From assembly GCA_951406725.2 (NCBI GenBank), contig OX597815.1:175460001-175524000 (forward strand): a stretch of DNA of 64,000 nt. The letters run 5' to 3'. This stretch comes from Octopus vulgaris (Eukaryota). Every line of letters begins with the position of its first letter. The stretch's first letter is position 1. Positions 1 to 64,000 of this stretch are shown piece by piece. The notes below the pieces were generated by a model, which saw nothing but the letters and a program-made list of their open reading frames with translations, was not told the DNA's origin and made no database searches. The translations under genes and the position numbers were made by a program.

Positions 1-533
1 AGAATTATCAGAGCAAGAAACAGATGGGATTTTGTCAGCTCCAGAACTTCTCTCACAGGATTATGCTTTGATATTTAATATTGATTTTAAATTTTGGCAC
101 AATTTTGAGAGAAGTGGTGGGTTGATTATGTTGACCCCAATAATCAGTTGGTACTTGATTTATCAACCCCAAAAGGATGAAAAACAAAGTCGACCTCAGT
201 ACAATTTGAACTCAGAATGTAAAGATGGACAAAATACTGCTAAGCATTTTGTCCAGCATGCTAACGACTCGTTAATCAGCTCACTGCTCGTTAATATAAA
301 ATATTGATTACACTTATATAGAGGTTTATAGTTACTTGAATTCATCTTAAAACATTAATGTCAGTGGGTCAACCAATCTTAGTAGGACAGAAAGCAAAGT
401 GACAACCAGATGGATTTGAACTTAGAACATGAAGACAGACAACTAAATACTACATTTAGTCTAGCATTCTACCATTTCATCTACACAGCCACCTGCTATC
501 TTTAAACTCATTTCAAGTATTTTAAAGCCAGTT

Positions 534-1311
534 TGAGGTCTGATCAAAAAGTATCGAGACTGTTGCTATGGTAACAGAGCTAAAGTACACAGAGTGAAGC
601 TTCTTGGCACAGGTTGACCTTCAACTCTGTAGCACATGCACACTAAATCATAATGTTCTCTTTCTCTCTCTCTCTTCTGTTGTTTATAGCAGTGTGGGAA
701 ATATAAAGTGTTGTAGAGTGGGGTCATCTCAAAACAAAGACTGAGTTTCTTATTTCTTTATTGCCCACAAGGGGCTAAACTTAGAGGGGACAAACAAGGA
801 CAGACAAAGGGAAAGTTGATTACATTGACCCCAGTGTGTAACTGGTACTTAATTTATCAACCCCGAAAGGGTGAAAGGCAAAGTCAACCTCGGCGGAATT
901 TGAACTGAGAACGTAACGGCAGACGAAATACCGCTAAGCATTTCACCTGGCGTGCTAACGATTCTGCCAGCTCACAGCTGTGCACGATCTCCTCGGTTGT
1001 GTTGAGGAATGCAAAAACGCTTTTGAAATGGTCATGGCAGGTGACAAATTGTTGGTCCATGGCTATGACCCTGAAACCAAGGTTTGAGAGGAACACGATT
1101 TCAAGATGTCGATGAAATCCAAGAGAATGTGACAAGGTGACTACTTGCTTCCCCACAAAAAGGAATTCCTGGAATGCTTCCAGCAATGTTGAATCAAGTG
1201 TGGAACTTCAGAAGGGGACAACTTCAAAAAAAGGAGATTCAATGCCAAACCGATGTGTGTTGTAGTTTTCTTTTCATAGCAGCAGCTGTGATACCTTCTG
1301 ATCAGGTTTGT
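534..1311 (+). mobile_element. Degenerate mariner element interrupted by a SINE
   Basis: Imperfect TIRs (TCTGATCAAAAAGTATC / GATACCTTCTGATCAG); remnant LRGTRFQDVDEIQENV..EGDNF at ~1085-1225. Confidence 0.7.
745..975 (-). mobile_element. tRNA-derived SINE, family B (other copies ~85-285 -, 2010-2230 +, 2241-2465 +, 18165-18385 -, 31703-31933 -, 45590-45805 -)
   Basis: GAGCTGGCAGAATCGTTAGC..GTTCAAATTCC..GACTTTGCCTTTCATCCTTTCGGGG consensus, repeated across the window. Confidence 0.9.
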
Positions 1312-2596
1312 ATACTAAGGTGAAGTCATCATAATAATCATTTTGGTTTTAATGTCCATTGAACATACAACCAGGCACTGAATGGGGAGGATGGGGGGGG
1401 GGGTTGCTCTGCAGTACAGAATGACAACACTTGTATATTCTGTGTCATTTCCTTTGTGAGCTCCAGCATCCTTTAATCTAGTTGTGTTAATACTTCCATC
1501 TAATCTCTTGATACATGGTAGCTTGCATTCGTTATGTCCATTACATCCATAATGATGGAGTTACTTTCCTTAATTTTCATCTGCCTTCCCATCTTATTTC
1601 AACCTTTATGCAGGTTGAATATTTAATAAATCCCTCTCAACTCATTCTAGTCCATCCTCAGCAGATCTCCATCCCAAGCCTGTCTCCTACATTGATTCAG
1701 CTTCAATCATTTTACTCCTTCCATTCCTTCTTTATTATTATTATTATTGTTACATTACAACTGCTTCCAGTACCTATGTAGGAGCACCTTTCTAGCAATG
1801 AAAAGAACAATTGAACTGAGTTCAGTACATAACTGGTACTTATGCTATTCATTCTGTCACTCCCCCAACAAATGAGAAGCAAATTCCATTCTAGCAATAT
1901 TTGGTTCCAAATGAAACTAAATGCTTTCATGTATTTGTGTTGGGTTTTTTCTTCCATTGCTGTAATAACAACGTATTTCGATTTGTCTTTCAATATTTTG
2001 AATTTCTATAAAGTGGAAAGCTGGCAGAATCATTAGCATGCTGGGCATAATGCTTGGTGGCATTTTGTTTGTCTTCAGGTTCTGAGTTCAAATTCTGCTG
2101 AGGTCGACTTTGCCTTGCATCCTTTTGAGGTCAATACAATAAGTACAGGTTGAGTACTGGGGTCGATATAATCGACTTGCTTCATCCCTTGAAATTGCTG
2201 GCTTTGTGCCAAAATTTGAAACCAATATTTTGAATTTCTAAGGCAGTGAGCCGGCAGAATTGTTGGCACTCCAGGCAAAAGGCTTAGCGGCATTTCATGC
2301 ATCTTCACTTCCTGAGTTCAAATCCCACTGGGGGTTGGCTTTGCTTTTCATCCTTCTGGGGTTGATGAAATAAGTACCACTGGTGTACTGGGGGTTCACT
2401 TAACCAACTAGATCTTAACCCCTGCCACCCATAATTTCAGGCCTTGTGCCTATGGCAGGAAGGAATATTTCTGCTAGATTAAAGAGACAGCTGACAAAGA
2501 AATAGGGGTATTTTGATATAATAAATAAATTTGGTAGAAAGGGTTAAAACATTAAAGAAAAATGGAAACATCATTGGGAAATAGAAAGATAGTTAC

Positions 2597-2681
2597 CTGT
2601 TGCCATTAAAGCTGAAGATTGTGTAAGACTAAGTTTTTCAGCAGGTCGAGATAAATCCCCTAAACCAGCAATTACAAGGGA
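2597..2681 (-). CDS. MPC2: MPC2 third coding exon (SLVIAGLGDLSRPAEKLSLTQSSALMAT-G), 85 bp
   Basis: Polypyrimidine tract plus TTTTCAG acceptor, donor CAG|GTAACT; matches the MPC2 segment LVxAGLxDxxRPAEKLSxxQSxxLMATG. No downstream exon found in 1-2596. Confidence 0.95.
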
Positions 2682-4079
2682 CTGAAAACAAGAGCAAAAA
2701 AAAGAAATGTTTATGACCCCAGTAATATTGAAGTAATGCATTTGAGAAAAACAAAAGAGAGATATCAATTAACTATATTTTAATTCTAGTATTCTTCAAA
2801 CAGTCCTGGGACGACTTAATACTTAATATTAATATTTTATCACAAGATTATCTTCTGCTCTAATCCAGCCTCCTTTCATTTTCAACTGGAGTATCAATGT
2901 ACATACAGGACACTTACCTCTCTCCCCCTAACCCTCACATCAACAGGCACCAAACCACTACCCCCCTTTCCAGCTGAAGGGGTTTTGCAAGTTACTCGGT
3001 GACCCTGTTAGTGCTGGTGCCATGGAAAAAGCAACCTAGTACCGCTCTGTAAAGTGGTTGGCATTAAGAAGGGCATCCAACTGTAGATACCATGCCAAAA
3101 CAGAGAGAGGAGCCTGGTATGGTTCCTGGCCTTATCAGCTCCTGTGAAATTGTTCAACCCATACCAGCATGGAAAACAAACTTTTATATAACAATGACGA
3201 TTACAATTATCAGTAAACTTGTTGTTGATCTAAACTGGATATAAACTTCCCGTAATTTTAGATTCGCAATTCTTCAAGGTGAACATGAATAGTAAGTCGA
3301 ACAAGGCTCAGTGTTATATTGAATAATGTTGAATGTTATTACAAGGAATAATGACTTATAGAATATAATAATAATCTACTAAAATTAAGGCATTTTCCAC
3401 ATATTTTGCAGAACCACATATTCTGCAGTATTCATAGCAGTATCAGCAAGATGTCAGATGAATGCTTTGCAATGTTCAGTTCCATTGTTTTATGTTAGGA
3501 ATTCAAATCTAAATGATGTGAAATTTTCCTTTTATTATTTCAGCATCAATAAAGTAAATACTATTCAAACACTGGTGGTGGGGATATGATTGACTACTCT
3601 CTCTCTCAAAATGCATGGTTTTCTGTCTATGTTAGAAAACATTATAGTCTTTGATCAAAGACCAGAAACTTGTCTACACAAAGCCTGGCAGATGCACAAT
3701 GTGAGAGTGCACCTTTGCTGCAGATTTGAAGAAGTGCCACTCTAAAGTTTCAAACAGCAAAAATTACATAAATCTTCACTTGGAACTTTTGTGTGAATTG
3801 GCCTTGAAAACAGAGTTGGTAGAGAAACAATTGCAACTGACCATTAAAGATGTGCTAAGGTTTTTCTTTGTCTTATTTGGATTAGATTTTACTCTTCGGT
3901 TAACCCACATTTTTAGCTTTACTGTTGTGAAATCAGGATTTTCTACAGCTGAAGAATTTTGTTATTAGTCTGGAATTCAATAGTGCAGATAGCCTAAAGC
4001 CTGGGTTGAATGCTGCATTGGAAATACTCTACCTTACCAGGACCATAGACATACATCTCTCTCTCTCTCTCTCTCTATA

Positions 4080-4129
<50 letters not shown>

Positions 4130-4395
4130 AAATTTTCAGAATGAGATAAAATCCAAGGCTGTGAAAGATTTCAGAACATTTATAAATAGAAGGTCTTACA
4201 GCTGTTTCTGGGATATTTTATATATTGGAACTTACTCACAAAGTACTAGAATCTTATATGTATAACATTCTGCCTAAATAATGGAACTACAGATGCAATA
4301 TCCCTGCATATCTCACATCTATTTTCATTCCTCCACTTCACTCTCCATTTCGTATCTTATCTAGAATAACTATTGCTTTACCATTTTCTCGCACC

Positions 4396-4443
4396 GTCTC
4401 CGTTGAAGGGATATATAAAATATCCTGGAAACAGCTGTAAGAC
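4396..4443 (+). ncRNA. Degenerate minimal hammerhead ribozyme motif (Penelope-like terminal repeat)
   Basis: GTCT-CCGTTGA-A-GGGATAT/ATATCCT-G-GAAAC-AGCT-GTA-AGAC; two core departures from CTGANGA. Confidence 0.55.
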
Positions 4444-4634
4444 CTATTTATAAATGTTCTGAAATCTTTCACAGCCTTGGATTTTATCTCATTCTGTAAA
4501 TTTTTAAATTTATATATACACATGCTGACATATGACCTACGTTGGACTCCTTCATTTGCTTAACTATAGCCTGTCCATAGCACTTAGCATTACCTGGACA
4601 CCTTTGGGTCTTATTGACATGCTTACCTCTCATA

Positions 4635-4673
<39 letters not shown>

Positions 4674-5666
4674 AAGAAGAAGAAGAGCAGAATTCAGCCC
4701 AACTTGTCAAATTTACAGTGCTGCCATTGCTTAGAGGAGCTGGAATGGATAAGACAATACTCAATGTGAAGACAATACACAATGTTTATAAAAAGTGTAA
4801 GAAGGGTAAAAAGATATTTCCTTGAAAATAAGCAGAGAAACGAAATACTGAGCAAGTTCAGTAGCCCTGCCAGGCAGCACACCGAGGTTTAATCAGATCT
4901 CATGTTGCTGCTCTCATGAGATCTCTTTCAGTTTCTCATGGCATTTCATGTCAGGTTAGTGCCGAGTGTTGACATATATAAAACATTGCGGAATATTAGG
5001 TAATTAGCATACAATAAAAATAGAATTATGCATTTACATTGTTTTAGAACAAGCATGTCAAGCTAATGTGGAATTGAATAATTAATTAGAAACCAACAGG
5101 GAATTAATTCATCTTAGTTAATGCCACAGTGTAATGATTGCTCTCATTACTATGCAGTTCACACATTCATATTTAATACATGCAGTTTTTTATCTTTTGC
5201 TTATTTCAGTCATGAGACTGTGGCTATGCTGGAGCAATGCCTTGAGGAATGTTTTAGTTGAATGAATTGACACCAGCACTTTTTTTTTTCTCAAAGCCTG
5301 GTGCTTATTCTATCAGTCTCTTTTGCTGAACCGCTTGGTTAGGGGGACATAAACACACTAATACTGGTTGTCAATCAGGACACACACACACATACATATG
5401 TGATGGGCTTCTTTCAGTTTCTGCCTACCATATCCACTCACAAAGCTTTGGTCAGCCCAAGGTTATAGCAGAAGACACTTGCCCAAAGTGCCACACCATT
5501 GGACTGAGCCAAGAATCATGTAGTCGGGAAGCAAACTTATCTCCATACAGACACATTCTGTGCCTGAAAAGAATTATTTCTAAAAATTTTAGATACCCTA
5601 TTATTTTAATGTTACTAAGAGGTCATTTTCATTTGAAAAGCACCGTTTAAAATATGTCAACATAGA

Positions 5667-6048
5667 GGTGCAGGAGTGGCTGTGTGGTAAGTAGCTTGTT
5701 CACCAACCACATGGTTCCAGGTTCAGTCCCACTGCGTGGCACCTTGGGCAAGTGTCTTCTACTATAGCCTCGGGCCGACCAAAGCCTTGTGAGTGGATTT
5801 GGTAGACGGAAACTGAAAGAAGCCCGTCGTATGTATATATATATATGCGTGTGTGTGTTTGTCCCCCTAGCATTGCTTGACAACCGATGTTGGTGTGTTT
5901 ATGTCCCCGTTACTTAGCAGTTCGGCAAAAGAGACCGATAGAATAAGTACCGGGCTTACAAAATAATAAGTCCCGGGGTCGAGTTGCTCAATTAAAGGCG
6001 GTGCTCCAGCATGGCCACAGTCAAAATGACTGAAACAAGTAAAAGAGT
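5667..6048 (+). mobile_element. tRNA-derived SINE, family A (other copies ~5190-5565 -, 10340-10740 +, 16080-16380 -, 22676-23115 +, 41225-41420 -)
   Basis: A box TGGCTGTGTGG, B box GGTTCAGTCCC, central microsatellite, tail GGCGGTGCTCCAGCATGGCC..TGACTGAAAC. Confidence 0.9.
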
Positions 6049-7419
6049 ATATTTATATAAATATTTACACACACATATTGATTATATGAATGAAGAAATT
6101 GAACATTCAAACTTTGTTTATTTACAGTTGGCTTCATCATCATCATCATCATCATCATCATTTAACGTCCGTTTTCCATGCTAGCATGGGTTGGATAGTT
6201 TGACCAGGGTCTGGGAAGCCAGGAGGCTGCACCAGGCTCCAATCTTGATCTGGCAGTGTTTCTACAGCTCGATGACCTTCCTAGTGCCAACCACTCCGTG
6301 AGTGTAGTGGGTGCTTTTTATGTTCCACCAGCACAGGGGCCAGAGGAGGCTGACAACAGTCACGATCGATTGGTGCTTTTTACGTGCCACTGGCACAGAA
6401 GCCAGTCATGGCGGCACTGGTGATTTCTGCACCCTAAGCAATAGAAAATCTGGCTGCAATTTTCAAGGTCCCCTACACACAAATCAAAAGATCCATCAAA
6501 GCCTCCAGACTAACCAAAACTTTCGAGAACCATTACCTATCAATCAACCCCCATCATCTCACAGACAATGGAAAAATTTGCCTCCGAGATTTAACTCTCA
6601 ACATGGATACTTCAAACATTCAACTAGACACAACTTAACTAAACAACATAACTTCTCCCCCTACCCACATTACAAAATTAACAATAAATTCAACCCAAAC
6701 CACATCAACCACAGGCAATATAACAACCCTCAGAATAACCCTAATCTATTCCCACTACACAGCCACTCCGCAACACGGTCCGAGCTTTCCTTGTAACTTT
6801 TAGGAAAATGGGGGGTGGGGAGTCAATTAAATTTTATAGAAATACCTTTCAAACGGCATAATTTACGATTATAAAGAAATTTATGGGGAAAATCTTGAGG
6901 GTGGGAGAGGACTTTCGGAAAAGTCCCAAGATCTGAATTTTCCATGCTGTCGTGTTGGATGGTATGATGAGCTCGTCATACCATAATATTTTTGTTGTTT
7001 TTGTAAAATCTCAGAAAATAATTAAAAATTCACATTTTTTGTCAAATTATATTTTGTTATATTTGTTTATCTATCCAACTGTAAACATTTTAAATATTTC
7101 ACTAACTTTTTGTTATAGCTTGGCAAAAGGGTACATATTTTGCCAAAAATTGCTAAATTTGTTCTCACAGTCTTCTTCATCCACAACTAGAATTGTAAAC
7201 TTTCTCTTGAAAATATTTCAAACTAGTCAAAGTTGAGAGTTTGACAGATTTGGGAAGAAATATACAGTGTTTCAAGGTAACATCCTTTGGTGACTTATAG
7301 ACATGTGTAGTAACGACGACAGCATGGAAGATGGACATTCAGTGATGATGATGATGACAATTACTCTCATAATGGAGTTTGTAACAAGTCCTAGTAAGCA
7401 AGAAAACAGACAGGCCTCC

Positions 7420-8190
7420 ACCCACTTCAGGTAAATGGCCTTGCTCAATATGTAAGAGAGACGTGAAAAGAAACTTGTTGCAGTGTGCCTAGGGCCAGAG
7501 GGAGACACAAGCAGTGCATCAGAATCACAGAAAGTCAGAGAGAGAAAGAAGCGTTTTGTCTATGGAAGATGGGCAGGAGCAATGAACACTAAGGACACAG
7601 GAGAAACCAATCTTTTGCAAATGGCCCCGGAGAGCTGCAACGAGTTCCAGTTTGCTTTGGTATGGTGTCCACTATTGGTTGCCCTTCTGAAAACCATTCA
7701 ATCAAGAGTGGGAGTAGTATAGGGGTAGGGGATAATTTTGAGAACAGTTGAGAGATTAAAAGTATATTGAGACAGAGAGAGGTGTTTTGCTGCAGAGTAG
7801 ATACATGGATACTCAAGTTGGAAGAGAAAGGAGAGTGAGTTAAATTAGAGAGTAAGGAGTGATTGTGAGAGAGATGGTGGCAAAGCTGTGTCCGGACAGG
7901 GTCCTTCAAGGCCAATGGGGGTGGAGAGAATAAATGAGGTGATACAGAAGTTTGGACTGGGTGAGTGGGCAGGACTGAAGTGTCTGTAGCAAATGATGAA
8001 GAGAAACAAAGAGAACGTTCTGGGGTGGGGGTTGTGGTAGATGTGTGAGGGCATTTAGTGTGATTGCAGGTAAGTAAGGAGAACAGCACAGAGGAGAGAA
8101 GGTGCAGAAAGGAGGTGATTGGAGGAGACAGTAGGTGGGGTACAAACACAAACATTCGGCTGGTCCCTTCATTTATATGAAGCTGAGACA
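7420..8190 (-). mobile_element. Possible decayed Penelope-like element fragment
   Basis: Purine-skewed segment with faint PLE-like motifs (FRRATN, PGPF..LCP); weak support. Confidence 0.3.
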
Positions 8191-8464
8191 TCACTCTGCC
8201 ATTACTTCAAGTTTCCATTACAATCATCATTTCTTCTTCATGAGGAACATGACAGTGAAGGCAAAACTGGAGTAGCAATAGAATGAAATCTCACCTCTGA
8301 ATAAAAGAATAAATGAATTAGCCATCCTAATTTTCCTCATTGAGAAAGGGTGCCACAGCTACCTGTCTTTTCGTTAAACTTTTAAGAACTCACGTCAGTT
8401 CTTGTAGAACATTTTTATCAATGATGTTTTGCTTTGGCAGTAGAAAATAAATTCAATACATTAC

Positions 8465-8505
8465 CCATTTAAAAGCTGGTGCCCAAAAGAAAATAGTCTT
8501 AGGAC
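8465..8505 (-). CDS. MPC2: MPC2 second coding exon (G-PKTIFFWAPAFKW), 41 bp
   Basis: Acceptor TTCTTTTAATTGTAG and donor TGG|GTAATG; encodes the hallmark MPC motif GPKTxFFWAPxxKW. Confidence 0.95.
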
Positions 8506-9679
8506 CTACAATTAAAAGAAAAGGAAATCAATTATAAAGTCATAAAATGATCATATTTCTTGATTAGTAAGATACATCCTTTTCTTGAAAAATTCCTTCA
8601 AATTACTTTGCATCTTACCAATAAAAGGGCAGGTTGCAGAGTGAACCCAGCAGTCAAACTCTATTTTGCCTGCTGGGTCCAGTCCTCACTAGACCCACAT
8701 TTAATAAAATGTAACTCAATACTCTGATTACCATTTGTATTAAAGGTAAGACGTTTACAAGTGAGTACTGGTACCAATAACAGATTGTCCTTTTTTTTTT
8801 TAATGTTTTGATTTATAGGTAATTAGCAATATTGGTGCCTCCCATATTATTTGTAGACAGGTGTCACCAGTAACACTGTCATCTTAACTCTTCAGCTACA
8901 CCTGCCCCATGACACTACACAGTGGTAACTAATCAGAAGAGACATACATAATTAGTTACAAACTACATGCTACACACTAGGGACAGGTGCATAAAAAGCA
9001 CAAGTGCTGGTGTCACATAAAAAGCTCCTGTGCAACGTAGAAAGTACCCAGTACATTCTGTAAAGTGGTTGGCATTAGGAAGGACATCCATTGATAGAAA
9101 ACAGACTTGGAGCCTGGTGCAACTTCTCTTTGGCTTGCCACCTCCTGCCAAACCATTCAAGCCATGCCAACAGGGAAAAGAGATGTTAAACGATGATGAT
9201 GATGATGATGAAGACTACGAAACAACTCAGCAACCAAGTAGCTGAGTGCCAGAATGGACCACCACCACAGACTGTAAAAATGATACATGAACGAAGAAAA
9301 CCGGGAAAGTTATGAATAAAGTAAACATAAAGAAAGCAAGAATAAAAATCAATGGAGTTTGTCTCAATTATGGGGAGACAATCAATGGAACATGGAGAAT
9401 CCAGCCTGAACAAAGATGACAGTGTGCAAGGAAAGAAAATTGGATTCAGGGTGAGGAAGCATGAGAGGAAAGACCCTAATTGTACAGAAAATGCTTAAAG
9501 AACATGAAGAAGAACAATGCTGGAGTTTCGCAAATAAATTGTGGCTGTGTGGTAAGAAGTTTACTTCTCAACCACAAGATTCCAGATTCAGTCCTACCAT
9601 AGCCTTATGAGTGGATTTGGTCGATGGAAACTGAAAGAAGCCTGTTGTATAAATGTGTATATATAATATATATATATAT

Positions 9680-9927
9680 ATACGGCACATGAAAAAACAT
9701 TTGTGCGAGGTCGTTGCTAGTACTGCCTAACTGGCCCCCGTACCGGTGGCACATAAAAGCACCCACTACGCTCTCGGAGTGGTTGGTGTTAGGAAGGGCA
9801 TCCAGCTGTAGAAACTCTGCCAGATCAAGATTGGAGCCTGGTGCAGCCATCTGGTTCGCCAGACCTCAGTCAAATCGTCCAACCCATGCTAGCATGGAAA
9901 GCGGACGTTAAACGATGATGATGATGA

Positions 9928-9932
<5 letters not shown>
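9680..9932 (+). mobile_element. RTE 3' UTR fragment (related copies at ~2960-3200 +, 6135-6420 -, 8980-9212 +, 55428-55770 -)
   Basis: AGGAAGGGCATCCAGCTGTAGAAAC..CCATGCTAGCATGG..(GAT)n signature. Confidence 0.85.
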
Positions 9933-9968
<36 letters not shown>

Positions 9969-11148
9969 CAATATAGGGTAGCAAAAAATTCAGTAGAAAT
10001 TATTTGCCACCATATATATATATATGTGACAATTAGTTGATTGACATAATAAAACTCGGATACCGGGGCTGAAGTCTGCTCTGGCATCTCATCAGTTATT
10101 AAGACAAAATGCCTATGTGTTTTATTATGACAACCGACTAATTGTCACATATTATATTTATAGATGAATTCCTCGTCTGATTTGACATGGTTTCTACAGC
10201 TGGATGGCCTAATGCCAACCACTATACAGAGTGTACTGGATGCCTTTTACCTGGTGCCAGCACGGGTACAATTCACACAGGGGTATACAAAACAGAAGTA
10301 ACAAATAAAAAACATAAGTGGTGGTTGGAGACAAACACAAATGGTGGCTGTGTGGTAAGAAGCTTGCTTCCCAACCACATGGTTCCGGGTTCAGTCCCAC
10401 TGCATGACACCTTGGGCAAGTGTCTTCTACTGTAGCCTTGAGCTGACCAAAGCTTTGTGAGTGGATATGGTAGATGGAAACTGAAAGAAGCTCATTGTGT
10501 GTGTATATATATATATTTATATGTGTGTGTACTTGTATCTGTGTTTGTCCTCCCACCATCACTTGACAGTCGATGTTGGAGTGTTTATGTTTCCAAAACT
10601 TAGTGGTTTGGCAAAAGAGACTGATAGAATAAGTACTAGACTTACAAAGAATAAGTCCTGGGGTCGATTTCTTCGACTAAAGGTAGTACTCCAGCATGGC
10701 CACAGTCAGATGACTGAAGCATGTCAAAAAGTAAAATAAAATGAAAACTTGGCCAGCAGTTGTTCCCATTGATTTAGCAGATTGGAGTTATAAGCAGTGA
10801 AGAAGCCATAGAAATGTTTTATGGTAGAAGAGTGGAACCAGTGCACGACTGCTGGGAATTTAGCATGAGGTTGGCTGAAAACAATTAGAGACAATAAGAG
10901 TGGATGACAATAATGCATCTGGATGATACTTATGTGCAGAAAGTGGAGGAGACAAGTGTTGTCTGCATATGAGTGAGTTGTTATGAGCGACTGTATGTAG
11001 GTCGTTATGAAGAAGAAAAGTGTGAGAGATAAGTGCACCTTGGAATAGATCATAGACTGGCTGTTCTCTTTAAGGCTAGAAAAATACTTCATCTCTTGAA
11101 CCAACTACTGACCCTCTTCAAACCTTAGTTGAGACCCACAATGAAATA

Positions 11149-11709
11149 CAGGGTGGCCCAAAAGTAGGTTTACAGTTATCACGTAGGCACTCTAAATTTC
11201 TTTTAAAACATTTTATTACATTAAAATTTTTATCTTACAACCACATTGTTTATGCACATCTTAAACAATGTTTAATCTCTCAGATGCTCAAAATCTCCTT
11301 CAACATTGCAATATTCTTCAAACCTCTTCAGAACACTCTGACACACAGTGTGGCTCGAATTCCGATCTCCATCAATTTCAGTGAATGCATCAGAAATGTA
11401 ATCTTTTAAAACATTTACTGTTTTAGGATTCTTCTCATAAACCTTGTTCTTTACAACACCCCCAAAAAAGAAATCCATTGGTGTCAGGTCAGGTGAATGT
11501 GGTGGCCATTCGAAGCTGCCACGTCTTCCAAACCAATGCTGTGGAAAGGCTTGGTTAAGGTACTCTCTTACTGTCAACGCATAATGTGGAGATGCTCTAT
11601 CTTGCTGAAAAATGGTTTCAAATTTTTTTTTAATTAAGATCTAAATTGTTAATATCTGAATGCAAAAGAGATAGTTGAATAACTGTAAACCTACTTTTGA
11701 GCCACCCTG
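11149..11709 (-). mobile_element. Internally deleted Tc1/mariner element
   Basis: ~30-bp TIRs CAGGGTGGCCCAAAAGTAGGTTTACAGTTAT, TA duplication on both sides, transposase C-terminus WPPHSPDLTPMDFF. Confidence 0.93.
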
Positions 11710-12049
11710 TACTATTCCACATGTAAGATGGTGCTGTTGCTACAAACACACAATCATCCTACACTGTATCCATAGAAGGCCACCCTACTGATTGGCATGA
11801 AGTTGCTCATCAAGACACTCCATTTCTACAGTGGGTCCTCCTTGGAGTTGGCTGCTCTTGAATGGCCTCTACATAGGCACTCTTGACTTCCTTGTTTTTT
11901 TTGCCTCTAGTTATCCATATTGTATCCTCATGCCCAGGGCCTTGCACTAACCATTATGCCCAGTACTTTCTTCCCAGACGTTGACCTACAGTAAGTCTCA
12001 TTGTTTTGGAGAGCCCTTCAAGGGCCATTAATAGAGCTCTTCCTCACTG

Positions 12050-12505
12050 GAAAAAGTGCCATACCCTAGTGGTTGAGGGAACCTGTGGAAGAGGTAGACC
12101 CAGGAAAACCTGGGACGAGGTGGTGAAGTACAACCTTCAAACATTAGGCCTCACCGAGGCAATGACTAGTGACTGAGACCTTTGGAAATATGCTGTGCGT
12201 GAGAAGACCTGGCAGGACAAGTGAGACCATAATGCATGGCCTTTACCAGGGATGTAGCCGGCCCGCTTATGCATACCTTTCCGGTGGCACGTAAAGAAGC
12301 ACCATTTCGAGTGTGGCCCTCGTGCAGGTGGCACGTAAGAACACCCACTGCAGTCTTGGAGTGGTTGGCGTTAGGAAGGGCATCTGGCTGTGGAAGCTCT
12401 GCCAGATCAGATTGGAGCCTGACACAGCCATCTGGTTCGCCAGTCCTCAGTCAAATCGTCCAACCCATGCTAGCATGGAAAGCGGACGTTAAATGATGAT
12501 GATGA
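12050..12505 (+). mobile_element. RTE LINE 3' fragment with (GAT)n tail
   Basis: Encodes GRGRPRKTWDEVV..DLWKYAVREKT; 3' UTR matches the 49334-49800 family. Confidence 0.9.
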
Positions 12506-12561
12506 TATATATCTATATATATATCTATATATATATCTATATATATATATATACACACACA

Positions 12562-12958
12562 CTGTGCTTGGGGAGACCTATTGAGTCAAGTATATCAACA
12601 TCAAAAAATCAAATGGAAATTGTAGTTGTGATACCTGTGCCGGTGGCACGTAAAAAGCACCATCCAAACGTTGCCAATGCCAGCGCCGCCTTGAGTGGCT
12701 TCCGTGCCGCTGGCACGTAAAAAGCACCAACCAATCGTGGCCTTTGCCAGCCTTGCCTGGCACCTGTGCCGGTGGAACGTAAAAAGCACCCACTACACTC
12801 ATGGAGTTGTTGGCGTTAGGAAGGGCATCGAGCTGTAGAAACACTGCCAGATCAGACTGGAGCCTGGTGCAGCCTCCTGGCTTCCCAGACCCCGGTCGAA
12901 CCGTCCAACCCATGCTAGCATAGAAAACGGACGTTAAACGATGATGATGATGATGATC
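12562..12958 (+). mobile_element. RTE 3' UTR fragment, three motif units
   Basis: GGTGGCACGTAAAAAGCACC units, CCATGCTAGCAT..GGACGTTAAAC(GAT)n end. Confidence 0.85.
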
Positions 12959-14482
12959 AAAGCGAGGCCCCATTAGCATTGTATATTGCAACAGAGTATT
13001 TGAAAAGGAAACTTGTGATAAAAAAGATGAAAGAAGGATGGACTCCATTGATAACTTATGTTCTACTAGACACACTATTTTGTAACCAAACAATGTACAA
13101 GGGGCCCCTGTATACACAACTGGAGTATGAAAAGATTAGCATTGGATCCCTAGATATGTGAGGTCCCTGGGCAACTCCCCAGTGTGCCAATGCGTTAAGA
13201 TGTCACCGAATAAAGTGGAAGAAGGATTTTATTTATGTCGAGTATAACAACGTTGTTTTTCTCGAAGTTTTCAAGGTCATACCGGCATAACTTTTCAGTT
13301 GTTCTACATGAGTGACACAGAAACGGGATTAGTAAATACACAAACGGAAATCTGAGATTATTGTGATAATGAGATGCATGGTCACAAACTGCCTGGCCTT
13401 CTTTCTCCATCATGAATATGCCAGTACATCGCTCCCGTTGCGTATGTATTTATGTCTCGACCGAGAAGCGAAAGTTGATAGGTAACATGGGCGAAGCCAG
13501 TATTTCGACCGAACTGTTTCCCAATTACGAAGATGGATCCATCTGGTTTGTGAAAATAAATCTGAGATAATTTTATTTGCATAGAACTGAGGCGTGGGGT
13601 TCGTCCTAACCTGTTAAAGTACACATGTCGCGGTGTGTGTGTGTGCGAGGGGGAGGATAGACACGATAGTTTCATGCAAAACACGTCCCTGCGTGTTGTG
13701 TGTATGATAAAAGATGATTCGAATTATGAATATTATCTTTAGATACGTTTTTAATAGATTAACAACCATTTTGTAATTTAAATAATAATAACAATAAATC
13801 AATGAAAACTAGAATAACAAGATTTCAACAAAAGGAATGGTGTCAATGATATTTCCAAGGTCACAAAATTGCGATGCACTGATTTTTCTGTCGTTTTGAG
13901 GTAAAACAGAAACCGTCTCAACTGCTAGAATTAGTGTTCGCTGCCTCTGAAGGGGTCAGACAGCAAATAAAAGTAATTCCGGGTTCGCTTTTCCCCCAAT
14001 CACCAAACAAACTGATCGCGCAGACTCATTAAAGACTCGGACAGAAACAGTCGGCGGTATTTTGTTGTTATTTTACGTTTTGGGTTCAAATCCTGTCCAA
14101 GTCATCTTTGCTTCTCATTCTTCTAGAATCAATAAATAATTAAAATTACAAGCTAAAAGCAGATGTAAAACAAAACAACACACGAATCTCTATGCGACTG
14201 CTAGAAATAGAAGTCAAATTCCCCTCACATCACATTGTGGATGTGCGAGCAAATGCACATAGGAATATTATTTTGGATGCACACAAATGCAAACAGAAAT
14301 ATTATTCGTTTGTTCAAAGCCGATGACAGTTATTGGCTGCTAGTCCGAGTTTAATTGCTTTCGAACGAGTTTGTTCATTTCTTTGTCGGCCGAGACGAAT
14401 GCTCCCACCGAGAATACTGACGGAGAAGATGAGTGTATGTAATGTTATGTTTCCCCCAAAAGGAAAGAAAGCATTCACTAAC

Positions 14483-14567
14483 CTGCAGGATGGTTCCATA
14501 AGGGAACCATTCGTGAGGGAACCAACTTGTCAAGCGCTTTGATCGCAGATCGATAGACTGCAGCCAT
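14483..14567 (-). CDS. MPC2: Mitochondrial pyruvate carrier 2, first coding exon (MAAVYRSAIKALDKLVPSRMVPLWNHPA-G)
   Basis: ATG at 14567-14565; translation ends in the MPC2 motif LWNHPAG; donor CAG|GTTAGT, phase 1, compatible with the next exon. Confidence 0.93.
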
Positions 14568-14786
14568 AATTGGAGAAATGAACAACCAGCGAAGGGCGAT
14601 AACTGCGATGTGACAGTTGACGGAGGAGAGAGAGAGATAGAGAGAGAGAGAGGGAGAGAGAGAGGATAAGAGAGATAGAGAGAGACGATAAGAGAGAAAG
14701 TCGGATGTCTGGGAGTGGGGAAAAGAAAAAAAGTTTCGTTATTTCGTTACTTTGCATCAGCTAAAGATTTTGGTGCGGCAAAAGTT

Positions 14787-15263
14787 TGGTTAATGTTTAC
14801 AACTTGACCCGGAAACGAAAATAAGATAGAAAATAGTGCAATGGGGAAGGTGGGGGGAGGACCTCTGAAAATTCCCAAAATCCGAGTTTTTCCCTCATAA
14901 CTTTTAGGAAAACGAGTTTTTTTACAATGAAATTTTATAGAAATACCTTTCAAACGGCATACATCTTCGATTTTAAAGAAATTTATGGGGTAAATATTGA
15001 GGTGGGGAGAGGACTTTCGGAAAAGTCCCAAGATCCGAGCTTTTCTTTCGTTATATTCCGAAATCACATTCAACTTTCTACAGATACCCTAGCGTAGTAC
15101 CACTACACTGCGTAGAGTTTATTTCTACCCACTTTCAATAATTCTTAATGTTTTGCCTTCAATTTTGTTTCATTTTCAATTATTTTTACGCTTTTTTAAC
15201 CCTTCCGTCGTTATTCTCGTTATTACTTTGTCTCTCTCTCTATCTATATACATAGATAGATAC

Positions 15264-15320
<57 letters not shown>

Positions 15321-15916
15321 CACATATATTATATACATACATCTATACACGCACATACACACACACACACACATACATATACAGACACGTTAAATTTTTA
15401 CATTGAAAAAAAAAAGCCCATCTTCCTATAAGTTATGAGGGAAAAACTCTGATCTTGTGAATATTCCGATGTCCTCCCCACCCCTTTGAAAAGATTTTGC
15501 GCACTAACTTCTTTATAATCTTAATGTATGTCGTTTGAAAGATATTTCTATGAAATTTCGTTGAAAAAAGCCCCATTTTCCTAAAAGTTATGAAGGAATA
15601 ACTCTGATCTTATGAATTTTCGATGTCCTCTCCCCACCCTCTTGGAAAAGATTCTCCCTACAAATTTCTTTATAATCTTAATGTATGCCGTTTGAAAGGT
15701 ATTTCTATAAATTTTCATTGAAAAAAACCCCCATTTTCCTAAAAGTTATGAAGGAATAACTCGGATCTTGTGAATTTTCCGAGGTCCTCTCCCCCAACCC
15801 CCGTTGCTTTGCGTGCATTTTTTTTTTCATATTCGTTTCCTACACGTTTTTTTGACACCCGTTGCACTATTTTTTTTCTGATTTTCGTTTCCGTGTCAAG
15901 TAGTAAACATTAACCA
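14787..15916. mobile_element. Foldback-type DNA element with inverted ends and ~160-bp subterminal repeats
   Basis: TGGTTAATGTTTAC..GGAAACGAAAAT inverted at 15860-15916; ~160-bp units in opposite orientation in each arm; related unit at ~6780-6945; no TSD seen. Confidence 0.65.
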
Positions 15917-18513
15917 TTAACTAAAAATTTCACTGGAAAATGTATAAAAAATCGTCGTTTTGGTGGAATTCTGGTTTAAGTACCTCATATAACTTCTCAA
16001 GATTTTTTTATTTTCAGGAATTTAAAAACAATTTTGCGAATTTCTGTTCTGCACCCGAGAATTCACACACTTCTTTCTTTTATCTGGTTTCTTTTACTTG
16101 TTTTAATCATTTGACTGTGGTCATGTTGGAGCATCGCCTTGAAGGGTTTAATCAAGCAAAACAGCTCACAGTACTTATTTCTTAAGTCGGGTACTTATTG
16201 TATCGAAACCTTTTGCCGAACCACTAGGTTACGAGGATATAAACACACCAAAAAAAAACGGTTGTCAAGCTGTGGGGAAGGACACATACACACAAAACAG
16301 GCTTCTTTCAGTTTCCGTAAGCCAAATCCCCCTCGCAGTCCGGTGCTATAGTAGAAGACATTTGTCCAAGGTACCACGACCACCCGATGCTTTCCTTGTG
16401 TCTTTATTACTCTGTCATGTATTGATGTTTTCAATATTTTCCTCCCTATAAACACATTTAATGGAATGAGGATGCGCCCACGGATCCATAATTTAAAGTC
16501 TTACACCCACCCCCTGCACCAAGCGAGTGTGTGTATGTATGAAAAAGAAAAGAAGAAAAAGCTCTTATTAATAGAAAAATATGCTATTAAAATAAATTAC
16601 CTTTTACATATTTTATTAAAATCATTGTGGCTAAATCCCAACAATGACCTCAGGCTCTCTGATATCTGTGTTATCGAGAAAGGTGAAGTCCAATTTGAGT
16701 ATTCACAGGGATTTATGGCATAGGGTAAGGATAGAAAAAATTTTAAGCGAAGAAAACATTTTTCATAACCGTGCGAGATCCAGTGTGTTGATCCGAAATT
16801 CGCAAAAAACTTCTGAAAATACCAAAAAGTTAAAAAGCTATGACTGGTGACATGGTGTGCTTCGATCTAGAATAGGCCGTGCGTATTCGTGAATTTGGAT
16901 CTCAAAAATTATTTTGAAATTATAAACAGGAACAAATGATAGATTCGGATTGTCCGTATTTTAAACTTTGATTTAAAAAAAAGTTTCGGAAAAAGAGTGG
17001 GAATTTTAAGATTTATGAAGGGAGGATATTTTTAAAAAATGCATAATCGTATGAGTTCCCTGGCAAACGTTTTGTAAAAATTCCTCAAAATAAAAGATAT
17101 GAGGGATGCTTAGGCCAGGATCCCGTCGTCACTTGTTACTCTTTACGTATCGTTATACTATGAAAAGTGTGTTTCTCTTTATTGAAGGTTCGTCAGGTTG
17201 GTAATATGTATATTTGTAATCGTACTAGACATTTTTTATACATCACTGAAGCTTTCTGCTGTACCAATTCTAAAACAAGTAATTACTTAGGTTTTACTAC
17301 ATCCACTTAGACTCCACTCGCGATTGTATTGAAAGCTACATTATCGAATGTAAATAAAGATTTTATAAGTAAATGTCGAAGACCTTGTACTTTTAAGCCG
17401 TAAATTATTTCTGACAAAATAACTTTCTTTTAATTACACCCCCTCCCAAGGTATTCGCATTTCAAATTAACTTTGTGTATCAAATTATTTTTCCTAATAT
17501 TAATTCAAAGTAATACTCGATGGAAACGAATTTCTGATATTTGAAATATCGATCAGAATTAATTCTCACAGTCATTCTCTGCCTTTTATTAAAATGAAAT
17601 TTGATATATTTCGTCAAGACTGTAAGAGTTATCTCCCTCCAAATAATTTATGCCGAGAAGAGTTAAGATGACCTATAAATGTTGATGGCCTTTCTCTCGA
17701 CTATTTCTGTTCGGGTAGAAATATGATACTAGACTAGATCCTTTACTCACATCTACCCGAGTTATGTCGTGTATCTGTCAGGTTGAGAATCGCACTACCT
17801 ATTGCGATGTGCAGGGAGGAATCGTAAGACAACCTGGAAATGTTGCCTTTTCAGTATTGTTGGAACTGGAGCTGAATACTTTTTGTTTTATTTGCTGGAT
17901 TTCAGGGAAGGGGTTGTGAGGGTCCAGGAAAGACGATTGGCGAGGGGCTTCTGGAGGCTGACGTTGTGAGAAGACGGTTTGGCGTAGTGTTTAGAGCTGG
18001 GCCCAGGGAGTTGGCATCAACAACAATGATGAGAGGAGGAGAGACGAATGTTTCAGAAATGTTTCACTGGAGACAGTATGAGCCGATCCTTCTCCAAGGA
18101 ACAGAGGCCAAGTATAGGGAGAGGGAGATCAGGCAGCACACTTGCTGGAATGTGTTGGAGTAATGTTTTGGTTTCGAATTTTTGGCACAAGGCCAGCAAG
18201 TTCGAGGGAGGGGGATGAGTCGATTGCATCGACCTCGGTGTTCAATTAGTGCTTACTTTATCGATCCCGAAAGGATGAAAGGCTAAGTCAACCTCGGCAG
18301 AATTTGAACTCAGAACTTAAAGACGGACGAAATGCAGCTAAGCACTTTGCACGGCATGCTAACGATTCTGCCAAATCGCTGTCTTTTGTGTCTGAGTAAT
18401 TTCTTGCTAATCAGTCGAGTGACTTTTCTCTCTCTTGGATGCACGTGAGCGCAGCGGCAGTAGCAGCAGCAGTAGCAGCATCCCAGGTGTGAGAGCTATG
18501 CTCCAGAAGAGTC

Positions 18514-18784
18514 TGGTGAGTGCGCGATTTGAATATAAAGGTACCTACCTTCTCTTCCTCGTGATGGAGACCCTTCTGCGGTAACTAATCCTTCGACACA
18601 GCCCCGACCCGAACACTAAAGATAGCAGCTGCCAAACCCTTAGCGACGTCCTCACACGTCTTGTCACCTGGACGACCCACGTTGGAAAAGCCCAATTGAA
18701 CGCTGCCTGCGCACGCCTGACAGCTGCCCCTTCCGGTTGCCCTAGCTTCCGGTCAACGCAACCAGCTGCTGACGTCATCCCACA
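18514..18784 (-). repeat. 3' LTR (271 bp)
   Basis: Matches 21352-21627 with about 7 substitutions plus a small indel by manual comparison. Confidence 0.95.
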
Positions 18785-18797
18785 CGCCACCCTGATC

Positions 18798-20470
18798 TTA
18801 AAGATCACAATCTCTCCGCTCCATGTCGTAGTCCACCATCCAACCAGGAGAGCGCCTTGCTCGTCGGGATCTTCTCAAGCTGGGCTCCTCGTTTTCCCCC
18901 TCTCCAGAATCGTCGTCCGTCGAAGCGACAATCCTGCGAAGGCCCAAGACGTGTCGTGGCGTTCCATCTACGGATACGTTGTTTCTGGAATTGACCGCCG
19001 TCACCGTTCCTCTGCTCCATTGAGACGTACAGCGCGCCTTTGGTGACTTGACCCAGACTTCCTCCCCTATTTTCACGCGAACGGGTCCCTTCTCTTCCTC
19101 GTGATCCTCCGGCGCTTTGCTCGGGTGCCTCCATTCATATTTGAACACAGCTCTCTGCGGCACAGATTCCTCAGCTTGTCCGGATCGGGGAGACAAGTTA
19201 AACCAAAAACTGCTTCAAGCGGCGAAATGTGCCCTCTTTCCGCTATGGCCTTGACTGTCCGATGGTGCCTCTCCACGATCCCGTTACCGCTCGGCCTATA
19301 CGCTGCTCTGAACAAGCGTCGCACATTCCACCGATCAAGCATAACCCTCAATGCTTCCGAACGAAATGCCGCCCCGTTGTCCATCAGTAGTTCTTCCACG
19401 GGACCTCTCTCTAAGAATATCCCGTTCAGGATCAGCGCGATCTCGTCAGCAATGCCCGATCTCAACTCCCTCCAAATGGCCAGCCGGCCCGGCCCGCAGT
19501 CGACCATGGACAGGTACATTCGCTGACGGTAGTGTGTCACATCCACAGCTAGCCTTTTCCAGCTCTGCTCCACGGAAAGGCTTCCCTGTTCATGCCCACA
19601 TGGAGCAGGGTCGATGGACTGACACCTGTCGCAGCTCCCGACCACCTTCCGGATGCTTCTCCTAGTGACGTCAGCATCAATTTTCTTCGCCAGATACAGG
19701 GTCCTGTCCACACCCAGGTGATGCATAGCATGCAGTTTCTTCAGTTCAGAGTCATCCAACCGACACGCCGCAGCTATACCTTTCGGGGCCTCCTCCGGTT
19801 CTTCCAACCACGCTCTTTTCACCCTGGTCAGTACGTCCGCCCTGTTTTTCTCCGAAGGCACGAAAACCACGCTCAGCTTCAGTCCGAATTCGGCGATCAA
19901 TTCACCTAGAACTCCTAGACGGCGCTTCACTAACATCTCCGCAGCACCTTTCGTCCGCACTCTCCTTTTACCGGTGATCACCGATCCTACCCAGCTAAGA
20001 ACAGTGGCCGAATCCGTCCGGATTTCAATCGTGCGCAGCCCCCATTTCAAGGCCAAGTTCACCCCTTTCAGCACCGCGTCTAATTCGGCGACATTGATGT
20101 GGTTGAAATCATCTGCTTTCCGAAGCCAGGCCGCGTCCTCCACCACAGCGCCTTCGATTGCCAACACCACCGCTATCGCTATACTGCTGGCATCACACCA
20201 GACGGTCCCGGATTCCGTCTTGGGCACGTACCAGTTCCCCCTGACCGGGTCTTCCGCTCTCGTCCTCTCTAGGATTTCTTGCATCATCGCCACCGTCCCT
20301 TCTCCCACCTTGTCGCCCCACCTCTCCCCTTCTGCTCGTCTCTTGGTGTAACCACACGCCGTGCGCAGCCATCCAGCGATCGGGTAGTGACCGACCAACT
20401 TCCCACACACCGAGAACAGCTCTCTCCTGCTGACGCTGGAACTCAGCTCTGGGATCTCATTTCCACGAGG
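18798..20470 (-). pseudogene. pol: Truncated pol: RT thumb/connection, RNase H and integrase, with a frameshift near 19205
   Basis: RNase H motifs WCDAS, ELDAV, TDS; integrase H-H-C-C (HAMHHLG..CDRC) and DDE (VDVT, MDNG, NGIVER); C-terminus continues in the 18798-19196 frame after a T-run indel. Confidence 0.9.
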
Positions 20471-20525
20471 GTCTTGAACGACTTCCCCTCGGCCTCCACG
20501 TCAATCAATGGCAGCGTCTCCAATA

Positions 20526-20586
20526 GCGCCTCTACTCGTTTGCGGGGAAAGTTCGAGAGGCAGCAACTTCCCCGCGGTCGTTTCCC
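20526..20586 (-). promoter_or_regulatory. Programmed -1 ribosomal frameshift signal (G GGA AAC plus downstream stem/pseudoknot)
   Basis: Heptamer GGGAAAC in gag phase; stem GCGGGGAAGTT/AACTTTCCCCGC 4 nt downstream; the -1 frame is open into protease-like sequence. Confidence 0.8.
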
Positions 20587-21296
20587 TGGTCGCAATCACG
20601 GGAAATGTGCCCTGTCTGCCTGCATCGATAGCAAACGGGCCCCGGCTGCGTACAGTCCCGCGCCATGTGCGATCCCTGGCATCTAAAACACCGTCCTGAG
20701 AACGGCCGCTCTCGTTGCATGATAAGCTTCTGTACGTCTTTCTCGGGACGTCGTCCGTCTTTACGCGCCCCCGTCACCGCCATCGCTATCGTCTTCCACC
20801 CAGAGTGTCTCGTTAACACGCGGGCCTGATCCACGAGTTCGCTCAGCGCCATCTTTTTAATCCCGGGCAGTCGTTGTAGGTGAATCCCTACATCGTCGGG
20901 GAACCCATTCACAAACGCCAGCCGGGCTGCTCTCTCCAGCCCTTCTCCCGCAAACCCAGCCAGAGTCGCTAACCTTCTAACTTCTGCTGCATAGTCATCC
21001 ACTTGGCCTCCCGTCCACCGGATCGCACCTAGCTTAGCAAAAGCTGTGTATTCGCATTCCGTGTAGGCATCCCGCAAGCGTCGCTCTATGTTCTCCTCGC
21101 TGAGCCGTTCCTCTTCATCCATCTCAAGGTATAGCGTTAAGGCACTCCCTTCTAAATACAGCACCATAAGACTTGCCACATCGCTTATACCTTGCAGTCT
21201 TGCCACCAGCCTGATTTTGCGAATCCAGGCCACTACATCGCCTTCACCATTAAAAGGTCTGAGGGCGTCGCTGGCGATCCTAATTTTTGCAGACAT
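20532..21296 (-). CDS. gag: Gag-like protein with two CCHC zinc knuckles
   Basis: Intact 254-aa ORF 55 bp after the 5' LTR; motifs CFRCQGSHMARDC and CYRCRQTGHISRDC. Confidence 0.9.
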   Translation of the reverse strand: MSAKIRIASDALRPFNGEGDVVAWIRKIRLVARLQGISDVASLMVLYLEGSALTLYLEMDEEERLSEENIERRLRDAYTECEYTAFAKLGAIRWTGGQVDDYAAEVRRLATLAGFAGEGLERAARLAFVNGFPDDVGIHLQRLPGIKKMALSELVDQARVLTRHSGWKTIAMAVTGARKDGRRPEKDVQKLIMQRERPFSGRCFRCQGSHMARDCTQPGPVCYRCRQTGHISRDCDQGNDRGEVAASRTFPANE

Positions 21297-21351
21297 CGTG
21301 GCGACGAATCGTGTTGAAATGTAAATGTTTAAGAACTGCCGAAATAGCTTG

Positions 21352-21627
21352 TGGTGAGTGCGCGATTTGAATATAAAGGCACCTACCTTCTCTTCCTCGT
21401 GATGGAGACCCTTCTGCGGTAACTAATCCTTCGACACAGCCCCGACCCGAGCACTAAAGATAGCAGCTGCTCACCAAAACCCTTAGCGACGTCCTCACAC
21501 GTCTTGTCACCTGGACGACCCACGTTGGAAAAGCCCAATTGACCGCTGCCTGCGCACACCTGACAGCTGCCCCTTCCGGTTGCTCCAGCTTCCGGTCAAC
21601 GCACCCAGCTGCTGACGTCATCCCACA
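21352..21627 (-). repeat. 5' LTR (276 bp)
   Basis: TGTGGGATGACG...CACTCACCA on the minus strand; direct repeat of 18514-18784. Confidence 0.95.
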
Positions 21628-21902
21628 GGGTCTTCCCCTGTGCTTTGGAGGTATGAATACCTGTTGGGAGACAGAAATATCTCCTGGTTCTGAAAAGAAA
21701 GGTCAGCCGTTGGGAGGCAATTCTCACCATGTTCAGGGGACATCCTCGAAGATGTGAGGGATCTCACCGAGTGCTGCTCACATTTAAGAAGTGTGTGAGT
21801 CCACTGGTCACTGGTATAAGAAAGTGGGTCACCAATAGACTCGTTTTTTTTGGAAACCGTACCATTGGTGTTGAGGGGATAATTAGATAGACAGAAAGAT
21901 AG

Positions 21903-21966
<64 letters not shown>

Positions 21967-22832
21967 GGGTGATGGGGAGAGGGAGGGGGAAGAGATTAAG
22001 GATGTCATTGTTAATGGTTAAATCCATTAACTTAGATATTCGTGTGACGATATATTTTCAGCGAATGAATGCGAGAAGAAAACTACTTTTAATTGAAATG
22101 ATCTTTCATTTGGTCGTTACGATGTAAGAGGCAACTTCTTCGAGTTGTTCTTATATACAGATTATTTTCCGTTCTGTTATCCGTTCTTTAGATAGTTCAT
22201 TTCATTTGTGAGTGATTACAGGAGAGAGAGAGATTTTGGGTTCCATATTTATATTTTTTATAACTAAATCAGGTCAGGCCAAACAAAGGATTTTCCATCT
22301 CTTATCTCCCTTGGTCCAAATTTTGACTCAAAAGTTTACAAGTTCACTGTTAACGCTCATAAATTTCCTAGTTCACAGGCTGAGAACAATAGGAAGAGAA
22401 TTTGTAGAAATATGTAATTTCGGTTTCGAATCCTGGCTTAGAATTTAGGAAGCTATTTGTTCAATCACTTCCTATAGTCTGTTTCTGGTGAAGAAAAGAA
22501 CCAGCAAAAATGATCCAAGGAAACAACGATGAAGTGAAGCCACAATCAAATGAAAACCAGAGTAAACTAAGAGATTTGTTATTGGGGAAGGTTTTGGAGA
22601 CAGACAAAAGAAAGGGTAAAGTCTCCTTATAGTGATGCAGGTTTATACTAAAATCTAATCAACAATGTGAGTAGAAGGCGTGGCTGTGTGGGATGAAGCT
22701 TGCTTTCCAACCACGTGGTTTTGGTTTCAGTCCCCATTGCGTGGCACCTTGGACAAGTGTCTTCTACTATAGACTCAGGTCAACCAAAGCCTTGTGAGTG
22801 GATTTGGTAGACGAAAACTGAAAGAAGCTTAT

Positions 22833-22893
<61 letters not shown>

Positions 22894-24277
22894 ATGTATA
22901 TCTATGTGTGTGTCTGTGTTTGTTACCCCCTCCCACCGCTCGACAACCGGTGTTGGTGTGTTTACGTTCCCATAACTAAGCGGTTCTGTACACGGGACTG
23001 ATAGAATATGTACCGAACTTATAAAAAAATAAGTACTGGGTCAATTCATTCAAGTAAGATTTCCTAAAGGCGGCGCCCCCACCTTGACCGCAGTCTAATG
23101 ACTGAAACATGAAAAAGATAAAAGGGATTTCGAATTTGTCCTGAAGGAAAGGGTTCTTAGACAAGGTATTTCTGACTAAAATGACACTCTAAAAGCGAGC
23201 GGGTTTAAAGTTAAGATCAAGTAAATCTCCAACCTTAGATTTTGGGACAAAGAAAAGGCTTTGAAATATTTAGTAAACTCATTTTTCTTACCAAATTTTA
23301 ACTCAACATCGCACAACCTCCCTGAATTTGATAAACGCTTCCTTAGAAACCCCAGGTAGAGAAAATAGTACAACAAAAGTTAATCCTAAGTAAGTTTTGG
23401 CTGCGCAGCTAATGTGAAGAATATTAGATCTCATAAGCCTACCATATCCACTGAGGGAAATTGTTGATAGCGAGAAATGCCACATGTCCGATGAGGGAGT
23501 CCTGTAACGCAGGACAAGTTAAAAAGTAATAAATGTGAAACATGATGCCACTCAAGAACAAAATATTTAAAGGATTAAAGAGAAATTTAAAAGCAGAATG
23601 CATTGAAACTCCCTGATTAGGGTCAGGGTAAGGGAAAGAAAAGGAATGAAACCCAAACTGGAAGCAACAGATTTGGCACAGCGAAGAACTAATGTTTTGA
23701 CTATAAAAGGTGTTTATTTTCTACGACACATCAGCTCGTAGTTGTCGCTCAGAGTTCTGGTGATCGACATCCAGCTTGAAATAGAATATTACGAAACTCG
23801 GACAGTTTACAGAGACCCGCCACGTGAGGTGGCCGTTACAACGAATGTCGCAGGTGATTCTCCGTGGCAATGCCTTTCATGTCCTTGAGGCGTGGCCAAA
23901 CACGCCATCCGTTCCCTCTTTTGCTACTCTCTCTCTCCCCCCATCTTCTGCTGCTTCATTCCCACCCCACTTTCTTTTCTTTTCTTTTGATTCCTTGGTG
24001 AAGTAGATAAGTCTTTTTCTTCTCAATAATTCGATCTTTTAAACTTTCAATGTTTGTTCTTCTTTTTCTTATTAAAAAATATGTTGTTAATAAAATGTAA
24101 TTCAAGGGTGAAAAAAAAAATGAAAATATAAAAAATGAAAAGAAATTAACAAAATTTTATAAATTTCACATATATTTTAACGCTCATTAAAATATAATAC
24201 AAAAAATATAAAGTAATTAAAAGAATAAAGATGTTTTCAGTTTTATCGTTCTTCAACATAAGTGACTTACTTTATCG

Positions 24278-24565
<288 letters not shown>

Positions 24566-25659
24566 TTTGTAGCTAACTAGCTGTCTTTCCGTCCTTCAGT
24601 CTGTCAGTCATTCAGTCTGTCTGTCTGTCAACCTATATATGTAAAAGTAACTTAATTTTTCAGACTTAATGTAGTAACACTAATGGAAAGTTTAAAAGAA
24701 TATGTTGAAATTTGAAAACTTATATTTTGAAAAAAATAATTGTTTGATAACAGAATAATAAAACGCTAATGGATAGATCATGGTGCAAAAGAGACTGTCG
24801 TCATATCAATTTCTCTGCAAACATGCACACAAACCTAAACACAAACCCACACACGTACGAAATGCGTCGGCAAAATATAATGGGAAATTCGCTTTGTTTA
24901 GTTTATCTCAGGAGTAATGACAGATGTTTTTCACATGACTGTTAAGCTTTTATAGTTCACAAATATTTAAGATATACCAAGTCACCTTCAGTGGTGCTGT
25001 AATCTATGAATAAACTTGCCATTGATCCCACAACCTTTACAAAACCGGTTTTATAATTTCATGGACTTATTTGGAGTCATTGAATGACAATGAAATATAA
25101 CAATAAACCGAAGGAACGGCATTTTTAAGATTACCTTTTGTAACACCCAACAATTATGCATTGGACGATACGCATAATATGTGGATGTATTTCTACTTTA
25201 GTGTGTGTGTGAAAGAATGAGTTATGCTTGTGTGAGCATATATAAATATGTGTGTGTGTGTATGTATGTATAGTCTTCTCTGTCTCTTTTCTGAGTAGAT
25301 TTTGGTCGCCCACCGCTACCTGGTAGCAAGGTTGTGAGGGAAAGCATGTTCACTGTCTTCTAAATCTTTAGAAGGTCTTTTAGATTTTCATAGTCTCAGA
25401 TATCGGGATCAATTGTAGGGTATACATTAAGGAGATGCATTTCGCTCAAGATCCCAAGTTCAGCTATACTTTGCTCCAGTCGGGTCGGTATGTATGGGCA
25501 CTGGATTTACAAAATCCTTATTAATGGTCCCTAGATGTCCTATTTCTCGTGTATTTTTCTAACCACATTGCTATCCAGGGGCAGCTGATTTCCGTAACAG
25601 AACACATAGTTTTCTTGTGGTTCCACACAACAATATCTGGCTGGTTGTGTTTTTGTTGG

Positions 25660-25835
25660 TGTATGTATGTATGTATGTATGTAATTACGTATGTATGTAT
25701 TATCTAATTACGTATTACGTATGTATGTATATATGTATGTACGTACGTATGTATGTATGTATGTATGTATGTATGTATGTATGTATGTATGTATGTATGT
25801 ATGTATGTATGTATGTATGTATGTATGTATGTATG
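25660..25835. repeat. (TATG)n microsatellite
   Basis: Direct reading. Confidence 0.97.
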
Positions 25836-26549
25836 TGGTATATAAAGTTGCTGGACTAGTTATGTTTAATAAAAAAAAAAACTAGTGTTTAATAAAAAAA
25901 ATAACTTATTTACCTCAATCTCCTTCGAAATAGACACCTTCCCAGCTTTCCTGCCACTTTTGTAATCCGGCCCGGAAGTCATTTTCTATAAATGAATTGA
26001 AGACCTTATGTAATTCGCTCTGGATCTCGACAACGATGTTAAAACGATGATCATTGAGCTACATTTTATTTTTGGGGAAGAGATGGAAATCCGCACGTGC
26101 TAAATCTGGTGAATAGGACGGGTGCCTATATCTGCATTGTATTTTGAACTCTCCTTTCACATTGAACAGTTTCTGACTTCTCATATCCGTATTACTAAGT
26201 TAATGTTAAGTGAGTTGTACAAAAGACCAAATGTGGAAGTCAGTATAAGCGTTGCCATGGAGTTGTGAGCGATATGTTTACTGTATGTCGATTAGTGATG
26301 ACCACATTTTTACTCTCTCACCATCATACCTGACATTTTCATCTTGTCCAAAATACTTGTAGTTATTACTTGGTTTAACAGGTTCTATTCTTAGGTCGTT
26401 CACTAAAAAAAATTTCCTGTTAAGGCACAAATTTTCCTCGTTTTGGTATTACACGGGATCCATCAAATTTCATTCCATTCTATATAGAATACTGTGTAAT
26501 GATATCCAATTGCTTTTCGATATGGTTTATATTCAACCGGAATAGGATT

Positions 26550-29200
26550 AGGAGAACTCTAATGCAGTGGCGAGTAGGGGGACGGTTTTTAGATATAGGG
26601 TTTAGCAACGAATATGGAAATAAGCCGTCTTGGACCGACACGGGTTAACCTTTAGCAAGGCATAAGCACCCATCAACCTTCCGATCTGGGCCATGATGAG
26701 GCCATGGGAAGCAGAATGGCAGATAGGAAGTCTCAACAAAATATCCCCCTACCGACCATCTGAGACACTCACACGATGCTGAATAGAGGAATCTCCAGGA
26801 AGGTCAATGATCAAGGTTTCCAAATATCCGAGGTATATTACTATTAATATCTATAGATTCAACGGTCGTAGCTCATATTAAACTAACCAAAGATTTAAAT
26901 GACTAACATTAAAATCAGATCTATATCATGCATCGCCAGTCACGCAGAACCAAAGAATTCCGTAACCACGACTACAACGCGTCCTGCAGTGGTATTGGCT
27001 ATCTCCTAACATTCAAAAAGTCAGCTTTGGAACCAAACTAAACTCCACAGTGTTAGAATGCAAACAAACATCCATAATCTTAACTTTCAATATTCGATCT
27101 GTAAATTTCACTCACAAGTTACCGGAATTAGAAGCATCGACATTTCCTAAAAACACTGACATCAAACGCATTTAAGAACATTGTTTTTACTTTGATAATT
27201 TAGACCTAAAAACTAGAGAAAAGACTCGACTTTTATATCTGATTCATCATGGAAAAACTCAACAATCTGAGGAATAGAAATCCTCTTTAACTCTCAGGAT
27301 CTAAAATCTCTAAACAACGTTCGGGAGATTCTCCCTAGACAGATCTTCACAAAAATCAGTGGCCCCTTATGCCCCATGGCCATGTGCTACTATCTTAAAC
27401 AACTGAACTTATGAAGCTGGTTTCATAGATTTATATAACAATTATTCAATCAATCGAAATGGTCAGCGCATGCTAGATTTCATCACAAAACATAACCCGC
27501 AATACCTAAATGCTAATTTTTAGAAGAAGGGATCCAAGACTTGGCCACAAACTTATACCAAAGGAATTGAGGATCAATTGAACTGCATGTTCATAACTAA
27601 GTGGAAAACAGCAAAAGTGCCGAGCATAAAATTCCTTTGAAGGAGATGGTCCTGATCGTTGTATATCGTATACTAACCACAATCTCAGATGAGCTCCGAC
27701 AGACAAAATAATCTCAGAAGCTCCTCTATGTGACAGTAAAAAGCAATTTGATAATGTATCATCTTGGTGAAATAAAGGTTCAAGGCATTGCAAGCAGAAA
27801 TAGAACCCAACTCCCGAAATGCAACATTTGAATATGTTTTCCCCATCTTATCAACAAGCTGCAAAAATACTTTCTCCTCAAAACTAATACCAAACCGTGA
27901 ATCTTATGAGAGTTTGGAAGTCATTAACTAAAAACGCAATCACTTGAAGAGAGCAACAAGATCTTATTTACAATGACGATGCCAAACAAAAGACCCCCGT
28001 CCCCCAGTTATTTCAAACAAACCTATAAAACCTGCCATAAAATATGACGTTGACATCAAAGTTGGTGATTCCACACATTCGATCGAAACATTGACGTCCT
28101 GAAAGGAGCAAAGACAGGAATGCAGTTGGTTTTGATGGATTATCCTCAGAAGTTTGGTTAACTGAGGTTTTCTGTGAAATCCTTTCAATTCTGTATGACA
28201 ATTTACAATCAACATCCACTTGAGAAATGTGTTGTAGGCTATACTCTTCAATTTGACAAGAAAGATAATTTAAGTAATTTAGGCGTGGTTAAAGTAAACA
28301 GAAGAATCATCAATACAAAATTCTACAGCAGGTTGTCGTTGTTGTTGTTGAATCATATAACCAGAACTGGAGAGGAAGGACTTATGAAGAAAAATCAAGA
28401 AACAGATTCAGGAAAAAATCGGTCTACAGTGTAACAGTCAAAAGAATCTTCGAAAGAGATAGAGATTAAAAATCTATAGACACTCTTACTGTTAATAAGC
28501 TTTTCAAAAGCTTTCACCTTTCTCCACCGAGGCAGAATAGAGCGAATTTTTTTAAGCATACGATACACTACTAGAAGTAGTAGCAGCAGTAATGAGGCTC
28601 TACAAAAATACAAGTGTTGAAGTACGATCACCTGATAGAAACTCTTCCAGTCTCGTTTATCCTCATAGCTTCAGTGGATAAAATTTTTAAAAAAAGCACA
28701 AAAAAACTGGGCTTCACTCGAGCAAAGGCCACTTTCCCTTGTCAGATAATATCAGCAATGGCAGATGCAGGTTATAAGTGATGATGACATTCTTTTAGCA
28801 GGCGCAATCTCAGAAGCTGCCATCCTTCTACACGACGTTGGGAAAATGGCAGAAGGTATTAGTGTTTATTTCAACGCTTCAAAGTATGAATATCTATAAC
28901 GTATCTACTTATGAAGTCTTCCTGGTTTTTGACAAGGAAGATTTTAATAAGTCGACCAAACAAAACTCTCCAAAATCTGTAGGCTCCTTCGTATACCGAG
29001 AAAATATCACATTTATAGAATGGTATGTAACACTTTGATTCGAGAAAGCATGGGCTGTTCTTCACGGTGTTTGTGTCATGTGAAAGTCATCGTTACCCAA
29101 TAATCTTGAGAGGAACTTCTTCAGTGCCACTATGGGACGAGTATTTGAAAGAGTCTGATGTTTTAACATTCTGGAAACACTTGCAGGCAAAGTATGGTGG
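26550..29200 (+). mobile_element. Highly decayed LINE (RTE-like) with APE and RT remnants
   Basis: Broken motifs LTFNIRS..DI..*EH (~27080), FRKNRST and FSKAF (~28400-28515), DDDILL (~28780); many stops; boundaries approximate. Confidence 0.6.
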
Positions 29201-32200
29201 GGCATGTTAACTAAACAATATATGGAAGGCTTCTTGCTATCAATGATGTCATTAGAGAGAGGAGCGGGGGGGATATATTACAAGAGAGAACAAAGCAAGA
29301 ATTCACTGGTGCTGCACTCTGGTGGCCTCTCTGACTGATATAAATGAGTTGGCCATCGAGGCAAAAATCTTTTATTGAACAGTTCTGTACGGAAACGAAA
29401 TTTTGCCCTGATGACCTCTCGAACACTAGGCAGGGGTCATGATGGGAGTTGCGATCGAGTCGTGCAAATGCGAGCAAATTTAATCGTCCAAAAATGGAAG
29501 TTGAGAGATATTTTTAGATTCAAGGTAGCCATTTCTATAAACACTGTTTCTATAAAACATGTTTGAGAACAGATATGGAAATGCATTTAACAAGAGACGG
29601 ATATCATTAGTTTCTCCTCACCTTTTAGAAGTAGGGAAGTCTCCTATGTTTTTGATAGGTTAATAGTGGTTGTGAGACTTTGAGTTATTGTAAAGCTTTG
29701 CAAATCCATTTCTGTGATATGCTATTGAAAGCTACTCCATAACGAAACTTTTGCAGTTCTTTAACTGTTTTCTTGGATCATTAGCTGTTCTCTTCCACTC
29801 CATACATTTTTCTTTCTCTTAGATTTCCCAAGTGTTTTATAGTATTGTGTTTGAACAAAATGTGACACCCAATGTATTTAATAAATTTAATATCATGGAA
29901 GGACATTGGTCAGTAATTTGTATCCTGAATGATTTTCGCCACTTTTTGGAATGAGAAGAGTGACAAGTACAAACCATACGAGCAGACATAAATGTACTCA
30001 TATGTCCTTTCCCGATAAAATACCAAAATGCTAACTTCTTGCATCAATATCCTGTTTTAAGATCTCGGCCCGGAAATGTTCTCTTTGATTTTCCCTCTGC
30101 AACCTTATGTTATTGCTTTGGCTTTACAGCCATATAGTTTGTTTATTAAACTTATATTTTCTTCCTCTTATTGACTTTCGTTACAGTTATTTTGTTCTGA
30201 TGCTGTGTCTTCCACAGAAATTGTGCCAATTCCCGTTGTAGTTACGGCATTAACATTTTGGGGTTCTTCAGCGAACAATTTATTCAGCATTTTGCTTTTA
30301 CAACACGTTGATGTGTATTTTAGTTTCTTGGCTGTGATTGAAATTCTTCTTGTTTCAGTGAACATAGTTTATTATTTCAAGTTTCAACTGCTTTATTTTA
30401 TTTCTTTGGATGTATGTGCTGTGTTGCATTTTATAACCACGAGAATATATGAAATGTTTCTCCATAGAAATATATTTTATTATAATCCAAGACTCTTGTC
30501 TGCATCATGCTTGGGTTGGTTGCCTTAGCTTCTTGCGATGACTTAGTACTGTCCTGCTTGTTAGGTAAATTTTAGATAAATTTCAGCTGTTTTATTTACA
30601 ACTTCGAATTCAAATTGAAAGAAATAGCTTATCTTCAAGTCGAAATTTCGTACAAGTTCTAGTGTTCCTTGCCAAATTAATTTTAAGATGTTAAAGAGAT
30701 TCATTTATTTATCTATTCGCTCTACAACCGTTTGAATTTGAAATGAAGTGCCATCAGCATTCGGAAACATCTGTTGTGGCTCACTGCTATCTTCAGGGAT
30801 AATACACTTTGACACGATGTCGCTGTTATTAATGATTTCTAACATAGCTACAAGGTGGCCTTTGATATTTGTATTGTACCTTGCACCGCTTTTCGGTGTT
30901 TTATTTTTTATTTATTGTTAATTTGTGTTAAGACTGAAAATTTATTCATATGGATTACCAGTTCATTGAAATGTTTTTGGGCTTGAATCAAATTTTGGGT
31001 GTTTGGTGTTCCATGGGTGTGCAAATCTTTGTATAGAATCATTACATTTTGGCCGGGAATATTTATGTGTCTGTATAATTCTTTGTTAAAATTGTAACTC
31101 AATGTTTTCTTTGGTTTTCTTTGACAAAAACTTACAGATTTAACCGTGAGGATCTTGTGCATAGACTGCTTAATTCACATCTAGTTTTTAAATCGATGAT
31201 CATTTTCTTAAAAAATTTGTTAGATTTTAGTCACAATTGAATTCAGTTACTTCCAGTATGTGAAGTATTTTCTAAGATTATGTTGAGCCAACATATCTAT
31301 CTGAGCATCCATAATTGGCTCTCCGTCGGTTACGACGGTGAATGTTCCAGTTGATCCGATCAACGGAGCAGCCTGCCCGTGAAATTAACGAGTAAGTGTC
31401 TGAGCACTCCACAAACACCCGTACCCTTAACGCAGTTCTCAGGGAGATTCAGTGTGACACAGACTGTGACAAGATTGGCCCTTTTGAATTTTGTCAGGGG
31501 AGTGAAGTGGAGCGACGTAAAATAAAGTGTCTTGCTCACGCCGCCGGGGATCAAAGTCACGACCTTAGAATCGTGAGCCGAATACCGTAACCACTGAGCC
31601 ACGTGCCTTTAGCTGAGTGTGCATAGTTACTGTGCAACATGTCGGGAAACTCATCGAAACATTGTTTGTCTTATTAGTTGTCTGCATGTTACAGTAATAT
31701 ATTATTTCTTTACTACCCACAAGGGCTAAACACAGAAGGGACAAACTAGGACAGACAAACGGATTAAGTCGATTATATCAACCCCAGTGCGCAACTAGTA
31801 CTTAATTTATCGATCCCGAAAGGATGAAAGGCAAAGTCGACCTCGGCGGAAATTAAACTGAGAACGTAACGGCAGACGAAATACCGCTCGGCATTTCGCC
31901 TGACGTGCTAACGATTCTGCCAGCTCGCCGCCTTATGTTACAGTAATATATGTAATGCTTTCGCGACTCCTCAAGGAATCTTTGTAAATAACCTGACGTC
32001 CATTCTGCTGCTCAACTTTTCCCACATTTTGGTTCGTATGCTTTTATTTAATTGTTAATTGTAGGCTACTGAATATTGAGTTAACCAATGTAGAGATTAT
32101 CTTCACGTGATATACGCATGAATATCTGAACGAATTACATACTAATCACTTTCTCCTATCTTTGCTTTCCCTTTTCCATTTGCACTCCCTCCTTCTCTCT

Positions 32201-32212
32201 TCCTCTTTGTCC

Positions 32213-32251
<39 letters not shown>

Positions 32252-34699
32252 CATCTATCTATCTATCTATCTACCTACCTACCTACCTGCCTGTCTGCCT
32301 GTCTACCTGCCATGGGCGTCATATGAATTTATAAACTTTCGAGAGAACAACAAATAATAATTTTTTGGAACAGTGGATCTCGAAGGACATAAAGCTATAA
32401 ATAAATCTACAGGAGATGTGGGTTCGTGTCCCATGGGCGGCCTTCGACTTTTTCCATCCAAAAGGGCTTTTCAATCAGGTATTTACCCCCCCCCCCCCAC
32501 ATACAAACACAAATCAGTTTTGCAGAGAACTAAAAGTAATGACCTGTGACACAAAAGACTGTAAAACAATGCATAGCTTTCTTGTTTCTCATCAATCAGC
32601 TGTTGTCCCACTTCGTTCCACTTTAATTAATGAGTTGTTCATATAATCTAGTTTGTTGATTTCAGGCTTACGATGAGAATAGTTTATGGAGAATTAGTTC
32701 TTGATAAGTGACCCCCATCACAAAAAGGAAAGAGTTCTGCATGGCAGATAATCTCTCTTGCACTGACTGAGGTCGCATTTCTCATCTAAAAACTAGATTT
32801 ACGGTCAATGAAAGACCACATGCCAGGAGAGTAACTGGAATGCTTATGTGCACATAACTACAGTAGTCCGAGTGGAATACTGCTGTCCTTTATGTCCAGT
32901 GATGTGGTCATCTCTATTGCAGAGCAGAAGATTCGTTTTGGACAAAAACTCAAAAGCAGAGATGCTGTCGATGTGATTCTTGACAAAATTATGCGCTGCA
33001 TTTGTCACACAAAACAAATTCAAAACTGAAATCAGAGAAAACCATGTTGTTTAATGTTATTACAAGTACATGTCTGTAATGAGAAATCGACTTGATGACC
33101 ATCACACAGACAGACAGACAAACACACACATGCACACGTTCTCTTACAGAATCCATTCTATGACACACAAACGTGCATCCACACACACATCAGCGTGTAT
33201 ACACACGTGTACACACGCTCTTTTTTCATTCTCTCCCTCTCTCACAAACACTCCCACACATTTCCATCTTAATACAGAATCTGTAAAGACTCTGCGAGGC
33301 GCACTTTAAGTAGACCTGGGGTAGAGAGGACATGTCATTGATGAGGTCATGTGTAGAAACGAAAGGACAAATCCAACTGATTGATTGATTGATTAATCGA
33401 ACGATTAATTAAACAATCGATTAGTTAAATGGTTCACCAAAATTAAAATGAAGTGAAATAAAAGCAGCGCGTGTGTTTATAATTGGCATAATGACCCTCC
33501 CGCGATACGATAAAATATATAAGTTCAGCTTGAGAATACAACAAACCAAATACGAAAACAAAATATGTTATTTTTCCCTGAAAGTCACTTCAGAGCCTAG
33601 TTATATCATTCAGCGCTAGTATTGAATATTTGTTCATTCGCTGATCATTTAGATATCCTAAAAGGGATATTATTAATAGGAGTATCTATAAAAGAATTGG
33701 GAAGATCAGAATGTTTGTGCATGTAACGTTAGTTTTCATTCGGTTTAAGGATAGGGCATTTTCATTTTAAAATCAAGGCTGACATCTAAAAAGTTCACCA
33801 TTTTATGTGTCACTTTAATCTTTAATCTTACCATTTCTTTTGAAATGGCAAGATTAAAGTTTAAAAAAAAATAATTTTAGCCCCCTTCGAAGCCTTTCTG
33901 TGGAATTTAGTTATATAAGAAAAGATAAGTTTAGGTAATTCATATTAAAAGAATCTCTGACGAAGTGAAGATACCATAAATATATCTGGCCTAGGTTACG
34001 TAAGTCGACCTAAATCTTCCCTGAAACTCATAAATATTACAGGATTAAATTATTTCGAAACTAACTCTTCGGCTTTGTTTTTTTCTATAGATACGAACAC
34101 TTACAAACGTAATACATACTGGTATACTAGGTTATACTAGTAAATTTCTAAGTGAAAATCTGTAAAAGTTAAAATTTTTGAAGACACCGGTAAGCAGATA
34201 TACTTTGTAGGAATAACAGTAAAAAATATGCAAGACTTTCCTTGAGTTTGTTGTTGCTATTCAGATTTCAACGATGGAGTTTTTTTCTTTCTTTTCGTTA
34301 AAAACCAATTTCCTTCTTCTAGAAATAATTCTAATAAAAGAAAAAGACTCAAAGTCATGCCTATTCTTTTATTTCATTCAGAATTTAGGACTTCAGCTAT
34401 GATGGGGCATATCATATTAATACCGGTACTTATTTCGTTTTAAAACATGGTATTTATTTTAGCGATTTCTATTTATCCCCGCCATTAAGGTACGGAAGCA
34501 TTATTTCGCCACGCAGGGTCAAATGTAACGAACAATAGACACACAGAGAACACACACACACACTAAGCTTTTCTAGTCTACGCATACCAATTCTACCGCA
34601 AGGTTATTGGTTGGCTCGAAGCTATAGTAAAAGACACGAAACCGAGAAGTTTAATTACAATAATGTGGTCACAATTAGCAAAGGTAAGAAACATCAACA

Positions 34700-35130
34700 A
34701 GAACGTAATTAGGATCGAAGTGAGGCCATCGTAATCTATGATGCCAGCGATTGTGTATATTGCAAGAGAGGCAGAGTTAAAAACATTGAATTGGTCAGGA
34801 TTCGATATGACATGCTTTCACAGAATTCTTGGCTTTATGTTGCAGGACTATCGGACCAACTGTTCAGTCTTCGAACAAATTAATGCTTTGTCTGCGCAGA
34901 GAGAGAATGATCATAAAAACAAAACAAAGAATTATTCATTGGTTCGGCCACATTAGCAGAATGACTGGGTCGTATGTAAATGTCGTCATATTTGGACAAT
35001 TAGAAAGCAAAGGAGGAAAGGACGAGCAAAGAGAGACTGGATCAAAGATATTGGGACGAGAACATCGCAATAACGAAAGCCCAAAGCAGAGAGAAGTGGG
35101 AAAAAAATTGATTAAAAATAATTGAAGAGC
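34700..35130 (+). mobile_element. Decayed RTE-like LINE C-terminal fragment
   Basis: FDMTCFHRILG..RTN..V and WFGHISRM motifs in broken frames. Confidence 0.6.
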
Positions 35131-35823
35131 TTCAGTGGCAGAAATGTTTTATTTCCTAGATGAGGTAGTCATGGTTTTTTTTCTCTCTTAATAATTTGAT
35201 ATTTTGATATTTTTTCTTTCATTTCTCTTGTAAAAATATGTTGTTAATATAAATTATCTATAAAAAAAAAATAAATTAAAAAAAAATGTATATTGAAGTA
35301 TATTTATAACTGAGAATTTAGAGAATCAGCCTAGTGTCCTTAGTCAAATCTGACTAAAACAAAATATCTCATCTGGTCAAGGCTGGTTGAATAAGAGTAT
35401 GTATGGCACCCGTTGTATTCATCGTGTCGAGGGAAACGAAAACTGATTCAGCGCTTAGTAACAATAGTTATTATATAGCTTGGCCTGTTCTTTTGCCGTT
35501 AACATAACGACTGCCTGAGAGACAATTATTGGCTTTCATCTGAGGAAGCAGAATGATGTTGATGTATCACAAATAATAAACATTTTCAATAATTAGGGAC
35601 CTTAAATATCATATTTGTTGTATTACTCGGGTTCAAATTAAATTCCTTTAATATCCGTCTTGTTTGTCAGTGGCCTCTAACTTAGCGTGCAGTATCAAGT
35701 CAGCCTGGTTTACAACGATTTTTATTTCCTGTCACAAGGGCCAAACATAGAAGGGACAGCACAAGGACAGACAGAACGACACAATTGGGACAAAAATATA
35801 AAACGAATGAAAAATGAGAAAAA

Positions 35824-36207
35824 TCTTTATATATAAAAGTAAGGTTGTGTGTCTGTCTCCTACGATTTAGATTCCTAACTACTCCCACATTTTGCGGAGC
35901 AGTTTAACCAAAACCGGGTATCTTATAGTCGTGATTCATGTCGAGCCCTTCTGGGTATTAGCGCGCGTCTACGATGAGTCTACGATTTTAAAAATAATTT
36001 ACCATCATTTTTTTCCATTTTAATGCATTTTTTCGCTATTATATAAGGGAAGTAACTCTCTAAAAATGTATACGATGAGTCAACGATTTAAAAAAAAATT
36101 ACCATAATTTTTTTTCCATTTTAACGCATTTTTTGGCTATAACTCTCTAAAAATGCTTTATAGTTATTTCCCTTACAAACCCGAGCAACGCCGGGCGATA
36201 CTGCTAG
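35824..36207 (+). mobile_element. Non-autonomous Helitron
   Basis: A|TC start, subterminal hairpin CCCGAGCAACGCCGGG, CTAG|T end, no TSD, internal tandem duplication. Confidence 0.88.
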
Positions 36208-36541
36208 TGTTATATAAAAATGAAAAAATGAAAAGGCTGCATGAGCCCCATTCTCATGCTGTACTATTTGAACGTTTTTACTCGTAGTTTATAATCTTTA
36301 TTTTTTCCTTTGTTTTTTTCTCCATTAGTATCATTTTTGTTCTCTCTTTAAAAAAAACCCAATTTAACTTTTTTTAAAATAAACTATGAATGGTTCCAGT
36401 TCTCTTAATTCCACTACCTTCGGCAATAAATAATGAAAGTGAACAAGGTTACATAGCATGTAATAACTCGAGAAGCCAATATTATGCAACAAAGGCAAGA
36501 ATCAAATGAGTTAATAAATACATTATTTCTGAAGTGAATAG

Positions 36542-39430
36542 TTTTTTTTTCTCTCTAGTTTCAGCTCAGAGCTGCGGCCATGCTGATGCACCGCCGTTTT
36601 GCTACACTTATTACTAAGAGCCTCCTCTAATAAGTGGCACTTGGTGAAGAATGGAGTTTGATATAGTTACCCTCATTTGCACCTCTTGCCATGAGGTAGG
36701 TTCATCTGGGACTCTCGACAGGAAGATGTTCAGCTTTGATTTAAAAAACCCTACATCTACTTTGTGCAAGTTCCGTTGGGAGAATATTAAAAGCTGTGGG
36801 CCCTTGAAACCCAGGCTGTTGCAGTAACTGGTCCTGAAGTATGATGGCATTGCTGGGATCTTAGACACTATGCAATGTCGTCCCGTTCTGGCATTGGCGT
36901 AGCTTTCAATGCCAAAATTTGGCACAATTCCTTCCAGGATCTTCCAGATATATATTACTGCATACCTCTCCCATATTCTCTCCAGGGAGTAGAGTCTTAG
37001 CAGTTTCAACCTTTCCCAGTAGCTGAGCTGTTGCAAAGGGACGACCTTCTTTGTGAAAATTCTCTGAATTGCTTCAAGGTCCGTTGTTAATTTCACACTG
37101 GTGGGTGACCATAGCTGTGAGCAGTAATCCAGGCGGCTGAGAACGAATGTCCGCCAGAGGACCATCATGGTTTCCTTTTCTGGTTCTGAATGTTCTTAGG
37201 ATCCATCCATCCAGTCGTCTGCACTTTGTCGCCATCCTGGTAATGTGCACTTGGAAAGAAGTATCATCACTCATGTCGATACCCCGGTCCCTCACAGACT
37301 TTGGCTCTGGGATTGAAATTCCCTGTGGACCGGTGTACCCTGTAAGTTTCATATTCAGTTTTGGATGCTGGTAGCGCAGGGCCTGGAATTTTTCAGCATT
37401 AAACTGCATATTATTATCCTCAGCCCATCTGTAAATTGAGTCCAACTCCTGCTGCAGGTATGCAACATCGCTAGGGTTCTGTATTTTCTGCGAGACTTTC
37501 GTATCATCTGCATAGCTTGCAAGGGTGGCTATCCGGACATTTGAGGGCATATCTGAGAGGGCCACTATAAAAAGCAGTGGTTCCAAGACAGTGCCCAGTG
37601 GAACACCGCTCACTATTTGTGTGTTCATAGAGGTGGCTCCATTAGCCAATACTGCCTGACTCCTATCTTTCAGGAAGTCATGTAACCACTCTCCAAGTTT
37701 TCCAGCTATGCCAAGGTCACGCAGTTTGTGGCATATCATACCATGATCCACTTTATCAAAAGCTTTTGCAAAATCAAGGCATATTACGTCCTCATTTGAT
37801 TTGTTGAGTAACTGCCTCAACACCCAGTCATAATGTTGTAATAGCTGGGTCAGACAGCTCCTACCTGGTCGAAAACCATGCTGGGTATCACTCAACAAGT
37901 TATTTTCTTCAAGGAATGCGATTAGTTTCCCTCTGACTATCCGTTCCATGACTTTGCTGATGTGTGAAGTCAGAGAGATAGGCCTATAGTTTTTGGCATC
38001 TGCTCTACTCCCCCCTTATGTATTGGGCATATTATTCCCTCCTGATGCTTGGCAGTTTGCCATTTTTAAGAAAGCTCTGGAAGAGAATCTGGAGGGGTTT
38101 GCCAGGGCATGCTTACACGATTTGAGGAGGATTGCTGGGAAACCATCTGGACCAGCAGTTGAGTTTGTGTCCACTTCATCTATGGCTAATAGTATATCTT
38201 CTTCGCTAATGTCGATGTATTCCATTGTAACTGCCTCACTGGTTATAGGTGAGGTGGCAAAGAAGTCCATTGGCTCGTTCACTTGTCTGTGTTCCAACGG
38301 GGTGGTAAAGACACTTTCGAACTGGTCATTCAGAATCTCACTGATCTTAGTTGGACTGTCTGCGAGGGAGCCATCTTGTAGTGCACTGAGGCTGTTTCTT
38401 TCGCGTAATGAAAGAATGCCTTTGGGTTTGACTTAATGTTCTTATAACCTAGGCTTCTTTGTCTGCTTTCTCTCTCACATAGAATTGTTGCAGCCTTTTT
38501 TCGATCTCCATGAGTGTTGTTTTTAGGTGGGATCTTTCGCTACTTTTGGGATGTTGGTTGAATCGATTCGTCGTCTCATGAGGATCTTCCTGTCTCTTGG
38601 AATCTTGCTCCTATTTGTTTTGGCCTTGTGCTCTGGGACATATTTCTGGCATACGGCTTGCACAGAAGACATGAAACATTCTAGTTTCATGTCAACGTCC
38701 AGTGTGGAGAGACATTTCGGCCAGTCCTCTCTGAGGATCTCTTTTTGGATCGATTTCCAATCTGCTTTGTGGAAGTTCAGATTGGAGAGATTTCGGGTGC
38801 TTCCTTTAGGCTGTATGTTTCTGGTTACTTTCGGCCCAAACATAGACAGCTCTATTATGTTGTGATCCGAGACTAATGTCGGTGTCACTTTCACATCATG
38901 AACGATGTCCATATTGTTCGTGAAGCAGAGATCCAGAATGTTATTCGCCCTAGTTGGTCTGAATACAGCTTGCTCCATGAATAGGGCATTGGCGAGGTTG
39001 AGCAGGCACTCCACTTGTGCTTGCTTGCAATGAGTCATTCCTGAGAGTATGAGACCTTCGGGCCAGTTGACGTTGGGGAAGTTGAAATCACCCATAAGAA
39101 ATATGGTCACGTGGTGTTCCAGATTCATGAGGATTTCTTTAATTCTTGTGAGGCAATCTTCAAACTTGCCTATGTGGTTTGGAGCATCCGGTGGGCAATA
39201 TATATTGTATATGACTATATTATGTTGCCTTATGTATACAATTAGAGTGTCACATACCGAATTTGAGTATGACAGTAAGACCTGAGGTGTGACTGTGGTG
39301 GTGTTGCATAGTGGTGGGCAAGGTTCCTTGTTTGTGCTTGGTGTAGCCAGGTCAGCTGCTGGACAATCCTTTGCGCCATGCACAAGAAAGACCCTTGCTC
39401 AGCTGCTGCGTTGCGCAGAACACCTGAGGA
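36542..39430 (-). mobile_element. CR1-group LINE, degenerate ORF2 (APE endonuclease plus RT)
   Basis: APE motifs MGDFNFP, PTR..NILDL, SDH; RT motifs QHGFRPGRSC, LDFAKAFDKVDH, SGVP, YADDTK; LDYCSQLWSP; several frameshifts. Confidence 0.93.
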
Positions 39431-40022
39431 GCACACTTGATAACAACCTTTTATACTTCAGTGTTAAATACAATTTTAATGATTCTGCTAAGATGCCGTT
39501 TTAAATGAATGACAATATTTCGATTGCTTCAACTGTCTTGGCCGAGTTGAATGCAACAACTTCAACTGTCTTGGCCGAGTTGAATGCAACAAATCATTGT
39601 AAGAGTTAAGGGTTACTAAACTAACCAAAATAGCAGCACTAATGTCAACAGCTCAACTGTAGAATCTCTACGTAATCGCTCGATTAGCAAGAGATGACAT
39701 CCAAATGTGTATACTCAATCAAGACTGACCGGGGGCTACACATAATAACCTCATGGACAAAGAAAATAATAACAGCAGCGGTCACTCTTGTCCAAGATGG
39801 TTGATTGACAGTTGCGATCCTAATTCATTTCATTCGTTTTCTAATTTTCCTTCTCCTCCTCCTCTTCCTATTGTAGTTACCTCAACTGTTTTGTTGTCAT
39901 ACAATTCTCTGTTAGACTGGTTTATCATAACGAAAATATGTTGACAAGCCGGTTTAACAGGTCCCGCACTTCTGATGTGTCTTTACGCATCTCATTTCTT
40001 GTTCGGAGGCACCACTGCCTGC

Positions 40023-40057
<35 letters not shown>

Positions 40058-40904
40058 TGTGTGTGTTTATATGATTTGCGTCATGTATAAATGTGTATGT
40101 ACGTGAGTGTAATTGTGTGAATGACTATGCGCCTATACAAGTGGAAATAATCGTCTCATTCTCTGTGACAGTTCCTAAGGTCGTATGTATGTATACTTGT
40201 ATATATGTAAGGAAATATTTGTCATGTTTTGTGCGCGTAGCCTCTTATGTGAAATTATTGACGGCAAAAACAGAAACCAAAAATTATACCCGCCTCCCTC
40301 CCCACCCAACAAGAAAATAGAAAACAAGTTACCAAGTGGGAGTTGATTTTTAAACTGGTTATTTTGAAATTGTATTCTAATACACACACACACACACACA
40401 CACCGAGACGTGCTTGCGTATGTGTGGACATATCTGTCTATGCGTTGATACATGTGATTACACACGATTTTTGTTTTTTTCCAATCTTCCTGTTGTCTCA
40501 ATCCTGAATAGACCTTGGGCTTCCACATCATTAGCTGTGAGTGTTTCTAAATTTAGTGAAAAGCGAAGAGATTAAGGGAATCTTCGTTCGTAAAACTAAT
40601 TCCATTGACCTCCCGAAATTGTTTGAGGTTTTTAAGCAATGGAGTATCTCTAATCTAAATTCAACGTTTCTCACAAGAAAGGATCAATACAAGGGATATA
40701 TTGACTATATACATACGGGCCTATTTACACACAGTTATCTTCAGTCAAAGAAGTAAGTCACCCTAATTTACCTTCTGGTTCAGTTTATTTTTTTAAACTT
40801 ATATTGATCTTTTTTAATGTGTTTTAACATTACGTAGTGTGAAGCAAAATGGTAGCGTGTATCTCTTTTACCAATTCTTCTGGTCAATAAAGAAATATAT
40901 ATGT

Positions 40905-40941
<37 letters not shown>

Positions 40942-41421
40942 AAACAGTAGCTATAGGGTGATGCACAAGCACTCATTTCTGACCGCACTGCCTCCTGTAG
41001 CAAAAACGACTGTAAGCTAATGAAGTTCGTTGCCTAATTTTCCTGTTCTTCTGTCCTTTATTTAATTTCAAATTACGCTCTGTGCTCGACTAACGCCGTT
41101 TTCTGAGGCAGAAGTTATTAGCGTCGCGAAATATATACGTATATAAATTCTTTCCTCTCTTGGCACACGACGTGAAATTTTGAGGGAGAGGCTGGTCGAC
41201 TATATATTTCTATATATGTATTTGTTACTTGTTTCAGTCATTAGATTGCGGCCATGCTGGGGCACTATCTTGAAGAATTTTTAGTTGAATGAATTGGCCA
41301 CAGGACTTTCTAAGCCTCGTATTTATTCTATCGGTCTGTTTTGTCGAATCACTAAGTCACTGGGAGGTAAACAAACCAACACCGATTGCCAAACGGTTGT
41401 GAGGGACAGACAGACACAACG

Positions 41422-41466
<45 letters not shown>

Positions 41467-42139
41467 AGTAGAAACTTACTGTAGATGAGGCTGCATAGCG
41501 TTCGATTATAAATATAAAATACATCAAGTACAGGACATCACGAACGAGTGAAAATTACGTAGACACTCGTGCGATAAGTACAGGACAAATTACCAAAAAA
41601 TATACAATAAGAACTGGACATCACCAATTAGTGAAAAATACGTAAGCACAAAATAGCAAAAGAAGTGTAACCCCTTCTCAGTTGTCGACTGTTTATTACT
41701 CCATATTTCGAGCTTTCAACGACAATAGAAGAAAACATCATTAAACGGCAGCATCCAGAAATTTTTAAAATATAAAATTTCTGGAGAGTGAGGGCTTTGA
41801 ACGAACAAACGACACCAGATTGGACGTACAGAGTAAACAATTGACGAAGACAAACATTAAGGGGTGTTAGGCCAAGACTCATTGTAAAGGGTAATGCCTG
41901 GGAGAAATTTTGAAAGGATACAGAATGAAAAGAAGAGAGAAAAATGTAGAGGGAGTAATAAACAGTCGACAACTGAGGAGGAGTTAGACTTCTTTTGGTA
42001 TTTTGTCCCGTATTTGTCTCTCAAATGATGAAAGACCAAGATATGCTGTGACTGCAAAGGCTCAACAAATAAAGTAAGTTCATGGCTGTATTGTATCCTA
42101 CACCAGTTTCGCATAACCAGCTCCAGCCCTTTCAAAATT

Positions 42140-42543
42140 ACCTTGGATCGTGGGGCAACCTGGTGTGCTTGAGGAGACCTATTGAGTCAAGTACATCAAC
42201 ATCAAAATGAGAATCAGATAAAAATTGTAGATGTGATACCCGTGCTGGTGGCACATAAAAAGCACCATTCGAACGTGGCCGATGCCAGCGCCGCCTTGAC
42301 TGGTTTCCATGCCAGTGGCATGTAAAAAACACCAACCGATTGTGGCCATTGCCAGCCTCCTCTGGCCCCTGTGCTGGTGGCACGTAAAAAGCAGAGTGGT
42401 TGGCTTTAGGAAAGGCATCCAGCTGTAGAAACACTGCCAGATCAGACTGGAGCCTGGTGCAGTCTCCTGGCTTCCTAGACCCTGGTCAAACCGTCAAACC
42501 CATGCTAGCATGGAAAACGGATGTTAAATGATGATGATGATGA
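42140..42543 (+). mobile_element. RTE 3' UTR fragment
   Basis: Same 3' UTR motifs and (GAT)n tail followed by (TA)n. Confidence 0.85.
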
Positions 42544-42950
42544 TATATATATATATATATATATAAAGATTTTTTTATAAAAAGTTAAGATTAAGAAAAA
42601 AACTTTTCAGTGAGTAGAATGGTTCGAACCGTTAGGAAGGAATTTCTAACTGTGAGTATACAATTTGTGAAATTCCTTCCTAAAGGTTAGTACCATTCTA
42701 CTCTCTAAAAAGCTTTTTCTTCTTAATCTTAACTTTTTGTAAAAAATCTTTATATGTATGTATGTATATGTATATATATATACATGTGAGTGGAACAGTA
42801 AAATTAAGCAAGGCTTTTCTCAAGTTCTAAATCTGAATTTGTGTGTTAACTACACCCTAAAGATGGAGCCTTGTATCTTTGTTGGAAACCGTCTCTCTCC
42901 TCAGTGGAAGATTTATAATAATTAAAAAATAGAAGAGACATACATACATG

Positions 42951-42988
<38 letters not shown>

Positions 42989-43509
42989 TGTGAGAGCCCC
43001 AGAAGGATGAGGGATAAATTTGATCTCAGAAAGATTTTAAATACTGAAATAGGTACTATAAACTGTTTTGTCTGACGTGTTCCTATGGTTCTTCCCATTG
43101 AGGACTCTTCTTGATATCATTAATAAAGATTCATGTGAGACAGCCACACATTTTGGGGACAGAAAAGTGAATGGGATCAACCTTAGTAGTTGATCGGTGT
43201 TTTATTGGCTTCATTGATCGTTGGTAGAGTACATGTTAGTTTGCTTGAAATGTAATTCGATGCTCAAGGTTTCTGTCTTGTTGCAGAGCCTCTTGATTGG
43301 GGAAGAGGTGATAAAATATTTTAATATTTCTTGACATGGAAAATACTTTGACATGTTGTAATAAGTCTAACCATTGATTTTAAAATAAAATCCCGGTTCC
43401 ATAGCAGTGACTGATCAATCTTTTTTTGCTTTGGTACAAATGTGTGAAAACAAAAGTATTTCACCAGCTAACAAGACTCCACACTATAATAATAATGAAA
43501 TTATTGTAT

Positions 43510-43636
43510 ACAGTGCTCAGGTGCACCACAATACAGTGCTCAGGTGTACCACAAACAGTGTTCAGGTGCATCACAATACAGTGCTCAGGTGCAATACAAA
43601 CAGTGCTCAGGTGCACTACAATACAGTGCTCAGGTG
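43510..43636 (+). repeat. 22-23 bp minisatellite, six units
   Basis: ACAGTGCTCAGGTGCACCACAA(T) with small variations. Confidence 0.9.
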
Positions 43637-44339
43637 ATGGAAAAAATTGTCACACAAGACATTTTGACATCATTTTAGATTAGAGGACTTAGTTTATTTC
43701 ATCTAAATTTTAGATTGAAAAAGAACTTTATTTTAATTTTGGAAAATAAAAGAAGTATTAAAAACCGCATTATTTATGGGATGACCCTCTACTTAGTGGC
43801 CTCACTTGACTTTCTGATGTCAACCCAACCGAAGTCGACTTAGCTCTTTGTCACTCTAGCATTGATAAAATAATCATCAGTAGACTGATAGTTGTTTCAA
43901 TATGGCAATCAACACTTGGGTTTGTCTGAGATTATGATAGACATCTCTTGTCCACATAACATGGAAGTTGGATCAAAGCTGAGACTTTGTAAATGCAAAG
44001 TGAACTTCTTGAACTATTCACCTTTGTTTGCACCATAAATTGATGCCATGCATGCATCAATTTTTACTTCGTGTAGAGAAATACAAGTTGAGTAACCCAT
44101 CCTGCTCAAAAGGTCTCTGAATAAGGTTTGTTTAAGGATGATGGACAAAACACCCACGTGTAGTAATTATTCTTATAGTAATTGTACTTATTCTTAGTGG
44201 AAGTTTTGAAGAGTGCAGTTCGATTTTAACAGCTCTTTTTCAAAGCTATAATGGAAGTGACAATGTATGCATCAATTTTTACTTTGTGGATTTCTACTTA
44301 TATTTTAGATACTAAAATATACTCTCTTTCATTTTCTTC

Positions 44340-44822
44340 AATGCTCTGCGATCTCTCTGGTAGACTTCCAAAATTCACATTTCCATGACGAAAAATACTC
44401 CTCTACAACTGTTTTGACCTCGTCTGCAGAATTCATATTTTTTCCGTCCAAATGATTTTGTAGACTGCCAGTGTTTCTCCTTTCCCTGTTCACTGTCTTC
44501 AGCACTTGACATTTTTATAGAGAACCGATTTCTCGTCACCAGTCACTATTCGGTCGAAAAAAGGTTCATTCGTGAGACATGACAGCAAAGGAGAGCACAT
44601 ATTCACTCTCTGCACATGATTAGACTTGGAAAGTTTTCGAGGAACCCATTGACCCAATTTTCTGACTTTTCCGATGGCACACAGATGTCGATGAATGGTT
44701 AACTGACGAAATTGAAGCTTCTCTTCTAGTTTCTGAACAGTTACAATGGGATTTTGTTTCATCAGTTTTTGCACGATGTCCTCATTGAACTCTACAAATT
44801 TAGCATTGCTTGTACAGCACAT
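44340..44822 (-). mobile_element. Mariner transposase remnant
   Basis: WVPRKL..RIVTGDEKSVLYKN motifs. Confidence 0.85.
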
Positions 44823-45204
44823 GTAAACACACTCGCCACATTATGATTCAATCAACATCAGTCCATCTCTGTACCCAAACACCATGGATAGAAAACTACC
44901 CTAATTCCCAAATCCACTGAAACAGCAAACCCACAAAATCACAGACCAATAACTTGTCTCCTGACAATTAACAAAGCCTTTACTGCAATAATATGCACCA
45001 CCCAAAATCTGACATAGAAAGATTATATATACAAGGCTTTGTACAGCTAAAAACCTGTTACAAAACAACCACCATTGGACTGTAATGGTTTGTGTTTGTA
45101 TCAGGTGAACAGATGCAAAAGAAATATGTATGCCTTTGAAGTAAACAAATGAATGAATCGATTCATAGTTAAAAATAATTTATTCACCGGACTTAATTTG
45201 TTGT

Positions 45205-45239
<35 letters not shown>

Positions 45240-45536
45240 GTAATGATAATAATAATAATAAAAATACCCTGATGCAGTATCAGACAGTGGTTCTCATGGT
45301 TTCTGATCTTAACGATTGAAATTGTTATCGTTTACATTGCTTTGTCTTGGTATAAAACATGGGCTCCAGCAAATATTCTACTCAGTATCATAGATTTGCT
45401 TGTCAGTTGTTTGACCGTAACCAGTCGAGTATGTCTCTTAATGGCTGACGATATGTGCATCATCATGATGGGTATATTGGCCTACGTATATTTGTACTCC
45501 AGAGCCACTTTGATGGCATGCGTTGCACTCTCACTC

Positions 45537-45573
<37 letters not shown>

Positions 45574-45894
45574 GTAATAATAATAATAATTCTATCTACT
45601 AAAGGCACAAGGCCTGAAATTTTGCGAGGAGGAGAATAGTTGATTACATTGACCCCAGTGTTTCACTGGTACATAATTTATTGGCCCTGAAAGGATGAAA
45701 GGCAAAGTCAACCCTGGCAGCATTTGAATTCTGAATATAAAGACAGATAAAATACTGCTAAGCGCTTTGCCCAGCATGCTAACATTTCTGCCAGTTCGTT
45801 GCCTTAATAATAATAACAATAACAATAATAAAGATTTCGCTTTTGGATTTGGTTTGCAAGATTCTTTATATGAGTTCATGTGTTGAAGCAGACA

Positions 45895-46310
45895 CAACAG
45901 AATAATAAAGATCTTCAAATAGAAATTGGCAAAATGTGGAACCTCAAGACTAAAGCAATACCTGTTATCATGGGTGCCCTAGGAATGATAGCAAAAGGGG
46001 CTGATTCCTAACTAGCTCATATACCAGGAAACCTGAAAATGGCCAAAATTAAAAAGACAGGGCTCATGGGAATTGCCCATAACCTACATAAAATATTGTT
46101 TATGTAATCTCAAATAAAAAAAAAAGCCTCATAATTTTCTTATGTTTTCTTAAACATTCTCTAGAACAATACTTTGTGCAAAACTAAATATTTGACACCC
46201 TAGGCATAATACCGACTTGAACTTCTAACTTGTTGTCTGTTGAGGTCCCTGGCTGATACTTGGAGTCAACTTGTACAAATACAAAGTAAAAGTCAAACAT
46301 ATAATAATAA
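45895..46310 (+). mobile_element. Second R4/Dong-like 3' fragment
   Basis: Manual translation KDLQIEIGKMWNLKTKAIPVIMGALG; (AAT)n at the 3' end. Confidence 0.7.
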
Positions 46311-47192
46311 TCATCATCATCATCATCATCATTTAGCGTCCGCTTTCCATGCTAGCATGGGTTGGACGGTCCAACTGGGGTCTGTGAAGCCAGAAGGCTG
46401 CATCAGGCCCAGTCTGATCTGGCAGTGTTTCTATGGCTGGATGCCCTTCCTAACGCCAACCACTCCATGAGTGTAGTGGGTGCTTTTTATGTGCCACCTG
46501 CACAGGTGCCAGACGGAGCTGGCAAACGGCCATGGACGGATGGTGCTTTTTACGTGCCACCGGCACGGGGGCCAGGCGAGGCTGGCAATGGCCACGAATG
46601 GATGGTGCTTTTTACGTGCCACCGGCACGAGGCCAGTCGGGGCGGCGCTGGCAATGGCCATGAACGGATGGTGGTGCAGACGAGTCTGGCAGATGGCTAC
46701 GAACGGATGGTGCTTTTTACGTGCCACCAGCACGGGGGCCAGGCGAGGCTGGCAACGGCCACGAACGGATGGTTCTTTTTACGTGCCACTGGCACGAGGC
46801 CAGTCTGGGTGGCGCTGACAACGGCCACAAACGGATGGTGCTTTTTATGTGCCACCGGCCCGAGGCCAGTCGGGGCGGCGCTGGCAACGGCCACATTCGG
46901 ATGGTTCTCTTACGTGCCACCGGCACTGGTAACTCGGCTGCAATTTCCATTGATCAATTTCGATTCTGATTCTCACTTGCCTCAACAGGTCTTCACAAGT
47001 AGAGTTTTGTGTCCCAAGAAGGGAAGGTATGCATAAGTGGGCTGGCTACATCCCATGTAGAAGGCCACGGGTTATGGTCTTGTCCTGCCGGGTCTTCTCG
47101 CGCACAGCATACTTCCAGAGGTCTCTGTCTCTAGCCATTTCCTCAGTGAGACCTAAAGTTCGAAGATTGTGCTTCGCCACTTCATCCCAGGT
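46310..47192 (-). mobile_element. RTE LINE 3' fragment with expanded seven-unit 3' UTR array
   Basis: End of the RT ORF at ~47080-47190, tandem units 46479-46926, (CAT)n on the plus strand. Confidence 0.9.
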
Positions 47193-47224
47193 TTATGATG
47201 ATGATGATGATAATTGCTCTGAGC

Positions 47225-47650
47225 TGACAGCAGCCAAAGACACAGAAACACTAATTGAGAAAAAAAGAAAACAATGCTGGATCATAGATCTAGCATGTCC
47301 AGCTGACAACAAGGTATGCGATAAGGAAGAAAGAAAAGTCAATAGATATGACAGGTTAGCTTGGGAGGTTAAGAAGTTGTGGCTGCTGAAAAAGCTGGTA
47401 GTAGTACCAATAATTGTCGGAGCCCTGGAAACAGTGAGTAAAGACCTTGATAGTACGCGGAACAAATAGGGGCTGCAATAAGGGTGGAGCACTTGTAGAA
47501 AACAGCACTGTTTGGAACCACTTGAATACTCTGGATGGTGCTTGAAAAATAAGGGATGTTACCTGAGTTCATTGGTAGTGAACAGCTGGCACTGTAGTAC
47601 ATCTCCAGTGTTAGAAGCTGTGCAAAGACAATAAATAATAATAATAATAT
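47225..47650 (+). mobile_element. R4/Dong-like non-LTR retrotransposon 3' fragment (restriction-like endonuclease domain)
   Basis: CWIIDLACP..KEERKV.RY..L..EVKKLW..VVPIIVGAL motif; ends in (TAA)n. Confidence 0.8.
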
Positions 47651-47911
47651 CTACAATTTTCTGTGAAAATTTTACCTTTCTATTCTCCCTGACTACTTAA
47701 ATGTGTAAACATACCTTTTATTGCAGTAACACAATTAAATGCACAATAAAAATTAAGGAGGTAAACACCTGTTAATATATACAAACTGCATAATTACAAA
47801 AACTGTAAACCCCAGCAAAATTTATAAAAAGGAAAGAAAAATTCAAAAGTTCAATGATGTAAACATCAGTAAATATGTAATCATCATCATCATCATCATC
47901 GAACGTATGCT

Positions 47912-47966
<55 letters not shown>

Positions 47967-48024
47967 TTATATTATATTAAATTAGAGATAAAACCACTAT
48001 TAGGCAAATCAAATAATAATAATA

Positions 48025-48066
<42 letters not shown>

Positions 48067-48838
48067 CACATACAACTTATAAACAAGAGCAAAAGAAAAA
48101 TTCCAATGCCAAATATGCCGAAATATAGACTTGATCATCAATAATCATATAATTTATCACTATAAGCACGTGTCTAGAAATTATATGCTTATAGTGATAA
48201 ATTATATGGTTATTGACGATTAAGTCTATATTTCGGCATATTTGGCATTGGAATTTTTTCTTTTGCCCTTGTTTATAAGTTGTTTATAAAATTTAACCTT
48301 TAAAGGTATTTTTTTAATATGCTGGCTATTGATAAAAATTTTTTCGAAAATTTTTATCCTATATACACACACACATACATACATACATATACATACATAT
48401 ACATATATAATTATTTTTTCTATCAGTAATTAAAAATAGAACAAGGTGAATTGGTTCTTTTCGAGGTCAAGGCCATCACTCTCATTGATCACCAGTAATA
48501 GTAAACATCTCTGGTCTCTGCTGACCGTGAGGGTGTGAGGCTTCTTTTGTCTCCTGATCGCACAGGAATGCGAAGACCCATTGTTGATCCCCTTCTCACC
48601 ATCTGCCAGACCTGTTTATAGGCCTGCAGCTCCCTCCTTAAGTTAATTTTGCTACAATAATAGCAACAAGCATGTAATTCTTTTATTCTGTAGTTCTGAT
48701 GAAGTATTTACTCAAAAATTATAATGGAGTATCCTGTATGTTGGAAACGCATTTGAATGCTTGCGTTCTTTGATTAAACGGACCTACTTGAAATGGCCAC
48801 AGTGCACTAAAATCCTTGAAATACTTGTTACTTATTTG

Positions 48839-48881
<43 letters not shown>

Positions 48882-48940
48882 CACATACACACATATGCAT
48901 ATATATACATGCACATATATATATACACGTAAAATACATT

Positions 48941-48980
<40 letters not shown>

Positions 48981-49082
48981 AAGTTAATCCAAACAAGAAA
49001 ACAAAAACAAAAAAACAACAATGCAAGGACGTGGAACAAATAAAGTATTATTGGACGCTCAGGAAAGAAGGGAAGAAGGAGG

Positions 49083-49117
49083 GTTTGACGTTTCGAGCGG
49101 AGCTCTTCGTCGGAAAC
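49083..49117 (-). ncRNA. Minimal hammerhead ribozyme motif (Penelope-like terminal repeat)
   Basis: GTTT-CCGACGA-A-GAGC-TCC-GCTC-GAAAC-GTC-AAAC; U4C core variant. Confidence 0.6.
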
Positions 49118-49302
49118 ATAGGAGAAAGAAAGATCCCGAGAAGGGAAGACAGGGGAAAAAAATCGCTAGTGATACAGATGAGGTCACATACTATATATAT
49201 ATATGTATATATAATATTAGGGAGTATAACTCCAAACTTACAGGGAAAAATTCAATTTAGTATTGAGTTGCATCATAGTGGTTTTATCTCTAATTCATAT
49301 TT

Positions 49303-49333
<31 letters not shown>

Positions 49334-49334
<1 letters not shown>

Positions 49335-51746
49335 CATCATCATCATCATCATCATCGTTTAACGTCCGTTCTCCATGCTAGCATGGGTTGGACGGTTCGA
49401 CCGGGGATCTGGGAAGCTTGAAGGCTGCACCAGGCTCCAGTCTTATCTGGCAATGTTTCTACAGCTGGATGCCCTTCCTAATGCCAACCACTCCGTGAGT
49501 GTAGTGGGTGCTTTTTACGTGCCATCTGCACAGGTGCCAGGCGAGGCTGGCAACGGCCACGGTCGGATTGGTGTATTTTACGTGCCACCGGCACAGAAGC
49601 CAGTCGAGGCGGTGCTGGCATCGGCCACGAGTCGGATAGTGCTTTTACGTACCACCTGGCTGGTTCAATTCGATTTCGATTTCGCTTGCCCCAACATGTC
49701 TTCGCAAGCAAAGGGGGTTGGCATGAGGTTCTATATCGACTTCGCTTGCCTCAACAGGTCTTTGTGTCCAAGGGAGGAAAGGCATGCATAAGTGGGGTGG
49801 GCTCACTTGTCCTGCCTGGTCTTCTCACGTACAGCATATTTCCAAAGGTCCCGGTCGCTGGTCATTTCCTCAGTGAGGCCTAAAGTTCGAAGGTCGTGCT
49901 TCACCACCTCGTCCCAGGTTTTCCTGGGTCTACCTCTTCCACGGGTTCCCTCAACTGCTAGGGATTGGCACTTTCTCACACACCTATCTTCATCCATTCT
50001 CGCCACATGACCATACCAGCGCAATCGTCTCTCTTGCACACCACAACTGATGCTTCTTAGGTACAACATTTCTCTCAAGGTACTAATGCTCTGTCGAGTA
50101 AGTACACTGACATTACACATCCATCGGAGCATACTGGCTTCATTCCTCACGAGCTTACGCATGTCTTCAGCAGTCACGGCCCATGTTTCACTGCCATGTA
50201 GCATGGCTGTTTGTACACATGCATCATACAGTCTGCCTTTTACTCTGAGCGAGAGGCCTTTAGTCACCAGCAGAGGTAAGAGCTCCCTAAACTTTGCCCA
50301 GGCTATTCTTATTCTAGCAGTTACACTTTCAGCGCACCCACCCCCACTACTGACTTGGTCACCTAGATAACGGAAGCTATCAACTACTTCTAGTTTTTCC
50401 CCCTGGAAAGTGACGGAAGTTGTTTTCTGCAGATTTTCGGAGCTCAATGCTCCCGAGCATCTGCCACATACAAAAACTATCTTCCCAGTTAGCCTACCTT
50501 TGACATTGCTGCACCTCTTATGTGTCCATAGCTTACACTGGGTACATCTTATAGAGTTTCTACCTACACCTTTTCTACAGATCGAGCAGGGCTATCTTCC
50601 TGAAGACATTTGTGGATTGTCTACCTTTCTACTTATTAGTACTTTGGTTTTAGCTAGGTTGACTCTAAGGCCCCTCGATTCTAAACCCTCCTTCCACACC
50701 TGGAACTTCTCCTCCAGTTCTGATAGTGACTCAGTAATTAGAGCAAGGTCGTCAGCATAGAGGAGCTCCCAGGGGCAACCTGTCTTGAATTCCTCCGTAA
50801 TTGCCTGGAGGACTATGATAAATAGGAGGGGGCTGAGTACTGAACCCTGGTGGACCCCAACCTCTACTTTGAATTCTTCTGTGTACATGTTGCCAACCCT
50901 AACCTTACTTACGGCATCTCTGTACATGGCTTGCACAGCCCTCACCAGCCATTCATCTATCCCTAGTTTCCTCATTGACCACCAGATGAGGGATCGGGGG
51001 ACCCTATCAAAGGCTTTCTCCATGTCAATGAAAGCCAGGTACAGGGGCTTATCTTTGGCTAGGTATTTCTCCTGCAGCTGCCTTACCAGGAATATAGCAT
51101 CAGTGGTGCTTTTCCCTGGCATGAACCCAAACTGCATCTCATCTAAACTAATTCTCTCTCTAATTAGTTGGGCTATGACCCTCTCCGTAACCTTCATTAC
51201 CTGATCCAACAGCTTGATACCTCTGTAATTATTTGTATCTAGGGCATCACCTTTACCTTTGTAGCAGTTGACTAGTATGCTGCTACACCAGTCATTGGGT
51301 ATGACTCCTTCGTGTATCACCTGGTTGACTATACGGGTGACTAGGTTATAGCCGACACTGCCAGATATTTTGAGCATCTCTGCAGTAATTCCTGATGGGC
51401 CTGGGGCTTTCCCTGTCTTCATGCTTCTAATTGCTTTAACTACCAAAGAATTTTTGACTCGGATGGCTGGTCGCTCTGTTGGGTTGACATTCGGCAGACT
51501 CTCTTTATCCCATTCATTTTCTTTATTCAGCAACCTTTCATAGTGGCATCTCTAAACCTTTCTCTTTGCATCCTCATTTAGCGCAAGTGAACCATCATCC
51601 ATGCGAACACACTTCTCTCCTACCACATCACGATTCTCTCTCACACACTGTCTTGCAACACGAAATACCTCAAGTCTTTCATCCTCACGGCTCAGAACAT
51701 TGGCAAATTTTTTCTTATCCGCTTCCCCTCTGGCTAAATAAACCTG

Positions 51747-51750
<4 letters not shown>
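49334..51750 (-). mobile_element. RTE-clade LINE, 5'-truncated, with RT ORF and (GAT)n tail
   Basis: Three collinear same-frame ORF segments with GKAPGP, DMEKAFDRV, GVHQGSVLSP, LLYADD, RLRWYGHV..GRGRP; structured 3' UTR ending in (GAT)n. Confidence 0.95.
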
Positions 51751-51786
<36 letters not shown>

Positions 51787-51841
51787 CAGAGATGTACTCG
51801 CATAGCAAGTAATTTGATCTGAGATCGTGTGCTGAAACGAA

Positions 51842-52125
51842 AACAATTGCAGCGTGGAAGGTGTTTGTAAGCCATTTATGAAACACTCAAAAGCCGTTCG
51901 ATACACTTCAACATTTAAGTTTAATTTATCAAAATATTTTCGTCGCTAAAATCCACGACCTGTTCACTGACAAAAATCCGTGCTGCACGGATTTTTGTCA
52001 GTGAACAGGTCGCGGATTTTAGCGACGAAAATATTTTGACAAATTAAACTTAAATGTTGAAGTGAATCGAACGGCTTTTGTGTGTTTCTTAAATGGCTTA
52101 CAAACACCTTCCATGCTGCAATTGT

Positions 52126-52126
<1 letters not shown>
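51842..52126. repeat. Near-perfect palindrome, 142-bp arms, 1-nt spacer
   Basis: Centre CCGTGC-T-GCACGG at 51984; lies between (TA)n tracts. Confidence 0.95.
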
Positions 52127-52163
<37 letters not shown>

Positions 52164-52384
52164 CATACCTACATACACACATATATATGTATGCGTATAT
52201 GTCTATTTGAAAGCCTATGAGAATTACTTAATACAGTTTTTGATGTGTAAAGATGATATTTAAATAAAAAATGTTATGAAATGTTTCATAAGGATGTTAC
52301 TAACCATTTTTGGGAAGAAGTGTTTTTCTAGAGTGTGAGCGTTTTAGTTTAACTTTTTCAAACACACACACACACACATACAGA

Positions 52385-52700
52385 GTGAAGCTACATGGCT
52401 CAGTGGTTAGACTGTTGGGCTTACAATCATGAGGTAGTGAGTTTAATTCCCAGACTGGGCTGTACATTGTGTTCTTGAGCAAGACACTTTATTTCGCGTT
52501 GCTCCAGTTCACTCAGCTGTAGAAACAAGTTGCGACGTCACTGGTGCCAAGCTGTGTCAGCCCCTTTGCCTTTACCTTGGATTACATCAGTGGTATGGAG
52601 AGGGGAGGCTGGTATGCATGAGGAACTACAGGTCTTCCATAAACAACCTTGCCCGGACTTGTACTTTGGAGGAGAACTTTCTAGATGTAATCCCATGGTC
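52385..52700 (+). mobile_element. tRNA-derived SINE, family C (second copy ~61625-61910; related head at 31316-31610 -)
   Basis: TGGCTCAGTGGTTAGA A box, GAGTT..ATTCCC B box, TTCTTGAGCAAGACACTTTAT core. Confidence 0.85.
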
Positions 52701-52736
<36 letters not shown>

Positions 52737-53289
52737 ACCCCATAATATATCTTTATAGATATATATACCAATATATATATATATTTGTATGTACATGCAT
52801 ACATATATACATATGTATTTGTGTCCTGTATGTATAAGCAGATAGATACATATGTAAAGATGGCTGCATCGTCAGTCATATATCCATGTTTTGCAGTCAT
52901 ATAAGTTTATTTGTGCAAAGAACTGTACTGGATTTCTTGAAGTACCAGCATATATTTTGAGCATATGTATCTTGAAATTTTAAAATCTTGAGTTTGGCAA
53001 ATTTATTCAGGCGTTTCACTGAACAAAGGTTGCAAATGATGTTTGTTTAAAGTTTCGCTGCCTAATTAAACCTAATGAAAAGATAATTTTGCATCCAAAG
53101 AGACAAGCATAGTGTGCAATGTTACATGAATGGAAGTCGATGACCATATTCCTGAACGAATATTACCATGATATCTCTCATTATTGACTTCCTGTGTATG
53201 TCTATGTACATTATACTATTATATTTTTTGGTTTCTATTTCTAGCACATTCTGCAATGTTTTCTTTTGTCCTTATTTTGCAGAATAAAC

Positions 53290-53332
53290 ATGTCTGGAAA
53301 AGTCTTTTGGCTGCTGACTCTAAGTCTCTCGA
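53290..53332 (+). CDS. Cadherin-repeat protein, first coding exon, signal peptide (MSGKVFWLLTLSLS)
   Basis: Acceptor TTATTTTGCAG ends 53282, ATG at 53290, donor A|GTAAGT (phase 1); the hydrophobic leader continues in frame into the next exon. Confidence 0.8.
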
Positions 53333-53729
53333 GTAAGTTTCTTCTCGCTTAAGTTATGCTTTATATAATCTTAGAACTGATTGACTACATTTTTAGACTT
53401 TTTTTCATTCTTCAATGATAATGACTCATTACCTTATTAGATAATTTTATTTTCATCTGTATTACATTTTAATCAATGTCTTCTGCAAGTGTTTTTTACT
53501 AAATCAGCTTTTTACTAAATATGCCTAATTATACTTCATTAACAATTTATCCAGGAAAGAGTACAAATCTGAATTAATCTCAAACAACAACCTAATGCTT
53601 GCAGTTGGATTCATCAAATGTTTTTATACCAACAAAGAAAATAAAATCATCTCATCTCGAATTTTGTAGCAAATGGACAACTTCTCTTCCACAGATCAAA
53701 AGCTGATGAAGACTTATGTTCTTTTAAAG

Positions 53730-54004
53730 CAATGTTTCTCAACCATTTTTTTTTTCACCTAGTGACCCTTTTGGACCCTTTTCATTTCCTATTTTACTCT
53801 AGTGGACCCTCTAATGGACCTTTCCAGGCTTAAAGAATCCTATCACATTTTTTATAATTAAATATTATTAGGGATTGTATATAAAAAAAAAATAAAGTGT
53901 TTTTTATATTGTAGAAATATAACTGATTCATTGCAGATAAATTTTAACAACAAAATCTTTTCTGGCCCTGCAAGGGTTACCTGGAATTTGACTGAGAACC
54001 CCTG
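53730..54004. mobile_element. hAT (Charlie-like) MITE
   Basis: Ends CAATGTTTCTCAA / TGAGAACCCCTG; 8-bp TSD TTTTAAAG on both sides. Confidence 0.85.
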
Positions 54005-54625
54005 TTTTAAAGAAATGCTGACCTTTCGAAAACCTGATGAGAAATAGTGATATATGCTAATGATAGAATTAGAATAGTTTAGGCAACCAAAGCAGCCAGG
54101 TTGAATTTGACAAGTATGAAGTAATTCAGACCCAAGATGCAAGAAGGCCTACAACACGGGCCATTTAGAGAAAACATTGACTGGCATTTATGAATTGTAG
54201 ATATATTGGAAGAAGCAAAGGGGACAGGTAGATGATGTAAGACAGCAAATCTGAAATGTATGAGAAAGAAAGCACGACCCTCCCAAGCATTTTTTTTCTA
54301 CAGAAAGAAGAGAAGGCAGGTGTAGAGATGCTTAAAGTTAAGATTAGATTTATGGTTAGGGTGAGGGTTAAGGTGCAATCTAATACACATCCTCATCTAA
54401 TTGAATCTAATGAAATTTGGTTTTCTTTCTCTGCACCTGAGTGCCTGTCTGTCTATTTATGTGTGTATGTGTGTATGTATGTATGCGTGTGTGTATGTGT
54501 GTGTATGTATGCATGTATGTATGTATGAATGTGTGTATGTATGTATGTATTGAGCATTGTAAAAAAAAATATTATTGCATTGATATATATTTGCAAATTT
54601 GTTTGTTTTTGTTTTTCTGTTTCAG

Positions 54626-54727
54626 TCACTTTGTCCCTCGGCCAAAACACAAACAACCCACCAGTATGGAGAAACTACTTAAAGAAACTTCTGACAGAAG
54701 ATGGCTTGTTTGAAGATTTGAAATTAG
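54626..54727 (+). CDS. Cadherin-repeat protein exon (ITLSLGQNTNNPPVWRNYLKKLLTEDGLFEDLKL-G)
   Basis: Acceptor TTTCTGTTTCAG, donor G|GTATAT, phase 1-1; NxPP N-terminal motif and xED...G of EC1. Confidence 0.85.
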
Positions 54728-55371
54728 GTATATCAATTCAAATAATAAGAGATATCGGTTGCCATTTATTTTGTACATTTTGCAATAGAAAATTTAATTT
54801 TAGTATAATTTGTATTGGTTTGTTTTGAACAAATTGTCACAAAAACAAAGTGAATCAAGTGTTGTTTAACGAGTTTTATTTGTTGATATTCGTTCATTAG
54901 TTGTGTAATATTTATATTGTATTGTGTAGCGCTGAAATTGAAAATCCGTTTTCATATCTAGCTGCAATCTGCATTTAACTTCCACAAACCATTGAATCAC
55001 TGGGACTTATTTAGTTCCAAATTGGTTACTTTGTTTTATATCTGAGTTAGTTTTGCCGTTCTTCCTCACAAAATCTATCCGGACTAAATACAATTTGATT
55101 TAAGCAACTAAAACTTCTGAGGTGGTGTTTTGGCATTAACATGGCCGTAATCCAATTCCCACTGGTTCCTTATCAGGAAATGGAGTGTAATTAACCAATT
55201 TTAATTGACTAAAACCAGTGAAAGAAAAGAATAAAGAAATACACATACATGCACCTAAGTGTATGCACATGCATGCATTGATTGGTTAAGGAGAGAAGTT
55301 CTCTTTGCAATTTGATCGCACTGCACAGCATATATACATACATATACATACATGCATATACATACATGCAT

Positions 55372-55426
<55 letters not shown>

Positions 55427-56235
55427 TATCATCATCATTTAACGTCTACTTTCCATGCTGGCATGGGTTGGACAGTTTGACTGGGGACTGGTGAGCCAGA
55501 TGGCTGCACCAGACTCCAATCTGATCTGGCAGAGTTTTTACAACTGGATGCCCTTCCTAACGCCAACTACTCTGAGAGTGCAGTGGGTGCTTTTACGTGC
55601 CACTGGCACGAGGACCAGTCAGGTGGTACTGGCAATGGCCACACTCAAATGGTGTTTTTTAGGTGTCACCTGCAGAGGAACCAGTCCGGTGGCACTGGCA
55701 ACACCCTTGCTTGAATGTTGTTTTTCACGTACCACCGGCACAAGTGCCAGTATATATATATATGATTTATCTACAAGCATTCTTTTGTGAACTCCAAAAC
55801 AACAAAATAACTTTCTGCACAAAGAAAGATGTGACCTGAATTTCACACATTTCTTTACTTCTTTACTTTTACGCTTGGCTGCACCCTAAACAATATCTAA
55901 ACTTTATCTATCAAACCAAAATAAATCTCACCATAACAATGCCAACATTGATTAAAATTAACCCACACTTTTCAAGCTCATACTTTCTTTCTTTTCTCCC
56001 CTATCCCTGATTCCCACACAACCACTTCCTCAGTCTGCTTACACCACACTCAATTACCATTTACATAGCTTCACCTACCCAAAAATATAATTTATCGAAA
56101 ACTATATAAAACTAAATCGGACCCAAGCAAATTGAAGAGGAGCAAATCAAAACTTCGAAGTCACTATTACCTTTTTCCTTGTAAAAATTGATACACACAC
56201 ACACACATATATATATATGTTTCTAACCACTATAG

Positions 56236-56363
56236 GTACCATATTAGGACAATTAGATGCCTATGATCCTGAAGGTGAAAATATTACTTATACCTGTATT
56301 GGAGAGTCTGTTGCCTGTTATGAAAATGGAACTGTTTATTTGAAACGACGTCTGGACAGAGAG
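56236..56363 (+). CDS. Cadherin-repeat protein exon (GTILGQLDAYDPEGENITYTCIGESVACYENGTVYLKRRLDRE)
   Basis: AxDPEG and LDRE cadherin motifs; TATAG acceptor, GAG|GTTAGT donor, phase 1-0. Confidence 0.92.
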
Positions 56364-56694
56364 GTTAGTGAACTCAAGAAGTGATTTCTTACTGTTTGAT
56401 AATCTTGTTTGAGGACATTTTGGATTAAATCATTTTGTAGATGAACTGTGACTGACATTGTAAGACAGTCACAACAATATTTGCAAGGCATATTACTAAC
56501 TATAATGACCTTCCCCTATGACACTGATTTTTTCCGGTTGAACCAAAATGGAGGTTACAGGAAAAGTTCTCTCTGAGTAAAAACATTTGGTTGAATATCT
56601 CGACTTTCTGAACCACTTTTATAATGACTTCAATCATGTGATGTTATACATCGCTGGTCACAATGCACAGCTTTCAAATGATGCCACCCTGATG

Positions 56695-57694
56695 CTTCAT
56701 ATGGCCTAGAAGTCAATTGGGAATGAGTTTCGACGAAAATCCCATACTGGCCGACTTTGTTTCTTGGCGATAAAATTACAGAGAAATTTCCCGTGGTATT
56801 ATAAAAAAGTTAAAATAAAAAGTTATTGCCAGGAACTTGGGCTCCTAGCCAAACAAATGCGTTGCCCATCTTGTAAACTATAACTGAGCAAAATTTATTT
56901 TATCGTGAATATTGCTTAGCAGAAAGTTACAGGAAAATGTTCATTTATTTTTTTGTTTTGTTATGTCAACTGATTTCCTTTTCAGGTATGGTGCATGCAC
57001 ACTCACATTGTTTTATTTTCTGTCACAGTGTGAAATTTCGAAATGGAATACAAGGATCCCAGAATACAATGTTGAAAACATAATTTTGAGGTTTATTCCC
57101 TGTAAATTCCAATATGTAACATGAACTTTCTTTGAAATTTTCAACGAATTCATGTTGTATGTGTATCACATATGTGGGTGGGTGTCAAGAGAGTCTGTTG
57201 GAGATTTGGCTGTCATTTCAGTACTCATATTTTTTGTAAATGCCCTTTCAAGTTTCATTTTGTAGGGGAAAAAATAAAAAACACTTTGGAAATTTCCAAC
57301 ATATTCAGTTGAAAAAAAACAAAACTGAACACTTAATTTTAACTTTTTGCCAGACAAATTGCTATGGCCAAACCAAGTTCCTTTCCAAAATGGTATTTGG
57401 GTTTTCGCTGACTTCTTACAACTTTTCTTGTTGCACTGAAACCTGTGCTCTGAGTGAGATCTTCTGACCCGCTTCACTTTGTAAATTTTGCTCAGTATAG
57501 TTTTACAAGATGGGCAACACATTTGTTTGGCTAGGAGCCCAAGTTCCTGGCAATAACTTTTCATTTCAACTTTTTTATAATACCTGTTTTTACTGCGGGA
57601 AATTTCTCTGAAATTTTATCGCCAAGAAACAAAACTGGCCAGTATGGGATATTTGTCGAAACTTATCCCCCATCGACTTCTAGACCATATGAAG
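56695..57694 (-). mobile_element. Merlin/IS1595-like transposase N-terminal remnant within ~200-bp inverted arms
   Basis: Arms 56695-56897 and 57482-57694; ORF 57166-57564 has CPSC..FQCNKKSC..KGTWF..S.L zinc-ribbon pattern. Confidence 0.65.
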
Positions 57695-58365
57695 TGTATA
57701 TGTAAAAAAATTTTATGAAAAAATAAGTGCGAAAAAGAGTTTGTGTGAGAATTGGCTGTTATTTCTAGCATGTGGATAGATTGCTTGAAGGCTTATTTAA
57801 TGTACGGGAGCGGGTGGATTACGTCCCCGCCATGTGTGCCGATCCCAGAATCGGAATTTTGAAATGCCGATTTTTGCCATTTTTTTCTTTTCAGATTCGT
57901 TATCTTCGTACCCGAAAACGGGGATTTCTGTAAAAAATAGATAAATATAAATATAAATAAAGGGTTTTTTTGGGGGGGTGGTGGTGACAAAAGGAAGTCT
58001 TGCCATTTTACACAATTCCTAATAATATTTAATTATATAAAAAAGACAAAAGTATGTTTTTAAGCATCCAATGGCAATGAGGGTCTACCCGAGTAAAATA
58101 AGAATGAAAAGGGTCTATAGGTAAAAATAATGGTTGAGAACCACTGATCTGGATGTGGACTTGTGATAGCCTTAGCAGTCTATCTAAATGAAAGCTTGTG
58201 CCTCGTAATCCTGTAAAACTATCAATAACCTAATAGCCATCGCGAACCTCTTGAAGCTGCTGTAACTATAAGCAGGATATAAGTTATATCTTTGTCAGCT
58301 ATAAAGCTAAAATTATAATTACCATATCAATTTATAATTGGCAAACTTATCATTTCTGTTGACAG

Positions 58366-58458
58366 CTTGATATAAAGAACCCCGGTCAAAATGAAAACCT
58401 CTTGACAGTAATATTTATTGCTACCGAAAAAAACAACGGTGACCAGGAACCCAATCAG
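58366..58458 (+). CDS. Cadherin-repeat protein exon (LDIKNPGQNENLLTVIFIATEKNNGDQEPNQ)
   Basis: Acceptor TTTCTGTTGACAG, donor CAG|GTTAGT, 93 bp, phase 0-0; supplies the LxVxxxAx(D/E) strand missing between LDRE and DVNDN. Confidence 0.82.
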
Positions 58459-59186
58459 GTTAGTATGAAGTATTCTTGTATGACACGTTTTTGAAGCAGC
58501 CAGCTTGGATCTTTTCGTTTTGAGATCCGCCAGCTTTCATTGCACTTCCGTTCTATCATGAAGAATTATGTTATTCTTAAAAGCATTCTTATAAGTGAAC
58601 GACCGACGCTTTTAAACATTTACTCTAACGTGTTCATGGCCAATGTTCGTTACTTTGATTCGAGTGACTATAAATGCTGACTTTGTGTACCCCGATGCAC
58701 ACAGCCTCTCTGTTGTTGGAGTACTATAGAATTCATCGGTTTTTAATTGACTTGTGATAAAGTTAAGTCCAAAGGACAATTTCTTTACTTTCAGACGTTA
58801 ACTTATCTAGAAAGACAGAAAAAAATAATTGAAAGCTTCGAAGTGTTAGAATTCCAACAAAGTGAATCGAAGTAGAATGCTTGGAAACAGGCTGACAGCT
58901 GGAAGTTAGTAAGTCCTAATGGGAATATTGCTATAGTAAGTAGGGAAAGTTTAATAATTAACGATAGTGTCTTTATAGTTAAGAGCGGAAATCTAATTCT
59001 ATAATGTCGTTTAGAGAGAGGTATTGACCCATACGAAATTCTTAAGGGCAAAGCAATGACCCGATAATTCACCGGGCCACAATTGCCAAGCAATATGCTG
59101 TCGTAAACATATCTTTGTTATAATCGAATGTTCACTTTCTGTTAATTTTCACATGAAATAATGCTTTCCCATTCTATTGTTTGTAG

Positions 59187-59276
59187 AATAAAAAAACATT
59201 AGTCATTTACGTTAAAGATGTTAACGATAATCCTCCGAAATTCGAAGGTCTTCCTTACAAAACGGCAGTTTCTGAA
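59187..59276 (+). CDS. Cadherin-repeat protein exon (NKKTLVIYVKDVNDNPPKFEGLPYKTAVSE)
   Basis: Canonical DVNDNPPxF calcium-binding linker; TTTGTAG acceptor, GAA|GTAAGT donor, phase 0-0. Confidence 0.93.
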
Positions 59277-60140
59277 GTAAGTATCTCTACAGCCTTTCAT
59301 CGTCATTATACACACATACACACATTGAATGATTATGAAGTCAGTGTTTCTTAAAATAGATTTAATTTACAAAATTTAATGGAATCTACGGATAGAATTT
59401 AATATTTTACGAACGCATTTTTTCAAACTGATGATCGTTCTTGTCCAGGCCTTGCTGATAACAAAAAGCAACGGAATCGCAAACACCAAGAAACATTTCG
59501 TTTGGTATTTGTGCACATTCCCGTTCAATGCATACCCTCAATTCATTAAATGTTGCCAGTTTTTTTTTTTTACAGTAAACCATATCTTTTAAGTATTCCT
59601 ATAAAAAAGTTTAATGAACTGAGGTCTGGTAAACACAGAGGGTGTTTTACTGGGCCTCTTCGTTCAATCCACCTGTTAACAAAATCTCATTGTGGGTCCC
59701 TTATTTTCATGTTGGAAATAGACTTCAAATCTTCAAAGTCCTTTTGAAAGCATAGCAGGACAGATGTTGCAGTCGGTTCAAGTAAATGAGACCAGTCACT
59801 GTCAAAAAAGAATGATCTAATCAATCGTTTTGATGATCAAATCAGTCCATACTGTAACTCCCGATAGATTAACACGTAGTTTGCACATTCTAAAGTTGCC
59901 AGTAGGTGCAATTGAGGTGGTAACCGGGCCACTTAATTTTAATGTAGACTCATCACTCCAAACAATTTTTGTTGGAAAGTGTGGATCTTCCACACATCTT
60001 GCCAAAGACCACTCTTCGGCCCAGAACCATCTTCGTTAAGAGCATGGACTATCATTGGAAGGTAACTTTTCTTATGACACCGCTTCAAAATAATATTTTT
60101 AAATGTCTATCTCACGATTTACATGCTGCATAGATTTTCT

Positions 60141-60374
60141 GGCGATCTTACGGTACAAGTACCATAATTGCTACGTGTGTTTGTTTACATTTGAACAAGA
60201 AGATCGTCACTCTCCGTAAAGTTTTTTTTTTTTATATGGAGGGTTAGGGTTACGGTTATGGTTTGTGTTAGGGTTAGGGGTGGAGGAAAAGGGTTTTCTT
60301 TTTTCTTCAGAAATGTAAACAAACCCACGTGGGTTTATAATTGGCTGTTATGGTACTTGTACTGTAAGATCGCC
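60141..60374. mobile_element. MITE with 27-bp TIRs and 8-bp TSD (Merlin-like)
   Basis: TIR GGCGATCTTACGGTACAAGTACCATAA (one mismatch); TSD GATTTTCT at 60133-60140 and 60375-60382; internal TTAGGG units. Confidence 0.9.
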
Positions 60375-60436
60375 GATTTTCTTGAATTCTGGAAATGCCT
60401 TTCTAGTATATTTTCGTGCTTTTTAGGGCTTATCAA

Positions 60437-61223
60437 GGATCTTTTCCTTTTGAACGGCACATGTCAACACAATTTCTAGTTAACTAAACACTTTTAAACT
60501 TCGTATACTGGTAGAATGTGTTTATAAAACATAATTTTTTCTTGGCTTTATTGAGAAAATTCTATAGTTTGTAAGATATGTCGTTTGAAATTTCGAGCAT
60601 TTCGGCAATTTTAACCAATCGCTGACCTCCATTTGGGGTGAAAACATTCCGTGCTGTATGAATATGTCCCTCGTTTAAGAAACAGATTGGGTTTATTTAC
60701 ATTTGCGAAGAAAAAACGATACCCTTCCCCCACCCCTAACCCTAACCCTAAAATAGGTTGAAATGCAATACTAGGGTTATAATTATGGGTGACATTTTCA
60801 TTTGACACCGCTAGAAAAAATCACATTTTCCGTAGCGGTTTCGTATGAAATTGTCACCCATAATTATAACCCTAGTATCGATCTATTGCATTTCAATCTA
60901 TTTTAGATTTAGGGTTAGGGTTAGGGGTGGGGGAAAGGTATCTTTTTTTCTTCGCAAATGTAAATAAACCCAATCTGTTTCTTAAACAAGGGACATATTC
61001 ATACAGCATGGAATGTTTTCACCCCAAATGGAGGTCAGCGATTGGTTAAAATTGCCGAAATGCTCGAAATTTCAAACGAAATATCTTACAAACTATAGAA
61101 TTTTCTCAATAAAGCCAAGAAAAAATTATGTTTTATAAACACATTCTACCAGTATACGAAGTTTAAAAGTGTTTAGTTAACTAGAAATTGTTTTGAAATG
61201 TGCCGTTCAAAAGGAAAAGATCC
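60437..61223. mobile_element. Long palindromic (foldback) MITE with 8-bp TSD (Merlin-like)
   Basis: Near-perfect inverted arms of ~370 bp, GGATC..GATCC ends, TSD CTTATCAA at 60429-60436 and 61224-61231. Confidence 0.92.
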
Positions 61224-64000
61224 CTTATCAATGTTTGTGGACTTTTGGGAAATTTTTTCTGGATATCTGAATTCAAACATTTATCTGATTTGAATGATGT
61301 TAAGTTACGTAGATAGATCTGTCTGACCCCCCCCCCCACCGAAATGTCTTTGCCTTTGGAATGCGTTTCCCAGCTTCCATTAGCTCCCTAGGACAAATTT
61401 CCCTTGTTCAAAACTTTGTCTGTCTCCTAATTATTTCTGTTGGCTTAAGTCTAAAAAGAAATTAAAAGCTGTTAAAATGTATATACATTTTTTGACACCC
61501 TGTACATGCATGCATGCGTGAATACACACATTTAATATGATAATACCTAATATTAAGAGTATTAGTGGGTACAGTTATAGTGTAGATATATTTGTCATTA
61601 TTTATTAATATGCATATACCATTAGTGAAGGCACATGGCTCAGTGGTTAGAGCATTGGACTTACAACTGTACGGTTGTGAGTTCGATTCCCATGTTGTGT
61701 TCTTGAGCAAGACACTTTATGTCACGTTGCTCCAGTTCACTCGGTACCAAGCTGTGTCAGCCTTTCCCTTTTCCTTGGACAACATCAGGGGTGTGAAGAG
61801 GTGAGATTGGCATGCATGGGCGACTGCTGGTCTTCCACAAACAACTTCATGCCTCGGAGGAGAACTTTCTAGGTGCAATCATGGTCCCTCGTGATCAAAG
61901 GGGCTCTTAATATACATTAACGACGTGCAATTATAGAATGAATATTGCGTATATTTCTATAGCAATATTATTTGTGCGTGAATAGATGTCTCTATATGTA
62001 AAACTATGTAGGACTGTACTAACAAGGCTTATCAGTTCCTCCTATTGAATAAAATTTATCTATCTCTATATATATATTCATAAATTTCTAATTCTAAATG
62101 GAGTGATATAAAATTACTTATATGTGAGTGTATTTGTAGGTTCTAACTACGTGCGTTTCCACAAATCACATGTCTCATGATCATAGTTTGTATTCCTGGG
62201 ATGATTAGAATGTAATCCATAGTATCCGTGGATATCAATGCAACCCCCAAAACTGTTCACCCAGGCAGCATCATTAGAGTGTGGCTGGCATAATGGAATA
62301 GGAGCTTTACTTGCATATTCAAAACGTTTCCCGTAAACAAATTTAAACGATGTATGTATGTATGTGTGTCTGCTTTTGTGTGCGCACGCGTATACGAGTG
62401 AACATGGTATCACTTAAACTCTTCATTCTGACTTCTTTCCTAAAGCATATATATCTTTCGATGTTTTGAATTGTGTAGACGTTCTGATGCCATTTTTTTA
62501 AGCCAACAACTTCTCTTTAACAGTTGGTGAAGGTTGGAACAACCATTTTCAATCAACTGTTTGTTGAGGATATTGATTCCGGAGTGAATGCTGAAATTGA
62601 CCTCGTTTGTGGTCGAACGGGTACCCAGGCAAGTGCAATGTTTTTGTGTTGACTTTGAAAATAAGATACTACTGTGATGAGTCTTTTTTAATGCTTCAAG
62701 TACCTGTAAGTTAGCAGACAATTTAAAATAAAATTTTTGGAAATCCTGTCGAGTTTCATCCAACCAATCATCCAATCGAGTTTCATCAATACAGGGAAGG
62801 GTTAACAAAGACCAACTTAATAATGAGAAATTTTTATGAAATTTTTCAGTATTTAAATAATGAAATAAAACAAAGTCAGAAGGCTTATTAAAAGTTAATT
62901 ACTAGCAACAGAAGCTGTATTAATTACCAGAAAGTAATCTTTATATCCATGTCTTGTTAGAACACCAGTGCCCATGGCAGAAGATTCTCTATGATCTATG
63001 TTTGCTTTTATGTGCCAAATGTGTATATGAGAGGATATCTAAAGGCTAATAAACACAGGGTATTCAGTACTCTAACAAGACATCCATGTTTAGTTGGATA
63101 TAAAGATTACTCAAGGACAATGTATTTTTGCAAAATCTTCGTTAATCTGGTATAGCCTGTTTCAGCCCACCTAACGTAGATTTTTGTAAATCTGAACATT
63201 ATGATATGGATGATGTCTGTTGTGTCGAAGTGACATTGATTCTGTTCTGTATCTTTGATGCTGTTTTGGTATTATTGACCAAGACAGCCTCTCATAAACT
63301 GTTGTTCTGTCTGAACCATTTCAACAATTCCTATCACCAAGATGTAAACATGTACAAACAAAGATGCTATTCATTGTTGGTTTCGAGGTGGAGATGGAAT
63401 GAAGTTCACGAATTTTTCAAATGCGTCAGTGTTTCAAATGGATTTAAAAACTGGCTTCAAACATGTCAAGAAAACACGTTGTAGACTGAATTCACCGTCA
63501 GGTAAGGTGAGGTGTGGATGGCATGCACCGTTGCAATGCGTTGTTGCATTCGTCATTTGTCGATATATTCCTGGGTCTTCTCAATCCTACTTTCATCAAT
63601 GGACAGAGTTTTCTTGTAAAAAGAAAAAAAAAATGTTGCAAAACATTTTGTTCCACAGAATTCATGTAATTAGAAAGAGTGAGCTAAGGAAAATAACTCA
63701 AGTGAGTTATTGGTGGCTGACTCAAACATGAAAGACAATACATTCGATTGATTTTATTACCATTTCGTTCTCAACCAGTGATATTCAAAAGTTTCATCTG
63801 AAACACCAACCTTTGCTAATAAGCGTTCGCTTCCCAAACCCTAAGATGGATTCTCATTCTAATGCTAAAATGAAGAGAATATTACGTTTATGTATTTCCA
63901 GTCGAAGGATGAGTAAATATGGGTGCGGGATAAATCGAAACGGGAATGCAACTCGACTTATAAGGAGATTAACGAACTAGCCACATATAATAACGCAAAT

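What the first reader, a model, noticed from the sequence alone, without database searches (positions are those of the whole stretch)
46479..46926. Expandable array of compact pseudoknot-like RNA units in the RTE LINE 3' UTR
Seen: seven copies of a ~25-nt motif, sense strand (minus) YGTGC-N-GGTG-GCACR-TAAAAAG-CACC, mostly separated by ~37-41-nt related spacers that each contain a GCCAG..CTGGC hairpin. Other copies in the window carry about 1-3 units (9740, 12280-12345, 12637-12790, 42240-42392, 49508-49655, 55586-55741), so copy number is plastic. The motif fits an H-type pseudoknot: stem 1 YGTGC/GCACR, a 1-nt loop, stem 2 GGTG/CACC and an A-rich loop 3. The loop base varies freely (C at 46560, A at 46500 and 12326, T at 42247). 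The outer pair covaries in some units (CGTGC/GCACG versus TGTGC/GCACA), though not all. Inference: a modular structured-RNA cassette for nuclease resistance, RT docking or catalysis that is multiplied during retrotransposition. I know of no description of it as an array, but cannot check this.
Basis: partly seen in the sequence, partly recalled or inferred. Interest (0 to 1): 0.75.

Follow-up and report, generated by a model that had tools for sequence, protein, structure and literature searches.

The report
Variable repeat in a LINE tail
A very common jumping gene in this animal genome carries a chain of short repeats in its tail whose length differs from copy to copy; the chain most likely grows and shrinks by ordinary slippage, and only its last one or two repeats, which are predicted to be able to fold into a small RNA knot, stay intact in the youngest copies.

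Summary
The array is real: seven 25-26-nt cores in the 3' UTR of a 5'-truncated RTE-type LINE; the 25-mer occurs 11,798 times genome-wide. Close relatives carry 5-9 cores in 17 layouts (29 parsed). The outer-pair 'covariation' and the C/T/A loop variants in this copy's family sit on CpG sites; covariation was no better than shuffles (128 of 500). In the youngest families the amplified upstream units mostly cannot form the pseudoknot (28 of 213 intact), whereas the last two can (47 of 48, 44 of 48). Both UTRs duplicate other segments too. For the idea: the core is more conserved between subfamilies than flanking tail (19/26 vs 43/89, p 0.04), its stem cores never vary, and such double complementarity is rare in shuffles. 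Best reading: a VNTR like that of SVA/LAVA, built from a conserved 3'-end element that may fold as an H-type pseudoknot (about 35%). No ribozyme evidence. The scan earlier noted, in another genome, a satellite derived from an RTE 3' UTR repeat (not checked here).

The parts
47079..47194 (-). Last ~38 codons of the LINE ORF (5'-truncated copy); the stop codon present in relatives is missing here
46928..47078 (-). Non-repeated part of the 3' UTR
46903..46927 (-). Core 1 (subfamily-specific first unit; loop one base shorter, stem 2 reduced to three pairs)
46837..46862 (-). Core 2 (stem 1 broken in this copy)
46771..46796 (-). Core 3 (stem 2 broken in this copy)
46709..46734 (-). Core 4 (all nine proposed pairs possible)
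46670..46708 (-). Coreless partial unit: spacer whose core was deleted; shared by relatives on other contigs
46604..46629 (-). Core 5 (all nine proposed pairs possible)
46542..46567 (-). Core 6 (all nine proposed pairs possible)
46479..46504 (-). Core 7, the terminal unit: present in all nine subfamilies compared; candidate cis-element
46462..46478 (-). Linker, more variable between subfamilies
46436..46461 (-). Conserved 26-nt 'anchor' (25 of 26 columns invariant), shared with retroposons of other organisms in metagenome contigs
46331..46435 (-). 3' tail with terminal hairpins
46310..46330 (-). (GAT)7 terminal repeat

Best explanation
This is a variable-number tandem repeat in the 3' UTR of a very abundant RTE-type LINE, likely expanded and contracted by microhomology-driven slippage, in which probably only the last one or two units are kept functional as part of the RNA's 3'-end recognition module. 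Shown: the element, the array, its variation among near-identical copies, recurrence of duplications with different unit boundaries in different subfamilies (25-29-nt bare cores, 62-67-nt units, about 85-100-nt core-plus-anchor units, 160-190-nt higher-order units), decay of upstream units in young families, and CpG decay as the main source of variation among copies. Inferred: slippage at short repeats as the cause (deletions end at shared hexamers); source elements pass each layout on to daughter copies; the 'spacer hairpin' is a diverged second monomer; the terminal core is under constraint (about 65%); it folds as an H-type pseudoknot rather than a plain hairpin (about 35%); its job is to help the LINE protein pick or position its own RNA for target-primed reverse transcription (by analogy, untested).
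For: 29 of 30 closest relatives parsed: 5 cores x14, 6 x9, 7 x5, 9 x1, in 17 layouts; this copy's layout recurs in L055 on another contig. Young family: 1-4 copies of a 160-190-nt unit in 29 of 30 loci parsed. In 48 young copies the six central pairs are possible in 47/48 terminal and 44/48 penultimate units but in 28/213 further units (0/47, 0/43, 0/35 at ranks 3, 5, 7); these units carry a broken stem 1 or lack the 5' arm in the source itself. Tandem duplications also occur in the 5' UTR (L118, L125, L128) and in core-free upstream sequence of an old family. Variation among copies peaks at three CpG sites; in 158 units from 1.06 Mb taken without regard to the motif the outer pair has odds ratio 1.8 (p 0.14), within the 0.27-2.31 of non-pairing controls. 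Covariation score reached by 128 and 149 of 500 shuffles. Four relatives share a 15-nt deletion that removes the 5' arm of the terminal core. Nested folding of the array is no better than shuffles (z -0.41). Four ORF relatives from other organisms (45-48% identity) with a visible 3' end have no anchor in the following sequence, and no such array was seen. Microhomology-driven remodelling of a retroposon VNTR at the DNA level is described for SVA/LAVA (PMC4432496, abstract and passages).
Against: The core has been part of the amplified unit in several subfamilies, and old families repeat the bare 25-29-nt core up to about ten times, which neutral duplication does not predict by itself. In this copy's own subfamily upstream units are about as intact as the terminal one (ranks 1-4: 23, 22, 24, 22 of 28). 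In the larger, motif-selected set (666 units) both CpG-bearing pairs are associated (odds ratios 2.0 and 3.9; best controls 2.5), so a weak pairing signal is not excluded. Whether layouts change in DNA or during reverse transcription is undecided: 3 of 76 within-copy unit pairs share two or more rare changes against 30 of 2784 between copies (p 0.056), and only L062 is a clean case. The constraint on the core rests on nine related majority sequences (p 0.04, columns and families not independent).
Confidence: 0.62

Rival explanations
1. A selected tandem cassette of H-type pseudoknots: each unit folds, and more units give more RNA stability or protein docking, as proposed for tandem pseudoknots in viral UTRs.
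For: Five-plus-four Watson-Crick double complementarity occurs in 0 of 20,000 shuffles of the 26-mer, 45 of 5,000 shuffles of a 62-nt unit and once in the 3,114-nt ORF (boundaries chosen after seeing the motif). Twelve central stem positions and the A-run are invariant in nine subfamilies, and changes fall on helix ends and loop 1; position 11 pairs with position 5 when G and with position 22 when C. Old families repeat the bare core. Young families keep two intact units, and FMDV keeps at least two tandem pseudoknots with a competitive advantage (PMC9203018, abstract).
Against: No covariation above shuffles; paired and loop positions are equally conserved (14/18 vs 5/8, p 0.64); most amplified units of young families cannot fold; rough energy estimates with recalled parameter sets straddle the plain hairpin (-6.9 to -13.7 vs -8.6 kcal/mol); a one-base loop across a four-pair stem is tight (recalled geometry).
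Confidence: 0.15
2. The whole repeat, terminal unit included, is neutral: a self-complementary GC-rich minisatellite carried along next to the really constrained anchor and tail.
For: Copies lacking the terminal 5' arm recur; relatives from other organisms have short 3' UTRs without it; the anchor is more conserved than the core (25/26 vs 19/26); the conservation test is weak (p 0.04).
Against: The core persists at a fixed distance from the anchor in all nine subfamilies, some about 13% diverged from their own majority sequence, while the 17-18-nt linker between them changes; young families keep the last two units intact while upstream ones decay.
Confidence: 0.15
3. The unit is a remodelled remnant of a 5'-end ribozyme module (twister or a similar structure) that became placed in the 3' UTR and was then duplicated.
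For: In 3 of 120 metagenome loci a twister-like sequence sits directly upstream of the same anchor; two match Rfam twister-P1 (E 7.5e-7 and 6.3e-6, below the gathering score). In a full-length ORF relative the anchor lies in the 5' UTR (L420). Twister variants head an RTE family in Schistosoma (PMC8501958, passages and section 18 part 1).
Against: The catalytic loop sequence of twister is absent from the unit; best local similarity is reached by 148 of 3,000 shuffles, the best of 12 comparisons; no Rfam match in the array at E up to 10; 5' ends of short copies do not pile up at one base.
Confidence: 0.08

Closest known systems
VNTR domain of SVA/LAVA retroposons (PMC4432496; abstract and passages seen)
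   Same: GC-rich 30-60-nt repeat units inside a non-LTR retroposon; subfamily-specific unit arrays; conserved units at the ends; gains and losses at microhomologies.
   Different: Here the host is an autonomous RTE-type LINE, the array is in the 3' UTR next to the terminal module, and the monomer may be a folded cis-element; DNA-level remodelling is shown for SVA/LAVA but only suggested here (one case).
3' UTR pseudoknot-hinge-stem of avian and turtle R2 (PMC12180492; passages seen)
   Same: A pseudoknot near the 3' end of a non-LTR retrotransposon RNA, followed by a linker and terminal stems; a model for what the terminal core might do.
   Different: R2's pseudoknot is single, solved by cryo-EM and rescued by compensatory mutation; here the fold is untested, the protein class differs, and no homology is claimed.
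Tandem pseudoknots of FMDV 5' UTR (PMC9203018; abstract seen) and of the tobamovirus upstream pseudoknot domain (recalled)
   Same: Variable numbers of short H-type pseudoknot units in a UTR, with at least two retained.
   Different: Viral units are supported by probing and mutants; in this LINE most upstream units of young families cannot fold.
3'-terminal hairpin shared by plant RTE LINEs and Au-like SINEs (PMC6007223; passages seen)
   Same: A structured, conserved RTE 3' end thought to be needed for retroposition.
   Different: That hairpin shows compensatory changes and is not repeated.
Twister (T-variant) ribozymes of the RTE family Perere-3 (PMC8501958; passages and one section part seen)
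   Same: RTE-associated compact RNA; twister-like sequences occupy the slot upstream of the same anchor in three metagenome loci.
   Different: Those lie at the 5' end and define it by cleavage; this unit lacks the catalytic loop and lies in the 3' UTR.
RTE-2_OV of octopus (PMC9115989; passages seen)
   Same: Single-ORF RTE with endonuclease and reverse transcriptase in a cephalopod.
   Different: Described with a 1109-aa ORF and a mostly microsatellite 3' UTR; the family here has about 1040 aa, a PHD-like finger after the RT domain and a minisatellite 3' UTR. Sequences were not compared.

Membership tests
RTE-clade LINE | Single ORF with APE endonuclease and reverse transcriptase, no ORF1 | tested here: met
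   Full-length copies have one 1034-1043-aa frame; RVT_1 in the window copy; relatives carry Exo_endo_phos and RVT_1.
RTE-clade LINE | Short tandem-repeat tail instead of poly(A); frequent 5' truncation | tested here: met
   (GAT)n tails in 20 of 20 long copies; graded 5' truncation.
RTE-clade LINE | RT groups with named RTE references in a tree | not tested
   No named reference set was at hand; assignment rests on architecture (criteria recalled).
Retroposon-internal VNTR (SVA/LAVA type) | Unit number varies among closely related copies and between subfamilies | tested here: met
   5-9 cores, 17 layouts in 29 relatives; 1-4 higher-order units in the young family.
Retroposon-internal VNTR (SVA/LAVA type) | Microhomology at breakpoints | tested here: inconclusive
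   Seen by eye for the recurrent 15-nt deletion and the half units; not counted systematically.
Retroposon-internal VNTR (SVA/LAVA type) | Remodelling at the DNA level (orthologous copies differ) | tested here: inconclusive
   One clean case, L062; reads and contigs of other runs did not span the locus.
H-type RNA pseudoknot | Two interlocking stems with feasible loop lengths and an A-rich loop 3 | tested here: met
   Sequence-compatible in 4 of 7 cores of this copy; rare in shuffles. Loop 1 of one base is tight; a 4+4 register with a two-base loop is also possible.
H-type RNA pseudoknot | Compensatory covariation in both stems | tested here: not met
   power is low because the stem cores do not vary between subfamilies.
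H-type RNA pseudoknot | Probing or mutational rescue | not testable with these tools
   Needs bench work.
Twister ribozyme (RF03160) | Conserved catalytic loop and both pseudoknot pairings; covariance-model match | tested here: not met
   No match at E up to 10; one canonical core in the whole genome, in another element.
Self-cleaving ribozyme of any class | Genomic copies begin at a fixed cleavage site | tested here: not met
   5' boundaries of 90 tails are spread; those of old families were limited by the reference library.

The most novel reading that the evidence does not exclude
The 26-nt core is a real compact pseudoknot that the LINE protein binds or that blocks nucleases; the lineage keeps at least two working copies at the RNA 3' end and has repeatedly multiplied them, making this a virus-style tandem pseudoknot domain in a LINE, sitting in a slot (upstream of a widely shared anchor) that other animal retroposons fill with a twister ribozyme or another pseudoknot.
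Probability: 0.15. Interest if true: 0.7.

Novelty: new member of a known kind. Interest (0 to 1): 0.3.

Why it matters
As a VNTR it is a well-resolved natural series: more than ten thousand exact cores and at least nine subfamilies in one genome show how a LINE 3' UTR array is born from a 25-29-nt monomer, forms higher-order units and decays, and it can seed larger satellites. It also marks a short, conserved candidate cis-element for RTE template recognition, which is poorly defined and matters for RTE-based gene writing (PMC13708176, passages). If the pseudoknot and a dose effect were shown, it would be a new design for LINE RNAs. As it stands the structure is compatible but unproven.

Tried and rejected
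Rfam: no gathering-level match in the window and only chance-level matches at 46000-47500. Core motif in viral contigs: 0; ORF relatives in viral contigs: 0 of 133 candidate stretches. Compensation between positions 11 and 22: none of the A-at-11 units among the first 100 of 2,644 listed has T at 22; first 100 of 2,074 with a changed position 22 show no pairing trend. The A-U state at pair 7-26 in one old family was rejected as compensation because position 26 is on a CpG. Mutual information: best proposed pair ranks 15 of 325, stem-2 pairs 170-268. Twister ancestry: not significant. Cleavage-defined 5' ends: not seen. Locus-level length polymorphism: raw reads too sparse (2 and 4 laid) and contigs too short. 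An octopus-like core was matched at up to four edits in 1 of 120 metagenome loci (L167) and not examined. Literature: ten searches, including the motif strings themselves (0 papers), found no description of this array; Repbase and Dfam, where a consensus may show it, and subscription papers were not searchable; no supplements were read.

Full report
Observation. Tandem Repeats Finder reports periods of 62-66, 167 and 233. One spacer is double and holds a coreless unit. Four of the seven cores allow all nine proposed pairs.

The host element. Upstream lies the end of a LINE ORF and downstream a conserved tail with (GAT)7. The exact 25-mer occurs 11,798 times in the genome, the reversed control never. 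Twenty long copies carry a single frame of 999-1162 codons; the full-length ones give about 1040 aa with endonuclease, RT and a PHD-like finger. I file it as RTE by architecture; no tree with named references was made. The genome is probably an octopus (inferred; not determined here).

Copy number. Of the 30 best DNA relatives 29 were parsed: 5 cores in 14, 6 in 9, 7 in 5, 9 in 1, in 17 layouts; two of the 29 are neighbours on one contig. This copy's layout recurs in L055 on another contig, so it was at least partly inherited from a source element. The youngest families repeat a different, 160-190-nt unit one to four times (29 of 30 loci parsed). Old families repeat bare 25-29-nt cores, up to about ten, or a core-plus-anchor unit of about 85-100 nt. 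An old two-monomer family suggests, by eye, that the hairpin 'spacer' is a diverged second monomer (inference). The 5' UTR and core-free upstream sequence duplicate as well, so duplication is not specific to the core.

Covariation. Across 1,046 units from 346 elements, variation peaks at three CpG sites, which include both ends of the outer pair and the loop base. In 158 units from 1.06 Mb sampled without regard to the motif, C1T and G15A associate with odds ratio 1.8 (p 0.14), G2A and C14T with 1.8 (p 0.22), and non-pairing controls range 0.27-2.31. In 666 units, many from motif-selected loci (young loci L081-L130, gapped units and stem-broken units left out), the two pairs reach 2.0 and 3.9 against best controls of 2.5; copy age confounds all of these, and changes after insertion are not selected on RNA. 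Mutual information ranks no proposed pair above 15 of 325. On 66 of 79 sampled terminal units (13 dropped: 2 lacking the 5' arm, 11 with a shorter A-run) the covariation score is reached by 128 and 149 of 500 shuffles for the two registers. Genome-wide pattern lists show no compensation between positions 11 and 22.

What speaks for a constrained, possibly knotted core. In nine subfamily majority sequences (one further small mixed cluster dropped) 19 of 26 core columns are invariant against 43 of 89 in linker and mid tail (p 0.04); the twelve central stem positions never change, and changes fall on helix ends, loop 1 and A-run length. Paired and loop columns do not differ (14/18 vs 5/8), so this shows sequence constraint, not structure. 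Position 11 can pair in stem 1 when G and in stem 2 when C. The double complementarity is rare in shuffles (0 of 20,000 26-mers; 45 of 5,000 62-mers). Nested folding gives the six-pair hairpin at -8.6 kcal/mol; rough pseudoknot estimates with recalled parameters lie on both sides of it; the whole array folds no better than shuffles.

Which units matter. In 48 young copies the six central pairs are possible in 47 terminal and 44 penultimate units, but in 28 of 213 further units; those are broken in the source elements themselves. In this copy's own, somewhat older subfamily ranks 1-4 are equally intact (22-24 of 28), as expected of recent duplicates but also compatible with selection. Four relatives share a deletion of the terminal 5' arm, which leaves the penultimate unit.

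Mechanism. Most likely the 3' UTR is a slippage-prone VNTR, as described for SVA/LAVA, where remodelling is microhomology-driven and at the DNA level (PMC4432496, abstract and passages). Here L062 duplicated a block after four rare changes had arisen; overall the excess of shared rare changes within copies is marginal (3 of 76 vs 30 of 2784, p 0.056, and one of the three is an alignment artefact). The last one or two cores probably belong to the 3'-end module that the LINE protein recognises; structured, essential 3' ends are proposed for RTE (PMC6007223, passages) and a 3' UTR pseudoknot is proven for avian and turtle R2 (PMC12180492, passages). That step is analogy.

Ribozyme lead. In 3 of them a twister-like sequence lies directly upstream, two with Rfam support below the gathering score; in the ORF relative L420 the anchor is in the 5' UTR, and four other relatives with a visible 3' end have no anchor in the sequence that follows. 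The unit's likeness to twister is not significant (148 of 3,000, best of 12), the catalytic loop is missing, Rfam finds nothing, and 5' ends do not cluster.

Literature. Ten searches found no description of this array. Also seen: PMC13282606 (first third of the text), PMC9115989, PMC6765202, PMC10085705, PMC4758252, PMC13708176 (passages), PMC8501958 (passages and part of one section), PMC9203018 (abstract). Repeat databases and supplements were not seen and may hold the array in a consensus. The tobamovirus comparison is recalled.

Verdict. A real, variable array; a new member of a known kind (retroposon-internal VNTR) whose monomer is a candidate cis-element. The pseudoknot is compatible, unproven, and not supported by covariation; the claim that every multiplied unit is a working module is contradicted in the youngest families. 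Interest 0.3.

Noticed in passing
L154, L205 (60-100 nt upstream of the anchor) and L420:95-150: A second kind of head upstream of the anchor, in the slot that twister-like sequences fill in L197, L234, L249: two interlocking stems whose sequences differ between L420 and L154/L205 while pairing is kept, with a shared CGAAU-like loop (read by eye). No Rfam match. Candidate for an undescribed self-cleaving or nuclease-blocking RNA at RTE 5' ends.
   Followed up: partly
window 46436-46461 and 46419-46422 (minus strand): The anchor itself can form a small hairpin whose GGCA loop matches an invariant TGCC 14 nt downstream in all nine subfamilies; in most metagenome loci the partner lies upstream instead (77 of 118) and only 4 of 118 have it downstream.
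   Followed up: partly
L197, L234, L249: Short (about 330-400 nt) retroposons without ORF that begin with a twister-like sequence and end in a triplet repeat.
   Followed up: partly
L251:1484-1538: The only canonical twister-P1 core found in the genome by exact pattern (E 9.3e-9, below gathering score), at the start of a different short insertion.
   Followed up: partly
L065:1570-1750 (minus strand): A relative with clustered A-to-G changes inside the array, including two A-runs; resembles an edited RNA copied into DNA.
   Followed up: no
window 49803-51551 (minus strand); The LINE ORF carries a PHD-like zinc finger between RT and the C-terminal region; many of the 120 listed relatives share it.
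   Followed up: partly
window 19073-21422 (minus strand): Frames with zinc knuckle, RNase H-like and integrase matches: an LTR retroelement fragment.
   Followed up: no
G000:C2:178612408-178612938: Six linker-plus-anchor matches at 100-nt spacing: a longer tandem run of the old core-plus-anchor unit.
   Followed up: no
L420-L425: Animal-type LINE sequences inside records labelled as bacterial genomes; likely contamination.
   Followed up: no
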